This document shows, piece after piece, positions 1 through 64,000 of a DNA stretch of 64,000 nt. Within the stretch, counting starts at the first letter, position 1; every line of letters begins with the position of its first letter. This DNA comes from Sodaliphilus sp. (GTDB taxonomy: Bacteria; Fibrobacterota; Fibrobacteria; Fibrobacterales; Fibrobacteraceae), in the NCBI GenBank assembly GCA_963660435.1, contig CAVKYI010000009.1, forward strand, positions 371-64,370. The letters are read 5' to 3'. Both the position numbers and the translations under genes were made by a program. The notes beneath the pieces were generated by a model. The model saw only the letters and a list, made by a program, of their open reading frames with translations, was not told where the DNA came from and did no database searches.

Positions 1-418
1 GCGAAAGCATTTTGGAATTGCTTCCCGTTACATAAATGTCGATGTTGCCCTTTTGCAAGAGACCGTTTAATACCCCATATAAGCGAACCGGTTCATCACG
101 ATTTTGCAATTCTTTTTTTGAAATAGCGAACTGTATTTCGTCCAGCAAAAGGTAATACTTCTTATTCGTGTCGCCCATCCGTTTCCCTAAGAATTTCCAA
201 AGCTCTTTGGGATCGCGAAGATGTTCGTTTTCAATACTATCCAGCGAAAGTTCCACGATGAAATCCGCAGCAACTCCGTTAGAAAGCAGATGTTCCTTGA
301 AAATTTTAAAAAGAAAATAGCTTTTTCCGCAACGCCGCAGCCCGGTGACAATCTTAATGCGTCCGTTCCATTTCTTTGAAACAAGACGCTGCAGGTAAAA
401 ATTTCTTTCAAAAACCAT
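1..418 (-). CDS. AAA+ ATPase (AAA_14/DUF4143-type ATP-binding protein); 3' end runs off the window
   Basis: Absent from the ORF track because there is no stop in the window. My translation from ATG at 418: MVFERNFYLQRLVSKKWNGRIKIVTGLRRCGKSYFLFKIF...NKKYYLLLDEIQF...DIYVTGSNSKMLS. Walker A is GLRRCGKS and Walker B is LLLDEIQ. The listed ORF 187..444 is in the wrong frame. Confidence 0.7.
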   Translation of the reverse strand, partial: MVFERNFYLQRLVSKKWNGRIKIVTGLRRCGKSYFLFKIFKEHLLSNGVAADFIVELSLDSIENEHLRDPKELWKFLGKRMGDTNKKYYLLLDEIQFAISKKELQNRDEPVRLYGVLNGLLQKGNIDIYVTGSNSKMLS

Positions 419-756
419 AGAATCATCCGAAAGTTACTCGACATTTTAAACCATTTTCAGATAAAATATATAATTCCTGAAGGAATATTCAAAAATCATC
501 CGAAATTTACTCGATTTTACAAGCAAATTACAGACGCTTTCTTGACGAGGACGATTTTCAATGTAAATCTTGAATGCAGCGGATGGAAAATCCAAGTCAT
601 TATTACCCTGCGCCTGATTTTACGGCCTCAAGGACTGCTTTACCAAGCACCAAATTCGCTTCTATGTCTATTTGATCGATTATTCAAATAATAAGTATTT
701 GATTAACGTAATCTATTTGACAAGCAAAACAAAATTTCATATTTTTGAAAACATAA

Positions 757-1875
757 ATGATGTATGGAATAAAAAAAATATTACTTTCGTCGTGTTTTGC
801 ACTAACGGCATGCTCGTTAGAAATATTCGAGACTAAAAACGTCGTTGAGCCAAACGAAAAAGAATTCAACAAAATATCAAATGCCGAATGGACGGCAAAC
901 GATAGTTTATTGCCTTATTTTGAATTTTCAGAAGACGGGAATAAAACGATTTATTCGTCCGGAACAAAGAGAACTCTTTCTAGAAGAGCCCTAGTACTCG
1001 ATTCTTTAGAAGAATTCTTCGTTCTAGAAGAGTTTATTGCGGAGAAAATTTCCAAAGACAATTCTCTTAAAGCACAAATCGCCAGACCTTTAGACTATGT
1101 CTGCAAAACATCTTTGTTAGCTCTAAATGAGATTTACGAGACCATATCCCTAAAAAGCGGAAGGGTCTTACTTGATGACAAGATTTTATTTGAGCAATGC
1201 GAATATATTGGTTTTCCTTGTAGTGAAAACTGTGACGAATCTTCGGAAAAAGATCCGTATTTAACCTCAAAAAGAAGCCTGATTCAGAAAAAAGAAATAA
1301 AGTCAGAAACCTATGATTCAAAAACAACTGTCGAAATCTATCCCTATCGAATGATTGCATCCTCTTTTGTTACAAACATTTCAAAATTATATCACTCCGC
1401 AGGTTCCGAAACATACTTTAAAAAAAGGCAACGTATCTGGCGAGGTCCATTCAAAGGGATGGTTTGGCGTTGGGCCGACTTTGACCCCGATCGGAATGGC
1501 GTAAGAACGTATTGTTTCAGCGGTTGCAAAGTAGAAAAAGATAGCTATGGTTATTTCAAGAAATTTTCTTGCAAGCAACACAACCATGCAACAGACATGG
1601 ATAACTGGTTAGATACTGAAGATATTACGGTTCGTTGCGCTTTGGATTTTCCGATAACCAACGTCACGCTTAACTTTTCTGTCTCAGAAGAAAATGGCAT
1701 ATCGCCGGATAAACCGACAGGAAAAAGTCACATTGTTGAATCTTACGACGGAGGGGTTATAGGTTATCACTACGTTCGACATGGAGACAAACACTTTAAA
1801 GCGATAACGAGCAAGAAGCTTTCAAAAGAAGTCGTACAATACATAAGAAACGAATACGAAATGAACTATAGGTAG
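757..1875 (+). CDS. hypothetical lipoprotein
   Basis: N-terminal signal with lipobox (LSSCFALTAC). AT-rich ORF with no competing frame and no recognisable domain. Confidence 0.55.
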   Translation: MMYGIKKILLSSCFALTACSLEIFETKNVVEPNEKEFNKISNAEWTANDSLLPYFEFSEDGNKTIYSSGTKRTLSRRALVLDSLEEFFVLEEFIAEKISKDNSLKAQIARPLDYVCKTSLLALNEIYETISLKSGRVLLDDKILFEQCEYIGFPCSENCDESSEKDPYLTSKRSLIQKKEIKSETYDSKTTVEIYPYRMIASSFVTNISKLYHSAGSETYFKKRQRIWRGPFKGMVWRWADFDPDRNGVRTYCFSGCKVEKDSYGYFKKFSCKQHNHATDMDNWLDTEDITVRCALDFPITNVTLNFSVSEENGISPDKPTGKSHIVESYDGGVIGYHYVRHGDKHFKAITSKKLSKEVVQYIRNEYEMNYR

Positions 1876-1883
1876 GTCATCCT

Positions 1884-2399
1884 ATGAAAAAGTTGTTTTT
1901 TCTCCTCTTTTCCGCGGTTTCCGTCTTCGCTTCCGATTTCGCCGTGTCCGTCGGCATCGCTTCGCCGAGCAGGGGCATTCTGGGAGTCGAATACGGCATC
2001 GTGAAAAACGAGCTGAATGCGGGAATCCAGTTCAAAAATTTCAACAGCTCCTATACGGAACAGGGGATGTCCCTGTTGTATTTCCCGATGGCCAATCCAT
2101 ATATTTACCTGTTCCACGCCTCTTCCTGGATTCACGGGAAATTCGATTGCGACGGTCCGCGGAACGCGGAAGGGCAGATTACGACGGAAACAAAAACGCG
2201 CAATTACTGGCGAGTCGTTTTTGGCGCGGGCATTCAAAAGGCGTTCTTCCGGCATCTGGGCGCATACGCCGAATTCGGCTGGGAATTTTATGCGGGGAAC
2301 GACGGCTACTATCTGAATCTTGAACGGAACGCGGGAACGCTGGACAACGAATCGCTAACCTTCCCCATTGGCTTCGGCTTGATAGTCCCGCTTTTCTAA
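1884..2399 (+). CDS. hypothetical outer-membrane beta-barrel-like protein
   Basis: Signal peptide MKKLFFLLFSAVSVFA, alternating aromatic/Gly-rich strands, C-terminal Phe (IVPLF). Confidence 0.55.
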   Translation: MKKLFFLLFSAVSVFASDFAVSVGIASPSRGILGVEYGIVKNELNAGIQFKNFNSSYTEQGMSLLYFPMANPYIYLFHASSWIHGKFDCDGPRNAEGQITTETKTRNYWRVVFGAGIQKAFFRHLGAYAEFGWEFYAGNDGYYLNLERNAGTLDNESLTFPIGFGLIVPLF

Positions 2400-2430
2400 A
2401 GAGTGGCAAAATTTCTAGTTTTATGCCACT

Positions 2431-3447
2431 ATGACAGCGCAAGAACTTTTCGACCGACTGAAAAAAATCCAACCGGGCGCCGTGCTCTGCAGCTACACGC
2501 TCGAATACTGCGAGAAGCTGATTCCGACAATCAACGAAATCAACGAGCTCAAAAAGGAGAGGAACGCGGTAATCCTCGCTCACAGCTATGTCGCGCCGGA
2601 AATCGTTCTGAGCGTCGCCGATTACGACGGGGACAGTTTCAAGCTCAGCCAAGACGCTACCAAGGTGAACGCCGACATGATCGTCTTCGCAGCGGTCCGC
2701 TTCATGGGCGAAACGGCAAAAATCCTGAACCCAGACAAGACGGTTCTCATCCCGGGACCGCTTTCCGGTTGCAGCCTCGCCGACAGTATCACAGGCGAAG
2801 AAGTCAAAAGTCTCCGCGCAAAATATCCCGACCACACATTCGTCTGCTACATCAACACGACCGCGGACGTGAAAGCGGAATGCGACGTCTGCGTCACCAG
2901 TTCCAACGTTTTCAAAATCGTTTCGAGCCTCCCGAACGACAAAATCGTCTTTGTCCCAGACCGCCTTATGGGCGAGAACCTGCAGGAAGCTCTCGACAAG
3001 AAGGGCGTCCACAAAAAAATCGTCCTGCATTCGGGTTGCTGCTACGTCCACGAAAAATACGACCCGGACCTCATCCGGTTCTTCCGCGAACAAAATCCGG
3101 GACTTCGCGTCGTAAGCCATCCGGAATGCCACCCGGGAGTCGCCCTGCTCAGCGACTATGTGGGAAGCACGGGCCAAATGGTCAAATACATCAAGGACCA
3201 ACCCGAAAACACGCCGTTCCTGCTCCTCACGGAATGCGGGCTGAACGCTCGGATGCAATACGAGTTTCCGGATAAGAGCTTCATCGGCAGCTGCAGCATG
3301 TGCAAATACATGAAGTCCAATTCGCTCGAAAACATTCTCGAATCGCTGCGCCACCCGGAAAAGGCGGCAAAGGTCGAACTCGACGAAGACGTGATGAAAC
3401 GCGCAAAGCATTGCATCGACGAAATGTTCCGCTACGCAGCCATGTAA
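2431..3447 (+). CDS. nadA: quinolinate synthase
   Basis: 338 aa. NadA-typical motifs: ERNAVILAHSYVAPEI, ADYDGDSFKLS, VRFMGETAKILNPDKTVLIP..GCSLA, conserved Cys residues. Confidence 0.9.
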   Translation: MTAQELFDRLKKIQPGAVLCSYTLEYCEKLIPTINEINELKKERNAVILAHSYVAPEIVLSVADYDGDSFKLSQDATKVNADMIVFAAVRFMGETAKILNPDKTVLIPGPLSGCSLADSITGEEVKSLRAKYPDHTFVCYINTTADVKAECDVCVTSSNVFKIVSSLPNDKIVFVPDRLMGENLQEALDKKGVHKKIVLHSGCCYVHEKYDPDLIRFFREQNPGLRVVSHPECHPGVALLSDYVGSTGQMVKYIKDQPENTPFLLLTECGLNARMQYEFPDKSFIGSCSMCKYMKSNSLENILESLRHPEKAAKVELDEDVMKRAKHCIDEMFRYAAM

Positions 3448-3448
3448 T

Positions 3449-4132
3449 ATGAAAAAGTTTCTCGCCATCTTCGCCCTAGCCTGCGTGTCGCTCTTTGCCC
3501 AGAATCACGAAAAGGTCATCTGGCACCGGACATATTTTGTCTCGCTCGGACTGGACGCTTCCCTTTCCCTGGGCGGAGATTTGGACGGCAAGAGCGTACT
3601 GAATGCGGACGGAGACAAGAAGGAAAAAATCTTCGTTCCGTCCATCGGGTCCTTTCCGCTGCCTCTTGCGGAAATCGGCGTGAACTTTAACCAGCACACG
3701 GTTGCCGTCTCCTTCGGGATGTGGAACATCGACGTGAGCTTTGGAGAAGATTCCGAATACCGCACGGGAAACTATGCAAACTACTGGCGGTTCGCCGCGG
3801 AATACCGCTACTACTTTTTCTATCCCGAAGATTTCCAGATCGGGCCGGGGCTTTCGTATTCCTTTTCGAGGCTTTCCGTGCACAGCGCCGCGGTGGGCGA
3901 AGATAAATATGGCGAAGAATTCCGCGAAGCCGCCGTCTTTGCCGCCAACGCGTTTGCCGTTTCCGCGAACATGCGCTACAAGATTCGTCCCTTCGGTATC
4001 GACTTTGCCATCCGATACCGCCCGCTGTTCATTCGCAGCGTGAGTACCGATGCCGCGGGCTACAGCGATCTTTCCAATACGCTGTGGCACCACAACGTCG
4101 AAATCGGCGGACGAGTCTTCTACGAATTTTAA
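3449..4132 (+). CDS. hypothetical outer-membrane beta-barrel-like protein
   Basis: Signal peptide MKKFLAIFALACVSLFA, amphipathic beta-strand pattern, C-terminal YEF. Starts 1 nt after the nadA stop. Confidence 0.55.
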   Translation: MKKFLAIFALACVSLFAQNHEKVIWHRTYFVSLGLDASLSLGGDLDGKSVLNADGDKKEKIFVPSIGSFPLPLAEIGVNFNQHTVAVSFGMWNIDVSFGEDSEYRTGNYANYWRFAAEYRYYFFYPEDFQIGPGLSYSFSRLSVHSAAVGEDKYGEEFREAAVFAANAFAVSANMRYKIRPFGIDFAIRYRPLFIRSVSTDAAGYSDLSNTLWHHNVEIGGRVFYEF

Positions 4133-4150
4133 TTTTTCAAGAAAGCGAAA

Positions 4151-4798
4151 TCACCAGTCCTTTTCGGGCCGGGCCATTCCCTTTGCCGGTTTCCACGGTT
4201 TCCGTTCGCCGTGTTCCTCGTCGAAATCCTTGAGAAGCTGCGAAGCCTCTTGCGGACTCATCTGACCGGGCGGCACTTCCTCGTTTTCGCCTTCGCCACT
4301 TGAATCGGAGCTTTCCTCCGAAGCGTTCTGCTCGTTTGCGGAACTTCCCCGAGAATCGCTCGAACTTTCCCCGGAACCGTTTGCGTCGGAATTTTCGGAA
4401 CCTTGCGAGCTGCTGGATTCAGCCGAATTTTCGTCAGCGGAGCTTTGCCCTTCCGAATTTTGATTCCGCTCCTGATTTTCGTTTTGCGAATTTTCAGAAG
4501 AATTCTTATCCGAATTCTGGTCCGAATTCTGCTTGTCCTGACTTGAATTGTTTTCCTGGTTCTGCTTTTGCTGTTCGTTCTTGGATTCTTCGATCCGGTC
4601 CGAGAGCATCTGGAGCTTCGCGTCGTCCGGGTAATACTGCAAGCCTTCCTTGCACGTGATTTCCGCTGTCGGCAGGCGGTTTTCGATATACTGGAAAGCC
4701 GCATCCGAATAATACTTTTCCGCAGACTTCGGAGCCTTTGCCGCAAGCGAGAGTGTCGCCGCCGAAAGAACGGCAATTCCAAAAGAAATCTTGTTCAT
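4151..4798 (-). CDS. secreted protein with a long acidic S/N/E/Q low-complexity region; last gene of the Bat-like operon
   Basis: Signal peptide MNKISFGIAVLSAATLSLAA, a short TPR-like N-domain, then about 110 aa of SSQDKQNSDQNSDKNSSENSQNE... Its start overlaps the stop of the upstream TPR gene (TGATG). Confidence 0.6.
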   Translation of the reverse strand: MNKISFGIAVLSAATLSLAAKAPKSAEKYYSDAAFQYIENRLPTAEITCKEGLQYYPDDAKLQMLSDRIEESKNEQQKQNQENNSSQDKQNSDQNSDKNSSENSQNENQERNQNSEGQSSADENSAESSSSQGSENSDANGSGESSSDSRGSSANEQNASEESSDSSGEGENEEVPPGQMSPQEASQLLKDFDEEHGERKPWKPAKGMARPEKDW

Positions 4799-5526
4799 CA
4801 GATAACCCCCAAGTCATTGTCCGCATTCGACTGGTCGATTTTGCTCTTGGGCGCGCGTCCGGCCTTGATGTCGATGACATCCTCGATACGCTGGATATAG
4901 GGTCCGAGGCTTGTCGCGGTGGAATCCGAGGACATCGTGTTTTCGAGGAGGCTTTTCGCCGATGAATAGGCGCCGTCCTTGCACATCTGGAGAGCGCGGG
5001 CAAGAGCCTGTTTCGCCGCATCCGAGAGCTCGGGCTGCTCCTGATTGTTCGGATTGTTCTGGTTCTGCTCCTTCTGCCGGTCGATTTCCTCCTTGAGCTT
5101 TCGCTGGACGATTTCGACGTTTCGCTTGGCGTTTTCAAAATCCGGGTTTAAATCGACAGCCTTTTTCAGATAGCCGACCGCTTCGCGCCACTTGGAGATG
5201 CGCTCCGACGGTTCCGACGATTTTTCGCCGATCCGGTAAAAAGTATTCGCCAGGTTGAACGCTGCCTTGGACGCAAGCGAGGAATCCGGCATCCGCACGG
5301 CACTTTCGAGTTCCTTCTGCGCAGTTTCGTAGTCGCCGAGCTTGTAGGCGCAAGTCCCGATGTTGTAAAAAAGCAGCGGACTGGCGGGTTCGTCCTTTCG
5401 GGCTTCTTCGTATTTCTCGAGAGCGCCTTTAAAATCTCCTTTCCGGAACAGTTCGTTGCCGTCGTTTATCGGACGGGCAAGCGCAAGCGCGCACAATAAA
5501 AGAGGAACGATGAAAATTTTATTCAT
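4798..5526 (-). CDS. TPR-repeat protein (BatC-like)
   Basis: Signal/TM MNKIFIVPLLLCALALA followed by TPR repeats (GDFKGALEKYEEA, YNIGTCAYKLGDYETAQKELE, NLANTFYRIGE, YLKKAVDLNPDFENAKRN). Start chosen at internal ATG 5526. The track ORF start at 5628 overlaps batB. Confidence 0.75.
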   Translation of the reverse strand: MNKIFIVPLLLCALALARPINDGNELFRKGDFKGALEKYEEARKDEPASPLLFYNIGTCAYKLGDYETAQKELESAVRMPDSSLASKAAFNLANTFYRIGEKSSEPSERISKWREAVGYLKKAVDLNPDFENAKRNVEIVQRKLKEEIDRQKEQNQNNPNNQEQPELSDAAKQALARALQMCKDGAYSSAKSLLENTMSSDSTATSLGPYIQRIEDVIDIKAGRAPKSKIDQSNADNDLGVI

Positions 5527-5545
5527 TTGTATGCAATCCTTTTCA

Positions 5546-6574
5546 TCAGCTAAAGCGGCCAGCGACCTGTTTGCGCTTCTTGCCGCGTTCCGAAAGAAGA
5601 GCCTCGGCAAGGAACAGCAGAGCGGCAATCGCTAAAAAAATCTGGTAGCGATCCCTGTAGCTTTCCATCTGGTCCGAAGACGTGTCGCGCCTTTCCATCG
5701 AAGCGATTTCCGAAAGGACCTTTTGCAGCTGGAACTCTCCGGGGCTAGCATAGAAGTACCGCGCACCGGTAACGCTTGCGATATCCTGCAAGGTCTTTTC
5801 TTCCAAGTGCGTCGTCACGATATTTCCAAAGCGATCCTTGTGGTAAGCGACTTCTCCCGTTTTCGAAGGTTCGGGAATGGGAACGCCTTCTTTCGACCCG
5901 ATGCCGACCGTGTAAATCCGGATGCCCGCATCGGCGGCTTCCTTCGCCTTTTCCACCGCCTTCGCGTCCTGCTCTTCGCCGTCGCTCATCAGCACCATGA
6001 CCGCATACTTGGACGGCACCTTGGAACGCCGAAACATCTGGAGACCCTTGTCGATTGCCGCGGCAAGATCCGTTCCCGGATAAAGCCATCCCGGTTCGAG
6101 GCTCCGGAGAATCGTCTGCACGGTTCCGTAATCGAGCGTGAGCGGCACGAGCGTCTGCGCCTCTCCCGAAAAAGCCACGAGCCCAACCCGATCACCGGAA
6201 AGCGTATCCAGGAATGCGGAGATTTCGTGTCGGGAGCGAATCAGGCGATTCGGCTTCACGTCCTCGGCGAGCATCGAAAGGGAGATGTCCTGCAAGAGAA
6301 CGATGTCGAGGCCTTTTCGTTCGATGTGTTCCATGGATCGTCCCCACTGCGGACGCGCAAGCGCGATGATCAGAAAGGCAATCCCCAGGAGCAAAAGACA
6401 GGTCTTCGTCGTGCGACGCCACACGGAAAGCGATGTCGCGATTTTCGGGAACATCGAGAGCGAAGCGAAGCGCAAGGCGAGCTTTTTCCGCCGGCGATAC
6501 GCATAAAGGAATAGCAGCAGAAAAAGCGGGAGCGAAAAAAGGCACCACAAAAAATTCGGTTCGGCAAATCTCAT
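5546..6574 (-). CDS. batB: VWA-domain membrane protein (BatB-like)
   Basis: N-terminal TM (MRFAEPNFLWCLFSLPLFLLLFLYAYRRRK), VWA MIDAS motif (DIVLLQDISLSM ... GTDLAAAI), C-terminal TM. ATG 6574 overlaps the batA stop (ATGA). GAGGA RBS. Confidence 0.8.
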   Translation of the reverse strand: MRFAEPNFLWCLFSLPLFLLLFLYAYRRRKKLALRFASLSMFPKIATSLSVWRRTTKTCLLLLGIAFLIIALARPQWGRSMEHIERKGLDIVLLQDISLSMLAEDVKPNRLIRSRHEISAFLDTLSGDRVGLVAFSGEAQTLVPLTLDYGTVQTILRSLEPGWLYPGTDLAAAIDKGLQMFRRSKVPSKYAVMVLMSDGEEQDAKAVEKAKEAADAGIRIYTVGIGSKEGVPIPEPSKTGEVAYHKDRFGNIVTTHLEEKTLQDIASVTGARYFYASPGEFQLQKVLSEIASMERRDTSSDQMESYRDRYQIFLAIAALLFLAEALLSERGKKRKQVAGRFS

Positions 6575-7665
6575 GGAATCCTCACAAATCGTGTATTCGA
6601 AAGAATCAGTTCCAAAAGAATCAGAATCGCTCCGACGAGAAGCCACGGGTAGAACTTTTCCGAATAGCGCGCATAGGCGATCGTCTGGATTTCCGTCTTT
6701 TCCAGCTGGTCGATTTCCGCATAGATTTTTTCCAGGTCCGCCTTGCTTTCCGCCCGGTAAAAGCGCCCGCCCGTACTCGAAGCGATCTGCGAAAGCGTCT
6801 TTTCGTCGAGACTGTTTTCCGGCGGTATCGGCTGCTCCGCCCAGGAAATTTCGCCCGTCCACGGATTCTGCTGGAACCCAAGGAATGTTCCCGAACGCTT
6901 TCCGACGCCAATCGTATAGACCTTGACGCCGAGCGCCTTCGCGACTTCCGCGGCATGAAGCGGCGGCACAAGGCTCGCATTGTCGATGCCGTCCGTGAGA
7001 AGCACGACGACTTTCGACTTTGCATCGGACTTTTCGAGACGAGCAAGGGAAGTCATCAGCCCGTCGCCAATCGCGGTTCCGTTTCCCGAAGCAGACGAGT
7101 CATCGACCGCGGCAAGGATTTCGAGAAGCGCACCGTAATCGAGCGTGAGCGGCACGAGCGTATAGGAACGCCCGGCAAAGACCGAAAGCCCGATCCGGTC
7201 GCTTTCCCGCTTGCCGATAAATTCCGCCATCACGTTTTTCGCATAGCCGAGACGCGAGTAATTCCAGAACCGGCCGCTTTTCAGAACCTTTTCCGCATTC
7301 ATTACGCCGAGCTTTGCCTGGTCGGTTCGCGTCAGCATGTCGAGAGTTCCCATCGACCCGGAAACATCCAGCGCGAGCATGATATCGACACCGTCTGTCG
7401 AAGTGTATTCCACCTCGGTCGCGTTTTGCGGACGGGCAAGGGCGACGACAAAGGCGCACAGCACAGCGACCCGCAGCGCCGGCACGATATACCGCGCATG
7501 GATTTTCGAACTTTTGGCTGCCCGCTTCGCAATGGCGAGAGCCGGGAACTTGATCGTACTCTTTCTCTTGTGCGAACGATACCACCAGTCGAGAACGAGA
7601 AGCGGAACGAGCAGAAGAAGCAGGAACGCTTCGGGATTCTGGAAATGCAGATTACCGAGATCCAT
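6571..7665 (-). CDS. batA: VWA-domain membrane protein (BatA-like)
   Basis: MDLGNLHFQNPEAFLLLLLVPLLVL TM, VWA MIDAS DIMLALDVSGSM ... GTAIGDGL, C-terminal TM. AAGGAGGG RBS upstream of ATG 7665. The track start at 7713 is less likely. Confidence 0.8.
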   Translation of the reverse strand: MDLGNLHFQNPEAFLLLLLVPLLVLDWWYRSHKRKSTIKFPALAIAKRAAKSSKIHARYIVPALRVAVLCAFVVALARPQNATEVEYTSTDGVDIMLALDVSGSMGTLDMLTRTDQAKLGVMNAEKVLKSGRFWNYSRLGYAKNVMAEFIGKRESDRIGLSVFAGRSYTLVPLTLDYGALLEILAAVDDSSASGNGTAIGDGLMTSLARLEKSDAKSKVVVLLTDGIDNASLVPPLHAAEVAKALGVKVYTIGVGKRSGTFLGFQQNPWTGEISWAEQPIPPENSLDEKTLSQIASSTGGRFYRAESKADLEKIYAEIDQLEKTEIQTIAYARYSEKFYPWLLVGAILILLELILSNTRFVRIP

Positions 7666-8620
7666 TCGCGCCCTCCTTCTTTTCGGTTTCCGGAGCGGGC
7701 CTTGTTTCTTCAAAAAGTTTTTCCGCCCAATCGTCCCAGAAAATTCCGCGGTCGTCGCCGATTCTCATCTTGGCGAATTTCACGGGATAGGTTTCCCCTT
7801 CGAATTCCACCAGCGCTTCGCGATATTCTTCGGAAAGTTCGGTTATCTGCGGGACTCGAAGCTTTAACTGCGAAAGCGTCGCGTCGAGAATTCCCTCTGT
7901 CGGATGTTCGCCCAGAAATCTCCGCTCCACATAGCGGCGCACGATAAAGCTCAGCGATGCGTAAAATTCGGCCTGGTTTCCTAGCGCGAGCAGCTGTTTT
8001 CCGCGCAGTTCCTTGAGCGCTAGCACAGCCTCTTCGTATGGGGGGAGCTTCGGCACTTCCTTTTCTCGACGGAACTTCTTGTGCAGGAACCATCCGAGGA
8101 AAACAAGCAGCGCGGCAACGACAATTCCAAGCAGAACGGAAACCCAACCCGGCAAGCGCGTATCGGCAAGCGGATCTTCCACGTCCAGGATGTCTTCTTC
8201 CGAACCGTCCGTTCGCGTAACGACCTTGACCGCGACCGGATCCGTTCGCGTCACCACGGAATCCGCACCGAAAACCGCCTGCACCTCTTGCGGAGCGATC
8301 AGAAAGTCCCCGGCGACAAAAGTGTTGAGCGTCGCGCGCCACACGAATTTTTTCTGTCCCTTCGGCGCGCCGTCCAAGCGTTCCTCGTGCTGCAAGTCCT
8401 TCACTTCGAAGTTTCCCAGATTCCCCACAAAGCTCGGCAAATCGACCGACGCGCTTTCCGGAGCGGTCACGCAGATTTCATAGTCGAAGCGGTCTCCCAC
8501 AAAGACCTGCGAAGCCGTCGTCTGGGACTTGACCGAAACATGGAAACCGAAGACGCTCGACACGGCAAGCGAAAGAATCCCGATAAATATATTCAGAGAA
8601 AGATTCCGACTTTTCAACAT
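7652..8620 (-). CDS. BatD-like membrane protein (extracytoplasmic beta-rich domain, TM, cytoplasmic tail)
   Basis: Signal/TM, domain VFVGDRFDYEICVTAP...FVWRATLNTFVAGDFLIAP, central TM WVSVLLGIVVAALLVFLGWFL. Sits between DUF58 and batA as in Bat operons. Confidence 0.55.
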   Translation of the reverse strand: MLKSRNLSLNIFIGILSLAVSSVFGFHVSVKSQTTASQVFVGDRFDYEICVTAPESASVDLPSFVGNLGNFEVKDLQHEERLDGAPKGQKKFVWRATLNTFVAGDFLIAPQEVQAVFGADSVVTRTDPVAVKVVTRTDGSEEDILDVEDPLADTRLPGWVSVLLGIVVAALLVFLGWFLHKKFRREKEVPKLPPYEEAVLALKELRGKQLLALGNQAEFYASLSFIVRRYVERRFLGEHPTEGILDATLSQLKLRVPQITELSEEYREALVEFEGETYPVKFAKMRIGDDRGIFWDDWAEKLFEETRPAPETEKKEGANGSR

Positions 8621-8621
8621 C

Positions 8622-9509
8622 CTAGCTCCGACGTCTTGAAAGCATCCTGAAATGTTCCACCAGCGGATTCACCGTATCGCGGAACGCATCCTGGATCTGG
8701 CAGCGCACATAATCGACATTTATCTTCTGGAAAAGGTTCCGAGTCTGTTTTTCCGCCTTTCTCGCCTCGTGCGCAAAGGCTTCCCGGAATGCGGCGTCGC
8801 CCGTATCGACGAGCATCGTTTCGCCCGTCTCCGGATCTTCGAGTTCCACAAGTCCCACCGGCGGAAGTTCCGATTCGCGCGGATCCGTTACCGAGACGGC
8901 GAGCATATCGTGCCGCTTGCAGAGAATCTTGAACGCATTTTCAAAGCCCGAATCCTGAAAATCCGAAAGGACGACGATCATCGAGCGACGGTTCAGAACA
9001 CCGCCCACATATTCCAAGGCGCTTTCGAGATTTGTCCCGTGGCGGGAAGGCTTAAAGTAAAGGATTTCCCGGATGAGACGCAACACGTGCTTCCGACCCT
9101 TCGCCGGCGGAATGAAGAGCTCGACCTGGTCAGTAAAGATCAGAAGCCCGACCTTGTCGCCGTTCCGTACCGCTGCAAAGGAAAGCAGCGCCGTAATCGC
9201 CGCCATGACTTCGCCCTTCATCTCCTTGCCCGAACCGAACTCCGAACTCGAACTCGCATCGACCATGAGCATGAGCGTAAGCTCGCGTTCCTCGACGAAC
9301 TTCTTGATGTAAGGCGTCCCCATGCGGGCGGTCACGTTCCAGTCGATTGTCCGAACGTCATCGCCGGGAACATATTCGCGGACTTCGCTGAACTCGACGC
9401 CGTTTCCCTTGAACGAGCTGTGGTAAGCCCCGGCCATCATCGAATCGAGCGGGCCGCGCACCGAAAGCTCGATGCGGCTCACCGTTTTGAGAATATCCTT
9501 GGAGAGCAT
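8622..9509 (-). CDS. DUF58 (VWA-like) protein, MoxR partner
   Basis: Motif YHSSFKGNGVEFSEVREYVPGDDVRTIDWNVTAR is typical of DUF58. Lies 1 nt downstream of moxR. Confidence 0.85.
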   Translation of the reverse strand: MLSKDILKTVSRIELSVRGPLDSMMAGAYHSSFKGNGVEFSEVREYVPGDDVRTIDWNVTARMGTPYIKKFVEERELTLMLMVDASSSSEFGSGKEMKGEVMAAITALLSFAAVRNGDKVGLLIFTDQVELFIPPAKGRKHVLRLIREILYFKPSRHGTNLESALEYVGGVLNRRSMIVVLSDFQDSGFENAFKILCKRHDMLAVSVTDPRESELPPVGLVELEDPETGETMLVDTGDAAFREAFAHEARKAEKQTRNLFQKINVDYVRCQIQDAFRDTVNPLVEHFRMLSRRRS

Positions 9510-9510
9510 A

Positions 9511-10500
9511 TCAGGGCACTTCGACAGAATCCAGGATCTTTTGCACGACTGTTTCCGCGGAGACTTCTTCGGCTTCCGCTTCGTAGCTCAAGACGATACG
9601 ATGGCGGAGGACTTCCATGGCGCAGGCCTTGACATCTTCGGGCGTGACATAGCCGCGTTCCTCGATAAAGGCGTGGGCCTTTGCCGCCGAGGCAAGACCG
9701 ATCGATGCGCGCGGAGACGCCCCGACCGAGATGAATCCCGAAAGCTCGGATCGCTTGATGCTCGCCGGATCGCGCGTCGCAAGCACAAGGTTCACAATGT
9801 ATTCGCGGATGCGTTCATCGACATAGATTTCCTTCACTAGGCGGCGCGCCTTCAGAATGTCTTCCTTGTTCGCCACGGCACTCGGCATTTTGAGACCGTC
9901 ACCGCTCACCGCGTCGAGAATCTTCATCTCGTCTTCCTTTCCCGGATAGCCGACCTTGACCTTCAGGAGAAAGCGATCGACCTGCGCTTCCGGCAGCGGA
10001 TAGGTACCTTCCTGTTCGATCGGGTTCTGCGTCGCAAGAACGAGGAACGGTTCATCAAGCTTGTATGTCTCGTCACCGATCGTTATCTTCCGTTCCTGCA
10101 TCGCTTCGAGAAGCGCGCTTTGCACTTTCGACGGGGCACGGTTGATTTCGTCCGCAAGCACGAGGTTCGTAAAGAGAGGACCCTTGCGGGTTTCGAAGCG
10201 GGACTCTTTCGCATTGTAAATCGTCGTGCCGAGAAGATCCGCCGGGAGAAGGTCCGGCGTAAACTGGATGCGCTTGAAGTCGAGCGAGACCGCACTGGCA
10301 AAAGCCTGTACCGCGGTCGTCTTCGCAAGTCCCGGAAGCCCTTCCAAAAGGATATGACCGTCTGCCAGGATTCCGGTGAGAATGCTCTTCACCATATCCT
10401 TCTGGCCGATTACGGTTCCTTCCACTTCGCGCAAAAGATCTACGCAAAAGCGTCCCTGTTCCTTGATCTTGTCCGTCAGTTCTTGAACATTTGTCATCAT
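9511..10500 (-). CDS. moxR: MoxR-family AAA+ ATPase
   Basis: Walker A LEGLPGLAKT, Walker B LVLADEINRAPSKVQSALLEAMQE, typical MoxR length of 329 aa. Confidence 0.9.
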   Translation of the reverse strand: MMTNVQELTDKIKEQGRFCVDLLREVEGTVIGQKDMVKSILTGILADGHILLEGLPGLAKTTAVQAFASAVSLDFKRIQFTPDLLPADLLGTTIYNAKESRFETRKGPLFTNLVLADEINRAPSKVQSALLEAMQERKITIGDETYKLDEPFLVLATQNPIEQEGTYPLPEAQVDRFLLKVKVGYPGKEDEMKILDAVSGDGLKMPSAVANKEDILKARRLVKEIYVDERIREYIVNLVLATRDPASIKRSELSGFISVGASPRASIGLASAAKAHAFIEERGYVTPEDVKACAMEVLRHRIVLSYEAEAEEVSAETVVQKILDSVEVP

Positions 10501-10504
10501 GACC

Positions 10505-11326
10505 TCATTCGTCTTCTTCGATGTTTAAAAGCCTTGCGGCGAGCTTCCACGTTTCCTTGTTTTCAAACGCATCGCGCGCACCGCCGCCGTAACGGGCGTG
10601 GGCAAACGCTTCGAGCAACGCGTCCCAGCCTTCGAGCGAACCTTTCCGGGAAAGCTCTTCCAGATTGTCTTCGCCAAAGCGTTTCTTCGCCCATGATTTA
10701 CAAATTTTTTCAAGGTCGAGCAACCAAGTGCGACTATCCGCCTTCGAAACGCGACCTTTCAACAGGAGAAATTCTTTTTTCAGAGCATCGTCCTCGGCAC
10801 GCTTCGCGGATTTCCGCATCGCGGAACGCTTCTTTTCCTTAAGGACCAGGAACACGCCGATAGCGACAATCAAAATGGCGAGCAGCCCGAAGACCGTGAC
10901 GACCGCGACATGGGAAGGCGCATCGATGTGGAACGAAACGCTTTCGGACTGGAATTCAAACGGCCCGTTCGCCGTCGGAATCTCGAACAGCATCGCCGGA
11001 ATGGAAACGCTCCCCGTGTCGTCCGCCGTGAGCGTATAGATAAACCGGCTGTTCGAAACCGAGGCGTCGCCCCGCACGGAACGGGAATGTTCCTCGCGCA
11101 TCCCGATTTGCGTAATCCCCTTCGTATTCGCGGAACTCTTGGGAAGAATCAGGATGGCACTTTCCTTTTGGGGGGCCGCCCACGAAACGTTCACCTTGAA
11201 CTCGAACGTATCACCCTTGACAATCGTCGGGAGGGAATCCGTATGCACCGAGATTCCGATTTCCACGGGATTTGAAGCAGCATTCGAAGCGTCTTCCGGC
11301 AAAGTATTCAGGCTATCATTTTCCAT
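10505..11326 (-). CDS. BatD-like membrane protein; first gene of the Bat-like operon
   Basis: Same architecture as 7652..8620: beta-rich ectodomain (VKGDTFEFKVNVSWAAP...), TM VAVVTVFGLLAILIVAIGVFLVL, helical tail. ATG at 11326; the track start 11329 is TTG. Confidence 0.55.
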   Translation of the reverse strand: MENDSLNTLPEDASNAASNPVEIGISVHTDSLPTIVKGDTFEFKVNVSWAAPQKESAILILPKSSANTKGITQIGMREEHSRSVRGDASVSNSRFIYTLTADDTGSVSIPAMLFEIPTANGPFEFQSESVSFHIDAPSHVAVVTVFGLLAILIVAIGVFLVLKEKKRSAMRKSAKRAEDDALKKEFLLLKGRVSKADSRTWLLDLEKICKSWAKKRFGEDNLEELSRKGSLEGWDALLEAFAHARYGGGARDAFENKETWKLAARLLNIEEDE

Positions 11327-11531
11327 CAAAAAGAAAATAAAAAATGTTATTCTTCGAAAGCGTCATAAATCGTTCACGGGAAAGTAAAAAGTTGTCACAT
11401 GGTTTTAGAAGTGCAGACTGATAGTTTTTCGGAGAAGAGGGACGAGGGATGAGAGAATTTCTAAAAATCAGAAATAAAACGACAGATGTCAATTTGCAAA
11501 ATTTTTAAACCAAGTACTTAGAGTGGTGGTC

Positions 11532-12710
11532 TTAATTAGATAGTTTCATTTTTTGAATAGCATCTACTACAGCGATATCTCTATTTTTTCCAACCCCAAC
11601 AGCAGCCCCTTGCATATTGATTCCGCAACCCCTTATGGACAAATTCACATTATAAGAGTCTATTAACCTCGTAGAGTTTTTTATACTTGAATGAATTTCC
11701 ATACCAAGTCTAGAAGCTACAGAATCTTTAGACATTGAGAAACCATTTTTCACAAGCAACCGATTGATCTCCATACAAATTTGTTTAGGTTCAACACAGT
11801 CTAAATAGCAATGAAGTTCTTTTCTAGAATTTTTTTCTTTAGTCTCGTAAATAAACTCAACGCCACCTTCTAAACCCACTTTTTTTAACACCTTTTTTGG
11901 CATCTTAGGAATTACAACAATAGAATGTTTGCCAACAGAAAAATTCATATTTCGTAACGAGAAAACCACTTTTCCATTAACAGATTTTGCATTCCCGATA
12001 TTCTTGCCCTCTTGATAAACAGCCAATGGAAAATGGTCTAGTGGTCCCAGCGCATCGAAAACAAGAATATCTAAAACTACTTCGTTTTTTTCCGGGAAAC
12101 ATTGCAAATTGCCCTTTTCTAATCTAATTGCAGAAAGACCAAGCATCAATTTTTCGTTTAATTTATTCATATTTTGTATTAAAAGAAGCGAATCATTCAA
12201 TGGATAGACAGCGGAAAGCTGATTCAAGAATAAGTCATACTTTTCAATATTTGAATTGATTTCAGAAAGCAGAGTTATCGCATTCCCATAATCCCGCCTA
12301 CTCAGAGCTAAAGAAAAATTCTGTTCCTGCGTTTCGATATTTCTCTGAATTTTTTTCAATTGGAACCGAATATTCGCCGTCATTTCGTCTAAGTCCAATA
12401 AGGCTTGAGCACGAAAGAAACCGTTCTCTTTCGGAAGAGAGCTTACCTGTACCCACTTAAGGTCTATATTCGACCGAACCTTACTGGAAGTTGAATAATT
12501 TTCACTAAAGGCGGTGGACGTACCGAGAACAGATTCTTCTTGACGCAAATTTTCTTGAATCGCAACATTCACCGATATTTGCTTTGCGATTCCGGCAATA
12601 GCGGAATTATTTGCCTGTTCCTGCGATACATCGGAAGAAGCCTCATAAGAAATGAGTTTTGAAAAACAAGGAACTAGCAAACCAAGTAAAAGAACGACAA
12701 CAATGCGCAT
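11532..12710 (-). CDS. hypothetical secreted protein with an LPP20-like N-terminal region
   Basis: Signal peptide MRIVVVLLLGLLVPCFS. N-region AIAGIAKQISVNVAIQENL...FFRAQALLDLDEM resembles LPP20/FlgP-type lipoprotein domains. AT-rich, last gene of the island operon. Confidence 0.5.
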   Translation of the reverse strand: MRIVVVLLLGLLVPCFSKLISYEASSDVSQEQANNSAIAGIAKQISVNVAIQENLRQEESVLGTSTAFSENYSTSSKVRSNIDLKWVQVSSLPKENGFFRAQALLDLDEMTANIRFQLKKIQRNIETQEQNFSLALSRRDYGNAITLLSEINSNIEKYDLFLNQLSAVYPLNDSLLLIQNMNKLNEKLMLGLSAIRLEKGNLQCFPEKNEVVLDILVFDALGPLDHFPLAVYQEGKNIGNAKSVNGKVVFSLRNMNFSVGKHSIVVIPKMPKKVLKKVGLEGGVEFIYETKEKNSRKELHCYLDCVEPKQICMEINRLLVKNGFSMSKDSVASRLGMEIHSSIKNSTRLIDSYNVNLSIRGCGINMQGAAVGVGKNRDIAVVDAIQKMKLSN

Positions 12711-12712
12711 AA

Positions 12713-13705
12713 CTATTTTACTTCAACAAGAATCAGTTTTCTCGTAATCGATAGTTTTTTTACCTTTACTTTTTCTTTAAGATGTTTACGAATGTAGCTA
12801 TATATATCCTGACCATCCGCAAAAGATGTTGCATCGGCAAAAACAACCAAATCAATAGTCTTATCCGTAACAGAATTCATCTGGATTTGCTTAAAACTCG
12901 TTTTCATCAGCTTTTTAATGTCATCCTGTAAATCCTCCAATTCATCCTCGTCAAATTCACCCGTCATTTTCAAGAGGACTCTGTACCGATTGCCGTCACG
13001 ATAGTCTTTCGCCCAATAAGCCCTAATAATCTTTTCAAGGCCAGGCATCGCCTTTTTTGTCGCCTCCCGAATACTCCTTATTTGCTCACCTTTATCATGC
13101 CCCACATTACCTACCGAAGCACTTTGAGTCCCAAGCAAACGAGCCGTAGCTGTTTCATAAGCCGAAAGCTCCACAATGCTTTGGTTTAAGGCGAAATTAC
13201 CTGCAAACTTGATATAAATATCAGCTCCCATAGAAAGCCCGGCTAAATATGCAAGGTCATTTTCTATTTCAGAAATATCTTGCTGTATTTGCACTAAATC
13301 ATCAAATTCACTCTGCCCTTCCAAAGATTTCACCTCGTATTGTTGAGCCGTTAGATAATGGTTGATTTCATCCATAGCAGCTCGAGACAACGGATTTTTC
13401 TGAATAATTTCCAACTCTTTTACACCAGACACATTTTGTGCAGGCATAACTAAAATAACAGGACCGACATAGCCATTTTTTTGAAGCGATGGCACATTCT
13501 CCGACAGCTCGTTTTCCTGCAAAGAAACGGAGGATGTTTTTGAAGACGAAGAATCACCCGTAATCCCTTCAAAATAGGAATACGCTTTAGAGGCTTCTTT
13601 TCTTTGAGCATCGGGCGAGCGTCTTGATACAGAAGAATTTCCTGCACAACTGATTCCTAATAAAAACACGAAACAAAAGGTTACTAAACGACAAAAGTAA
13701 CTCAT
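12713..13705 (-). CDS. hypothetical lipoprotein
   Basis: Lipobox FLLGISC, Ser-rich linker, then a globular domain (GPVILVMPAQNVSG...). Ends 2 nt upstream of the next gene's start. Confidence 0.55.
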   Translation of the reverse strand: MSYFCRLVTFCFVFLLGISCAGNSSVSRRSPDAQRKEASKAYSYFEGITGDSSSSKTSSVSLQENELSENVPSLQKNGYVGPVILVMPAQNVSGVKELEIIQKNPLSRAAMDEINHYLTAQQYEVKSLEGQSEFDDLVQIQQDISEIENDLAYLAGLSMGADIYIKFAGNFALNQSIVELSAYETATARLLGTQSASVGNVGHDKGEQIRSIREATKKAMPGLEKIIRAYWAKDYRDGNRYRVLLKMTGEFDEDELEDLQDDIKKLMKTSFKQIQMNSVTDKTIDLVVFADATSFADGQDIYSYIRKHLKEKVKVKKLSITRKLILVEVK

Positions 13706-13720
13706 TTCTAGAACTCCACA

Positions 13721-14293
13721 TCATCTAACTTTCTTTGCAGCATCGTAAGCCGCAAAAGCAGCTTCTGCAGACTTGTATCCCTCTGCTGCGCGAGCACGTA
13801 CTTTTTCAGACTCGGCAGCCTTCAACTGAGCAGACATAAACTCATCAAAAATTTGCGGGTCGAGTGCCATAAGAACCGTTACCTTATACTTTCCATCGTT
13901 AGTGATTTCCGAAACCATCTTAATGGACGAGGCTCCACTGATTTTTTCCGATGCTAGTTGTTCATTAACTTGCATAGAATGAGAAATTTCCTCTTCCCCA
14001 GCCTCTTCATAGAACTGTTTAGAACGTTCCTGCGCTTTTGCCGTCAACGACTTGGCAATATCTGCACGAGCCATCATATCCGCCTTGCTGTAAGCCATCT
14101 GTTGCTTTGTAGCGACGCCTTCACCGATACCCGCCACAACATGCTTTTCAAGAAGCTTCGCTTTTTCAAGCATCATTTGATCCAACACAGTCGTAACCGT
14201 TTTGCTCCCATCTGGAGAACTTGCAGCGCAAGCGGTAATCAAAAAGACCACGAATGCTATGAGCATAAAAGAAAGATATTTCGTTTTAACCAT
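13721..14293 (-). CDS. LPP20-like lipoprotein
   Basis: Start moved to ATG 14293, which has an AAGGAG RBS. Lipobox FLITAC. Pattern GIGEGVATKQQMAYSKADMMARADIAKSL...KYKVTVLMALD resembles the LPP20 family. Confidence 0.55.
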   Translation of the reverse strand: MVKTKYLSFMLIAFVVFLITACAASSPDGSKTVTTVLDQMMLEKAKLLEKHVVAGIGEGVATKQQMAYSKADMMARADIAKSLTAKAQERSKQFYEEAGEEEISHSMQVNEQLASEKISGASSIKMVSEITNDGKYKVTVLMALDPQIFDEFMSAQLKAAESEKVRARAAEGYKSAEAAFAAYDAAKKVR

Positions 14294-14352
14294 GATTTTA
14301 ACTCCTTTTAAGAAAAACCATTTTGTTGAAAATAAAGTATTCGCGTGATGCT

Positions 14353-15783
14353 TCATTCTTCAACACATCTAACGGAAAAAGCCGCATTTTTAAGACCGCT
14401 TTTTATCTCATACGCGCCTTTTGTATCAACAGACAAATAATAAGCCCTTCCCCCTTGATATTCTGTAACACTCCACAGTCTAGTGGCATCATTCTCTTTT
14501 TTAAATGCACCATAATTGTCACGAAAGCCACTCAGTTTTAGATGAAACGGAATGTCTTCATTACTCATCAAATCACTCAGCGAAGAAAATGTCTGCTGAA
14601 GTTCACCCAGCTCAACAGTCGTCGGCAGCCGCCAATTTTTAGGGCAAGCATCTCGAGCATCCTTCCAAGTATAAAGCCGTCCAAATTCATTGCAATTATT
14701 GCGATTTCCGTAACAAAAGCTCTTTTGTGAAAAATAGTTCAAGTTTTCCGCCATCCATTTTTTTCCATTGACTAAAATTGTTCGATAATTTTGCCCATCT
14801 CTCTCATCGATTAAAGAACCAAACTTTCTTTCATAAGCGAGTTGTTTTCGAGCATTTTCTTTTGCAATCTGCAAATTTGCATCATATTTTGAATTAACAA
14901 CCCAACGTCCTGTCATTGCAGAACTTCCCATAAAACTCTTTTTCCCTGAAAACTCAACGGAGGTATTTGAATTTTCTAATGGGAAATACGCTTTTTTACG
15001 TAAAACATCCAACATCAAATAAGGACCGCCAAACGAATTTCCTTTTGTTGAAAAAATATCCTTTCCGCCTAGATAATAAGTCCCTCCTAATGCAGTTGAT
15101 TCGTCAAAAAGAAGTTCTTCCCCATCAAATTGAATTTGCACATCATTCAATCCTTTTCGAGCCATAGAATCATTTATGGATTGAACAGATGAAAGGAACA
15201 AGGGGGAAAAAGTCCGAGTTTTCGTTAAAATAACATCCCCACACTTTTGCAACCAAGAATCTCCTATTTTTACAATTAGATTTACTCTATCCATATCAAA
15301 CGTCAACACAAAATGATAAACAGCCTCAAATGAAGAACCATCCTTATTAAGCGGCTGCAAATCCGTTACACCTCCTCCAACTTTCACCAAAACTCCTTTT
15401 GGAATATAGAGGGATGATAATGCATCTACACATGCCGTTATTTGGGTCGCTTTATCTTTAACATCTTTTATTACTTGAAGCGAACCTATTCTGACTTCCC
15501 CGGAAACCTCCATAAATTTTGACTCAAAACGAGGCAACTCTTCCGCAAAAAATGTTTCGCATCTTTCATCAATAACATCCGTTAATGAGATGGAACCACA
15601 ACGATCATTCATTACTGCAATTTGATTCGCTTCATTCCAAAGCGAATCAATTGTCGGGTTTCCTTTGTAAACTTCTCTCAATTGTGAAATTTCTCTTTTC
15701 ATATTATCAAAAAGAGAAACATTCTCAGCAGCAACAGCTAGCGAGAAGCCTACAAAAAAGAAAGAGATAAAAGATTTCATCAA
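14353..15783 (-). CDS. secreted protein with a C-terminal Fibrobacter succinogenes major paralogous (FISUMP) domain
   Basis: Signal peptide. C-terminus DERDGQNYRTILVNGKKWMAENLNY...CYGN..NCNEFGRLYTWKDARDACPKNWRLPT...FSVRCVEE. Confidence 0.8.
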   Translation of the reverse strand: MMKSFISFFFVGFSLAVAAENVSLFDNMKREISQLREVYKGNPTIDSLWNEANQIAVMNDRCGSISLTDVIDERCETFFAEELPRFESKFMEVSGEVRIGSLQVIKDVKDKATQITACVDALSSLYIPKGVLVKVGGGVTDLQPLNKDGSSFEAVYHFVLTFDMDRVNLIVKIGDSWLQKCGDVILTKTRTFSPLFLSSVQSINDSMARKGLNDVQIQFDGEELLFDESTALGGTYYLGGKDIFSTKGNSFGGPYLMLDVLRKKAYFPLENSNTSVEFSGKKSFMGSSAMTGRWVVNSKYDANLQIAKENARKQLAYERKFGSLIDERDGQNYRTILVNGKKWMAENLNYFSQKSFCYGNRNNCNEFGRLYTWKDARDACPKNWRLPTTVELGELQQTFSSLSDLMSNEDIPFHLKLSGFRDNYGAFKKENDATRLWSVTEYQGGRAYYLSVDTKGAYEIKSGLKNAAFSVRCVEE

Positions 15784-15814
15784 AAGCCTTTAATGCAAAA
15801 GAACAAAGTTTTAG

Positions 15815-16360
15815 TTATTCTACTTCACAATAAGGAAGATCATCAGCTTCTATCGCAACCTTATTTTCAACAAAAAAATCCTCTAAAAAAGCATCGTCTT
15901 TTTCCGTTTTAATACTGCCATCTCTAAAAGACAAAACGATCTTGCAAAATCCAGAAACAGGCACCTTGACCGCAACACGCTCAGAAGGAACAAGTTGTTC
16001 AATTCTCCATACTGGTTCATCATAACAAGCATCTTTGCTGCATTTTGTATTATATCGAGCAATACACTTATACTCATATTTGTGAAGTTTTAGCGTACCC
16101 GGATCTGTTTGCGACGCAAAAAAAACATCGCCGATTTCATCGCTAGTTCCAAGATATGTTGTTTTTGTTCCTAGCTTAAGAGTCCCTGGATACACTTTTT
16201 TTTCCGCTGCCCATCTACACGCACCCGCCGGCGATCTCACAACACCAACGACACCTGTTTTATTTTGGAAGAATTCAGGTTTTTGCCACCCATCCATAAA
16301 GAAAGCGCACGCAACCAAAAGTACTGTTGAAAAGAGAATCAGAATCAACCTTTTTTTCAT
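15815..16360 (-). CDS. hypothetical lipoprotein
   Basis: Lipobox LLVACAF. Internal repeat YPGTLKLGTKTTY / DPGTLKLHKYEY. Several Cys residues. Confidence 0.55.
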   Translation of the reverse strand: MKKRLILILFSTVLLVACAFFMDGWQKPEFFQNKTGVVGVVRSPAGACRWAAEKKVYPGTLKLGTKTTYLGTSDEIGDVFFASQTDPGTLKLHKYEYKCIARYNTKCSKDACYDEPVWRIEQLVPSERVAVKVPVSGFCKIVLSFRDGSIKTEKDDAFLEDFFVENKVAIEADDLPYCEVE

Positions 16361-16387
16361 TTTTTACTCCTTGAATTATTAGCCAAA

Positions 16388-16942
16388 TTAATCCGCGATC
16401 CGTTTCCAAACACAGTGCGGATAAGTGATTAAAGGCTTTGAGAAACCCATTGTCGGGTTGTAGGGAAACGAAGCGCTATCGGCTTTATAAGCATTTGTAT
16501 TGTTATAAGAAAGGGATGTCGCTCGATCTAGTTCATACAACCCCAAGAAAACATAACCCGAAAATTCTTTAAATTGTCCAATGATCAGCCGTTTTACAGA
16601 TTCATATTTAATAACACGGGAAGGATGATCTTTTTCCGAAAAAAAAGATTCCTTGGGATTCCGAATTTCATGAACGATGGATGTGTCGGGCGAAATAATC
16701 CATTGGTTATCATTCCAGTTAATTTGGGTTTTCGCCTTGCTAATTCCTTCGAATTCATTCCATGGGATGGATTCTTTTGATAAAAAATTCTCGTTATAAA
16801 ATACATGCTTGGCACAACAAACATCGGGATGTTGGGGTAAATGAGGAATAAAGGCTCCATATAGAGGAAATTTTACGCCCCAGTAGTATTGCATTGCGTT
16901 TTGCAGCTGCTTGAATGAAGTAAATCTATCGCCAACTTTCAT
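16388..16942 (-). CDS. hypothetical cytoplasmic protein; first gene of the AT-rich operon
   Basis: 184 aa, no signal peptide, no domain I can name. The only long ORF in this stretch. Confidence 0.5.
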   Translation of the reverse strand: MKVGDRFTSFKQLQNAMQYYWGVKFPLYGAFIPHLPQHPDVCCAKHVFYNENFLSKESIPWNEFEGISKAKTQINWNDNQWIISPDTSIVHEIRNPKESFFSEKDHPSRVIKYESVKRLIIGQFKEFSGYVFLGLYELDRATSLSYNNTNAYKADSASFPYNPTMGFSKPLITYPHCVWKRIAD

Positions 16943-16947
16943 ATTGA

Positions 16948-16992
16948 ACTTCCTTTTCGTTTTATAATGTAAAAAAAAAAACAGATTGTCAA
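16948..16992 (-). promoter_or_regulatory. putative sigma70-type promoter of the AT-rich operon
   Basis: Minus strand reads TTGACA (16992-16987), a 17-nt spacer (ATCTG + T11 + A), then CATTAT, about 20 nt upstream of ATG 16942. Confidence 0.35.
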
Positions 16993-17158
16993 GATATTTT
17001 AAAAACTTTCTTTGCTTTACCTAATGCACCTGATATGGCTAAATTTCGTAAAATAAGCAGGAATTAAACTAAAACATATATAGCTCCAGAAAAGCAATCG
17101 AATCCAAACGAAAAACAAATCGCATAACTTGCCGTCGTCAAATATTAACCCGGCAACT

Positions 17159-17340
17159 GTCATTGTCGGGTTTGCCCCGATAATCAGGATTCCCTTGTCA
17201 AGCAAGGGAATGACATCGTACCGTGTTCCGCTTCGCTCTTACTATATCCCATAATTAATCCCTAATTTCTCTTAACTCCTAACTATTAACTATACACTAA
17301 GCTCTAAGTTCTGATTCCCACTTCCCATCTAACAACTGAT
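17159..17340. repeat. intergenic hairpin/mosaic repeat modules
   Basis: gtcattgtcggg-tttg-ccccgataat and attcccttg-tcaagc-caagggaatgac hairpins (17159-17214). CTAAGCTCTAAGTTCTGA module at about 17297-17314. The same modules occur at 26.2-26.8, 33.8-34.2, 37.1-37.6, 48.3-48.5 and 56.2-56.7 kb. Confidence 0.7.
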
Positions 17341-17374
17341 TCCTGAGTCCTGCTTTCCTAATTTTCCCCAACTA

Positions 17375-17405
17375 TAAAAAAGCCCCGAACCTAAAAGTCC
17401 AGGGC
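17375..17405 (-). terminator. putative intrinsic terminator of cysS
   Basis: Minus strand GCCCTGGAC-TTTTAG-GTTCGGGGC (9-bp stem including 2 G-U pairs) followed by TTTTTTAT, 29 nt after the cysS stop. Confidence 0.45.
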
Positions 17406-17433
17406 TTTGTCAAAATTTTGAACTTGCGAAAAT

Positions 17434-18849
17434 TTACTTGCGGCTCCAGGTCGTTCCCTGCGGACCGTCCTTGATTTCGACGCCTTTTTCCTTGAGCAGA
17501 TCGCGGATGCGGTCGCTTTCCGCCCAGTTCTTCGCCTTGCGGGCTTCGGAACGCTTTGCGACAAGCGCTTCGATTTCCGCCGAGTCGTCCGCGACATTCG
17601 GGTCCTGCTTTTTCGCAAATTCCTTGCGCGGTTCGTCGAGCTTTAGTCCCAGCACCCGATCGAAATCCAGAACCAGCGCGGCCTTTTCGCCTTCGGAAAG
17701 ATCCGTCTTGAGAACGCTGTTCAGAATGCCGAGCGCGCGCGGCATGTTCAAATCGTCGCCGATCGCGTTCTTGAATTCCTCGTGCCACTTCTTCGCCGCA
17801 TCCGTTTCGATAGCCGTCGCCTTTCCGATCAGCGGGTCCGTTTTCCTGTGCAGGCTCTTGAGAGCTTCCCGTGCGCTGTTGAGCGATTCGAAGCTGAAGT
17901 TCAGATAGTTCCGATAATGGCTCGTGAGCGCGAACAGGCGATAGTCCAGCGGATTGTAGCCTTTGTCCTTCAGCACATCGACCGTCAGGAATTCACCGGA
18001 ACTCTTGCTCATCTTGGCTCCGTCGAGCCGCAAGAATTCACCGTGCATCCAGAACCGGCTGAAAGGCTTTCCCGTTGCGCATTCGCTCTGGGCGATTTCG
18101 TTTGTGTGGTGGACGCGGATATGGTCCGTTCCGCCGCAGTGGATGTCGAGAGTCGGACCGTTATACTTCATCGCCATCGCGGAGCATTCGATGTGCCAGC
18201 CGGGAAATCCCACACCCCACGGGCTGTCCCATTCCATCAGGCGGTGCTTGTCCTTGGGGCTGAACTTCCAAAGCGCAAAATCCGTCGGAGCGCGCTTTTC
18301 GCCCATATCGATTCGGGAGCCCTGGCGCAAGTTTTCCACGTCCAGACGGGCGAAATCCGCATAGCGCGGGAACTTGAGGCTATCGAAATAGATACCGTCG
18401 GACGTCCGATACGTGAATCCCTTTTCTTCGAGGACCTTTACCAGGTCGATCTGTTCCTGGATGTGATCCGTCGCGCGAACCCATTTCGTCGGTTCCTGGA
18501 TGTTCAGTGCGTGCCAATCCCGGAAGAAAGCGTCCATGTAGAACTTCGCAATATCCCACACGGATTTTCCTTCGCGGAGAGCGCCTTTTTCCATCTTGTC
18601 GTCGCCGGTATCGCCGTCGCTCGTGAGATGCCCGACATCGGTGATGTTCACGATGTGGTTTAACTTGTACCCATAGTATTCCAGCGTCCGGCAGAGCGTA
18701 TCTTCAAAAATATACGTGCGCAGGTTTCCGATGTGCGCATAGTGATAGACGGTCGGTCCGCAGCAATACATCTTGACCGTATCGTTTCCGGGGAGAAGAG
18801 CGAACGGTTCCTTCTTGCGGGTTGCCGTATTGTAAAATGCAAGAGCCAT
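17434..18849 (-). CDS. cysS: cysteine--tRNA ligase
   Basis: HIGH motif (HIGNLRTY), KMSKS (GAKMSKSSGEF), CGPTVY at the N-terminus. 471 aa. Confidence 0.95.
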   Translation of the reverse strand: MALAFYNTATRKKEPFALLPGNDTVKMYCCGPTVYHYAHIGNLRTYIFEDTLCRTLEYYGYKLNHIVNITDVGHLTSDGDTGDDKMEKGALREGKSVWDIAKFYMDAFFRDWHALNIQEPTKWVRATDHIQEQIDLVKVLEEKGFTYRTSDGIYFDSLKFPRYADFARLDVENLRQGSRIDMGEKRAPTDFALWKFSPKDKHRLMEWDSPWGVGFPGWHIECSAMAMKYNGPTLDIHCGGTDHIRVHHTNEIAQSECATGKPFSRFWMHGEFLRLDGAKMSKSSGEFLTVDVLKDKGYNPLDYRLFALTSHYRNYLNFSFESLNSAREALKSLHRKTDPLIGKATAIETDAAKKWHEEFKNAIGDDLNMPRALGILNSVLKTDLSEGEKAALVLDFDRVLGLKLDEPRKEFAKKQDPNVADDSAEIEALVAKRSEARKAKNWAESDRIRDLLKEKGVEIKDGPQGTTWSRK

Positions 18850-18869
18850 ATTTCCTTCCGGTTAAAAAG

Positions 18870-21302
18870 TTAGCGTTTTTTGGCGCGGCGTTCGAAGTTC
18901 AGCCAGTCGAACATGGGAAGCAGCGCACGATTCTGCGGATTTTCCGCGTCCGCGAGATATTTCCGGTATGCGGCAAACGCCTGGTTTTCGAGCGATGTTT
19001 TGTCGATGTTCAGCTGCATCCAACCCGCCATCGAGATGAGGCCCGTAATGTGCGAAATCACGTTTTCATCGTATTCGGCGGAAGCCTTTTCGATAAGCTC
19101 GGAAAGTTTTCGGTAAAACATTCGGCCCGTGCCGCCGAACGAGAAGCTCGTCTGAAGTTCGACCGCTTCGTCGATTAACTTGTGCGTATCGTCCAGGAGT
19201 TTCGGGTCATGCGCTTTCAGATATTGCAGAGCCATCTCGTGAATCTTCGCGTTGATTTCGAGGCTCAGGACCTTGCGCATCGTATCGGTCAGCGTATGGT
19301 CGGAATCGGCGAGCGAATCGATGGAGAGGCCGTGGGAAAGCGCAAAGCCGTCGAAAGCGTGGGTGACTTCTTCCAAGCGGGACTTCGTCAAAAGCTGATT
19401 GACGTGACGGAGAGAATCGCTCATCAGATGCCGCAAGCGGATGACGTAGGCGGTCGGGAAAAGTTCCTTCAGCTTGTCGAACGAGAGGTTCGAATCGTTC
19501 ACGAACGGGAGGCTCTTTTCGTCGAACCCGCCGAACGTGGCAACGGTAACGCGTCCCATGTTGTCCGTCAGGACAAGAATCGTCGCCTCCGTTCTCTCGT
19601 CGATATCCGCGTCGTCAAATATCGCATGGACAACGGTCTCCCGCTTTCTCGATCCGACGATTTTCGCTTCGATCCGCGAATCGAGCGTCGAAGGATCCTC
19701 GTAGCGATCGAGTCCCATGTGCAGGACAACGGCCCGTTCCGCAAGCAGCTTGAGGGCGACGGGCATTTCGGGCACCGCATAGCGGACAAAGACCTCGGCG
19801 CCGTTCCAGTGGTGTTCATTGGAAGTCGCCCGTCCGAGTATGCTCATGAACTGGTCGCGCAGCGGATGGTAATCGGGCAGGAACGGTTTGAAAAGTTCCA
19901 TGGCGCGTTCCGCGTAGCGCATGTTCTGCACCGGTTCAAGTCCCTCGATATCGTTGAAAAACCAACCGCAGCTCGTAAACGAGAACAGGCAGAACTTCTG
20001 GATTTCGAGCAGTCGAATGGCACTTGTCCGTTGCTTTCCATCTTCCGGATTCTTGAGAATTTCGGTGAGGAACTTTTCCTTGCGAGCTGTTTCCTCGGGC
20101 TTCACCAGAACATCGATGTAGCGGTTTCGCGCCTCCCACGGATCGACTTTGGAAATCTTTTCGAATTCACGCAGATAGACTTCGTCCGCAAATTTCTTGA
20201 GGAAATTCATCGCGTCGCGAAGCGGTGTTCTCCATTTCTGGTTCCAGCCCGGGCCGCCGCCCGTCGAACATCCGCAATCCCGATACCAGCGTCCGACCCC
20301 ATGGGCGCAGCTCCAGGCGCATCCTTCGGAATAGACATTCTTGAGCTTTACTTCGAAGCGTGGCGGAAAATGTTCGCGAAACCAGCCGAAGTTCACCGGG
20401 ACCATTTCATGCTCCGGAGCGTAGCGGTTAAAGAGCCAGGCCGCGCACATGTCGCCAAAAGGTTCGTGATGTCCGTAGGATTCTCCGTCCGTCCCGATGC
20501 TCACCAGCTGGGCGTCTTCGCGGTTCGGGTCAAAGGCATCCTGGATTCGCTTGCCAAAGACGTTCGCGTCGCGCAAAAGATGTTCAAACCCGACAGCGCT
20601 CGAAAGCCACGGATTGTAGAAGAAAACATCCAGGTAACCGTCGCAAATTTTATTGCCCTCGGCATCGACCGGAAAAATCCGATAGGGACGCGTCGTATCG
20701 ACGTCCGTGTTTTCGCACGGTTTCCAGTCTCCGCCGGCAAGCGGACGAAAGCTTTCGGCCTGGGTTGGCGAAAGAATCGTGAACTGGATTCCTTCGCGGA
20801 TCAAATCGACGACAACATCCATGTTGATAGCGGTTTCGGCGAGCCACATCGCCTCCGGCTTTCTCCCGAAATGCGTTTCGAAGTCGCGGATTCCCCAGCG
20901 AATCTGCGTTATCCTGTCTTCTTTCGACGCGAGCGGCATGATGATATGGTTATACACCTGCGCGATGGCGTTTCCGTGCCCGAGACGTTCGACGCTCTTC
21001 GCATCGGCTTCTTGAATCCGACGGTAGGTTTCCGGAAGATGTGTCCGAATCCAGCCGATAAGGGTCGGGCCGAAATTGAAGCTCATGTATTCGTAATTGT
21101 TCACGATGTCCTGAATCCGCCCGGAACCAGAAAGAATCCGGCTTGCGGCATTCGGGCTGTAGCACTGCGCAGCGATCCGGTCGTTCCAATCGTGGAACGG
21201 AGAAGCGCTCGGCTGGTTTTCGATTTCGCCGGTCCAGGGATTTTCACGCGGGGGCTGGTAGAAGTGTCCGTGAATTGTGAAGTATAGCGGTTGTTTTGTC
21301 AT
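18870..21302 (-). CDS. glycoside hydrolase family 57 protein with a long C-terminal (DUF3536-like) extension
   Basis: N-terminus LYFTIHGHFYQPPRENPWTGE...DWNDRIAAQCY is typical of GH57. 810 aa. Confidence 0.8.
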   Translation of the reverse strand: MTKQPLYFTIHGHFYQPPRENPWTGEIENQPSASPFHDWNDRIAAQCYSPNAASRILSGSGRIQDIVNNYEYMSFNFGPTLIGWIRTHLPETYRRIQEADAKSVERLGHGNAIAQVYNHIIMPLASKEDRITQIRWGIRDFETHFGRKPEAMWLAETAINMDVVVDLIREGIQFTILSPTQAESFRPLAGGDWKPCENTDVDTTRPYRIFPVDAEGNKICDGYLDVFFYNPWLSSAVGFEHLLRDANVFGKRIQDAFDPNREDAQLVSIGTDGESYGHHEPFGDMCAAWLFNRYAPEHEMVPVNFGWFREHFPPRFEVKLKNVYSEGCAWSCAHGVGRWYRDCGCSTGGGPGWNQKWRTPLRDAMNFLKKFADEVYLREFEKISKVDPWEARNRYIDVLVKPEETARKEKFLTEILKNPEDGKQRTSAIRLLEIQKFCLFSFTSCGWFFNDIEGLEPVQNMRYAERAMELFKPFLPDYHPLRDQFMSILGRATSNEHHWNGAEVFVRYAVPEMPVALKLLAERAVVLHMGLDRYEDPSTLDSRIEAKIVGSRKRETVVHAIFDDADIDERTEATILVLTDNMGRVTVATFGGFDEKSLPFVNDSNLSFDKLKELFPTAYVIRLRHLMSDSLRHVNQLLTKSRLEEVTHAFDGFALSHGLSIDSLADSDHTLTDTMRKVLSLEINAKIHEMALQYLKAHDPKLLDDTHKLIDEAVELQTSFSFGGTGRMFYRKLSELIEKASAEYDENVISHITGLISMAGWMQLNIDKTSLENQAFAAYRKYLADAENPQNRALLPMFDWLNFERRAKKR

Positions 21303-21325
21303 TTGATTACCGTTAATTTGTACGC

Positions 21326-22375
21326 TCAGAGAATCAGCATCCCATCACCATAGCTGAACAGGTGAAGTCCGTGCTCCACCGCATAGCGATAGGCGCAGAG
21401 CGTGTTCTCGCGACCGTAAAAAGCAGCGACCAGTAAAATCAGGGAGCTTTTCGGCCAGTGAAAGTTGGTGAGAAGACCGTCGGCGATTTTGTAGCGGTAT
21501 CCCGGGTAGAAGAAAGCGTGCGTGGTTCCCGTCTGCGGGACAAGCGTTCCGTCGTCTTTCGCGATGGTCTCGATGACGCGTGTGCTGGTCGTGCCGATGG
21601 GAACGATGCGCCCGCCCGACTTTTTCGCTGCGTTGATGATTTCCGCGTTTTCCTCCGTGAGTTCGTAATGTTCCCCGTGCATCTTGTGTAGGCGAAAATC
21701 CTCCTCGGAGATGTTCTGGAACGTTCCCGGTCCGACGTGCAGCGTGACTTCGGCAACTTTTACGCCTTTCGCCTTCAGGTCCGCCATCATCTGTTCGTTG
21801 AAGTGGAGACTTGCCGTCGGAGCCGCAACCGCGCCCGAATACTTGGCGAAAATCGTCTGGTAGGCGATTTTGTCTTCTTCATCGTCGGGCCTATCGATAT
21901 AAGGCGGAAGCGGAACGTGCCCCTGCCGGTTCATCACGGATTCCAGTTCTACGGGGCTAACATCAAACCGCAAGATTCTCGCGCCATCCGGATTAATTTG
22001 TTCGACCGTCGTTCTGATTCCGGCGATTTCCAGTTCGCGTCCCACCCGAAACGCCTTGCCGGGACGCACCCAGGATTCCCACCGGGCCTTTCCCGAAGCA
22101 TCCGGAAAAAGCGTCTGCACCAGGAGAATTTCCACTTCGCCGCCGTGTTCCGTCCGCCCGAAAAGCCGCGCAGGAATCACCTTCGTATTGTTCACGACGA
22201 TGCAGTCGCCGGGCCGAAAATACTCGACGATTCTCGGAGCGGGAACGATTTCTAGCGAGCCGTTTCCATCCTTGGGACAGTGCAGAATTTTTGTCTTGCC
22301 CTTGCCCGGGGAACGCGTCGCGATCAATTCCTTTGGGAACTCGAACGCGTAATCGGAAAGATGACTTGAAATCAT
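21326..22375 (-). CDS. queA: S-adenosylmethionine:tRNA ribosyltransferase-isomerase
   Basis: LSDYAFEFPKELIA, VVNNTKVIPARLFG, VPLPPYI, VAAPTASLHF, TLHVGPGTF. Start at ATG 22375 overlaps the upstream stop (ATGA). The track start at 22471 is an N-terminal extension. Confidence 0.9.
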   Translation of the reverse strand: MISSHLSDYAFEFPKELIATRSPGKGKTKILHCPKDGNGSLEIVPAPRIVEYFRPGDCIVVNNTKVIPARLFGRTEHGGEVEILLVQTLFPDASGKARWESWVRPGKAFRVGRELEIAGIRTTVEQINPDGARILRFDVSPVELESVMNRQGHVPLPPYIDRPDDEEDKIAYQTIFAKYSGAVAAPTASLHFNEQMMADLKAKGVKVAEVTLHVGPGTFQNISEEDFRLHKMHGEHYELTEENAEIINAAKKSGGRIVPIGTTSTRVIETIAKDDGTLVPQTGTTHAFFYPGYRYKIADGLLTNFHWPKSSLILLVAAFYGRENTLCAYRYAVEHGLHLFSYGDGMLIL

Positions 22376-23340
22376 AGCGCCTTGACCGATTCCTTCAGCT
22401 TTTTCCGCAGGTTCGCCTTCAGCGGTTCCGGTTCGAGGATCTTCACGTCGGGAAGAACGCTTAGAAGCCAACCTTCCAGATCGGGCGTATCGTAGATGGA
22501 AAGTTCTACCGTCATCGGTTCCTGTTTCCTGATTTTTACCGGAGGATTAAAATGCGCTTCGCGGAACTGCGCAGCGAGCCACGACGACTTGATTTCCATC
22601 ACGAGCCGAATCTTTTCGAACGCGGCGCCGCTGAACTTTCCAAAACAGTTCCGAAAAAGATTCCTGTAGTCGAAATCGACGGGAGGAAAGAACCCGCCTG
22701 TCCGGCGGAAATTCCGGATTCGGCGCACGGCAAAGAACTTGACAACACCATCCGACAGGGCGATGAGATAGAGCGTGTCGATTCGCAAGACGAGCTTTAA
22801 CGGGCAGACTTCGAGCCTTTCTTCCTGCGCCAGATCCTTAGCCGGAACATACGTGATGAAAAGCTTCGCCCGAGACTTGATCGCTTCGAGCATCTTGTCG
22901 ATTTCCGCTTCGCGGAAGCTCAGGTTTTCGCTGTATTCCGAAAACGGTCCCAGATCGACGATGAAATCGTTATCGACGCTGACCGCATGGCTCATCGTTT
23001 CGGAATCCGCATTTTCGTCTCCGCAGAGATATTCGATAGCCTTCTTGACGTTCTTGCCGTGAGCGGTCGTTCCGACGCTATCGAGAACCTTTTGGGCCGA
23101 CTTGAGCCCACGGATAATCGCTTCGGGTCGCTTTGCCGACGACGCCTGGATAAAGAACTTCTTCGTTTTCTTTTCCTGTTTCAGCCCGCAATTTTCCGAT
23201 TCCAGCGTTTCGATATAGCGATAGATCGTACGCTGGTCGCGCCCCATGTAGTCCGCTAGTTCCCGAAGCGTTGCCGGCTTGTTGGGCGGACTCAGTCGCA
23301 TTTTCAGCTGGGTCAGTTTTTCATACGTTGATTTCGACAT
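22372..23340 (-). CDS. HTH + WYL-domain transcriptional regulator
   Basis: N-terminal HTH (ATLRELADYMGRDQRTIYRYIETLE). Central WYL-like beta domain (RLEVCPLKLVLRIDTLYLIALSDGVVKFFAVRRIRNF). GGAAGGAG RBS before ATG 23340. Confidence 0.7.
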   Translation of the reverse strand: MSKSTYEKLTQLKMRLSPPNKPATLRELADYMGRDQRTIYRYIETLESENCGLKQEKKTKKFFIQASSAKRPEAIIRGLKSAQKVLDSVGTTAHGKNVKKAIEYLCGDENADSETMSHAVSVDNDFIVDLGPFSEYSENLSFREAEIDKMLEAIKSRAKLFITYVPAKDLAQEERLEVCPLKLVLRIDTLYLIALSDGVVKFFAVRRIRNFRRTGGFFPPVDFDYRNLFRNCFGKFSGAAFEKIRLVMEIKSSWLAAQFREAHFNPPVKIRKQEPMTVELSIYDTPDLEGWLLSVLPDVKILEPEPLKANLRKKLKESVKAL

Positions 23341-23354
23341 TCCAGTCTCCTTCC

Positions 23355-24602
23355 TTATCCATTTTCCATGCAAAGATGGATCGGAACATCCATCCCTTTC
23401 GTCGCACGGTCAACGATTCTGTTCAACACTTTCTTTTGAATGATACCCAAAGGTTCGCATTTCACGACAATCTCGTCAGCCAGGGGAATTACGCGCAAGC
23501 GACATTTCGCAAGATAGCTACTCGAGCGCAGCGCAAGAGAAAGCCTTTCCGCCTGTTCCGTCACATAGGGAGACGGACGCGAAACAGCTTTTAGTTCAAA
23601 CGTCAGATTGCGGAGACCGGGAACGTCTCCGAGGCGTTCCTTGGCTTTCGAAAGATCGCTTTCCGCAAAATAAAAGGCCCTAACCGTCGCCTTTCCGTTT
23701 CTGACTTCGATTTCGTCATTGAAAAGCGGGGAATCCTTTTCGCCTACGACCTCGGCGATCCGACCGCGAATATCCTCGTCCGTCACGGGTGTCGCGGGTT
23801 CCACACGGACAAGATCGATTACGCCACGAAAATTTCGCATGCGCCGCACGGATTCCAGAATGTTCTTTCTGTCGGGAAAGCGTTCCACCGTCCCATGGAC
23901 ATAGGCGACCGCATGGACAACGTCCCATTTCAAAAGACCGGGAAGTACCGAGAACCGTTCCGAGATACATTCGGAAAGGCGTTCCCTCAAAAGAGAATCC
24001 GGCACGAGCTGCTTTTCTTGCGGAAGCGTGATGAACAGGACCTTTCCGTTTTCCAGCTGCACCACGAGCTTTTCTTCGCCCCGATCCGCCACAGACCCGA
24101 CGACCACGCCGAACGCCTTTCGCAACACGTGATACACCGGATCGCCTAGAAGCGAGACTCCGCATTGCGCAGGCAGCAGCCGAAATCCCATCGGCGCCTT
24201 GTCGTCAAAACGCGTCATCGAAGGACGGACAAACCTTTCGAGACGGTTGCCGCCAAAGTCCAGATCGATAACTTCTTCCGTCTGTGTCTTGTAGAGAGCC
24301 TTTACACGCCCCGGAGACTCCTTGCCGTCGATATAGACCCAATCGTTCAGAGCGATTCTGTTCTTGCCGAGCAGCTTGGCATATTCGGAACCATCCTCCG
24401 GACGTCCGAAATACATTTCGTGAGAAAAGGCGAGAAAGAACGCGCCGCATACCGAGCATCGACAGACAAGGGGAATGCCCGGACGCACCGCGCAATGAAC
24501 CGAAAAAGTCTCCTTCGCGAGGACATCGTGTCGCGTAATCGCTCGACACTCCTTGCAATAGAGAGTTCTGTCCAAAATCTTGTGCGTCCAGGTCTTGAGC
24601 AT
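23355..24602 (-). CDS. hypothetical zinc-ribbon protein with BON-like repeats
   Basis: N-terminal CxxC...CxxC (CKECRAI...CRCSVCG). C-terminal half has three repeats resembling BON domains (VAYVHGTVERFPDRKNILESVRRMRNFRGVIDLVRV etc.). Confidence 0.55.
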   Translation of the reverse strand: MLKTWTHKILDRTLYCKECRAITRHDVLAKETFSVHCAVRPGIPLVCRCSVCGAFFLAFSHEMYFGRPEDGSEYAKLLGKNRIALNDWVYIDGKESPGRVKALYKTQTEEVIDLDFGGNRLERFVRPSMTRFDDKAPMGFRLLPAQCGVSLLGDPVYHVLRKAFGVVVGSVADRGEEKLVVQLENGKVLFITLPQEKQLVPDSLLRERLSECISERFSVLPGLLKWDVVHAVAYVHGTVERFPDRKNILESVRRMRNFRGVIDLVRVEPATPVTDEDIRGRIAEVVGEKDSPLFNDEIEVRNGKATVRAFYFAESDLSKAKERLGDVPGLRNLTFELKAVSRPSPYVTEQAERLSLALRSSSYLAKCRLRVIPLADEIVVKCEPLGIIQKKVLNRIVDRATKGMDVPIHLCMENG

Positions 24603-24603
24603 C

Positions 24604-26073
24604 TTAGGCTTGCATCAGAGGTTCCGCAACGTCTATCCGGCGAAGCGTCTCGTCCTTTCCGACGACTTCGAAAAGTTCCCACAGGCCGGGACCTGCCGTC
24701 ACTCCGGAAACAGCGAGACGGACCGCGCCGACCAAGTCGCCGAGCTTGCATCCGCGGCTTTCCGCCAAGGCAAGGAAGCCTTTTTCTATTTCCGCGGTCT
24801 TGAATGGTTCCACGGAGGCAAGCATTTCGCGAACAGCGTGCGCGACCGCACGGCTTCCGGGTCCCCACTGCTTGCGCATACCCTTTTCGTCATAAGACGT
24901 CGGCGCCTTGAAAAAGTACAAGGACATTTCCGCGAGATCCTTCAGGAAATGCGCACGGGGCTTCAAGAGTTCGACGATTGCGTTCAGACGTTCCGACGAT
25001 TCGTTTTCGACCGAAACGCCCAATTTTTCAAGGCCGCCTTTCATCTCGGCGAGAAGCGTTTCGTTCGGTGTCGTGTGGATGTGCTGCATGTTCATCCACT
25101 GCAATTTTTTCGTGTCGAACTTTACCGCTGTCGGGTGGATGTTTTCCAGTCTGAACGCGCCGATCATTTCTTCAAGAGTCATCACTTCGCGGTCGTCGCC
25201 AGGATTCCAGCCCAAAAGCGCGAGATAGTTCACGAGGGTTTCCGGCAAGTATCCCAGTTCGCGGAATTCCCCGACGGAAGCAGCTCCGTTGCGCTTCGAG
25301 AGCTTTCCACCATTTTTGGAATCGAGAATCACGGGCAGATGGCACCAGACGGGCGCTTCCCAGCCAAAAGCCTTGTAGAGCAACACATGCTTCGGAGTCG
25401 AACTGATCCATTCGTCTCCGCGCAAGACGTGGGTAGTCCCCATCAGATGGTCATCGACGACGCTCGCAAAATGATAGGTCGGATAGCCGTCGCGCTTGAT
25501 AAGGACCAGATCGTCCAAAAGCTCGTTCCTGTATTCGATGTGTCCGCGGACCAGATCGTCAAAACCCGTCACGCCGCTTTCCGGAATCTTGAAGCGAATA
25601 ACGGCCTTTTCTCCGGCGGCAATCCGGCGTTCCGCCTCTTCGCGCGGAATGTTTCGACAGTGTCGATCGTATCCCGTTTCCGCGACGCCCGCCTTCTTCT
25701 GTTCGACGCGAATTTCGTTCAGGCGTTCCTCGGAGCAGAAGCAGTAATAGGCAAGACCCGCATCCAGAAGCTTTTGAATTTCGCGGTGGTAGATATCTAG
25801 GCGTTCACTCTGGAAATACGGTCCGCAGTCGCCCTCGTTTCCGGGACCTTCGTCCCAGTTCAAGCCCAGCCATTTCAGGTCGCGCATCAGATCCTTGAGC
25901 GCATCCTCGTTGTAACGCTTGCGGTCGGTATCCTCGATTCGCAGATAAAAAGTTCCGCCTGTCGCCTTGGCAAAAAAGTAGTTGTAAATCGCGGTACGCG
26001 CTCCGCCGACATGCAAATAGCCGGTGGGACTCGGAGCAAAGCGGACACGGACCTTGCGTGTAGAATCAGACAT
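24604..26073 (-). CDS. gltX: glutamate--tRNA ligase
   Basis: VRVRFAPSPTGYLHVGGARTAIYNYFFAK (HIGH-class motif) and KLSKRNG (KMSKS-like). 489 aa. Confidence 0.95.
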   Translation of the reverse strand: MSDSTRKVRVRFAPSPTGYLHVGGARTAIYNYFFAKATGGTFYLRIEDTDRKRYNEDALKDLMRDLKWLGLNWDEGPGNEGDCGPYFQSERLDIYHREIQKLLDAGLAYYCFCSEERLNEIRVEQKKAGVAETGYDRHCRNIPREEAERRIAAGEKAVIRFKIPESGVTGFDDLVRGHIEYRNELLDDLVLIKRDGYPTYHFASVVDDHLMGTTHVLRGDEWISSTPKHVLLYKAFGWEAPVWCHLPVILDSKNGGKLSKRNGAASVGEFRELGYLPETLVNYLALLGWNPGDDREVMTLEEMIGAFRLENIHPTAVKFDTKKLQWMNMQHIHTTPNETLLAEMKGGLEKLGVSVENESSERLNAIVELLKPRAHFLKDLAEMSLYFFKAPTSYDEKGMRKQWGPGSRAVAHAVREMLASVEPFKTAEIEKGFLALAESRGCKLGDLVGAVRLAVSGVTAGPGLWELFEVVGKDETLRRIDVAEPLMQA

Positions 26074-26195
26074 GTAAAACCTCGGATAAAATTTTCTTTC
26101 AAATTCCAGGGTAAAAATAGATTTTCCACCATCACGAGACGAGAGACGTTTTTATTTGTATGTCAAAATTTGACAGGTTTTCGCCTGGCGGCGGA

Positions 26196-26830
26196 TAGGG
26201 CGCCAGTCTGCCGACAGGCAGGCCTTCCCGGTGTTCAGAGCTTAGTTAGGAGATCTTGGAACTTAGAAAAGCGAAGCGAGCTTCTTTCTCAACTTTTCTC
26301 ACTCCACTCTCCACACTTCACCCTTCACTCTCATCTAAGTTCTCAGTTCCAAGTTCTGACCATGGATCCTATCGGTCGCTGCGCTCCCTCCAGGATGACC
26401 GCTTGAAGAAAGGTTCGCTCAGATACAACTCTTCACACTCCACATTCCACACTCATCTACGATCTAAGCTCTCGGTTCTAAGCTCTGGCTATGGATCCTA
26501 TCGGTCGCTCTGCTCCCTCCAGGATGACGGTGTAACGCGACTTCCGTTCAACATAACGAACCTTTACCGCCTACCGTCATTCTGGAGAGGCGAAGCCTCG
26601 ACCCGCCTGCCGCGGGCAGGTAGAATCCAGCCTACTGTTCAGAGCTTAGTTCCGAGAGCTTGGAGCTTAGAGTCGCAAAGCGGTCCGCTTTACTTTTAAG
26701 CCTAGATGTATGCGATTCTAGAATCTAAGTTCTAAGCTCTAAGTTCTGACTTCCCTCCAGGATGACCGTTTATCGCGCAAGCCTTTACCGGTCCGCTAAA
26801 CGAACACTCCTCTCTCCACACTCAACTCGT
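26196..26830. repeat. mosaic of interspersed repeat modules, including a tandem duplication of about 129 nt
   Basis: Module gttcagagcttagttaggagatcttggaacttagaaaagcgaagcgagcttctttctcaac (26233-26293) is 57/61 identical to 37105-37165. atggatcctatcggtcgctNtgctccctccaggatgac occurs at 26362 and 26491. ctgccgacaggcag hairpin at 26208. Confidence 0.8.
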
Positions 26831-26877
26831 ACCGGGTTCCTTCTTTCAAAAAAAATCAAAAATTTTCGATTTTCCCC

Positions 26878-26921
26878 TTGACTTTTGTTTTGAATGATTA
26901 TAACTTTGTAATGATTACAAC
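26878..26921 (+). promoter_or_regulatory. putative rubrerythrin promoter with a Fur/PerR-type operator repeat
   Basis: TTGACT (26878-26883), TATAAC -10-like hexamer (26899-26904), and direct repeats AATGATTATAAC (26893-26904) and AATGATTACAAC (26910-26921), 17 nt apart. AAGGAGA RBS before ATG 26966. Confidence 0.45.
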
Positions 26922-26965
26922 TTACTTCAAGGATGTGGTCATCACTTTCAACAAGGAGACAAAAA

Positions 26966-27526
26966 ATGAAAGTATGGGTTTGTTCCGTTTGCGGCTATGT
27001 TTCGTTCGGAGAAGAACCTCCCGAGCACTGCCCCCAGTGCAAGGCTCCAAAGTCCAAGTTCAAGCTCAAGGAAGAGTCGCTGTCTAGCGAAACGCCTAAA
27101 TGGGCGGACGAGCACCGCATCGGCGTAGCGAACGGTCTCGATGCGGAAGTGCTTCAGGATCTTCGCGAAAACTTTACCGCCGAATGCACCGAAGTGGGCA
27201 TGTACCTCGCGATGAGTCGCCAAGCGGACCGCGAAGGATACCCGGAAGTCGCGGAAGCCTACAAGAGAATCGCTTTCGAAGAAGCGGAACATGCGGCAAA
27301 GTTCGCGGAGCTTCTCGGCGAAGTCGTCTATCCCGACACGAAGAAGAATCTCTCGCTCCGCGTCGCTGCCGAAGCGGGCGCTACCGAAGGCAAGCTCAAG
27401 CTGGCCGAACGCGCCAAGGCGCTTGGATACGACGCTATCCACGACACCGTGCACGAAATGTGCAAGGACGAAGCGCGGCACGGCAGCGCTTTCGCCGGAC
27501 TCCTCCGCAGATACTTCACCAAATAG
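26966..27526 (+). CDS. rbr: reverse rubrerythrin (N-terminal rubredoxin-like CxxC...CxxC plus ferritin-like diiron domain)
   Basis: [32 protein letters not shown] followed by ExxH diiron motifs ([20 protein letters not shown]). Confidence 0.85.
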
Positions 27527-27567
27527 TTAGAAAACCCGGGGCGAACAGCCCCATTCCTTTTTCCTTT

Positions 27568-27975
27568 ATGTCAACTTCCGAACTTCTCAAGAAAAGAAAC
27601 GTTCGTCCGTCCCTGCAGCGAATCCGCATTCTCGACTACCTGCTCGAAAGGAAGAACCATCCGACGGTAAACACCATCTACGACGATCTCTTGCCGCAGA
27701 TACCGACGCTTTCCCGCACGACCGTTTACAATACGCTCGAAGCCCTGTGCGACAGCGGACTGGTCATTCCGCTCGATGTCGGTGACGGCAGTATCCATTA
27801 CGATGCGGACACGACTCCCCATGCGCATTTCAAATGCGAAAGATGCGGAAGGATCTTCGATATTTTCTTGACACCGGAAGACTTCAGAAAGAGCGCCCCC
27901 GACGGTTTTTTCATCCAGCGATTGCAGCTTTACGCCTTTGGACTTTGCGCAAAATGCAAGAGAAATTCCCGGTGA
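27568..27975 (+). CDS. Fur-family transcriptional regulator (PerR-like)
   Basis: RPSLQRIRILDYLLERKNHPTVNTIYDDL...TTVYNTLEAL, HAHFKCERCGRIFD, C-terminal CAKC. 135 aa, directly downstream of rubrerythrin. Confidence 0.85.
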   Translation: MSTSELLKKRNVRPSLQRIRILDYLLERKNHPTVNTIYDDLLPQIPTLSRTTVYNTLEALCDSGLVIPLDVGDGSIHYDADTTPHAHFKCERCGRIFDIFLTPEDFRKSAPDGFFIQRLQLYAFGLCAKCKRNSR

Positions 27976-28733
27976 AGCGACTTATCCCCGTAGCGATCTT
28001 CCCGCGCCTCCAGCTCCCTAGAGGAATAGCCGCTGCGAATTCTCCGCAAAACAATTCGCCGTGAATTTTCGTCGAACGAAAAATCGATGCGAAACGTCCG
28101 GAAGGCAAGTTCCGCCGTTTGCGTCGAGGCATCTAGCCGAATGCGACGCCGGGTCGCATCGAGCGGATTTGTCGAGAGCTGGCATTTCGCAAATCCCAGC
28201 AGATCGAGACCGCTTGCGAAATCGAGCCAGGCGCTCTGGCCCAGAAATTCATCCGTCGCCTCGACATTCCAAGATTCCAGAGCCTGTTCATCCACCCACC
28301 CCGCCCGCGCATTCGGAAACGCGTCCGCTTCCGGGATGTAGGGCTTGATATCCAGGATCGGCGTTTCGTTCAGCAAGTCCGAATTTTCGACGCAAAGCGA
28401 AAGCCTTTCCACGGAAACGAGCCGGACGCAGGAAAGCCCGATTGGATTTGGACGATACGGTCCGCGCGACGCGAAAATTCCCACGCGCTCGTGATCCCGC
28501 GGAGGAACGGGAGGTCGCGTGGTAGCCCGCCAACCCGTATTTCGATGAAAGACAAAGATTATCCACAGTCGTTCAAAGCCGGCAATGTCGCGCAACGCCT
28601 CTTCAAAGCCCCGATGCGGAAAAAGTTCGATTCTTCCGGAACGCGCGCCGTCAAAAACGCCCTGGCGCGGCACTTCGTACTTGTAAGACGCCTTGGAATA
28701 AAAGGTTCCGATCGGTTCTAGGGAAATCGCCAT
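27930..28733 (-). CDS. trmO: tRNA (N6-threonylcarbamoyladenosine(37)-N6)-methyltransferase TrmO/TsaA family
   Basis: LEPIGTFYS..YEVPRQG, ERLWIIFVFHRN, GIFASRGPYRPNPIGLSCVRL. Its 3' end overlaps the Fur-family gene by 46 nt (convergent). Confidence 0.8.
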   Translation of the reverse strand: MAISLEPIGTFYSKASYKYEVPRQGVFDGARSGRIELFPHRGFEEALRDIAGFERLWIIFVFHRNTGWRATTRPPVPPRDHERVGIFASRGPYRPNPIGLSCVRLVSVERLSLCVENSDLLNETPILDIKPYIPEADAFPNARAGWVDEQALESWNVEATDEFLGQSAWLDFASGLDLLGFAKCQLSTNPLDATRRRIRLDASTQTAELAFRTFRIDFSFDENSRRIVLRRIRSGYSSRELEAREDRYGDKSLHREFLLHFAQSPKA

Positions 28734-28777
28734 GGGTTTTCTCGCAAAAATAAGTATTTTTCCGGTTGGAGATCTTT

Positions 28778-29173
28778 ATGAAGTCAGCGTTCGAATTTCT
28801 GAGAAAAGCCGGAGTCTTCTATATCGCGACTCTCGACGGCGAAAAGCCAAGGCTCCGCCCTTTCGGAGTTGTCGCGAGTTTCAAGGGCCATCTATACATT
28901 TGCACCAAGGACGACAAGGACTGTTTTCGCCAGATGGAACAGAATCCTCGGGTCGAAATCGCGACAATGCTCGGCGAGGACTGGATTCGCGTCACCGGGG
29001 AAATCGTCCGGGACGAAGACCCGAAGGCAAAGAAAGCCGTTCTAGACCAGAATCCACACGTCAAGGACATCTACTCCGCAGACGATCCGCATTTCGCCGT
29101 CCTCTACTTTCAAAGGGCACATGCCGACATCTATCGTTCCATCGGAAAAATCGAAGCGGTTCCTCTGCTGTAG
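28778..29173 (+). CDS. pyridoxamine 5'-phosphate oxidase-family (FMN-binding split-barrel) protein
   Basis: FLRKAGVFYIATLDGEKPRLRPFG...LYICTKDDKDCFRQMEQNPRVEI. ATG 28778 has a GGAG RBS; the track start 28766 is TTG. Confidence 0.7.
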   Translation: MKSAFEFLRKAGVFYIATLDGEKPRLRPFGVVASFKGHLYICTKDDKDCFRQMEQNPRVEIATMLGEDWIRVTGEIVRDEDPKAKKAVLDQNPHVKDIYSADDPHFAVLYFQRAHADIYRSIGKIEAVPLL

Positions 29174-29188
29174 ACGAAAGGACTGGCA

Positions 29189-30001
29189 TCATTCGTCCTT
29201 GCAGCGGATGGCGGCGCCGGTCGCATAGCCCTGGATGAACGACGGATTCCGTACCGTTCGCCGCAAGAGCTGTTCAAAGGTGAAATGCGACTTGAGTTCC
29301 TTCACGATGCAGCGACAGACCGTTTTCGAGGCAACCGTTTCGCAGGAATCCATCAGGAATTTTTCCATTTCCGGCGTAAACGCCTTGGGCATACACGGCA
29401 AGAAAGTTTCGAGTACGAGCGAATCGTTGATAGTCCCGCCGCTTGACAGGCGAAGCAGCTTTTCGACATTTCCTTCCGAAACGAGTTTTCCATATGCGCA
29501 GCGGCAGCTTTTTTGCGCCTGCTCGTTTCCAAAATAGGCTCGGAACTCGACGGAACACTCCGCGAGAAAGACATCCCTGTATTCGGGGGATTCCAGAAGC
29601 GCGCTGACGATTCCCGAAGCGAAATCGGGATCAAGCCCCAGAACCTCGAGAGCCGCGAGTTCTTCCGCAGAAAGCGCAGTCGCGCCTTCCGTAGCGTCTT
29701 CGCTCACCGCCAGCGAACCGATCGACATTCCCGATTTCATCTGCGCATCGCATTCCTTCGAAGCGTTTCCTATAAATTCAGCATATCCCAGGTCCGAGTG
29801 GCCGCGGCGCATTTTCAGTTCGATTGCGTCGATCTGCTTCTGGGAATATTTCCTTTCGACTTTTCCAAAAACGCATTCGCAAAATTCCGTCGAAGAGCCT
29901 CCGTTTTCGCAACTGGAGATAAAGTTCAAGCGAACATTTTCGGAAAGCGCGCCAAAGGAAAGAACCGCGCAAAAAATCAGGAAAAAGCAGAATTTCTTCA
30001 T
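29189..30001 (-). CDS. hypothetical secreted Cys-rich protein with three internal repeats
   Basis: Signal peptide MKKFCFFLIFCAVLSFGALS. Three copies of an F..(S/E)C...x(n)...C(E/R)C..(G)K(V/L)....(Q/K)..(I/L)L module. Confidence 0.55.
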   Translation of the reverse strand: MKKFCFFLIFCAVLSFGALSENVRLNFISSCENGGSSTEFCECVFGKVERKYSQKQIDAIELKMRRGHSDLGYAEFIGNASKECDAQMKSGMSIGSLAVSEDATEGATALSAEELAALEVLGLDPDFASGIVSALLESPEYRDVFLAECSVEFRAYFGNEQAQKSCRCAYGKLVSEGNVEKLLRLSSGGTINDSLVLETFLPCMPKAFTPEMEKFLMDSCETVASKTVCRCIVKELKSHFTFEQLLRRTVRNPSFIQGYATGAAIRCKDE

Positions 30002-30013
30002 TGTCCGAGGTCC

Positions 30014-31738
30014 TCACTTTTCGGGTTTCGGCGGATTTTCAAGCCGCAACAGGGCCATTGCGATATCTTCTTCGCGCGGCAATTCGGAATCCTTCGAAAA
30101 TCCTTGCGGCAAGCGTCGGAATCCGACATTTTTCACTTGGGCATGGAGTCTGCGGATCGCTTCGTCCGCCGGCATGTCCGTGGCATTCTGCAATAGGTTC
30201 AAAAGGAAAAGCCCGAGTCCGCTGAGCGTAGCCGTCCGCGAAAACGGGAACAGCGCGCGCAAATCCGCACGGACATAGCCAATCGAAAGCTCCGAACCGC
30301 GAAGGCGTACCTTCACCTGACGCTCCACCGGTCCGCGAGGTTTCAGCCCGGGAGTCAGATCTCTCGCAATGTCTAGAAGGCTGCGACACCTGAAATCGCC
30401 AAAGGGCGGAAGGTTTTCGAGCGCAGGCTGTGCGGAATTTCTGGCGGAAATTCGGCGCGCCTTTTCGGAGGCGTCCACCGGGCGATAGTTTTTCATCACG
30501 AGGACCGTGTCCGCAATATGCAGATAGTCCCCGCATGCTCCGACGACAATTACCATGTTCACGCCCAAAGCCTTTAGTTCCATGGCGCGATCCGACAACG
30601 GAATCAGCGGTTCGTCCTTTTCGCCGACAAGCTCCCGCATCCGGGAATCCCGAATCAGGAAGTTTACCGCCGAAGCGTCTTCGTCGATGAAAAGCGTTTT
30701 CGCTCCGAATTCGAGAGCTTCGACAAGATTTGCCGCTTCGCTTGTCGAACCCGATGCCGAACGCGTCCGAAACGATTTCGTCGAAACGCCAAACGGAAGT
30801 TCCCGGACAAACGGTTCGATGCGCGTTCCCTTTACAACGCGACCCGGTTCCGCGGCAATCCGCACAGCCGACGGATCGGCGACAACCCATTCCCGCCCAT
30901 CGCCCGCCACATGCGGCACGACGGACTTCTCCAAGGCAGAGAGAAGTGTCGATTTTCCGTGGTAGGCTCCGCCCGCGATGACCGTTATCCCGCGGGGAAT
31001 CGCCATACCCGAAATCTTTTTGCCCTGCACTTCGACGGTCCGCAAAAATTCCGCCGGCGATTCAAAAGGGAGTGCGTCTTTTTTCGGAAGATCGCTCGAA
31101 CCGGATTCCCGCGGAAGAATCGCGCCGTTCGGTACAAAGGCGACCCATCCCTTTTCGTCAAGGATCCTTAAAAGTTCTTCGCGAATTTCCAGGGATTCGA
31201 TGTGGCGTTTCGCCTCGGAGCGATCTTCGTCCCGGCTCAGATAAAGAGCCATCAGCAAGTCGGGAATCGTCGAAGTCAAAAGCCCGCAAGCCGCTTCCAC
31301 GTCGATTCGGCGCTTGTCCCCGGGGAGTTCCACGGAAAGAATCGTCTCGACTACCGCCACACCGCCGTTCTCCGCCGGTCCGCCGACCCAAAGCGCATTT
31401 CTCGCGAGGATTTCCTCGCCCGGAACGCAAACCTTCACAGAAAAGGAATCCTCCCCGGAGCGTTCTTCGATTTCCGCACAGAGTTTCCGCAAGAGAAAGT
31501 CCGAAAGCGCCAAGCGTTTCACGGGAAAATTTCCCCATTCCGCAGGAATTCCCAGTTTCTCCAGAGGCGCCTTGAACCTGAGCCGCGACGCCGGCGCAAA
31601 GGGATCGCCCTGCACATGGATAAATTCCAGCTCGAAATCCCCGAAATTCCAGGATTTTCCGCATAGGCTCTTGTACAGGCCGTAGTTTTTGCCCGTAAAC
31701 GTTCGCAATTTTTGGTAGAGATCTTTCATTTCCTTCAA
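30014..31738 (-). CDS. ABC-ATPase domain protein (predicted ATPase of the ABC class)
   Basis: N-terminus YGLYKSLCGKSWNFGDFELEFIHVQGDPFAPASRLRF. P-loop VIAGGAYHGKSTLLSALE. Walker B LFIDEDASAVNF. Confidence 0.75.
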   Translation of the reverse strand: MKEMKDLYQKLRTFTGKNYGLYKSLCGKSWNFGDFELEFIHVQGDPFAPASRLRFKAPLEKLGIPAEWGNFPVKRLALSDFLLRKLCAEIEERSGEDSFSVKVCVPGEEILARNALWVGGPAENGGVAVVETILSVELPGDKRRIDVEAACGLLTSTIPDLLMALYLSRDEDRSEAKRHIESLEIREELLRILDEKGWVAFVPNGAILPRESGSSDLPKKDALPFESPAEFLRTVEVQGKKISGMAIPRGITVIAGGAYHGKSTLLSALEKSVVPHVAGDGREWVVADPSAVRIAAEPGRVVKGTRIEPFVRELPFGVSTKSFRTRSASGSTSEAANLVEALEFGAKTLFIDEDASAVNFLIRDSRMRELVGEKDEPLIPLSDRAMELKALGVNMVIVVGACGDYLHIADTVLVMKNYRPVDASEKARRISARNSAQPALENLPPFGDFRCRSLLDIARDLTPGLKPRGPVERQVKVRLRGSELSIGYVRADLRALFPFSRTATLSGLGLFLLNLLQNATDMPADEAIRRLHAQVKNVGFRRLPQGFSKDSELPREEDIAMALLRLENPPKPEK

Positions 31739-31830
31739 AAATTACAATTTATGGAGATATTTTTTTAACGAAACATCCACCGGGCATCATTTTCTTTATA
31801 TCTTAATATCCGACAGAAAAGGAGTTTTCC

Positions 31831-32373
31831 ATGAAGTTTTTTTCAAGATTCTTGACACTCAGCGCCATCACGATTTCTTTTTCGGCAGTTGCCGCCATGG
31901 CCGAAGAACCTCCCCCTCGCGACCAGCCCGCTAACGTGACGATTCTCACGGAGCCGCCAAACAGCGAAGTCTATCTCGGCGGCGAGCTCCTGGGCAAGAG
32001 TCCTATCGAAAACCGCACGGTCAAATCCGGACGCCAGACGCTAATCGTCGTCGATCAGGGATACGAACTGGTCAACCAGCGCGTGAACATTTGGCCGGGA
32101 AACGACAAGCGCAACTCGTTTAACTTCGGCACGGTAATTCCCAAGGGCAATATCGAAGTGACGACGGTTCCGGGCAAGTGCATCATTTATGTCGATGGAG
32201 ACAACGCCGACAAGACGGACGGTGCTTCGCTTACCGTTCAAAACCTAGACGCCGGCGACCACATGATCCGCGCCGAATGCAACAACGGTCGCGCCGCCGA
32301 AAAGCTCGTGAAAGTCGAAGGCGAAAAAACCGTCAAGGTGACAATCGACGCGAGCAAGGGCAAGAGATATTGA
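31831..32373 (+). CDS. PEGA-domain secreted protein
   Basis: Signal peptide. Two PEGA-like modules (ILTEPPNSEVYLGGELLGKSPI; VTTVPGKCIIYVDGDNADKTDG...LDAGDHMIRAE). Confidence 0.7.
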   Translation: MKFFSRFLTLSAITISFSAVAAMAEEPPPRDQPANVTILTEPPNSEVYLGGELLGKSPIENRTVKSGRQTLIVVDQGYELVNQRVNIWPGNDKRNSFNFGTVIPKGNIEVTTVPGKCIIYVDGDNADKTDGASLTVQNLDAGDHMIRAECNNGRAAEKLVKVEGEKTVKVTIDASKGKRY

Positions 32374-32393
32374 TACATCTCTTTCCGCAAGCG

Positions 32394-32427
32394 AGAAAGT
32401 TCCGCTCCAAGCGGAACTTTCTTTTTC
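32394..32427 (+). terminator. intrinsic terminator of the PEGA gene
   Basis: Perfect 12-bp stem AGAAAGTTCCGC / GCGGAACTTTCT, loop TCCAA, then a T-run. Confidence 0.7.
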
Positions 32428-32446
32428 GGGAAATTTAAAACGAAAA

Positions 32447-32471
32447 GACGGATGAAACCATCCGCCTTTTT
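32447..32471. terminator. bidirectional hairpin terminator downstream of tRNA-Cys
   Basis: GACGGATG-AAAC-CATCCGCC flanked by an A-run (left) and a T-run (right). On the minus strand it follows tRNA-Cys and is followed by TTTTCGTTTT. Confidence 0.5.
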
Positions 32472-32473
32472 CG

Positions 32474-32546
32474 AGGCAACGCTCAGACTCGAACTGAGGA
32501 ATGGGGCTTTTGCAGAGCCGTCCCTTACCAACTTGGGTACGTCGCC
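32474..32546 (-). tRNA. tRNA-Cys (anticodon GCA)
   Basis: Hand-folded cloverleaf. Acceptor GGCGACG/CGTTGCC. T-arm CTCAG-TTCGAGT-CTGAG. Anticodon loop CTGCAAA. A13:A22 mismatch and U73 discriminator as in known tRNA-Cys. No encoded CCA. Confidence 0.9.
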
Positions 32547-32585
32547 AGATAGCCCAATAATAGGAATTATTTTTAATTTTCCAAG

Positions 32586-33134
32586 GTGATGGCCGGCAAA
32601 CTTTCCATAAAAAAGCGTTTTTTTTGCAAGATTCTGAAATTTTGGATGAAAAGCCTGCGAATTTCATGGGAAAATCCCGAAATTTCGCACGGACCGGGAA
32701 TCTTGGCCATCTGGCACAGGGATCTTTTCGCGGCGACAGCGGCCTTCCGGAAAAGAGGGATCGCCGCATTCATCTCTCCTAGCGGTGACGGCGAATTTCT
32801 CGCGAAAATAGCCTCGGACCTAGGGTACAGGATCGTTCGCGGGTCAAGTTCCGAAAGGGCGTTCCACATCCGGGAAGTTCTCCGGTCGCTCCAAGCAGGG
32901 AATCTTTGCGCCATGGCGCTCGACGGTCCGAAAGGCCCTGCGGGAATCGCAAAGCCCGGAACCAGGTGGTTGTCGGAACAATCCGGACGTCCCTGTTTCC
33001 TTATCGAAATCCGTTACGGGAGGCACTTTTCCCTCGCGAGCTGGGACAGGGCAAAAGTCCCCCTTCCCTTTTCCAAAGTCATCGTGCAAATCCGAAAAAT
33101 GTCATTTTTGACAGAATCTTTAATCTATTTTTGA
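32586..33134 (+). CDS. DUF374-family protein (lysophospholipid acyltransferase-like, Kdo-transferase associated)
   Basis: ILAIWHRDLFAATAAF..GIAAFISPSGDGEFLAKIASDLGYRIVRGSS...AMALDGPKGPAG. Confidence 0.7.
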   Translation: MMAGKLSIKKRFFCKILKFWMKSLRISWENPEISHGPGILAIWHRDLFAATAAFRKRGIAAFISPSGDGEFLAKIASDLGYRIVRGSSSERAFHIREVLRSLQAGNLCAMALDGPKGPAGIAKPGTRWLSEQSGRPCFLIEIRYGRHFSLASWDRAKVPLPFSKVIVQIRKMSFLTESLIYF

Positions 33135-33162
33135 TCCTTGACACCGCATCCCGGAGAAACCC

Positions 33163-33813
33163 GTGCTTTATTCAACCTTTGTCGCCTTTGACCTGGAAAC
33201 CACCGGACTATTTAACAACAAGCATGAAATCGTTGAAATCGGAGCTGTCAAGTTCACGGTCTATGACGATGGCGGAATCATCCGTCCCAAGGAAATTTCC
33301 ACCTTCCAGACGCTAGTCAAGCCGCCGATGATGATACCCGACGAAGCGACTCGCATCAACCATATCACGAACGCGATGGTCGAAAACGCGCCTCCGATAA
33401 GCGACGCCTTGCGAAAATTCACCATTTTCTGCGGACAGTCCGCGATACTTGTCGCTCACAACGCCGACTTCGACACCGGATTCTTGCACGTCGCCTACAC
33501 AAAGCACCCGCAGATCCTGCCGGGGAACCCGATTGTCGATAGCCTGCGCATCGCAAAGTCCATCTTGCCGGAACTCAAAAGCCACAAACTTGGGGATCTC
33601 GCCCATATGTTCCAGCGCATCAAGGGACAAATCCGCCTATCCATCAACAACGAGGAAATGCACCGCGCGGTCTATGACTGCGAAATGCTGATGGAAGTCT
33701 TTGTCGCGCTTCTCCGTCGAAGGATCCGCAAGGAAGACTGGGATATTTCCCGAATTCTTCCGGCCATCCAGAAGAACGGCTCCTCCCCCGCCTACCTGAC
33801 CAAGATGAAGTAG
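33163..33813 (+). CDS. DEDDh 3'-5' exonuclease (DnaQ/epsilon-like)
   Basis: ExoI FVAFDLETTGL, ExoII LVAHNADFDTGFL, ExoIII HRAVYDCEML. GTG start. Confidence 0.85.
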   Translation: MLYSTFVAFDLETTGLFNNKHEIVEIGAVKFTVYDDGGIIRPKEISTFQTLVKPPMMIPDEATRINHITNAMVENAPPISDALRKFTIFCGQSAILVAHNADFDTGFLHVAYTKHPQILPGNPIVDSLRIAKSILPELKSHKLGDLAHMFQRIKGQIRLSINNEEMHRAVYDCEMLMEVFVALLRRRIRKEDWDISRILPAIQKNGSSPAYLTKMK

Positions 33814-33817
33814 GCAA

Positions 33818-34219
33818 TTCAGAGATTAGCTAAGAGAGCTTGGAGCTTAGAGCCGCAAAGCGGGCTGTTTCTTTCAACCGAAAGGCTTTCAACGTTACAC
33901 GCCTAGGATTTTGTCACCAAGCGAACAGTTTCCGCCTCTCGGCGGAGAGTGCGCCCGTCTGCCGACAGGCAGGCCTTCCCGGCGATGGGCAAGGTAGGGG
34001 GACCTTTCCGAGTTGCGAAGGCCAAGGTCCCCCTACCTTGCATCCACCCTGTCATTCTGGAGCGGAGCGATAGAAACAGCCACGCTTGTTTTAGAGGTTT
34101 CGGTTTACGGTCATTCTGGAAGGGCCAAAGGCCCTGATAGAATCCATTCCTAGTGTTTCTTTTGAAATGGATCCTACCTGCCTGCCCGCAGCAGGCGGGC
34201 CTGTCGGCAGACAGGTCGC
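33818..34219. repeat. composite interspersed repeat element, copy A (about 400 nt)
   Basis: Colinear with 37212-37544 apart from presence/absence of whole hairpin modules. Contains a perfect 16-bp hairpin gcaaggtagggggacc...ggtccccctaccttgc (about 33989-34041). Confidence 0.85.
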
Positions 34220-34363
34220 TTAACGAATACTCCACTCTCCATGTTTCTTTGAATTTTTGCGTCCCGTCCCGCCCCTCCCCCAAAAAAACTTTTCCTTTGT
34301 CCTTGCCTTAGAGCAAACTCTAAGTCTTATATTTCTAGACACACACTCCATACGAGGAAAACG

Positions 34364-35578
34364 ATGAAAAAAGGATGGCTAATCATGAGTATCTTCGGAT
34401 TGACAGCGGCATTTTCCGGGTGCAACACGCCGGAACAGAACTCGCAAGCCTTTTCCGAGGATGCGGAAATTTACGAAGTTCTCGAAAACATGACCGAACG
34501 GGAAGTTCCCAAAAAGACGCCGATCGTCGCCTCGAAAGAACGCGCCCTGGTCTCGGTCGTATCGCTCACCGTCCAGCAATCGGGAACGCTTCTTGCCGAA
34601 CAAATCGAGAAAACGCTTGACAAAAAGATTCTTTCCGCAGAAGAAATTCTCGAAGCCGTTTACCAGTGTGCGCCTTACAGCGGTCTTTCCCGCGCCGCGG
34701 ACGCCGCCGAAGTGGCAAGAGCCGTTTTCAAGCGCAAAGGGATTTCCGTCCAGGCAAACCGCCAAACGACCGACGGTTCCGCAGAAAACCGCTTTGAAAA
34801 AGGTGTCGATGCGCAGATTTCCCTATTCGGGGAAAGATTCGAACAGATAAAAAAATCCGGAAAGGATAACGTTCCGCACTCAAACTACTTTCTCGCCACG
34901 AACTGTTTCGGCGATTACTACACGCGCAAAGGTCTCGACCTGAACACCCGGGAACTTCTCACGATGGCGATTCTCGTAAACCTCGGAACGGAACCGCAGC
35001 TCAAGTCGCACATCGACGCGAATCTCGCCCAAGGCCGTTCTCGCGAATACCTCGAGCAGATTATCTACGTCTGCCTTCCTTTCTGCGGATATCCCCGGAT
35101 GCTGAACGCCCTGGCCTGCCTGAAGGAAGTCGTCGAAGCGAAGATTGGAACGACTCCGGACAAAGGTCTTGAAAGCCTCGCCAACGCCGAACGGATTTTT
35201 CCGCGAGGCGAAAAGAATCCGTTCGGGAAATTTTTCAAGGGACAATCCTACCTGCAGCGCCTAAGCGAAAAAGGCCTCTCTGTAGCAAACGTCACATTTG
35301 AACCGGGATGCCGCAACAAGTGGCACATTCATCACGCCGGCGGACAGCTTCTTATCGTCACCGCAGGCGAAGGATGGCTCCAGTTCGAAGGCGAGCCGGC
35401 AACAAGGCTCCGGGCAGGCGACGCCGTGTACATTCCAAAAGATGTCAAGCATTGGCACGGAGCGTCAAAGGATTCCTGGTTCGCGCATCTTTCCGTCGAA
35501 ATTCCCGACCCGACAGCTTCCGGCAAGGGCAACGAATGGCTCGAAGACGTTTCTGACGAAGATTACAATCGTCTCTAA
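34364..35578 (+). CDS. lipoprotein with carboxymuconolactone decarboxylase-like domains and a C-terminal cupin
   Basis: Lipobox TAAFSGC. CMD-like segments (CAPYSGLSRA; CLPFCGYPRMLNA). Cupin GCRNKWHIHHAGGQLLIVTAGEGW...GDAVYIPKDVKHWHGA. Confidence 0.7.
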   Translation: MKKGWLIMSIFGLTAAFSGCNTPEQNSQAFSEDAEIYEVLENMTEREVPKKTPIVASKERALVSVVSLTVQQSGTLLAEQIEKTLDKKILSAEEILEAVYQCAPYSGLSRAADAAEVARAVFKRKGISVQANRQTTDGSAENRFEKGVDAQISLFGERFEQIKKSGKDNVPHSNYFLATNCFGDYYTRKGLDLNTRELLTMAILVNLGTEPQLKSHIDANLAQGRSREYLEQIIYVCLPFCGYPRMLNALACLKEVVEAKIGTTPDKGLESLANAERIFPRGEKNPFGKFFKGQSYLQRLSEKGLSVANVTFEPGCRNKWHIHHAGGQLLIVTAGEGWLQFEGEPATRLRAGDAVYIPKDVKHWHGASKDSWFAHLSVEIPDPTASGKGNEWLEDVSDEDYNRL

Positions 35579-35643
35579 ATTTTTTCAAAAAAGACAGCAG
35601 TGCGGACCGCTTCGAAACGGTCCGTTTTTGTATCTTTGTAGCA

Positions 35644-37101
35644 ATGCTTTTTCTACTCATCGCCCTGCTGATCGTCGCTTCGATTTTCGCGACAAAAATT
35701 TCGGATAAAATCGGAGTTCCGGTTTTGCTGGTCTTCCTTGCCGTCGGTGTCCTCGTAGGCGCAGACGGGTTGAACCTGGTGCATTTCAACGATGCGAAAG
35801 TGACAAAGCAAATCGCCGATATCCTGCTTATCTTCATCCTTTTCGACGGCGGGTTTCGAACGACCCGTTCGGATCTGCAGCTCGTTGCGAAACCTAGCAT
35901 CATCCTCGCGACTTTTGGCGTCGCCGCAACGGCTTTTGTTCTAGGCATTTCGATACACTTTATCATGGATTACGACTGGCTCCAGTCGATGATGATTGGT
36001 TCCATTATTTCTTCGACCGATGCCGCCGCCGTCTTTCTCATCACCCGGCAAAACCCGATAAGGAAAAAGCTCGCCGCGACGCTCAATGTCGAAAGCGCGG
36101 CGAACGACCCGATGGCGATTCTCCTTACCCTCGCGTTCGTAGGGAGCCTTTCCTCGGGAGCCGATTCGTCTCCGATTCGCTTTCTCGCTTCGCTTGCCTG
36201 GCAATTTTCGGGAGGCATCATTGTCGGTTACCTGATTAGCCGCGTCGCCAAGTTTCTTTTCGACCATCTCAAGTCCGAAAATCGCGGGTATTATTACGTT
36301 CTCATCATCGGTGCGATTCTTCTCGGCTACGGGACAGCCGACGCGATTCGCGCAAACGGCATCATCGCGGTATTCTTTATGGGTTACTGGCTCGGCAATT
36401 CAGACTTTGTCGCAAAGCGCGGCGTGAGCAACTTTCTCGAAGGAGTTTCCACGTTCTGCAACATGGCGCTCTTCCTGATGCTCGGTCTCCTCGCCTTTCC
36501 GCGTAGCTTTGTACACGTCTGGAAAGAAGGCCTCCTCATTGCCGCCCTCATGATTTTCGTGGCGCGCCCCATCGCTGTCTGGCTTTCGACTTTACCCTTT
36601 AAATACACGTCCAAGGAGCGCGGATTCCTTTGCTGGGGCGGTATCAAGGGAGCGGTGCCGATCGTGCTTGCCACATATCCCGCCGCCTATGGTCTCGATC
36701 CGAGCGAATCCGTTTTCAACATCATCTTTTTCGCGGTTATCGTCAGTTGCCTATTACAGGGAAGCACGCTAGGCGTTCTCGCCCGCAAGCTGAAGCTTTC
36801 CGTGCCGAAGTCGCCCGAATCGCCGTTTTCCATGGAACTCCATTCCGTGAAACGGACCGACATGGACCTCATCGAATTCCAAGTGCTTGCGGATTCCTTC
36901 TGCGCCCAAAAGACGATCCAATCATTGAAGCTCGGTCAAGACATCGTTATCACGTCCATCACGCGGGACGCGAGGATTCTCCCTCCACGCGGCGGTGTCA
37001 AATTGCAAGCCGACGACATTCTCTACATTCTAGTCCCCATTTCCAAGCAGCACGACCTGCTCCAATACCTGGAACAGGGAATCTCCGAAACCGCGAATTA
37101 G
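35644..37101 (+). CDS. K+/H+ antiporter (CPA1, NhaP2/CvrA-like) with a C-terminal TrkA-C/RCK_C domain
   Basis: About 12 TM segments starting MLFLLIALLIVASIFATKISDKIGVPVLLVFLAVGVLVG. C-terminal soluble domain (IEFQVLADSFCAQKTIQSLKL...ITRDARILPPRGGVKLQADDILYIL). Confidence 0.85.
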   Translation: MLFLLIALLIVASIFATKISDKIGVPVLLVFLAVGVLVGADGLNLVHFNDAKVTKQIADILLIFILFDGGFRTTRSDLQLVAKPSIILATFGVAATAFVLGISIHFIMDYDWLQSMMIGSIISSTDAAAVFLITRQNPIRKKLAATLNVESAANDPMAILLTLAFVGSLSSGADSSPIRFLASLAWQFSGGIIVGYLISRVAKFLFDHLKSENRGYYYVLIIGAILLGYGTADAIRANGIIAVFFMGYWLGNSDFVAKRGVSNFLEGVSTFCNMALFLMLGLLAFPRSFVHVWKEGLLIAALMIFVARPIAVWLSTLPFKYTSKERGFLCWGGIKGAVPIVLATYPAAYGLDPSESVFNIIFFAVIVSCLLQGSTLGVLARKLKLSVPKSPESPFSMELHSVKRTDMDLIEFQVLADSFCAQKTIQSLKLGQDIVITSITRDARILPPRGGVKLQADDILYILVPISKQHDLLQYLEQGISETAN

Positions 37102-37104
37102 CCT

Positions 37105-37570
37105 GTTCAGAACTTAGTTAGGAGATCTTAGAGCTTAGAAAAGCGAAGCGATCTTCTTTCTCAACTTTAATTCTGGAGGTTCCAAAGGAACCGATAGAAT
37201 CCATCCCGATGTTCAGAGCCTAGTCGAGAAAACTTAGAGCTTAGAGTTGCAAAGCGGGCTGTTTCTTTCTGCCGAAAGGCTTTCGACATTACACGTCTAG
37301 GATTTTGTCGCCAAGCGAACGGTTTCCGCCTCTCGGCGGAGGGTGCGCCCGCCTACCCGGCGAGGGGCAAGGTAGGGGGACCTTTCCGAGTTGCGAAGGC
37401 CAAGGTCCCCCTTCCTTGCATCCACCCCCAGGGCCACGCTTTTTTAAAGGTTTCGGTTTACGGTCATTCTGGAGGTTCCAAAGGAACCGATAGAATCCAG
37501 CCCGAGCTTTATGGATTCTACCTGCCTGTCGGCAGACAGGTCGGTCGCACTGCTCCCTCCAGGATGACAT
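37105..37570. repeat. interspersed repeat modules plus composite element copy B (37212-37544)
   Basis: 37105-37165 matches 26233-26293 (57/61). 37212-37544 is colinear with 33818-34219. GTCATTCTGGAG-ggttccaaaggaacc-GATAGAATCCA module is present twice. Confidence 0.85.
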
Positions 37571-37621
37571 TGTAACGAGACGGTTCTCTCGGCCAAGAAC
37601 CGAGATAGTCGTCAAATATTT

Positions 37622-37655
37622 AAAACACGAAAAGCCGCCTTGAACGCAAAGCGGC
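37622..37655 (-). terminator. putative intrinsic terminator of rpmB
   Basis: Minus strand GCCGCTTTGCGTTCAAGGCGGC hairpin followed by TTTTCGTGTTTT, 23 nt after the rpmB stop. Confidence 0.5.
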
Positions 37656-37677
37656 ATTCCAAACAAATCCCGGGGAA

Positions 37678-37899
37678 TTAAATTCCGAGTTCCTGAACGA
37701 CAGCGAAGATGCCGCGCTTCTGGATCGTGCGAAGACCGGCAGCGCTGACGCGGAGAGTCACCCAGCGATCTTCTTCCGGAACGTAGAAACGCTTCGTTTG
37801 AAGATTCGGATACTGCTTCACCAACTTCTTGCGGTTGGAGTGAGAAACCATGTTGCCGACGAGGGCACCTTTTCCAGAAACTTGACAAATACGGCTCAT
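37678..37899 (-). CDS. rpmB: 50S ribosomal protein L28
   Basis: [39 protein letters not shown]... is a canonical L28. 73 aa. Confidence 0.95.
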
Positions 37900-37954
37900 T
37901 GTATAAACTCCGTGTTTTTTATGGGCACAACATTAGTTAATTTGACGGATTTCG

Positions 37955-38887
37955 TCAAGACACCAACTCCGCCGGCAACGGAAACTTTACCTTTTCCTGC
38001 ATCGTGACCCAGTTTTCGACCTCGATTCCCGGATATTTCCGGCGCATCCAGGAAACAACATCCTGTACAAGGTCGTCCGGGGCGCTCGCACCGCTCGAAA
38101 GTCCCACCGAATCCACACCGGAAAACCAGGTCGGATCGATATTTTCCACGCTATCGATTAGCCGCGAGGGAATCCCATGTTCCACACCCAGTTCCGCAAG
38201 GCGGCTTGAATTCGACGAATTCTGCGACCCCACGACAAGCAGGAACTGCACCTTGTCACAAAGCGAAGCGACCGTTCCCTGGCGGTTTCCCGTCGCATAG
38301 CAGATATCGCCGCGCGCCGGTCCTTCGATATCCGGAAAAGCCTCGTGCAAGGCTTCGATCACTCCCTTCGTCTCCGAGGCGGAAAGCGTCGTCTGGGTGA
38401 TGTAGGCGAGTTTCGTCCCAACCGGGAAACGCAGTCTTTTCACGTCTTCCGCATTCCGGATAAGCGTCATGGAGCCTTCGGACAGTTGCCCGAGATGCCC
38501 TTCGACTTCGGCATGTCCCGCATGGCCGATCAGGATCACGTGCTTCCCTTCGGCATGGTGTCGCTTTGCGCTCATGTGGACGCGCTGGACCAGCGGGCAT
38601 GTCGCGTCGAGGATGTGCAAATTTCGCGATCGAGCCTCGTTGTACACTTTTTCGGGAACCCCGTGTGCCGAAAAGACGACGGTCGCCCCTTCGGGAACAT
38701 CTTTCAGGTCTTCGACAAAGACGGCGCCCTGTTCCCGAAAACGGCTCACGACAAAAGCGTTGTGCACGATTTCATGGCGCACGTAAATCGGCGCTCCGTA
38801 CTTTTCGAGAGCTTTCGAAACGACGTGCAGAGCGCGATCCACTCCGGCGCAAAAGCCTCTCGGACTAGCCAAGTAAAGTTTTTTCAT
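37955..38887 (-). CDS. ispH: 4-hydroxy-3-methylbut-2-enyl diphosphate reductase
   Basis: MKKLYLASPRGFCAGVDRA..., HEIVHN, FSAHGV, DATCPLV. ATG 38887 overlaps the waaA stop (ATGA). Confidence 0.9.
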   Translation of the reverse strand: MKKLYLASPRGFCAGVDRALHVVSKALEKYGAPIYVRHEIVHNAFVVSRFREQGAVFVEDLKDVPEGATVVFSAHGVPEKVYNEARSRNLHILDATCPLVQRVHMSAKRHHAEGKHVILIGHAGHAEVEGHLGQLSEGSMTLIRNAEDVKRLRFPVGTKLAYITQTTLSASETKGVIEALHEAFPDIEGPARGDICYATGNRQGTVASLCDKVQFLLVVGSQNSSNSSRLAELGVEHGIPSRLIDSVENIDPTWFSGVDSVGLSSGASAPDDLVQDVVSWMRRKYPGIEVENWVTMQEKVKFPLPAELVS

Positions 38888-40122
38888 TTTGAAGTTTCCA
38901 TCTGACTTGATTTTGTACAATCGCATGGGAAAGAGGCATTTCGCCCGATGACCGTTTCGACAAAGCGCCTGAACGCTTCATAGGAGGCAAGAACCCTTTC
39001 CCGTTCCCTCGAAAGCGCGCGTTCGACATCTTCGGTCGAGGAAATTTTTCGATTCGGGTATTCGGACGGTTTCCGTATCTGGAAAAGAGCCTTTTCGCGA
39101 AGCAGCGAGCGAACCGCATCCCGCTGTCCTCGAAAATACGGGCCGATGCAGGTCGGAACGTTCATTCGTAACGGTTCCCAGAAATCGTGAACGCCTAGGG
39201 TCCGCACAAACGAACCTCCGACAACCACCGACCGGGAAACTCGCAACACTTCGGAAGTCTTGCCGTAAGTCGTCACCAGGGAGACCGCGCCGCATTTCAC
39301 GGCGGGCCAAGAAAGCATCGGGACGTTGCGCCGAGAAAGCGCTCTGCGAAACTCCGGAATTTCCGTTGCGAATCGCGGAGCGACCGCCACGGCCTCTCCC
39401 GCGGAAACGGCAAGCGCAGCCATTTCCACAAGAGCCTTGAGTTCTTCACGGTGAAACGACAGAAACGCCGTATCGACCGGAGTTTCATCCCTGTTCGGAC
39501 ATTTTACGTTGGACTTCGCCCATGGCAAAAGCTTCCAGTCGCCACCGACAATCGCCTTGGCGGCAAACAGATAGTCTCCCGCCGCCATAAACCGAGCAAG
39601 GTCTGCCGCGGTCTGCATCGACACAAAGCCGATTCCACCAAACGATTCCGCAGAGAGGCAGCGATAAAAACGCCCGGAAACAAGGGCTACCGAAGGGATC
39701 TCGAACCGCCGACGCATCGCCGACAGGAATCCGGGCCAAAGTTCGTTTTCTGCAAGGACAAGCAGGAGCGGTTTCGCCGTTTCCAGGAAGCGTTTCATCC
39801 CTCTCGGCGTATCTAACGGGGCGATCGAAACGGCAATGCCGCATGAGGCGGCAAGCGGTTTCAGGAAAGATTCCACTTCGACTTTCTGCGTCGTAATCAG
39901 AATCGGCGGCAAGTTCGGAATTTCTTCGAGCAAAATCTTGGCAAGACCGAGAAGCATCTTGCATTCCCCAAGGCTTGCCCCATGCATCCACAGGCACGGA
40001 CCTTCCGCAAACGGTCCGTCCAGACGGTTTTCGATCCGAAACCTTTCATCCAGCGGAGCGATCTTGCTTGCCATGCGAGCCACGACTCCGAGAACGTTTC
40101 GAACAATTTCCAGACCGATCAT
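38884..40122 (-). CDS. waaA: 3-deoxy-D-manno-octulosonic acid (Kdo) transferase
   Basis: LWMHGASLGECKML motif, glycosyltransferase C-terminal half (VVGGSF...GVHDFWEP). 412 aa. Confidence 0.8.
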   Translation of the reverse strand: MIGLEIVRNVLGVVARMASKIAPLDERFRIENRLDGPFAEGPCLWMHGASLGECKMLLGLAKILLEEIPNLPPILITTQKVEVESFLKPLAASCGIAVSIAPLDTPRGMKRFLETAKPLLLVLAENELWPGFLSAMRRRFEIPSVALVSGRFYRCLSAESFGGIGFVSMQTAADLARFMAAGDYLFAAKAIVGGDWKLLPWAKSNVKCPNRDETPVDTAFLSFHREELKALVEMAALAVSAGEAVAVAPRFATEIPEFRRALSRRNVPMLSWPAVKCGAVSLVTTYGKTSEVLRVSRSVVVGGSFVRTLGVHDFWEPLRMNVPTCIGPYFRGQRDAVRSLLREKALFQIRKPSEYPNRKISSTEDVERALSRERERVLASYEAFRRFVETVIGRNASFPCDCTKSSQMETSK

Positions 40123-40129
40123 GGGGACC

Positions 40130-40714
40130 TTAAAGATTCAGCGCGAAGGGCAAATCCAGATGCCGACGCGACACGAGTAGAAATGTATAAAACAAAAGCC
40201 AGAACCATGTCCAGCGATCGCTCCAAAATGCGCACAGGACATTCCTTTTTTCGCCGGAGCAAGCTTCCACGTCCCCGGCTTTTCCATTCGGAAAGAACAT
40301 CGGCGTTTTCCGTTTCCAGAGCAAGAAAGCTTTTCCAAAATTTTCAAGAAGAAACGCGTCCTCGGATTTAGCGAGAGCAATTACAAACAGGACGATAGCC
40401 AGGGCCAAAACGAGAGACACCTCGCAGACTCCGAGATGGAACAGGATGAACGCAAGGCAAAGGCAAAGATTCGACAGATACAGCGGATGCCGCACTTTCG
40501 AATAGATTCCGGATGTCACGAGTTTCGGAGCGGACTTTTCCTTTCCGCGCGAATGTTCCCCGATAACGCGACGCGCCTCGATCCGCAAGACCGCACCGAG
40601 AAACGCAAGACATATCGCCGACAGGGGAATTCTTTCCGCGGAACACGGGAAGAGCCAAAGGAAAAGCGCGAGACATCCCAGAACCTCTCCGCGAAACCGA
40701 TAGAGCCATTTCAT
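40130..40714 (-). CDS. ICMT/PEMT-family membrane methyltransferase
   Basis: Multi-TM. Signature LVTSGIYSKVRHPLYLSNL. Start overlaps the ABC transporter stop (ATGA). Confidence 0.7.
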   Translation of the reverse strand: MKWLYRFRGEVLGCLALFLWLFPCSAERIPLSAICLAFLGAVLRIEARRVIGEHSRGKEKSAPKLVTSGIYSKVRHPLYLSNLCLCLAFILFHLGVCEVSLVLALAIVLFVIALAKSEDAFLLENFGKAFLLWKRKTPMFFPNGKAGDVEACSGEKRNVLCAFWSDRWTWFWLLFYTFLLVSRRHLDLPFALNL

Positions 40715-42285
40715 CGCAAGGCCTCCAGCGAGGAAAAATCCAGAGTTTCGAACCGACCTTTCAAATCGCCATCGACCGGTTCATGCGACGCGAGAAAAAT
40801 CCACTTTCCATAAAATTCCGCACAATCCAGGAAACAGCGCAGAATCGGCTCCCGTTCCCGTTCGGCGATAAAGGCGAAGGGCTCGTCGAGCAAAAGCACT
40901 TGCGCCGGGGACGAAAGCGCCCACAAGAGAGCGACCTTCGCCCGCTCGCCACCGGAAAGTCCTCGTTTTTCGAGAAGCCGCGCCGCGGACAGCGAATTCA
41001 TCGCTTTCAAGAAGGCGTCATCGTCGCGAAGCGTACGTATTCGCCGAAAAAGGATTTCCCTGTCCGGCAAGACCAGATCCTGCGAAACGAGAAATATCCC
41101 TCGTTCCACAAGCATCTCGGGCAAGAGAATCTTTCCGGAAAGAGGTTCTTCCAGTCCGGCGACAAGCCGCAAGAGCGTCGATTTGCCGCAACCGTTCGGG
41201 CCCTGCAGGAAAATCGGGCGCTCGGGGAAAAGCCGCAAGTTCAGGTTTTCGAAAACAGGATTACCTTGCGCGAAATTCCCATAGGAAAAACGGACATTCG
41301 AAAAGACGAGAGCGCGTTCCTTCGTAATGTCTCTTTTTCTCTTTCGCGGTTCCCTTTCCAAGCTTCGAAGCGCATTCTGCGCGCTTTTCGCAAGTCGAAT
41401 CTGGGGAAGCAGCCGAGAGCACTCCTTGACAGGCTTGTAGCAAAGGAACAGGGCGGAACAGTACAGAACAAGCCCTTCCGCATCCAGGCGCCCCGAAAGG
41501 ATCATCCAGCCGCAAAAAGCGAGGACCAATACGACGGCAAGCAGGGAAAAGGCTTCCATTCCTTGCGAAAGCGCCACTTTCCGCTGTCCAACGCCAAGTC
41601 CGGAAGCAAATACCGATCGAATCGAAGCGCGAACACTTTTCCCGACCTGCGAAAGCTCCTCCTCGGAACTCCACAGTCTGTAAAAACGCTTCGCCTCTTC
41701 CACTTCGGACCGGAGCTTTCCCCGAAACGCCATTTCCCCTTCCACCGACGGCTTTAGCCCGTGCAGTTTTCTCTGCACATAGGAAACGATCGGAAGCACG
41801 ACAAGCAATACCGCAAGCGTGAGCCCCGGAGAAATGAAGAAAAGCACCGGCAAGAAGACAAGAAGCTGCAATACCGCCTGCAGAGCGAGCATCAGGGATT
41901 CCGCGCTAAAACCCACGACGTGCACCGCATCGTATGCGACCATCAAGCGTTCTCCGTTTCCTTCTTCATGAAAAAAACTTGGCGCAAGCGTCCGCAACCG
42001 ACGCGCAAACCACAGAAGAAGACCCGTTTCCAGATGCCGGCACATCCTTTCGATCGAAACGCCGCGCAGATAGGAAAGCCCCCACCGCAAAACGACAAGC
42101 AGGATTGTCCCGACGAGCCAAAAGGCGAGAGGAAATTCCACCTTCTTCCCGAGAATTTCCATGAACAGGCGAATCGCGCCCAAAAGCGCCGCATCGGCAA
42201 GGCTCGCAAGCAAGACAAGCGGAAACAGGCGAAAAAAAGCCTTGCGGAGATTCCTTTTCAGCCAACCGGATGGATTCATGGCCAC
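40711..42285 (-). CDS. fused permease/ATPase ABC exporter (MsbA-like)
   Basis: Six-TM N-half. NBD with Walker A GPNGCGKSTLLRL, signature LSGGERAKV, Walker B LLLDEP. Confidence 0.8.
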   Translation of the reverse strand: MAMNPSGWLKRNLRKAFFRLFPLVLLASLADAALLGAIRLFMEILGKKVEFPLAFWLVGTILLVVLRWGLSYLRGVSIERMCRHLETGLLLWFARRLRTLAPSFFHEEGNGERLMVAYDAVHVVGFSAESLMLALQAVLQLLVFLPVLFFISPGLTLAVLLVVLPIVSYVQRKLHGLKPSVEGEMAFRGKLRSEVEEAKRFYRLWSSEEELSQVGKSVRASIRSVFASGLGVGQRKVALSQGMEAFSLLAVVLVLAFCGWMILSGRLDAEGLVLYCSALFLCYKPVKECSRLLPQIRLAKSAQNALRSLEREPRKRKRDITKERALVFSNVRFSYGNFAQGNPVFENLNLRLFPERPIFLQGPNGCGKSTLLRLVAGLEEPLSGKILLPEMLVERGIFLVSQDLVLPDREILFRRIRTLRDDDAFLKAMNSLSAARLLEKRGLSGGERAKVALLWALSSPAQVLLLDEPFAFIAEREREPILRCFLDCAEFYGKWIFLASHEPVDGDLKGRFETLDFSSLEALR

Positions 42286-42312
42286 TAAAAATAGAATTTT
42301 AAAATTTTCCCC

Positions 42313-42340
42313 TTGACTAACGCAAATAGTTTCCTATATT
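42313..42340 (+). promoter_or_regulatory. putative sigma70-type promoter of tRNA-Glu
   Basis: TTGACT (42313-42318), 16-nt spacer, TATATT (42335-42340), 17 nt upstream of the tRNA 5' end. Confidence 0.5.
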
Positions 42341-42357
42341 TGGCACATCTAAGCGAT

Positions 42358-42430
42358 GCCCCTATCGTCTAGAGGCCTAGGACATGGGATTTTCATTCCC
42401 AGAACATGGGTTCGAATCCCGTTGGGGGTA
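42358..42430 (+). tRNA. tRNA-Glu (anticodon UUC)
   Basis: GTCTAGAGGCCTAGGAC D-arm typical of tRNA-Glu. Anticodon arm TGGGA-TTTTCAT-TCCCA. T-arm ATGGG-TTCGAAT-CCCGT. Acceptor GCCCCTA/TGGGGGT, so 1:72 would be G-U. Confidence 0.85.
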
Positions 42431-42431
42431 T

Positions 42432-42466
42432 AAAAAAGTTCGTTGCAAGCGCAGCGAACTTTTTTG
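42432..42466. terminator. bidirectional hairpin terminator (tRNA-Glu and the convergent TPR-like gene)
   Basis: A6-AAGTTCG...CGAACTT-T6 (7-bp outer stem with an inner TGC/GCA). Confidence 0.5.
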
Positions 42467-42504
42467 TCTTTTCGGACAAGGCTTTTCCAAAAAAAAGCGA
42501 TTGC

Positions 42505-43251
42505 CTACTTCATCTTTTCCCGAATCTTTTTTTTCAAATCCTTCAGCTTCCAACGGGTCCGCTTGTCCTCTACGAGGAAATCCGTGCGGACGCCCCGATC
42601 CAAGGCGTCATTCACGTATTTCAACGCTTCGTCGTAACGCTTCTGGTCAAAGCGAAGCTCCGCGAGAAAGAGCATCGTGTTGATATCCTTCGGGTTTTCT
42701 TCGTGCGCCATCAGCAGATACTTTTCGGCGAGTTTCTTGTCCGGCCAGTTCAGGAAGATGGGAATATAGGGCAAGAGCTGGTGCGCGCGACCGAGGAACT
42801 GGTAATTCTTCGCTTCGAGCGAAAGGTCCCGAACCTTGGCCGCCGCCCCTTCCTTGACAGCCTGGAAAGCTCCGTATTCGTTCGCCCAGAGAGAGAGATT
42901 CTGCGCATACAGCGATGTTATCTTCGGATTGTTCGGAAACTTCGCATGCATTTCTTCGCCGAACTTCTTCGATTCGGCAAACAGCTTCAAGCGAGCCTTG
43001 TGGTCAAACACCACGTGGCAACCCTTGAAATAATAGGCATAGAGCAATCTTTCCGCGACGATTTCCTCGACAGCGGAATCCTTTAGAGCGCGCTTGTAGG
43101 CGAGAATCATCTTTTCGACGACTGCGGAATCCGCATGGTCGTTTTTCGAACGAAGCGCCCGGTTTTCGAACCAGTAGTTGCCGCTATCCAAGTCGCTATT
43201 TGCCAAGGCAAGGCCCAACGACAAAAGCACGGGGAACGCGAAGCGAAACAT
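42505..43251 (-). CDS. hypothetical secreted TPR-like helical protein
   Basis: Signal peptide MFRFAFPVLLSLGLALA. Helical repeat composition. No specific family recognised. Confidence 0.55.
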   Translation of the reverse strand: MFRFAFPVLLSLGLALANSDLDSGNYWFENRALRSKNDHADSAVVEKMILAYKRALKDSAVEEIVAERLLYAYYFKGCHVVFDHKARLKLFAESKKFGEEMHAKFPNNPKITSLYAQNLSLWANEYGAFQAVKEGAAAKVRDLSLEAKNYQFLGRAHQLLPYIPIFLNWPDKKLAEKYLLMAHEENPKDINTMLFLAELRFDQKRYDEALKYVNDALDRGVRTDFLVEDKRTRWKLKDLKKKIREKMK

Positions 43252-43261
43252 TTTCTTCAGG

Positions 43262-43405
43262 TCAGATTTTCCACGTCTGGAGAAGTCGATTTACGGCGGC
43301 GATTCGCGCTTTTTCTTCTTCTATTCCATGGAATGCCTTGAAAAGAAGGTTGCGATATTCCATAAGCGCAGTACGAATGATGACTTTTTCTTCTTTTGTA
43401 AGCAT
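43262..43405 (-). CDS. possible small ORF (47 aa), below the track's length cutoff
   Basis: My translation: MLTKEEKVIIRTALMEYRNLLFKAFHGIEEEKARIAAVNRLLQTWKI. Helical and charged. Ends 10 nt before the TPR-like gene start. No clear RBS. Confidence 0.3.
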   Translation of the reverse strand: MLTKEEKVIIRTALMEYRNLLFKAFHGIEEEKARIAAVNRLLQTWKI

Positions 43406-43451
43406 AGCGGATATAAGCTAGAAATTTTCCCTTGGGGTCAAAAGTTCATAA

Positions 43452-44804
43452 TTATTGTTTTTTGCGTTTCGCGAGCTTTCCCGTAAAGTAGTCCTGCTGG
43501 CGCGTGGAACCGAGAACAGCGTGCCACAGCGGACTGTCCGGCTTGATCTTGCGTCGTTCGCTCACGGCAAAGTCTATCGGCACATGGGTGAACCTTTCGT
43601 TCATGCTCCCGACGACCATGTTCGTCTTTCCCGCCATCGCCGCATGGACGGCGTTTTCCGCCAGCTGGTAGCAGAAGATGGCATCGGTTCCCTTCGCGGG
43701 AATGCTGCGAACCATATAGCTCGGGTCAAAATACTTGATGTTGATTTCCATCCCGATTTTCTTGAAATGCTCGTCGATCTTTTCGACCAGATAGTCGCCG
43801 ATGTCGTACTTGAGGATGTTCCCCGAAGCGTCCTTTCGTTGGGGAAGTCCCTTGAAGAGATGCTGCCCCGCGCCTTCGGCAACGACAAGCACCGCATGTT
43901 TCTTGCCGATAGCGTAGCGGTTTTCGAGAGCGTTGAAAAGTCCGCCTTCGCCTTCGAGCTTGAACGGCACCTCCGGAATCAGGCAGAAGTTCACGACCGT
44001 CGTCGCGAGCGAAGCGTCCGCCGCGATGAATCCGGAATCGCGCCCCATGAGCTTCACCAGGCCGAGACCGTTGAACGCGCCGTTCGCTTCGCAGTGGGCG
44101 CTCGTTATCACGTTGCATGCGGCGAGAACAGCCGTTTCGAACCCAAATGTCCTATCGACCAGGTTCAAGTCGTTGTCTATCGTCTTGGGAATTCCGATGA
44201 CCGAAATGGGCTGCCTGCGACGCTTGATTTCCTTGGCGATGTCCCGCGCGCCGCGGAGCGTCCCGTCTCCTCCGATGCAGAAAAGCATGTTGATGTTCAG
44301 GCGCATCAGCGTATCGACCATGACTTCGGAACTTTGCTCGCCGCGCGAGCTTCCGAGAATCGTTCCGCCGTCTTCCTGGATGTTATCGACAATGTCCGGG
44401 TCGAGAATCTGCGGAGCGTAGCCGTATTCGGGATTGAGACCGCGATAGCCGTATGGAATGCCGAAAATGTTCCGCACGCCGTAATCGAACCACAGAACGC
44501 GGACAAGGCTCTTGATGACGTTGTTGAGGCCCGGGCAGAGACCGCCACAGGTGACGATGGCCGCGCGCGTCCACGAAGGATCGTGATAGATCATCTGTCG
44601 CGGACCGGCCGCTTCGAGAGAAGGGATAGGCTTTCCCGCCTTGGCGAATTTTTCGATCGTTGCCACGTTCGTCGCGAGACTGACCCGCTTGGAATCATCG
44701 ACAAACTTCAGACCGCTCATCGGCGAAAGCAGCGTGCACTTGCCTACGGTCTCAATCGAAAGATCATATTGTTCGGGATTTTCAAGAATGTCTTCCTTTG
44801 TCAT
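43452..44804 (-). CDS. pfp: 6-phosphofructokinase family enzyme (probably PPi-dependent, long form)
   Basis: AAIVTCGGLCPGLNNVI, IGGDGTLRGA, GIPKTIDNDL, MGRDSGFIA. 450 aa. Confidence 0.85.
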   Translation of the reverse strand: MTKEDILENPEQYDLSIETVGKCTLLSPMSGLKFVDDSKRVSLATNVATIEKFAKAGKPIPSLEAAGPRQMIYHDPSWTRAAIVTCGGLCPGLNNVIKSLVRVLWFDYGVRNIFGIPYGYRGLNPEYGYAPQILDPDIVDNIQEDGGTILGSSRGEQSSEVMVDTLMRLNINMLFCIGGDGTLRGARDIAKEIKRRRQPISVIGIPKTIDNDLNLVDRTFGFETAVLAACNVITSAHCEANGAFNGLGLVKLMGRDSGFIAADASLATTVVNFCLIPEVPFKLEGEGGLFNALENRYAIGKKHAVLVVAEGAGQHLFKGLPQRKDASGNILKYDIGDYLVEKIDEHFKKIGMEINIKYFDPSYMVRSIPAKGTDAIFCYQLAENAVHAAMAGKTNMVVGSMNERFTHVPIDFAVSERRKIKPDSPLWHAVLGSTRQQDYFTGKLAKRKKQ

Positions 44805-44853
44805 AGACGCCTCGTGTTTCTACCTAAAATCTAGAAAACGAACGAACCCGGGA

Positions 44854-46656
44854 CTAGATGTTCAAGAGCGGCAAATGCAGCTTCGTCCGGAGTCCCGGAT
44901 TCGCGTTTTCGATTTCGATCTTCATATTTGTCATTTCGCAGAGCTTCTTGACCATCGAAAGCCCGATGCCCGTACCCGCGGTCGTTCGGGTCATCTCGTT
45001 TCCGATGCGATAGAACTCCTCGAAAACATGTCCCATTTCCTTGGCGGGAATCCCCGGACCGTAGTCGCGGACGACAAAATAGACATCGTCTTCCCGGACG
45101 CGGAGCTCGAGGACTATCATCTTGTAGGCGCTTTCCCGCGCGAACTTGAGCGAATTATCGACGACGTTCATCAGCACCTGCATCACGGCATCCTTGTCGA
45201 GCGTAAGCTCCATGTCGCAGAGGTCGCTCGTCACGGTCAGGTCGAAGCCGTTCTTTTCGATGTTCTGCGTGTACGTGGCGACGAAGGTGTCGAGAATCGT
45301 CTTCGGGTTGATCTTCGTAAACTGCACGTTCCAGTTTCCGCGCTCGATCTTCGAAAGATTCAGCACGTTCTGGATAAGCCGCGAAAGCCTTTCCGTTTCG
45401 CCCACGATAAGCCCGTAATACTTTTGACGTTTCGTCTCGTTTGCGACCCAGGAATTCTGCAGGAGCTCCGCATACATCCGGATGGCCGTAAGCGGCGTCT
45501 TGAGTTCGTGGCTTACCGCCGATACGAAATCCTGCCTCTTGTTCGCGAGGCGGATCTGGCTCTGCGTGGAACGGTAAACCGCGATGAACCCTCCGAGAAT
45601 CGCTCCGCAGATGACAATCCCGATAAGAATTATCAGGGCGCGCCCCATCCCGGAACTTTCCTCCGTCAGATAGACGGAAAGAAACATCTCGTTCAACGGA
45701 AACTGCAACGGGACATCGAGCAGCATCCCGCGCGACTTCTTCGTATTGCCGAAAACGACATAGGGAACGTCCTTCGTCCCGAATTCCAGCGCAAATCCCT
45801 GTTCCGTCGGATTGAACTGCATCTCGTTAAAGACAAGCTTTTCGAGGTAGGGACGCAAGCGGACAGCATAGCCCTGGATAAACTGCTCGTTGTTCCGCCA
45901 GACGTTCCGGTAATAGACGATATAGTTCTGGTTGAATTTCGCCTGGAACGGGTCTATCTCCACTTCGAGAATCGTCGGGTCCGGAATCGAATCGTCGTCC
46001 TGCACGACCCCCTTCTCGGAAATGCGACGGATGCGCGCCGATTCCACGTCGAAAAGAAAGCTTTCCGTCTGCGAACTCTGTTCGTAGCGCCGCTGGAACT
46101 TCTTGCTGTCGTTCAGCTTTACCGCAAGCGTCAGGTTCTTTCCGTAAAGACGGTCGAGACTGTCCTGCGTATTCGCCTGGACCTGTGTACGGCTCCGCCC
46201 TTCGTTGTGGATTCCCAGCTGGTTCAGAACGTTCCGGATGCTGTCCCTCACGATTTCCCGCTTGGCACGATCCTCGACGGGAATTTTCTCGAGAATGCCG
46301 TCCGGAAGAACCGGCGTGTGCATGTCGTCGTCCGGATCGAGCTGAAAGAATCCGATCATCCCCCCGCCGTAATGGCTGCGGATAGGCATCTCCGCGAGCT
46401 TCGAAATCGTCACTTCCTCGCCACCGATAATCGGAACCGCCCGGATAAAGCGGTATTCGGAATAGGAACGCTGTTCTTCAATCGCGAGATCGTCATAGAT
46501 TCGCTGGTTCAGCATCTGCAAAATGAAATACGCCTGTTCCTTGTAGGCGTACTGGGACTCCGTCTGGAGATTACGGTAGGAATTCACCAAAAGGAGCACG
46601 ACGGGAACCGCAATGACCAAAAAGAGAAAAGTGAAAATCAGCTTGAGCCGATTCAT
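44854..46656 (-). CDS. sensor histidine kinase
   Basis: N-terminal TM, large periplasmic region, second TM. H-box FVSAVSHELKTPLTAI. N box and G boxes (DYGPGI, GTGIGLSMV). Confidence 0.85.
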   Translation of the reverse strand: MNRLKLIFTFLFLVIAVPVVLLLVNSYRNLQTESQYAYKEQAYFILQMLNQRIYDDLAIEEQRSYSEYRFIRAVPIIGGEEVTISKLAEMPIRSHYGGGMIGFFQLDPDDDMHTPVLPDGILEKIPVEDRAKREIVRDSIRNVLNQLGIHNEGRSRTQVQANTQDSLDRLYGKNLTLAVKLNDSKKFQRRYEQSSQTESFLFDVESARIRRISEKGVVQDDDSIPDPTILEVEIDPFQAKFNQNYIVYYRNVWRNNEQFIQGYAVRLRPYLEKLVFNEMQFNPTEQGFALEFGTKDVPYVVFGNTKKSRGMLLDVPLQFPLNEMFLSVYLTEESSGMGRALIILIGIVICGAILGGFIAVYRSTQSQIRLANKRQDFVSAVSHELKTPLTAIRMYAELLQNSWVANETKRQKYYGLIVGETERLSRLIQNVLNLSKIERGNWNVQFTKINPKTILDTFVATYTQNIEKNGFDLTVTSDLCDMELTLDKDAVMQVLMNVVDNSLKFARESAYKMIVLELRVREDDVYFVVRDYGPGIPAKEMGHVFEEFYRIGNEMTRTTAGTGIGLSMVKKLCEMTNMKIEIENANPGLRTKLHLPLLNI

Positions 46657-47369
46657 CAGTCCGGTGTTTCGCGCAGCTGGTAGCCTTCACCGCGGAACGT
46701 CACCAAAAGACGCGGGTGCGACGGATCGTCCTCGATTTTCTTGCGAAGCTTCGTGATGTGGATATCGACCGTGCGCGTATCGACCGTTTCCGCATTTTCG
46801 TAGCCCCAGACCTTGTTCAAAAGTTCCGCCCGGGGAACCGCCCTGTCGCGGTTGTTCCAAAGATATTCGAGAATCTCGATTTCCTTGCGGGTGAACGAAA
46901 GCTTTTCCGCGCCGCGGAGCCCGCTGTATTCCCGGAAATTGACCCGGAGATTCCCCGCGGTAAACTTGCTGTCGCCTTCCATGGACTGGAACGAACGGCG
47001 GAGAACCGCTTCGATTCGGGCGAGGAGCATTGGCACGGCAAAAGGCTTCGGCACGTAATCGTCCGCGCCGTATTTGAGACCGTCGATGATATCCTTGTCC
47101 GTATTTTTCGCCGAAAGGATGATGATGGGAACGTCCTTGTCCTGTTCGCGGATCTTGTCGCAAACGGTAAAGCCGTCCATGCCCGGAAGCATCAGGTCGA
47201 GCAGAATCAGCCCGTACTTGCCGCTCAGCCCTTCCGAAAGTCCGGAAATGCCGTCCGCCACATGCTTGACATGGAAGCCCTGGAATTCCAGAAGATCGAC
47301 CAGCCCCTCGGCGATAGCGATTTCGTCTTCGATGATGAGAATCGTGATGCTTGAATTTTTCCTATCCAT
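46656..47369 (-). CDS. OmpR-family response regulator
   Basis: Receiver ILIIEDE...LILLDLMLPGMDGF...SAK. Winged-helix C-terminus (LSFTRKEIEILEYL...VDIHITKLRKKIE...TFRGEGY). Stop overlaps the kinase start (TGATG). Confidence 0.9.
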   Translation of the reverse strand: MDRKNSSITILIIEDEIAIAEGLVDLLEFQGFHVKHVADGISGLSEGLSGKYGLILLDLMLPGMDGFTVCDKIREQDKDVPIIILSAKNTDKDIIDGLKYGADDYVPKPFAVPMLLARIEAVLRRSFQSMEGDSKFTAGNLRVNFREYSGLRGAEKLSFTRKEIEILEYLWNNRDRAVPRAELLNKVWGYENAETVDTRTVDIHITKLRKKIEDDPSHPRLLVTFRGEGYQLRETPD

Positions 47370-47386
47370 GCAAGAAGCTCCGAAAA

Positions 47387-48178
47387 TTAAAGGGCAAAGC
47401 CGACGCCCGCTTCGAGGACAAACGAAGACGCGTCGATTTCATCGTCATAATCGACACCGAAATAGTATTTGCCGTTTACGTAGGCGGCGACGGGGATAAT
47501 CGGGAGCTTTGCGCGGACGCCCAACAGAATGTGCCCGCCGAGATTCGTATTCAAGCCGTCATCCTGCAATTTCGACGAAATCTTGTCCGAAAGTTCCTTT
47601 GTCTGGTCCGCAGTCATCGTCCCGGTCGCGAGAGCTTTTTGCAATTCACCGTCCAGCACATCCATATAGCCCTTGATAAACTTTGCGCTCATCACGGGAG
47701 TGCTCAGGTAATAGGTGATGCCGCCGCCGATATAAGGCCGGATGATCGGAAGCCACGTAATCGGGTAGGTGATGGAAAGGTCGCCGTTCATCGCCACGAA
47801 CTTCGGAGTGGTCTTGCCAAAAGGCACGCCGTCAAATTCGAGTTCGATATCCTGCTCCATCGCCTTGCCGTCGGGACCTGTCACCGTCATCGTGGAACTG
47901 TAGGAACCCCACGCCAGATTGTAGGTCGCTTCGACATCGATAATCGGGAGAATATCGACCCAGAGCTTGAGACCGAAGCCCTGCATTCCGCTGAACGACC
48001 CGTGCCTGTATTCGATCGACGAACTGAGTTCACCCGACCCAAAACTTCCGATACTTTCATTCTTTGTCTTGTCGAGGCTCGTGCCGAAATTCGGTGCATA
48101 GTGGAAGCCCAGACCGATGATGGCAAATGACGGGGAAACGCAAAGGGCAGCCAGAACGGCGAGCAGTTTTAACTTCAT
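47387..48178 (-). CDS. hypothetical outer-membrane beta-barrel-like protein
   Basis: Signal peptide MKLKLLAVLAALCVSPSFA. Alternating-strand pattern. 17 nt upstream of the response regulator. Confidence 0.55.
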   Translation of the reverse strand: MKLKLLAVLAALCVSPSFAIIGLGFHYAPNFGTSLDKTKNESIGSFGSGELSSSIEYRHGSFSGMQGFGLKLWVDILPIIDVEATYNLAWGSYSSTMTVTGPDGKAMEQDIELEFDGVPFGKTTPKFVAMNGDLSITYPITWLPIIRPYIGGGITYYLSTPVMSAKFIKGYMDVLDGELQKALATGTMTADQTKELSDKISSKLQDDGLNTNLGGHILLGVRAKLPIIPVAAYVNGKYYFGVDYDDEIDASSFVLEAGVGFAL

Positions 48179-48305
48179 TCCAAACTCCTTGAATTTTTAC
48201 CCCCAAACTACATAAAAAAACGGAAAAACGGACATTTTTAATTTTCGTGAAGCGTTCCTTTGGATTTTTCGGCGGAAAAAGGCTGTTTTTGGGGAAGCGA
48301 GGTGT

Positions 48306-48505
48306 GTCAGAGATTAGTGGATAGATCTTAGTTCTTAGAACATAGGACGTTTAGGCTTTTGGGAAGCGGCAAACGGGACACGGGACGATGTCATTCGAGA
48401 TTATCGGGTCAAGCCCGATAATGACAGCTTGGAGAGATTGCCGGGTCACGCCCGGCAATGACACATTGCAAAAAACGGCAATGACAGGTTAGCGAGCTTG
48501 TCGAG
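48306..48505. repeat. interspersed repeat modules (about 83-nt module plus three tandem AATGAC-ended hairpins)
   Basis: 48306-48388 matches 56199-56280 (39-nt identical core tagtggatagatcttagttcttagaacataggacgttta). Hairpins at 48390-48425, 48436-48462 and 48462-48485. 48478-48504 is the inverted copy of 56406-56432. Confidence 0.8.
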
Positions 48506-48517
48506 CTAAGCGAAACT

Positions 48518-49294
48518 TCAGTCTTTCACGCAGCGGACGGAAATCGCCGTATAGCTGGCAGCGGTACTCTTTTTGGAACTTTCCGAGGCATCGACGGAAA
48601 AGTCATTGTAGCCTGTCGCCGAGAAGAACCAGCCCGTGTTGCCTTCGTCTCCGAAATAATACACGCCCGACGGAAGCGCGGAAAATCCGTAAGCGTCTTC
48701 GTCGTCCAAGTCCGGATGCTTTTCCTCCCAGCCGCTCGACGCCCGCAAGGCCGCAGACGCTTTCGATTGTCCACCGATGCTTGCAAACAGCGTTTCCCAT
48801 TCGCCGTCATCCGGCACGTGCCAACCGCTCGGGCAGGAAACGGCTGCCCGGACATAGAGCCGGCCGTATTTTTCGCAATAGGAATCGTCGCCGTCGTAGC
48901 AATAAGAGGTCCCGCTTTTCGGCAAATAGTTCAGGTTCTGCGCCATCCAGGTTTGACCGCCGATGGTAACCGTCCGATACACCTGGCAATCCCTTTCGTC
49001 CAAGAGAAAACCATAACCGCAATCGGCTAACATTTTCTGGTTCAGATGTTCCGTAGGCACGAAGCTTAGCGTAGGACAGGCTGCGGAAATAAGCGAAGCC
49101 GTATCGGCATTGGGGCAACGGTTCTCGTCGGGTGCGGCGGACGAAGACGATAAAACACCATACGAATAGCGACTTTCGCTGGACGCTGCACCGCTATCCG
49201 GCAGATAGATGTTCGTGACATTGTCGCCGCAGCCTGAAAGAACGAGAAATACGCCGAGCACTAAAACATGCCGAAGCACTTTGACAGGATTCAT
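48518..49294 (-). CDS. FISUMP-domain lipoprotein
   Basis: Lipobox LVLSGCG. DERDCQVYRTVTIGGQTWMAQNLNY...CYDGDDSYCEKYGRLY...CPSGWHVPDDGEWETL...ISVRCVKD. Confidence 0.8.
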   Translation of the reverse strand: MNPVKVLRHVLVLGVFLVLSGCGDNVTNIYLPDSGAASSESRYSYGVLSSSSAAPDENRCPNADTASLISAACPTLSFVPTEHLNQKMLADCGYGFLLDERDCQVYRTVTIGGQTWMAQNLNYLPKSGTSYCYDGDDSYCEKYGRLYVRAAVSCPSGWHVPDDGEWETLFASIGGQSKASAALRASSGWEEKHPDLDDEDAYGFSALPSGVYYFGDEGNTGWFFSATGYNDFSVDASESSKKSTAASYTAISVRCVKD

Positions 49295-49322
49295 CTTTTA
49301 CCTCGCCAAAAATGAGAATTTT

Positions 49323-50660
49323 TTAGTCCTTGATGCAGCGAATGGAATTGGCTGTAGTTTTGAGAAGTTCTTGATAACCTCCCCATGTATCATTTTCGCT
49401 TTCTAGTTCTAGCCTCATTTTCTTAGCCTTGGTTGCAGAAGAATCTGTAGAACTCCACCAATTTCCGCCCAAACCGATACAACCGTCAAACCCCACGAAC
49501 TTTTTACCGTTAATCGTAATACTTTCACCGAACAAATAGTTATCCCCCGGAAGCCCAGCCCAGCCGAAAAGATCCGTCCCCGGGGTAAGAGTATTGTATA
49601 ACAGGCCAACCTTAGTACTGCGTACCGAATCCTGCCGCCACAGGTAGCGCGCCTTGAGGCTCGTGCCGACGCCCTCCGCGCCGTTGTGCGCGTCCACGTA
49701 GGCGGCAAGGGCGTCCCATTCCGCGTCGCTCGGCAGGTGGAAGCCCTCGGGACAGACGCCCCGGTGCGGAGTCCCTATCATTCCTTCTTCGGTCAGCCGG
49801 CTGTTGTAGGCGCTGTCGAAGCCCATCGCCGCGCTCCACGTGTAGAGCCGCCCGTAGGTCTCGCAGAACGCGAGCGAGTCGTAGTAGCAGTGCGTTTGCC
49901 CGCGCAGCGTGGTGTCCGAGGAGTCGTAGAAGTCCAGGTTCTGCGCCATCCAGACCTGCGAGCCTATCTCGATCGTACGATAAACCTTGTTGTCACGTTT
50001 GTCCAAAAGCTCGCCGTATTCGAAGGCGGGGTTCAGGTAGGCGGTCGTCACGCAGTCGTATTCCGAGCAGCTGAAATTCCCCTCGGGGACCTTCGCAAGT
50101 CCGTCTTTGCCGTCCGCGCCATCTTTCCCGTTCAAAATTACCCCGACGGAATCTCCCCCGCAGACGATCCTGTAGCCCGAGCCGTCGAAAAGCGCCTCCG
50201 CGGTGCAGCTGGAGCCGTCCAACCCGAGTACCGTATCGATGACTACCAGCGTGTCGGACTTCGAGACGACAAGCGTATCCACCGACGATTTCCCGTCCTT
50301 GCCGTCGAAGCCGTCCTTCCCGTTCACGATTGTCCCGACCGTGTCCCCGCCGCAAACGACGACGATCCCCTTCGCCGTGGAGTCCGCCGTGCAGCCCGAA
50401 CCTTTCTCGCCGTCGGAACCGTCACGTCCGTCCGAGCCGTTCAGCGTCGCCCACGCCGAATCCGCGCAATAATAAACCTTCGCCGAATCGGCAATGTAGA
50501 GCATCTCGCCGGCGTTTCCCGCCGTGCATTCCGGCAGTTCGCCGAAGCTCGCCACCTGCCCGACGCCCGCCATGTTCACCTCGGTCACGTCGTCACCGCA
50601 GGCGGAGAGAAGCGCCACGCCAGCGACCGGCAGAAGAAATTTTACAGCTTGATTTTTCAT
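49323..50660 (-). CDS. FISUMP-domain lipoprotein with short collagen-like G-X-Y runs (long paralog)
   Basis: Lipobox LLSACGDD. GSDGRDGSDGEKGSG, GKDGFDGKDG and GKDGADGKDG runs. C-terminal WMAQNLDF...YGRLYTW...CPEGFHLPSDAEW...SIRCIKD. Confidence 0.8.
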   Translation of the reverse strand: MKNQAVKFLLPVAGVALLSACGDDVTEVNMAGVGQVASFGELPECTAGNAGEMLYIADSAKVYYCADSAWATLNGSDGRDGSDGEKGSGCTADSTAKGIVVVCGGDTVGTIVNGKDGFDGKDGKSSVDTLVVSKSDTLVVIDTVLGLDGSSCTAEALFDGSGYRIVCGGDSVGVILNGKDGADGKDGLAKVPEGNFSCSEYDCVTTAYLNPAFEYGELLDKRDNKVYRTIEIGSQVWMAQNLDFYDSSDTTLRGQTHCYYDSLAFCETYGRLYTWSAAMGFDSAYNSRLTEEGMIGTPHRGVCPEGFHLPSDAEWDALAAYVDAHNGAEGVGTSLKARYLWRQDSVRSTKVGLLYNTLTPGTDLFGWAGLPGDNYLFGESITINGKKFVGFDGCIGLGGNWWSSTDSSATKAKKMRLELESENDTWGGYQELLKTTANSIRCIKD

Positions 50661-50709
50661 CGCATGACTCCTTTTGGATAAAACTGGACAAGCTTCCTAA
50701 AAAAACACG

Positions 50710-51798
50710 TCAATCCTTCACGCAGCGGACGGAAAGACCGTTCCCCTTCATGAAGTCTATCTTGACAAACTGGTTCGTCTGGACGCTCCACGAAACGGCG
50801 GACGTTTCCAACTTCTCCGTCGAGCTCCACCAATAGCCGAAGTTTCCCAGCTGGCGGTCAAATCCGGTAAATCCGACCTCGCCCGTGGATGAAATCGTGC
50901 CATATGATGTTTTGTCTCCCGGAAGTCCCGACCAGCCGAAAAGGTCCGTTTCGTAGGCCGCTTCAAAAGAATTGGCGGGACCGGTCCACAGGTAACGCGC
51001 CTTGAGGCTCGCCCCCGCGCCCTCCGCACCGTTATGCGCATCCACATAGGCGCCAAGCGTATCCCATTCCGCATCGCTCGGCAGGTGCCATCCCTCGGGG
51101 CAAACTCCCCGATGAGGCGTCCTTATCATTTCCGCTTCCGTCTGCCGGTTGTTGTAGTCGGAAAGGAATTTCATGGCGGCACTCCACGAATAAAGGCGAC
51201 CGTACGTTTCGCAGAATACAAGCGAGTCGTAATAGCAGGCGGTTTGCCCTTCGAGTGAAACATCCGAGGAATCGTAGAAGTCCAGGTTCTGCGCCATCCA
51301 GATCTGGGAACCGATTTCGATCGTGCGGTAAAGCTTGCCATCCCGCTCGTCCAAAAGCTCGCCGTATTCGAAGGCGGGGTTCAGGTAGGCTGTCGTCACG
51401 CAGTCGTATTCCGAGCAGCTGAAATTTCCCTCGGGGACTTTTCCAAAGCCGTTCACGATTGTCCCGACCGTGTCTCCGCCGCATACGACGACAAAGCCCT
51501 TCGCCGTGGAATCCGCCGTGCAGCCCGGACCTTTCTCGCCATCGGAACCGTCACGTCCGTCCGAGCCGTTCAGCGCCGCCCACGCCGAATCTGCGCAATA
51601 ATAAACCTTCGCCGAATCGATCGCGTAGAGCATCTCGCCGGCGTTTCCCGCAGTGCATTTCGGCAACCCGCCAAAACTCGCCACTTGTCCAATGCCTGCC
51701 TGACCCGCCATGTTCACCACGGTTACATCGTCCCCGCAGGCGGAGAGAAAAGCCACGTTCAAAACAAGCGGAAGAAATTTTGCCGTTAAATTTTTCAT
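50710..51798 (-). CDS. FISUMP-domain lipoprotein (short paralog of 49323..50660)
   Basis: Lipobox FLSACGDD. The first roughly 115 aa and the segment KVPEGNFSCSEYDCVTTAYLNPAFEYGELLD...WMAQNLDFYDSSD are near-identical to the neighbour. Confidence 0.8.
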   Translation of the reverse strand: MKNLTAKFLPLVLNVAFLSACGDDVTVVNMAGQAGIGQVASFGGLPKCTAGNAGEMLYAIDSAKVYYCADSAWAALNGSDGRDGSDGEKGPGCTADSTAKGFVVVCGGDTVGTIVNGFGKVPEGNFSCSEYDCVTTAYLNPAFEYGELLDERDGKLYRTIEIGSQIWMAQNLDFYDSSDVSLEGQTACYYDSLVFCETYGRLYSWSAAMKFLSDYNNRQTEAEMIRTPHRGVCPEGWHLPSDAEWDTLGAYVDAHNGAEGAGASLKARYLWTGPANSFEAAYETDLFGWSGLPGDKTSYGTISSTGEVGFTGFDRQLGNFGYWWSSTEKLETSAVSWSVQTNQFVKIDFMKGNGLSVRCVKD

Positions 51799-51863
51799 TG
51801 TCTAATTCCTTTTGTCTGGCAAGCAGCGAGCCGTCGTGACAGCCCGTCGTTGGACTTTTGAAA

Positions 51864-54599
51864 CTACCTCGCGTTCATCCGGACGGAACGGTTCTCGACT
51901 CGGACAATGTAGCTCCCTGCCCGAGGTGCGGAAAGCGTCATTTCCGAATTTTCAATACGACCCTTGGCGAGGACCTTTCCCTGCAAGTCGAAGAGCGTGT
52001 ATGGTTTGCCGACCGGTGCGGCGTGAACCTGGAAGTTTCTGCCCGAGGCGGTGACGCTCCATGTCGGAGTGGGGAGGTTCGCTACGAGGGCGTCGGAGGG
52101 TTCGGACGAGCTGCTGGAGTTTTTCCCAGCGGAACTCGACGAGGACTTTGCCGAAGAGCTGGAAGAGGCGACGCTCGAGCTGGACTTGCCGCTCGAAGAG
52201 GAAGCTTCACTTGAGCTGAAACTGCTGCTGAGCGGAATCTCCGTCGAATCGAAGACGGCCGTGTAGGTCGCGGGTCCCTTCACCGTGTCGATCGCGGGTT
52301 CCCAGCCAACAAAGGTGTAAGTGTATTTCGCGGAAGAGGCTCTTGTCGGGGTCGTCCCTGTGTAGGACGGGAGCGTGCCGTAGGCGGCTTCACCGCTTTG
52401 CAAAGTGTCGGAGCCGTTCACGAAAGCGATCCTGTAGAGGTTCGCCTCGTAGCGCGGCTCGATCCGCATGTCGGCGGAGACCTTCACCGTGTCGCCCGCC
52501 TTGCCCAGGTAGTCCCCGTCCGGGCCGTACCAGCCAGTGAACGTGTGCCCGGGCTTCTCCGGGGCTTCGGGGAGCGTGAACCACTCGTCCTCCTCGACCT
52601 TGACCGTATCCATGCCGTCGTCGCCGCGGTCGATGACAATTTCGCGATAGACCAGCTCCTCGAACAGCGCGGAGACCGTGACGTCCCCGGTGACGTTCGA
52701 GAGCGAGCCGTTCCATCCGACGAACTTGTAGCCTTCGCGCGAGGGCATCCCCGGGGCTTTCGCCGTCCCGCCGTAGGGGACCCGGACAGTCGCGAACACG
52801 GAGCTTCCGTTCATGAACGTGACCGTGTACAGGACCTTCGACGAGTCGTAGAGCGCCGTGTAGATGGCGTCGCCCGTCACCGCCTCGACAGCGGGCGTCC
52901 AGCCGGAGAACGCATAGTCGTAGGCGACCGTGCTTTCGCGGGCCGGGACTTTCGAGACGCCGGGCGTCGCGCCGTAAAGATACGTGGAAGACTGCAGCTC
53001 CGAGCCGTCGAAGTCGAGGAAGCGGACCGTGTAGGAGCGCAGCGTCGCCGAATAGACCGCATAGTAGTCGAAGTCCTCGGTGGCGGCGGTGGGTTCCACG
53101 TGCCAGCCCTCGAACGCGTAGCTGTACTGCGCCGTGGAAGCTTTCACGGGCATTCCGCTGTAGCTCGGCGTCTTGCCGTACTGCACGTACTGCGAATCGA
53201 GAAGCGTCGTGTCCGAGTCGAAGAACCGGATGGAGAAGTAGATGTCGGACGCGTCGATATAGACCGCGTGCACGGTCTGGTCCTTCGCAAAGACGGTCGA
53301 ACTCTTGACCTTCACGCCGTCGTCCGTGTACCAGCCGCCGAACATCTTGCCCTCGGGGGCTTCGGGATCTTCCGGGAAAGAGACCCGCCCCCTGTAGTTC
53401 GTGTAGCGGTTGGTCGTCGCGCCGCTGTCGTCGAAGACGACCTTGTAGATCGGCAAATGGAGCGAGTCCGCAAATACCGGGTAACCGACGCTGTCGCGGC
53501 TCCAGACGCCGCTGTGCGCAGCCGTGCCGTTCGTGGTGTTGAGGACCCAGGCGAAGCGGTCGCTCTGCATGTCGGACGTGTGCAGTCCCGAATTCGGGGC
53601 GACCGTGGAAAGCCCGGTCAGCACATCGGAATCGTAGTAGCAGTTGGTGACCGTGCCGGAATTGGAATAGATAACCCCGGCGCTTGCACTATTCGCTACA
53701 CTGAAACTGTTGACTATTTTTTTACCCGCTTCATTCTGTATAACAAGACCGCCCCCTCCAAAAGTATCTTCCAAACGTCCCAAATTCCTACAATTGCTCA
53801 CAGTGCCATCGTTTTTAGAAGTGATACCACCACTAGATCTAGCGATAACCGCACCTCTATTTGTACAACCAGTTACAAAGCCACTGTTACCGCCAACAAT
53901 GCCGCCCGAGCTCCGTAAGGCGGATACTGTACCCGTATTCGTGCAATAGTTCACCGTGCCATAGTTTTCAGCAGTAATACCAGCCACATAAAAATTCCCG
54001 CTCGCACCTTTCACATACCCCTTATTCATGCAGTCTGTAATTACGCCTCTGTTAAACCCCGCAATTCCTCCCGCCCTATCATAATAGCCTATAGCCGAAA
54101 CAAAGCCCATATTTGTACAGCCACTCACCAAGCCCCAATTGTAGGCAACAAAGCCTCCTTCATAGGCCGCGCCCTCTACTTTCGCATTTAAGTTCACATT
54201 TTTCACCACAGCAGCCTTGCCCGTTACCCCGAACAGACCGTTAAAGTAATTATTTTTCACACATAGCCCGTAAATCGTTCGGTCTACACCATCAAATATT
54301 CCATTGAATATCGCCGAAGAATCTTTTCCTATCGGCGTCCAGTTCACGGAACTGGTTTTACTCGTATCGTCCATGAACTTGATATCGTTCGCCAGCTGCG
54401 CATTGATGGTCGTCTTGCCACTATTCACCTGCGCGGCAAACCAAGCAAGCTCTTCGGCACTCGTAATCACATAGAAAACCTTGCCGTCGATTTTCTTTGT
54501 GCTTTCAGGTTCGCGTGTTGAGCCATTCCAGTTTGCCGCATAGAGCGAAGCGGATAAACTAAAAACCAAAAGCCATAATAATTTTTGGATGCTTTTCAT
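51864..54599 (-). CDS. large secreted surface protein: GLUG-like repeats, Listeria-Bacteroides-type repeats, Ser-rich linker, beta-sandwich sorting-like tail
   Basis: Signal peptide MKSIQKLLWLLVFSLSASLYA with a strong AGGAGG RBS. GLUG-like units (AGGIAGFNRGVITDC.N.G, SSGGIVGGNSGFVTGCTNRG). Repeated F.GW modules (FGGWY, FEGWH, FSGWTP, FVGWN, FTGWY, FVGWEP). About 45-aa poly-Ser linker. Tail YTLFDLQGKVLAKG...GSYIVRV resembles T9SS CTDs. Confidence 0.75.
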   Translation of the reverse strand: MKSIQKLLWLLVFSLSASLYAANWNGSTREPESTKKIDGKVFYVITSAEELAWFAAQVNSGKTTINAQLANDIKFMDDTSKTSSVNWTPIGKDSSAIFNGIFDGVDRTIYGLCVKNNYFNGLFGVTGKAAVVKNVNLNAKVEGAAYEGGFVAYNWGLVSGCTNMGFVSAIGYYDRAGGIAGFNRGVITDCMNKGYVKGASGNFYVAGITAENYGTVNYCTNTGTVSALRSSGGIVGGNSGFVTGCTNRGAVIARSSGGITSKNDGTVSNCRNLGRLEDTFGGGGLVIQNEAGKKIVNSFSVANSASAGVIYSNSGTVTNCYYDSDVLTGLSTVAPNSGLHTSDMQSDRFAWVLNTTNGTAAHSGVWSRDSVGYPVFADSLHLPIYKVVFDDSGATTNRYTNYRGRVSFPEDPEAPEGKMFGGWYTDDGVKVKSSTVFAKDQTVHAVYIDASDIYFSIRFFDSDTTLLDSQYVQYGKTPSYSGMPVKASTAQYSYAFEGWHVEPTAATEDFDYYAVYSATLRSYTVRFLDFDGSELQSSTYLYGATPGVSKVPARESTVAYDYAFSGWTPAVEAVTGDAIYTALYDSSKVLYTVTFMNGSSVFATVRVPYGGTAKAPGMPSREGYKFVGWNGSLSNVTGDVTVSALFEELVYREIVIDRGDDGMDTVKVEEDEWFTLPEAPEKPGHTFTGWYGPDGDYLGKAGDTVKVSADMRIEPRYEANLYRIAFVNGSDTLQSGEAAYGTLPSYTGTTPTRASSAKYTYTFVGWEPAIDTVKGPATYTAVFDSTEIPLSSSFSSSEASSSSGKSSSSVASSSSSAKSSSSSAGKNSSSSSEPSDALVANLPTPTWSVTASGRNFQVHAAPVGKPYTLFDLQGKVLAKGRIENSEMTLSAPRAGSYIVRVENRSVRMNAR

Positions 54600-54613
54600 A
54601 TTGTCCTCCTTTT

Positions 54614-55360
54614 TTAAAATTTGTCTTTGTAAATGCAAAGAATTTCTTCCACTTCCCAAGCCTTCTTTTGCGGGAAAAGCTTTTTAAAAGCAGAAAGCGA
54701 CATTCGGTTGCTGGGTTCTTTAAGCCATCCTTTCTCGAACAGAACCACAGCACCTTTCATAGCACCATTGTACAAAAAGACTTTTTTAGGCTTGAAACTT
54801 TTATTTTTCTGCTTTTCCAAAAACGCCCCAAGACGCATGGCGGTATCATAAATAGTCAGCTCGCCGATTTCGCCTTTTTTGCAGAATTTTTCAATATTCT
54901 TATAAAGGTTGTTAAAATCTTTACTGTCATAAATTGCCGCTTGATTCTTTTGCAAATCACTTGCAAACTGTTTTCGAGCAACCCCTGATATACAACGCTG
55001 ATGAGGATGACATTTCCCTGAAGCATCATAATGGAATCGTCCCGCTTTATCAATTACCGTTTTCCAATCTGGCAGATTGCCATAAAAATCAAGCGCTGCG
55101 CGCCAGCCCTTCCAACCATTTACCTGATAGTTGTACAAAATTTTAGTCAAGGCTATTTTTTTTAAATCTTTTGCAGTCCATATTTGATGGCAAATCAAAA
55201 AGCCAATGCACAATATCGGTACAGCAACCGAAGCAATCAGTAATCTTTTTTGCAAATTTCCCATATCACCTCCGAATGAAAAAGCTCCATACCCGACAAC
55301 CAAAACAAACACCAAGCACAGAAACAGCGCAAGCAGACAATCCTTCGCATCCCATTTCAC
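54614..55360 (-). CDS. hypothetical membrane-anchored protein (2 N-terminal TM plus a soluble domain of about 170 aa)
   Basis: GTG start overlapping the upstream stop (GTGA). TMs CLLALFLCLVFVLVVGYGAFSF and LLIASVAVPILCIGFLICHQIW. Soluble domain ends ...GELTIYDTAMRLGAFL...VFLYNGAMKGAVVLF...EEILCIYKDKF. About 40% GC. Confidence 0.5.
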   Translation of the reverse strand: MKWDAKDCLLALFLCLVFVLVVGYGAFSFGGDMGNLQKRLLIASVAVPILCIGFLICHQIWTAKDLKKIALTKILYNYQVNGWKGWRAALDFYGNLPDWKTVIDKAGRFHYDASGKCHPHQRCISGVARKQFASDLQKNQAAIYDSKDFNNLYKNIEKFCKKGEIGELTIYDTAMRLGAFLEKQKNKSFKPKKVFLYNGAMKGAVVLFEKGWLKEPSNRMSLSAFKKLFPQKKAWEVEEILCIYKDKF

Positions 55361-56043
55361 GATTTATCTCCTTTAATTTTACTCCGGTTAAACTCGATAC
55401 AGCCATCCTCGCAATTGCCTCGCGCCATCCAAACAAACGAAACAATCCCTAAAGCCGCCAGTGCGCAAATCGCGATATACAACACAAAGGGATTCACCCC
55501 GTTCATACAAGCGAAATGCCTACAAAACTTGACAACCTGGAAAACGAAAAGCCCTCCGGCACAAGTCGCCACCACATAACCGGCCATCAAGTTCACCTTG
55601 GAAACCGAAAAGGAATTTTTCTTGAAGATTTTAAAGAGAGGACCGCTCACTGCATTTTCCAGCATAAAAACATGATTTTCCCAGTTTTCCTGCCAGTGTC
55701 TTGAACCTTTCGACGTCAAAACCCAGGCAACCGCAAAGAAAAGCCCCAGCCCGGAAAGCGCCAAAAGCGGAAAATGCCAGAACTCCCCACAATAGATGTT
55801 TTTTAAAACATTATAATAGGCGACATAGATGGTCGTGATGAAAGCCCAGAAATAAGTCGTCCGCTTCCAGTAAAGCTCAATTTCAAACTCGCGGTTTTTA
55901 CAGGCCCGCTCGTAAGCTTTTTCCCACTTGGTTTTCTCTTTGCTAGCAATCTCGTCTGGCTTGGGGCAAAAAAATTCTTCGTACTTTTCTTTCGAAAGCG
56001 TTTCCGAATCAAATTCCGTTTCAATTCCACAGCCACGCGTCAT
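55357..56043 (-). CDS. hypothetical 4-TM membrane protein with a charged N-terminal cytoplasmic helix
   Basis: AAGGAAAG RBS. N-terminus KEKTKWEKAYERACKNREFEIELYWKRTTYFWAF. TMs at about 63-85, 90-112, 150-172 and 185-207. Loop motif GSRHWQENWENHVFMLENAVSGPLFK. Confidence 0.55.
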   Translation of the reverse strand: MTRGCGIETEFDSETLSKEKYEEFFCPKPDEIASKEKTKWEKAYERACKNREFEIELYWKRTTYFWAFITTIYVAYYNVLKNIYCGEFWHFPLLALSGLGLFFAVAWVLTSKGSRHWQENWENHVFMLENAVSGPLFKIFKKNSFSVSKVNLMAGYVVATCAGGLFVFQVVKFCRHFACMNGVNPFVLYIAICALAALGIVSFVWMARGNCEDGCIEFNRSKIKGDKS

Positions 56044-56159
56044 CTTTCTTTCCTTATGGTAAAAAGCAAGGTGAGATTCCCTTACACTTCAAACATAAGA
56101 AAAAAAAACGTTGTCAAGAAATTTTCGGAAATTCACCCGAAAAAGTGATTTGGGATACG

Positions 56160-56720
56160 CCTGTCTGCCGACAGGCAGGCCTACCCGGCGAAGGGCATGT
56201 CAGAACGTAGTGGATAGATCTTAGTTCTTAGAACATAGGACGTTTAAGTTTCTCTGGGAAACGGTACGAGGGATACGGAAAGCAGGAATTTGAAGCGACC
56301 AGATTTCTCTCAACTAATAACTAAGTTCTAAAATCTCAGTTCTAAGTTCTGATAATCCCCCTTCCTTGCAACCACCCCCATGGCTACATTTTTGTTATAT
56401 ATGGATTCGACAAGCTCGCAAACCTGTCATTGTCGGACGTGACCCGATAATCTCTGAAAAGAGATTCCCGTGTCTGCGTCCGCCGCGGCGGACGGGCACG
56501 AGAATGGACAGTGGAGCGAACCGGGAAATGATTGTGCACAAAAACCGTTCACTTTGAATCCCCGCATCCCATATTCCGCTTTCCAAAAATTTAAACGTCA
56601 AAAGTTCTAGCCACTAATCACTATTCACTAAACTTAAACCTCCGCAGACCACTTCCTAATTCCTCACTCCTAATTTCTCATTCTCTTAAACATCCACGCT
56701 TCTAATTTCCTAAATTTTCC
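56160..56720. repeat. mosaic of interspersed repeat modules
   Basis: ctgtctgccgacaggcaggcctacccggcgaagggc (compare 33955 and 26206). 56199-56280 is the partner of 48306-48388. CTAAGTTCTAA modules. gtcattgtcggacgtgacccgataat (56426-56451). cgtccgcc/ggcggacg palindrome. CCTAATTTC-type modules shared with 17250-17370. Confidence 0.8.
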
Positions 56721-56722
56721 CC

Positions 56723-58573
56723 GTGATTCAGGTTCAGAATATTTGCAAATCGTTTGGGACGCAGGAACTTTTCAACGACGCGAGCTTTCTCGTTGCGCCG
56801 AGGGAACGCGTGGGAATCGTCGGGCGGAACGGCTCCGGCAAATCGACGCTCTTCAAAATCATCCTGGGCGAAGAATATCTCGACGGCGGAAAAATCGACA
56901 TTCCCAAAAACTATTCTCTGGGATATTTAAAACAGCACATCGCCTTTTCACATGCGACCGTCCACGAAGAAGCCTGTTCCGTCCTCCAGAAAAACGAAGA
57001 CGGCTGGATCGACACGCATCATGTCGAAGCGATTCTTTTCGGCCTCGGATTCGACGAAAGCTCCATGCAAAAGGACCCGATGCTCCTCTCGGGCGGTTTC
57101 CAGATCCGGCTGAACCTCGCCAAGGTTCTCGCGAGCGAACCGAACATGCTCCTGCTCGACGAACCGACCAACTATCTCGACATCGTATCGATGCGCTGGC
57201 TTTCCCGCTTTCTGCGCGCCTGGAAAGGCGAAATTCTGCTCATCACGCACGACCGAAAATTCATGGACGAAGTCTGCACGCATATCGTGGGGATTCACCG
57301 GAAAAAGTTCCGAAAAATCCAGGGAACCGTGGCAAAGCTCAAGGAGACGATCCGCACCGAAGAAGAAGTCGCCCTGCGCACCCAGGAAAACGACGCGCAC
57401 AAGCGCGAACAGCTCGAACGCGTCATCGACCGTTTCCGCTTCAAGGCGAGCAAGGCCGCAATGGTCCAGTCCAAGATCAAGGCTGTCGAACGTCTCGGCG
57501 AAGCGACAAGGCTCGAACACGAGCGCAACCTGGAATTTTCGTTCAACGAAGCGCCTTTCCCCGGCAAGCGAATGCTCCAGATCAAGGATTTGAACTTTCA
57601 CTTCGACGGCGGACCGACCCTTATCCAGGACTTGACCGTCGAACTTTTCAAGGGCGACCGCGTCGCGATCATCGGACCTAACGGACGCGGAAAGACGACT
57701 CTCCTGAATCTCATCGCAAACGAACTTTCCCCAGTCTCCGGGAGCATTTCGCTCAACCCGAACATCCTCATGAATTACTTCGGGCAGACAAACATCAACC
57801 GTCTAAACCTGGAAAACACGGTTGAAGAAGAAATCCAGTCGGCGGTCCAGAGCGCGGAACGCGGCAAGGCGAGAAGTCTCGCCGGGCTGATGATGTTCAG
57901 CGGCGACGCTTCGCAAAAGAGAATCCGCATCCTTTCGGGCGGGGAACGCAGCCGGGTCCTGCTCGGGAAAATTCTCGCGACGCCGTGCAACCTGCTCCTG
58001 CTCGACGAACCGACCAACCATCTCGACATGGAAAGCATCGAAAGCCTGATCGACGCACTCGAAGATTATGGCGGAACAGCCATCGTCGTCTCGCACGACG
58101 AAGAACTCCTTCAAGTTTTTGCAAACAAGTTAATCGTCTTTGACGGGGGAAAATGCTTCGCCTTCGAAGGCACCTACCGAGAATTTCTGGAAAAAATCGG
58201 CTGGGCGGAAGAAAAGGACGGCATGACCAAATCCGTCACCGCCGAAACGAAGGTCCAAGCCTCGGCCCCGACCGTTTCCAAGAACAGGGATGACCGCCGC
58301 GCCCGCGCCGCATACATCGAGGAACGAGCGAAAATCGTCCGCCCGCTCGAAAAGGAAATCCAGCGGCTCGAAAAGGAAATTCAGAAATCCGAAGATCTCG
58401 CGAAGAAAAAGGAAGAGGAACTCCTCGCGGCATCCGAAAAATCGGACGGGGCCTTGATTGCCAAGCTCGCCACCGAACTTTCCGCCGCCAAGTCCAAAGC
58501 CGAAGAATTTTTCGTCAAATGGGAAGAGGTTTCCAACCAGCTGGAAGCGGCAAAGGAAAAATACCCGCTGTAA
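56723..58573 (+). CDS. ABC-F family ATPase (two NBDs, C-terminal coiled coil)
   Basis: Two Walker A motifs (GRNGSGKST; GPNGRGKTT). Two signatures (LSGGFQIRLNLA; LSGGERSRVLLG). Interdomain linker. K/E-rich tail. GTG start. Confidence 0.9.
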   Translation: MIQVQNICKSFGTQELFNDASFLVAPRERVGIVGRNGSGKSTLFKIILGEEYLDGGKIDIPKNYSLGYLKQHIAFSHATVHEEACSVLQKNEDGWIDTHHVEAILFGLGFDESSMQKDPMLLSGGFQIRLNLAKVLASEPNMLLLDEPTNYLDIVSMRWLSRFLRAWKGEILLITHDRKFMDEVCTHIVGIHRKKFRKIQGTVAKLKETIRTEEEVALRTQENDAHKREQLERVIDRFRFKASKAAMVQSKIKAVERLGEATRLEHERNLEFSFNEAPFPGKRMLQIKDLNFHFDGGPTLIQDLTVELFKGDRVAIIGPNGRGKTTLLNLIANELSPVSGSISLNPNILMNYFGQTNINRLNLENTVEEEIQSAVQSAERGKARSLAGLMMFSGDASQKRIRILSGGERSRVLLGKILATPCNLLLLDEPTNHLDMESIESLIDALEDYGGTAIVVSHDEELLQVFANKLIVFDGGKCFAFEGTYREFLEKIGWAEEKDGMTKSVTAETKVQASAPTVSKNRDDRRARAAYIEERAKIVRPLEKEIQRLEKEIQKSEDLAKKKEEELLAASEKSDGALIAKLATELSAAKSKAEEFFVKWEEVSNQLEAAKEKYPL

Positions 58574-58582
58574 AAAGCAACG

Positions 58583-59059
58583 CTATTTTACTTCCAACAG
58601 CAAATCATTAAAATACTGCAGAGAAGAGTATTTGATTTCGTACGCATCTAGATTTTTCCCATTGCGAATCGCATCGATATAATAATCAAGATAGGCTTCA
58701 AACGAAAGACGGATTTGTTTAAAATTCGAACTTAATTCTCGAAATTCTTTTTTGTCGATGCAAGCGGGCATTCCCAAATCTTCCATTTCGACAACAACCG
58801 CTTTTATAAAATCCAATACAGGAACTCTCCCCGTTGAACTCAAGATACTTCTTCCCGATGACGAAAAATAATAACAGGTTTTCGGCTTGCCGGGGGAATT
58901 CTTACCAAATCTTCCGTTCGTTCTAAATGGGATGGCAAATGTCCGCTTCTTCGTTTTCACGAGAAGCACGACATAAGGCCGCCCATTTTTATTTTCCAAA
59001 ATTTCGGAATGCCCAAGATGCTTGCAGTAAAAAGCCGAAGACAAAGTAACCAGTTCCAT
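58583..59059 (-). CDS. putative type III toxin-antitoxin toxin (ToxN/AbiQ-like endoribonuclease)
   Basis: 158 aa from ATG 59059, with a GGAGA RBS immediately after a terminator T-run. MELVTLSSAFYCKHLGHSEILENKNGRPYVVLLVKTKKRTFAIPFRTN...KYSSLQYF resembles the ToxN/AbiQ layout. The call rests mainly on the locus architecture (repeats, terminator, ORF). About 38% GC. Confidence 0.7.
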   Translation of the reverse strand: MELVTLSSAFYCKHLGHSEILENKNGRPYVVLLVKTKKRTFAIPFRTNGRFGKNSPGKPKTCYYFSSSGRSILSSTGRVPVLDFIKAVVVEMEDLGMPACIDKKEFRELSSNFKQIRLSFEAYLDYYIDAIRNGKNLDAYEIKYSSLQYFNDLLLEVK

Positions 59060-59070
59060 CCTGTTTCTCC

Positions 59071-59106
59071 AAAAAAAATGCCGTTTATTTATATAAAATA
59101 AACGGC
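59071..59106 (-). terminator. intrinsic terminator between the antitoxin repeats and the toxin ORF
   Basis: Minus strand GCCGTTTATTT-TATAT-AAATAAACGGC (perfect 11-bp stem) followed by A + T8. Confidence 0.8.
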
Positions 59107-59112
59107 ACCTCA

Positions 59113-59215
59113 ATTCGGTCTTTCTTTTTTTCTCAGGCGGCGACCTACCGCCCTGCTTCATCCATTCGGTCTTTCTTTTTTTTCTCAGGCGGCGACCTAC
59201 CGCCCTGTTTCTTTC
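59113..59215 (-). ncRNA. putative type III antitoxin RNA: two tandem direct repeats (52 + 51 nt)
   Basis: Plus-strand units attcggtctttcttttttt(t)ctcaggcggcgacctaccgccctg... at 59113-59163 and 59164-59215. They are identical over about 43 nt apart from a one-T length difference. Each has a GGCGG-N7-CCGCC hairpin and an A-rich tract in the RNA sense. Confidence 0.7.
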
Positions 59216-59218
59216 CTC

Positions 59219-59247
59219 AATCTATCAAAATTCATCCGAAAAGTCAA
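59219..59247 (-). promoter_or_regulatory. putative sigma70-type promoter of the type III TA locus
   Basis: Minus strand TTGACT (59247-59242), 17-nt spacer, TAGATT (59224-59219). The predicted TSS falls at the first repeat. Confidence 0.55.
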
Positions 59248-59267
59248 CCTTTCAATGAAAATTTCCC

Positions 59268-62200
59268 TTATTCCTTCACCCGGCGAACGCCCCAGCTTCG
59301 CGAGACCTCCTTCTTTTGAGATTCTCCGCCAACGACGCCAATCTTTATCTTGAGCAAGGCGACATAAGCCCCGGAACCGACCAGGCGACCGGACTTTGCG
59401 CGCATATTCCAGCCCAGGTAGATGTTTCCCGAATTTGTGGAACAGTCACCGTCAAAGATATCGTCCGAGCAACGGACCGTTCCTTTTTTCGAACTGACAA
59501 ATGTTCCCAGATTCGTAAAGAAGTTCGCTTCGTAGCTCAGGTAAACCTTTTCCTTGTCAGCTCCGCTCGAAAGTACAAGCTCGCTCAGGTCATAGCGAAT
59601 CAGGAATCCAGGAAGTCCGAGCGACTTTTCCGCCTTGTCATACGGCTGCCCCGCGGGAATCCGGTAAGGAATCAGCGTCGAGGAATCCCTGAACGCCGCC
59701 GCACGTTCCGCATCTTGGTTAAACAGCGTCGCCGACTCGATTCGAATCACCTGTTCACCGACTATACGGACCCAACGATTGTTTTCGTTTGCAAAGTTAC
59801 CCGAGAGGTCGCGCAAAAGCCCCGGAGCTATCCGTACGCTGTCTCCCACCGACGGCAAGACGCCGTTCTTGTTCGAATACAGCACTTCGTACCGAGCCGT
59901 TTCCTTCTTCGCGGACACCGGGAAGATTCCACGCGAAAATTCCGAACCGTCGCGCCATGCGCGAAATTCGAAAACGGAATCCATCGCAAAGCTGTTCGTA
60001 TCGATCGCTTCGCTGAAAACGAGTGACAGCCGGTAAATATTCTCGTTCTCGGGCTTGACGATCGCAGCGGTCAAGACCGGACCGATTCTATCGCGAATCT
60101 TCCCGGTCACATGGAAAAGAACAGTATCCGTCTCCCCGGTTAGGGAATCCGTCAAGGCCTTGTTGAACCACGACGAATAGCTGCCCACATAGACTTTCTT
60201 TTCGAGATTTCCCGTAAACAGGAACGGAACGAGCGAATCACTTTCGAGAACGATCAACGAATCGAGCGTCCTGTATCTTTCCACGTCCTTGCGACTTAAT
60301 TTATATGGAACCGTATCGCCAAAAGCCCAAGCCACCGTATCGGGAACGTTTTCATCGACAATCTTTTCCCCGTAGGCGAGCATGAGGCTGTCAGCGACTC
60401 CGTCGCCATCGCGGTCAAAAATTTCCCCGCCCGAAGGAATCGGTACGGGCGGCTTTTCCAGATTGACGAAATTCCAGTAGGCGGTATCCGCGAATGTCTT
60501 TCCAAACACGCCGAACGATCCGTCCTTGACAGTCTCTGTTCCCATCACGAAAAATTTAGCGCGTCCATTCACCGGGAAAATCGAATCGATCAAGATTCCA
60601 TTTTCGTCGGAAAAGGCTAGAGAATCCAAAGTCCAGAATTCCAGAGCACCATCGCATCCCGAATCGCATGGTGCGCCCATATAATAGGCCATCACATAGA
60701 CGGGATAGGGCACAAACGCCCAGTTGCCAAGAGTCACGGTATCCGGGTCGATTTCGTTCCACAGGGAATCCGCAAACACAAGGTTCGGCAACGGATATTC
60801 CGGAACGGTAAAGGAAACTTTCGACGATTGCGACAGGTCGGACGCCAGATGGAAATACAGCACGTAAGAGCCGGGAGCGAGCGTTCTCGAACGGACAATC
60901 GCGCTCGTGTCGATAGTGAATCCCGACATCGTTTCGTTGATGTCGATTCCGCCGTAGTTCAGGCCCGGATCGAGCGTCACGCCGTCAAGAGGCAGATTCC
61001 CGCCTTTCAGGATAAACACCGAAGCCGCCGGGACCGTGTCAATCTTTGTCACGCTCGAAATATCGCAGCTAAGCGACTTATCCGCAATCATCTGCCAGAT
61101 TTCATAGGAAATCGTCCCGTCCTTCGTCGGTATTTCAACCGGGTAATATGTCTTTTCCGTTTCGAGGTTGATGGATGTGCGCATCTTGAAGTTCGAACCC
61201 GTAGCGTTCCGCTCCGAAAAGAAAATGTGGAACGGATAGGTTTCGCCTTCGACAAGCCCGAGCGTATCCAAATCGACAGCCCCTTCCACCGGGGAATGGC
61301 AACCGCCGATATCGACGACAAGCCGATTATTGATAAACACCCAGACATCGTCATCGCCGCGGAATTCAAAATACTGTCCCTTTATATACTGGAACTGTGC
61401 CGAAATTTTCATCGAAAAGCTGTAATTGTGCTGCTTGCCATTTTCCGTTCGCAACTGTTCGCTCCAGTCAAACTTCGGATTCTTGACGGTCTTTGCCGAA
61501 TCGAGATATTCGAAATCGTCCAACGGGAAAAATCCTCCGTCGGGATGCGATTCCGAAATATCCGCTAGCCAGAAGCCTTCCGCGTCGAGCGACAGATCGA
61601 TATCGCGACATGTCGCGTTGGTATAGACATTCCCCGCCTTGTCCGTCGCCACTTCAACCGGGATAAACCATTTTTCGATTTCATGCGCGGCGGCGCACTG
61701 TCCCCACGGATAGGAAAGCGAATCGACACGAGCCGGATTCCCGTTCACGAGAGTGTCCTGGACCATCCCCATCACATGTCCCTGGCATTTCTGGTTGGTT
61801 TGAATCGTTCCCGTCGAATCGAGATAGGTCGCTTTCGTAAAATCGTTTCCGTCATAGATTCCGCCAAAATCCACATCGACAGAATCCGGATAAGCCTCGC
61901 CCGCCCAGTCAAGAAGCATCGCCGAAATTTTCAGGCTCGGACAGACGCCGAGACGCCCGGGAAATTGCGTAGAAATCCGCGGAGCGCTCACGAGAGTCGG
62001 GTAAGGCGTCACCCAGGCGGTATCGCCAATCGCAAAAACGGAATCCAGGGAAATCGGTCCGCCATCCTTCAGTCCCGCCGAAGAATACATTTCAAAACCG
62101 AAACGTTGCCGAAAGAGAACTTCGAAATTCGGAACATGACGATAATAGGCAGCCTCGTACCAGCCGCACGTATCCGCCGAAAAAGGTCCCATCCCAATCG

Positions 62201-63389
62201 TATCGTTTTCGACAAGCAGTGCCGGAGCCATGTTGTCCCACGGAGACATCAGCCGGATAATCTTCTGTTCGATTGGAGCAAAGGAAATTTCCATCTGCCC
62301 ACTATTATTGGTAAAGACCCAAGCTTCATAGACACCCTGCGGGAAAAATTTCGAAACCAGCGGACGATCGGCATCCTTGAAGAACGTGATCTGCGGCCAT
62401 TCGTTTTGCCGCCGATAGAATTGAACGGTCGCTCCGGTAGAACTCCAGGCCTGGCTGCGCGCGGTTTCCGCCGAAAAATCATAGCGAAACCAATGGCGAA
62501 ACTCTCCCGTCGAATCCATCGCCGTGGGATTGTTCAGGATATTGTTTCCCACCGAAAAATAAAGGAGACTATCCTTGTAAGTCGAATTGGTCCGCCATGG
62601 ACTGTAAACATGTAGGGTTCTCGTCGAATCGAAACACGCTCCACGAGATCCCATCTTGAGATCTACAGTTCCGGAAAAACCATCGACAAAAACCGTATCG
62701 GCTGATTTCAATGCCGCCGACAGATCCACTTCCCCGTCTTTCGGAAACGTCAGGTAGGAAGCGTGGAGTCGTTCAAAATAGGCGTTTCTCGAAGGATTCG
62801 CCTGCAATGCGCTCGGAGAAATCGCCCCGTAGAACCATCCGCACGACGCCGTATCGTCATAGGCAAAGCGCATCAAGATAGAATCCGCCCCAAAAATCAT
62901 CCGAGGAAGCGCCTTGTTTCCCCACGGACTTTTTAACCATACAATCTTGGAGCCGGGCGAGACAAAACTCTTTTGGTAAGACCCGTCCGCATTCGTGTAA
63001 ATCCAGATTTCGGTGTCCGCGCCAAACAGCTCCGTCACGCGAAACGCCAGGGAATTTTCATCGGCACCTTTCCACTCCACGCAATTATTGTTGTTGTAAT
63101 TGTTGTCCGAAGTGTTTGGACAGGCCTTGACCGTGAAGCTCATCCAATCCTGGAAATACGAAATTTCCTTGTCCCAGACAAAATAATACCAATCGTTTCC
63201 TTCTGACCGCATCATCGTTTGCGATGACTCGGAAAAGTCAGGATTGTAGTTATACGCCGCGCTACCCAAGATATGCAACGAATAGGAAGACTTTTCGGAA
63301 TCGCTCCGAAACGGATGCTGGAGATGCAAAGTCAACGCCGCATTCGCATTGATGACAAGCAAAAGCAATAGCGCTAGGCGAAAGGCCAT
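59268..63389 (-). CDS. giant secreted fibro-slime (PA14-like) domain protein
   Basis: Signal peptide MAFRLALLLLLVINANA. Fibro-slime core PDGGFFPLDDFEYLD...YSFSMKISAQFQYIKGQYFEFRGDDDVWVFINNRLVVDIGGCH...FHIFFSERNATGSNFKMRTSINL. 1373 aa. Confidence 0.85.
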   Translation of the reverse strand: MAFRLALLLLLVINANAALTLHLQHPFRSDSEKSSYSLHILGSAAYNYNPDFSESSQTMMRSEGNDWYYFVWDKEISYFQDWMSFTVKACPNTSDNNYNNNNCVEWKGADENSLAFRVTELFGADTEIWIYTNADGSYQKSFVSPGSKIVWLKSPWGNKALPRMIFGADSILMRFAYDDTASCGWFYGAISPSALQANPSRNAYFERLHASYLTFPKDGEVDLSAALKSADTVFVDGFSGTVDLKMGSRGACFDSTRTLHVYSPWRTNSTYKDSLLYFSVGNNILNNPTAMDSTGEFRHWFRYDFSAETARSQAWSSTGATVQFYRRQNEWPQITFFKDADRPLVSKFFPQGVYEAWVFTNNSGQMEISFAPIEQKIIRLMSPWDNMAPALLVENDTIGMGPFSADTCGWYEAAYYRHVPNFEVLFRQRFGFEMYSSAGLKDGGPISLDSVFAIGDTAWVTPYPTLVSAPRISTQFPGRLGVCPSLKISAMLLDWAGEAYPDSVDVDFGGIYDGNDFTKATYLDSTGTIQTNQKCQGHVMGMVQDTLVNGNPARVDSLSYPWGQCAAAHEIEKWFIPVEVATDKAGNVYTNATCRDIDLSLDAEGFWLADISESHPDGGFFPLDDFEYLDSAKTVKNPKFDWSEQLRTENGKQHNYSFSMKISAQFQYIKGQYFEFRGDDDVWVFINNRLVVDIGGCHSPVEGAVDLDTLGLVEGETYPFHIFFSERNATGSNFKMRTSINLETEKTYYPVEIPTKDGTISYEIWQMIADKSLSCDISSVTKIDTVPAASVFILKGGNLPLDGVTLDPGLNYGGIDINETMSGFTIDTSAIVRSRTLAPGSYVLYFHLASDLSQSSKVSFTVPEYPLPNLVFADSLWNEIDPDTVTLGNWAFVPYPVYVMAYYMGAPCDSGCDGALEFWTLDSLAFSDENGILIDSIFPVNGRAKFFVMGTETVKDGSFGVFGKTFADTAYWNFVNLEKPPVPIPSGGEIFDRDGDGVADSLMLAYGEKIVDENVPDTVAWAFGDTVPYKLSRKDVERYRTLDSLIVLESDSLVPFLFTGNLEKKVYVGSYSSWFNKALTDSLTGETDTVLFHVTGKIRDRIGPVLTAAIVKPENENIYRLSLVFSEAIDTNSFAMDSVFEFRAWRDGSEFSRGIFPVSAKKETARYEVLYSNKNGVLPSVGDSVRIAPGLLRDLSGNFANENNRWVRIVGEQVIRIESATLFNQDAERAAAFRDSSTLIPYRIPAGQPYDKAEKSLGLPGFLIRYDLSELVLSSGADKEKVYLSYEANFFTNLGTFVSSKKGTVRCSDDIFDGDCSTNSGNIYLGWNMRAKSGRLVGSGAYVALLKIKIGVVGGESQKKEVSRSWGVRRVKE

Positions 63390-63426
63390 GGACGCTCCTT
63401 TATTGGTTCAAACACTCAAATCTTAA

Positions 63427-63454
63427 AATAATAAAAGTCTATCGTTTTCAAGCA
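63427..63454 (-). promoter_or_regulatory. putative promoter of the fibro-slime gene
   Basis: Minus strand TTGCTT (63454-63449), 16-nt spacer, TATTAT (63432-63427). AAGGAG RBS before ATG 63389. Confidence 0.4.
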
Positions 63455-63473
63455 AAATTTTTCTTGACCGCAT

Positions 63474-64000
63474 TTAAAATCCACCGTTTTTCCGTGCTTC
63501 CCAGGCAGCAAGCTCTTTGGCAACAGTCGTATCGGGTCCATGTCCACAAAAAATTCGGGTATCTTTCGGCAGTTGGAAGAGTTTCCGATGAATGGAATCC
63601 ATCAATATCTTTTCGCTTCCGCCCGGCAAGTCGGTACGCCCATAGTCTCCACCCGCAAAAACGACATCGCCCGAAAATACAAAACCTTCGTCAGAATAAA
63701 AGGCGAGACTTCCCGGAGAATGTCCCGGCACTTCCAGGACTTTCAAGTGAATATTTCCGACTTCGATTTCGTCGTTTTCCTTCAAAAAATTTCGTGAAAC
63801 AGGAATTGGACAGGGAATTTCGAGTCCGAACATTCGAGCCTGATCTTCCGCATGTTCGAGAAACGGCAGATCCTTTTCGCCAAATTCAGCCTCGATTTTA
63901 AAAGCGTTCTGGACAAAACCGTTTCCAATGCAATGATCCAAATGCAGATGGGTATTCAGGACACGAGCAATTGAATAGTCGTTGTCTTGGACAAAGGCAA
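63474..64000 (-). CDS. MBL-fold metallo-hydrolase (glyoxalase II-like); 5' end runs off the window
   Basis: The track ORF starts at TTG 63941, but the frame stays open to the window edge. Upstream codons read ...AFVQDNDYSIARVLNTHLHLDHCIGN, giving the HxHxDH motif. Downstream motifs: VPGHSPGS, GDVVFAGGDYGRTDLPGG, CGHG. Confidence 0.85.
   Translation of the reverse strand, partial: AFVQDNDYSIARVLNTHLHLDHCIGNGFVQNAFKIEAEFGEKDLPFLEHAEDQARMFGLEIPCPIPVSRNFLKENDEIEVGNIHLKVLEVPGHSPGSLAFYSDEGFVFSGDVVFAGGDYGRTDLPGGSEKILMDSIHRKLFQLPKDTRIFCGHGPDTTVAKELAAWEARKNGGF

What the first reader, a model, noticed from the sequence alone, without database searches (positions are those of the whole stretch)
58583..59247. 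Unannotated type III toxin-antitoxin locus: promoter, two tandem 51/52-nt RNA repeats, terminator, ToxN/AbiQ-like ORF
Seen, reading the minus strand:
- A TTGACT-N17-TAGATT promoter (59247-59219).
- Two head-to-tail repeats (59215-59164 and 59163-59113) whose 3' roughly 43 nt match except for one extra A in the upstream copy. In RNA sense they read CAGGGCGGUAGGUCGCCGCCUGAGAAAAAAA(A)GAAAGACCGAAU, with a GGCGG-N7-CCGCC hairpin and an A-rich tract.
- A strong intrinsic terminator (perfect 11-bp stem plus U8, 59106-59071).
- Immediately after it, GGAGA and ATG 59059, opening a 158-aa ORF of about 38% GC.

The ORF begins MELVTLSSAFYCKHLGHSEILENKNGRPYVVLLVKTKKRTFAIPFRTN and ends KYSSLQYFNDLLLEVK. The 192-aa ORF in the track is an artefact that reads through the terminator and repeats.

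Established: ToxIN, AbiQ/antiQ, CptIN and TenpIN loci have exactly this layout. The toxin is an endoribonuclease that processes the repeat transcript into antitoxin units, and such loci give abortive-infection phage defence.

Inference: this is a type III TA. Its repeat unit (51-52 nt, 2 copies) is longer than the 36-nt ToxI and the roughly 37-45-nt units I recall for TenpI and CptI. It may therefore represent a divergent or unclassified family in a phylum where these systems are little studied.
Basis: partly seen in the sequence, partly recalled or inferred. Interest (0 to 1): 0.85.

Follow-up and report, generated by a model that had tools for sequence, protein, structure and literature searches.

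The report
Ordinary tenpIN type III toxin-antitoxin locus
This is a real, intact RNA-antitoxin/protein-toxin (type III) module of the already described tenpIN family in a gut Fibrobacter-like bacterium; its 51/52-nt double repeat is the normal size for that family, so it is a mis-annotated ordinary member, not a new kind.

Summary
On the minus strand there is a promoter, two tandem 52/51-nt units, a strong terminator, an RBS and a 158-aa ORF. The annotated 192-aa ORF is a read-through artefact.

The reading as a type III toxin-antitoxin locus is well supported, but the family and novelty claims are not.
- **Family:** the toxin does not match ToxN/AbiQ (Pfam) or any PADLOC model. It matches NCBIfam's TenpIN toxin model end to end (E = 2e-22, below the curated cutoff). 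Its AlphaFold model matches ToxN, AbiQ and CptN best.
- **Repeat length:** Blower et al. 2012 give tenpIN repeats of 50.9 nt mean (39-57) in 2.2 copies, and already list Fibrobacter succinogenes S85. A 2025 survey lists fibrobacteria among 722 TenpN.
- **Relatives:** about 69 of 71 assessable loci carry 1-2 such units plus a terminator upstream.
- **RNA structure:** the units form an H-type pseudoknot supported by covariation (93% of cells paired vs 66% shuffled; the loop-tail helix pairs in 98%).
- **Selection:** the toxin is under purifying selection (dN/dS 0.08-0.16).

Minor oddities: this clade lacks a His conserved in canonical TenpN and has a loop insertion. Its RNA is better conserved than its toxin.

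Verdict: a new member of a known kind, of low interest.

The parts
59219..59247 (-). Sigma-70-type promoter: TTGACT, 17-nt spacer, (TG)ATAGATT
   Evidence: 9/12 match with TG before the -10. The -35 box is identical and the -10 box is TAGATT or TAAATT in four syntenic orthologues. Transcription from it is inferred, not shown.
59161..59212 (-). tenpI antitoxin unit 1 (52 nt). Stem 1 is GGGCGGU 59205-59199 paired with GCCGCCU 59193-59187. Loop GGUC 59197-59194 pairs with GACC 59171-59168 across the A-rich tract 59186-59172, giving an H-type pseudoknot.
   Evidence: TRF; repeats; covariance-model hit at 61.6 bits; covariation for both helices; alignment-free loop-tail test.
59110..59160 (-). tenpI antitoxin unit 2 (51 nt, one A fewer). 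Stem 1 is 59153-59147 paired with 59141-59135. Loop GGUC 59145-59142 pairs with GACC 59120-59117.
   Evidence: (55.6 bits).
59154..59167 (-). Inter-unit linker GAAUGGAUGAAGCA. It resembles the (A)AUNGAUGA linker conserved between units in other clades and is a candidate TenpN processing site.
   Evidence: Sequence comparison across loci. The cleavage position is inference only.
59071..59109 (-). Rho-independent terminator between antitoxin and toxin: 12-bp perfect stem (14 bp with G-U pairs), 5-nt loop, U8
   Evidence: (-16.7 kcal/mol, z = -5.94, 0/200 shuffles as stable). Equivalent hairpin plus T-run in the related loci.
59066..59070 (-). Ribosome-binding site GGAGA, 6 nt before the ATG
   Evidence: Sequence; GGAGA conserved in orthologues.
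58583..59059 (-). tenpN toxin gene, 158 aa (stop codon included)
   Evidence: NCBIfam NF047358 TenpIN E = 2e-22, full length. 31/31 homologues hit the same model. AF2 model pLDDT 89, with ToxN, AbiQ and CptN as best PDB matches. dN/dS 0.08-0.16.

Best explanation
This is a chromosomal tenpIN-family type III toxin-antitoxin module in an uncultured Fibrobacteraceae (Hallerella/Fibrobacter-like) gut bacterium.

Shown here:
- One constitutive-looking promoter precedes two tandem tenpI units of about 51 nt.
- Each unit can form an H-type pseudoknot: a 6-7 bp stem 1, then a 4-bp stem 2 between the hairpin loop (GGUC) and a 3' GACC. The two are separated by an A-rich tract.
- A strong intrinsic terminator follows, then the 158-aa TenpN gene with its own RBS.
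- Both the RNA and the protein are evolutionarily constrained.

Inferred by homology to validated TenpIN (P. luminescens), ToxIN and CptIN:
- Most transcripts stop at the terminator, so antitoxin RNA is made in excess over toxin mRNA.
- TenpN is a sequence-specific endoribonuclease that cuts the repeat precursor into unit-length pseudoknots, probably in the conserved AUNGAUGA-like linker.
- Those pseudoknots stay bound to TenpN and inhibit it in a closed RNA-protein complex.
- When transcription is shut off or RNA turnover rises, for example on phage infection, the labile RNA is lost. Free TenpN then cleaves cellular and phage RNAs, causing growth arrest or abortive infection.
For: Anatomy.

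Toxin homology:
- NCBIfam TenpIN NF047358 E = 2e-22 over profile positions 1-141 of 141.
- All 31 aligned homologues hit the same model. Relatives at 38-47% identity score 126-150 bits against a cutoff of 90.
- Family member P0033 finds the Y. pseudotuberculosis IP31758 p153kb and Granulicella MP5ACTX9 plasmid loci, both listed as tenpIN in 2012.
- The window toxin aligns with the Yersinia TenpN at 25% identity, pairwise E = 5e-9.

Fold: AF2 pLDDT 89.2, pTM 0.87, with a long helix at residues 103-133. The best PDB matches are ToxN 2xd0/7d8o/4ato, AbiQ 4glk and CptN 4rmo at TM 0.53-0.58, followed by MazF.

Architecture matches the family norm of 50.9-nt repeats in 2.2 copies. The Yersinia reference locus has two 52-nt units with the same stem, A-tract and loop-tail design.

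Context in relatives:
- Of 76 metagenome loci, about 71 have enough upstream DNA to assess.
- About 64 of those have two units, 4-5 have one, and all are on the toxin strand followed by a hairpin and T-run.

RNA structure:
- 47 of 49 unique units have a 4-bp loop-tail helix, against 4.1 +/- 1.7 with shuffled tails.
- Pair counts: 93.0% of cells paired vs 65.7% shuffled (0/500) and at most 48% when slid.
- All 8 stem-1 pairs and 3 of 4 pseudoknot pairs show changes on both sides. The pseudoknot helix is 98.3% paired.

Selection:
- dN/dS is 0.08-0.16 at dS 0.40-0.52 among four syntenic orthologues.
- The repeats are nearly invariant over the same divergence.

Experimental precedent: P. luminescens TenpN is toxic, the full TenpI array neutralises it, and the locus aborts coliphages.
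Against: - No experiment bears on this locus. Toxicity, RNase activity, RNA processing and phage defence all rest on homology.
- The protein scores below NCBIfam's curated equivalog cutoff (79.9 vs 90 bits).
- The window's clade lacks the His that is conserved in canonical TenpN (H60 in E. faecium numbering, predicted functional in PMC12283969). It has an 8-residue insertion at that loop, where pLDDT falls to about 75.
- Single-unit hairpins are not significantly more stable than shuffles (z = -1.3 to -1.7), so the structure rests on covariation.
- The composite alignment used was anchored using the proposed 3' partner, which could favour pairing. The class-specific covariation, the slide control and the alignment-free control argue against this being an artefact.
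- The neighbours (ABC-F ATPase, PA14 giant protein) are not a defence island.
Confidence: 0.85

Rival explanations
1. It is a distinct, so far unclassified type III family or TenpN-like subfamily, with different RNA recognition or catalysis.
For: - The score is below the NCBIfam TenpIN cutoff (79.9 vs 90 bits).
- There is no Pfam or PADLOC model hit.
- The clade lacks the conserved His and has a loop insertion.
Against: - The profile match is full length at E = 2e-22, and there is an unbroken series of relatives reaching 150 bits.
- Repeat length, copy number and pseudoknot design are identical to canonical tenpIN, including a reference locus from the 2012 list.
- Pfam shows no domain for any family member, including the canonical ones, so its silence carries no information.
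Confidence: 0.08
2. It is a decaying or domesticated remnant. The toxin is inactive (the His is lost) and the repeats persist only as a transcribed leader or terminator region without toxin-antitoxin function.
For: - The His predicted to be functional is absent.
- The locus sits at a fixed chromosomal position between housekeeping-type genes.
- Standalone tenpI-like arrays without a toxin exist in other clades.
Against: - dN/dS is 0.08-0.16 with an intact ORF in every orthologue.
- The repeats, promoter and terminator are conserved well beyond the synonymous-site divergence.
- The other signature residues are retained: R27-P-Y29, P44-F-R46, G77, D83, K86, L147.
- Solved relatives (ToxN, MazF) catalyse cleavage without a His, from my own knowledge of those structures.
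Confidence: 0.05
3. The repeats are a cis-regulatory leader (attenuator or riboswitch-like) controlling an unrelated small protein, not an antitoxin.
For: The layout of a structured 5' RNA followed by a terminator and an ORF also fits attenuation. No Rfam family matches.
Against: - The protein is a TenpN homologue with a ToxN-like fold.
- The units are duplicated in tandem with a conserved linker, which is typical of processed antitoxin arrays.
- No alternative anti-terminator pairing is apparent in the leader fold.
- Standalone arrays with their own promoter and terminator occur in relatives.
Confidence: 0.02

Closest known systems
TenpIN of Photorhabdus luminescens TT01 (family prototype; Blower et al. 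2012, PMC3401426)
   Same: Same toxin family by profile (NF047358). Same operon order of promoter, tandem repeats, terminator and toxin. Family statistics (repeat 50.9 nt mean, 2.2 copies, toxin about 164 aa) match the window's 51/52 nt, 1.9-2 copies and 158 aa.
   Different: The prototype is experimentally validated (toxicity, antitoxicity of the full array, abortive infection against coliphages); the window locus is not. The window clade scores below the curated cutoff and lacks the conserved His.
tenpIN locus on Yersinia pseudotuberculosis IP 31758 plasmid p153kb (listed in 2012; L081)
   Same: TTGACA-N17-TATTGT promoter, two 52-nt units each with stem 1, an A-rich tract and a loop-tail pairing (GGAUG:CAUCC and GAACA:UGUUC), then a terminator and a 146-aa toxin. 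The toxins align over their full length (25% identity, E = 5e-9).
   Different: It is plasmid-borne in a gammaproteobacterium. Its two repeats are non-identical. It keeps the conserved His ('NANH'). Its RNA sequence class is too divergent to be hit by the covariance model built here.
tenpIN locus of Fibrobacter succinogenes S85 (listed in Table 1 of PMC3401426) and the fibrobacterial TenpN in the 2025 catalogue (PMC12283969)
   Same: Same phylum and same family assignment, which removes the 'unstudied phylum' argument.
   Different: Sequences were not retrievable here (supplements not held), so how closely the window clade resembles the S85 locus was not measured.
ToxIN (P. atrosepticum, B. 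thuringiensis, E. coli) and AbiQ/antiQ
   Same: Same operon logic and the same toxin fold (Foldseek probability 0.98-1.0, TM 0.53-0.58). The antitoxin is an RNA pseudoknot.
   Different: There is no detectable sequence-profile match (PF13958 absent). ToxI units are about 36 nt in more copies. Membership in toxIN is not supported.
CptIN (Eubacterium rectale, PDB 4rmo)
   Same: ToxN-like toxin fold (TM 0.53). Longer repeats in about two copies. In CptI an A-rich tract makes A-minor contacts with the pseudoknot stem (as summarised in PMC12283969); the window's A-tract lies in the analogous position.
   Different: A different sequence family. The tertiary contacts of tenpI have not been determined.

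Membership tests
tenpIN (type III TA; criteria of Blower et al. 2012) | Toxin shares significant sequence similarity with TenpN | tested here: met
   NF047358 TenpIN E = 2e-22, profile 1-141/141. 31/31 relatives hit it. The chain of relatives reaches the 2012-listed Yersinia and Granulicella loci.
tenpIN (type III TA; criteria of Blower et al. 2012) | Tandem direct repeats immediately upstream of the toxin on the same strand (family range 39-57 nt, 1.9-3.0 copies) | tested here: met
   52/51-nt units, 1.9 copies, 95% matches; two covariance-model hits; family range.
tenpIN (type III TA; criteria of Blower et al. 2012) | Rho-independent terminator between the repeats and the toxin gene | tested here: met
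   12-14 bp stem plus U8, -16.7 kcal/mol, z = -5.9.
tenpIN (type III TA; criteria of Blower et al. 2012) | Single promoter upstream of the repeat array | tested here: met
   TTGACT-N17-TAGATT with TG, conserved in orthologues. Activity was not measured.
tenpIN (features described by Nadig et al. 2025) | tenpI unit has an A-stretch and two stems able to form an H-type pseudoknot | tested here: met
   Covariation: 93% of cells paired vs 65.7% shuffled; pseudoknot helix 98.3% paired with 3 of 4 pairs changed on both sides. 47/49 units vs 4.1 expected.
tenpIN (features described by Nadig et al. 2025) | ToxN-like core fold with a long kinked helix | tested here: met
   AF2 pLDDT 89.2, helix at residues 103-133. 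Best PDB matches are ToxN, AbiQ and CptN. The kink itself was not inspected.
tenpIN (features described by Nadig et al. 2025) | Conserved residue signature D28, R36, Y38, P53, R55, H60, G75, D77, K80, L150 (E. faecium numbering). This is a conservation pattern in a subset, not a formal criterion. | tested here: inconclusive
   Equivalents E19, R27, Y29, P44, R46, G77, D83, K86 and L147 are present. The H60 equivalent is absent in the window clade, which has 'NGRFGKNSPGKPKT' in place of 'NIKHP'.
NCBIfam NF047358 'TenpIN family toxin' equivalog (annotation rule) | Whole-protein score at or above the curated cutoff of 90 bits | tested here: not met
   79.9 bits. Clade members score 77-87, the L001 clade 83-90, and more canonical relatives 126-150. 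This explains why the protein is unnamed in the deposits. It is an annotation threshold, not a definition of the family.
tenpIN / any type III TA | Toxin is a toxic endoribonuclease that processes the repeat RNA; the RNA neutralises the toxin; abortive-infection phenotype | not testable with these tools
   Indirect support only: purifying selection on the toxin and the repeats.
toxIN / AbiQ (Pfam PF13958 ToxN_toxin) | Sequence-profile match to ToxN/AbiQ | tested here: not met
   The only Pfam hit at E <= 10 is an irrelevant one (E = 0.13). PADLOC: none. PDB sequence search: none. Only the fold is similar.
cptIN | Sequence similarity to CptN | tested here: not met
   The PDB sequence search, which includes CptN 4rmo, gave no hit. 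Structural similarity only, TM 0.53. No dedicated CptN profile was available.

The most novel reading that the evidence does not exclude
The window's clade may be a functionally distinct TenpN subfamily. Three things would set it apart.
- It has lost the His conserved in canonical TenpN.
- It carries an 8-residue basic insertion in that loop.
- Its antitoxin RNA has stayed about 86% identical to that of a sister clade whose toxins are only about 47% identical.

This could mean a modified active site or RNA-binding surface together with cross-neutralising antitoxins between diverged toxins. Type III antitoxins are usually strictly cognate, so that would be unusual.
Probability: 0.12. Interest if true: 0.45.

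Novelty: new member of a known kind. Interest (0 to 1): 0.2.

Why it matters
- **Annotation:** the deposited record calls a 192-aa 'hypothetical' protein that reads through an RNA antitoxin and a terminator. The same error recurs in relatives (N-termini 'MKQGGR.PPEKKRKT'). NCBI's TenpIN model misses this clade by about 10 bits.
- **Biology of the host:** the locus adds a likely abortive-infection module to gut and rumen Fibrobacteraceae, but the family, its architecture and its presence in this phylum were already published.
- **By-product:** the loci gathered here give covariation support for the tenpI H-type pseudoknot, including the loop-to-tail stem. This was previously proposed from manual inspection and single-sequence prediction, and the 2012 paper said TenpI could not be aligned. 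It could guide mapping of the processing site and structural work on TenpIN, the one type III family without a solved structure among the PDB hits seen here.

Tried and rejected
- **Pfam, PADLOC and PDB sequence searches** gave nothing relevant. This rejects ToxN/AbiQ membership by sequence.
- **Rfam** has no family for the repeat; all hits are far below gathering scores.
- **TRF on upstream regions** of homologues called repeats in only about 25 of 76 loci. Direct reading and a structure-aware scan showed the rest also have them, with fewer than 1.9 copies or non-identical units. The TRF negatives were therefore false, as the 2025 paper also notes.
- **MAFFT alignments of whole units (A2) and of 3'-trimmed units (A3)** put the 3' pseudoknot strand out of register between classes. 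I used a declared composite instead: the first 30 nt plus the last 12 nt of each unit, which drops 1-4 nt of the A-tract. An alignment-free control backs it up.
- **The genome-collection scan with the alignment** failed for lack of a conserved stretch. The single-protein scan found only 4 close loci, so the F. succinogenes S85 locus could not be retrieved. Supplements of both key papers are not held.
- **The simple terminator scan** did not list the real terminator, so folding was used instead.
- **A mobile-element or defence-island context** was considered and rejected. The flanks are an ABC-F ATPase and a PA14-domain protein, and gene order is conserved in 4-5 related genomes.
- **A viral origin** was considered and rejected for this clade. 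Only relatives at 30-35% identity occur on viral contigs.
Full report
**1. What is there**

Reading the minus strand, the finding's elements are all present.
- **Promoter:** TTGACT (59247-59242), a 17-nt spacer and TAGATT (59224-59219), preceded by TG.
- **Repeats:** a tandem repeat at 59113-59211, period 52, 1.9 copies, 95% matches. Its two copies differ by one A in the A-tract and a few flanking bases.
- **Terminator:** a perfect 12-bp inverted repeat (59107-59096 / 59090-59079) with a 5-nt loop and eight U. It folds at -16.7 kcal/mol, z = -5.9.
- **RBS and ORF:** GGAGA at 59070-59066, then ATG 59059 opening a 158-aa ORF that ends at 58583.

The longest mechanical ORF (192 aa, from 59161) translates repeat 2 and the terminator. 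It is deposited at NCBI as an unnamed protein (P0134). Orthologues and the family profile begin at the downstream Met, so the 192-aa call is an artefact.

**2. What the protein is**

- Pfam gives no ToxN/AbiQ match.
- PADLOC gives nothing, and a PDB sequence search gives nothing.
- NCBIfam gives one clear hit: NF047358, 'type III toxin-antitoxin system TenpIN family toxin', E = 2e-22, covering profile positions 1-141 of 141. The score is 79.9 bits, below the curated 90-bit cutoff.
- All 31 aligned homologues hit that model. The window's clade scores 77-87 bits, a sister clade 83-90, and relatives at 38-47% identity 126-150. The window protein is therefore a peripheral but continuous member of TenpN.
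- A family member (P0033) finds, by tblastn, the plasmids of Y. pseudotuberculosis IP 31758 and Granulicella MP5ACTX9. Both are tenpIN loci in the original 2012 list.
- The window toxin aligns with the Yersinia toxin over its full length (25% identity, E = 5e-9).
- An AlphaFold2 model built on the family alignment is confident (pLDDT 89.2, pTM 0.87). Its best PDB matches are ToxN (2xd0, 7d8o, 4ato), AbiQ (4glk) and CptN (4rmo) at TM 0.53-0.58, followed by MazF.

**3. What the literature says**

Blower et al. 2012 (PMC3401426) defined tenpIN.
- Antitoxin repeats have a mean of 50.9 nt (range 39-57) in 2.2 copies (1.9-3.0), and toxins a mean of 164 aa.
- Fibrobacter succinogenes S85 is listed with one tenpIN locus.
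- P. luminescens TenpN is toxic, its full TenpI array neutralises it, and the locus aborts coliphages.

Nadig et al. 2025 (PMC12283969) catalogued 722 TenpN, including fibrobacteria and viruses. They described tenpI as longer, often non-identical repeats with an A-stretch and a putative H-type pseudoknot.

A 51/52-nt unit in two copies with a 158-aa toxin is the textbook tenpIN layout, and the phylum was already covered.

**4. Do relatives carry the same RNA?**

A metagenome scan gave 76 loci and a genome scan gave 4 close ones.
- TRF called upstream repeats in only about a third of the loci.
- Direct reading, a structure-aware scan and a covariance model show more. Of about 71 loci with enough upstream DNA, about 64 have two units and 4-5 have one (L017, L030, L034, and weakly L028 and L031).
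- All units are on the toxin's strand, 50-70 nt before the start codon, and are followed by a hairpin and T-run.
- The exceptions are L058 and L075 (see section 8).

The Yersinia reference locus has the same design: a promoter, two 52-nt units, a terminator and the toxin.

**5. RNA structure**

Each unit has three parts: a 6-8 bp hairpin, an A-rich tract, and a short segment complementary to the hairpin loop. That loop-tail pairing changes in step between clades.

| Loop | Tail | Where |
|---|---|---|
| GGUC | GACC | window clade |
| GGUU | AACY | L005, L020 |
| GACC | GGUC | L023-L030 |
| GGG(U) | (R)CCC | L036-L044 and others |
| GAGC | GCUC | L037-L074 |
| GAAC | GUUC | L071 |

- **Alignment-free test:** 47 of 49 unique units have a 4-bp loop-tail helix, against 4.1 +/- 1.7 (maximum 10) with shuffled tails. 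Loops pair with tails of their own class far better than with other classes.
- **Formal pair count** on a declared composite alignment:
  - 93.0% of cells are paired, against 65.7% in shuffles (0 of 500 reach the observed value) and at most 48% when partners are slid.
  - All 8 stem-1 pairs show double-sided changes, as do 3 of the 4 pseudoknot pairs.
  - The pseudoknot helix is 98.3% paired.

The unit is therefore an H-type pseudoknot under selection, as proposed for tenpI in 2025. By analogy with CptI, the A-tract would lie along stem 1 (inference).

The linker between units, (A)AUNGAUGA, is conserved across clades and reads GAAUGGAUGAAG in the window. It is my candidate for the TenpN processing site. 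This is inference only, because the tenpI cleavage site is not known.

**6. Is it maintained?**

- Four contigs are syntenic with the window over 6-7 kb at 86-92% nucleotide identity. The best match is a Hallerella MAG (Fibrobacteraceae).
- Gene order is PA14-domain giant protein, then tenpIN, then a convergent ABC-F ATPase. So this is a stable chromosomal locus, a low-GC patch of about 0.7 kb, not in a defence island or mobile element.
- Toxin dN/dS is 0.08-0.16 at dS 0.40-0.52. The repeats, the -35 box and the terminator are almost invariant over the same divergence.
- Both components are therefore under purifying selection, which argues against a decaying remnant.

**7. Mechanism, and how sure**

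Shown: the operon anatomy, TenpN homology, the ToxN-like fold, the covarying pseudoknot and the evolutionary constraint.

Inferred from validated TenpIN, ToxIN and CptIN:
- The terminator sets an excess of antitoxin over toxin.
- TenpN cleaves the precursor into unit pseudoknots, which bind and inhibit it.
- Loss of the labile RNA on phage infection frees the RNase and causes abortive infection.

I put 0.85 on 'functional tenpIN type III TA'. I am less sure that its natural role is phage defence.

**8. Deviations and side observations**

- The window clade lacks the His conserved in canonical TenpN ('N-I-K-H'). It has 'NGRFGKNSPGKPKT' there, with lower model confidence.
- Its antitoxin RNA is 86% identical to that of the L001-L022 clade, although the toxins are only 47% identical.
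- A GGG:CCC sub-clade has a second, standalone pair of units just 3' of the toxin, with its own -10 box and terminator and no following toxin. L058 has only this 3' array.

These points are minor and do not change the classification.

**9. Verdict**

This is a correct and careful observation and a correct general interpretation (type III TA). The specific family hint (ToxN/AbiQ) and the novelty argument (unusually long repeat, unstudied phylum) do not hold. It is an unannotated, mis-called member of the published tenpIN family: a new member of a known kind, of low interest.

Noticed in passing
L058 3446-3545; L070 3489-3590; L039 3445-3544; also L036, L038, L040, L044, L052: A sub-clade of TenpN loci has a second pair of tenpI-like units immediately downstream of the toxin stop. 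The pair has its own TATAAT box and terminator and no toxin ORF of 100 aa or more after it. L058 has no upstream array at all, only this 3' one. It could be an orphan antitoxin array, a remnant of a tandem module, or a reversed gene order.
   Followed up: partly
window 59110-59212 vs L001-L022 upstream regions: The antitoxin RNA units are 86% identical (82-93%) between the window clade and the L001-L022 clade, while the toxins are only 47% identical. This is the opposite of the general statement in the 2025 paper that tenpI diverges faster than TenpN, and it hints at possible cross-neutralisation.
   Followed up: partly
window 58583-59059, residues 47-62 of the toxin: The window clade replaces the canonical 'N-I-K-H-P' loop, which carries the His predicted to be functional, with 'NGRFGKNSPGKPKT'. 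There is no His, there are 8 extra and largely basic residues, and pLDDT is about 75. The sister clade has 'SAHRPKTGRVPH'.
   Followed up: partly
L077 (CAVKXR010000128.1) and L078 (CAVJTH010000034.1): Contigs labelled Oscillospiraceae and Senegalimassilia MAGs are syntenic with the window and with Fibrobacter and Hallerella MAG contigs at 86-88% nucleotide identity over 6-7 kb. These are most likely mis-binned Fibrobacteraceae contigs.
   Followed up: partly
P0006, P0011-P0013, P0017, P0133, P0134 (homologous gene calls): Gene callers repeatedly over-extend TenpN N-termini through the terminator and repeat, giving for example 'MKQGGR.PPEKKRKT...'. This is a recognisable annotation artefact that flags type III loci.
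   Followed up: yes
L081 (Y. pseudotuberculosis p153kb) 416-520: The two non-identical tenpI repeats of this reference locus keep the loop-tail pairing through different sequences: GGAUG:CAUCC in unit 1 and GAACA:UGUUC in unit 2. This is compensatory change within a single array.
   Followed up: no
L017, L030, L034: These loci have a single tenpI unit upstream of an intact toxin. In P. luminescens, by contrast, a single cloned repeat was reported not to neutralise the toxin.
   Followed up: no
L075 130-290: An unrelated 54-nt x 2.8 perfect tandem repeat plus terminator lies upstream of a short (48-aa match) TenpN-like start. It is a different repeat sequence class that the covariance model does not detect.
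   Followed up: no
window 58400-59300: The tenpIN locus is a low-GC patch of about 0.7 kb (0.39-0.43) between genes at 0.50-0.57 GC. The toxin stop lies 9 nt from the stop of the convergent ABC-F gene, and the promoter begins 21 nt after the stop of the PA14-domain gene. This is compatible with an old insertion.
   Followed up: no
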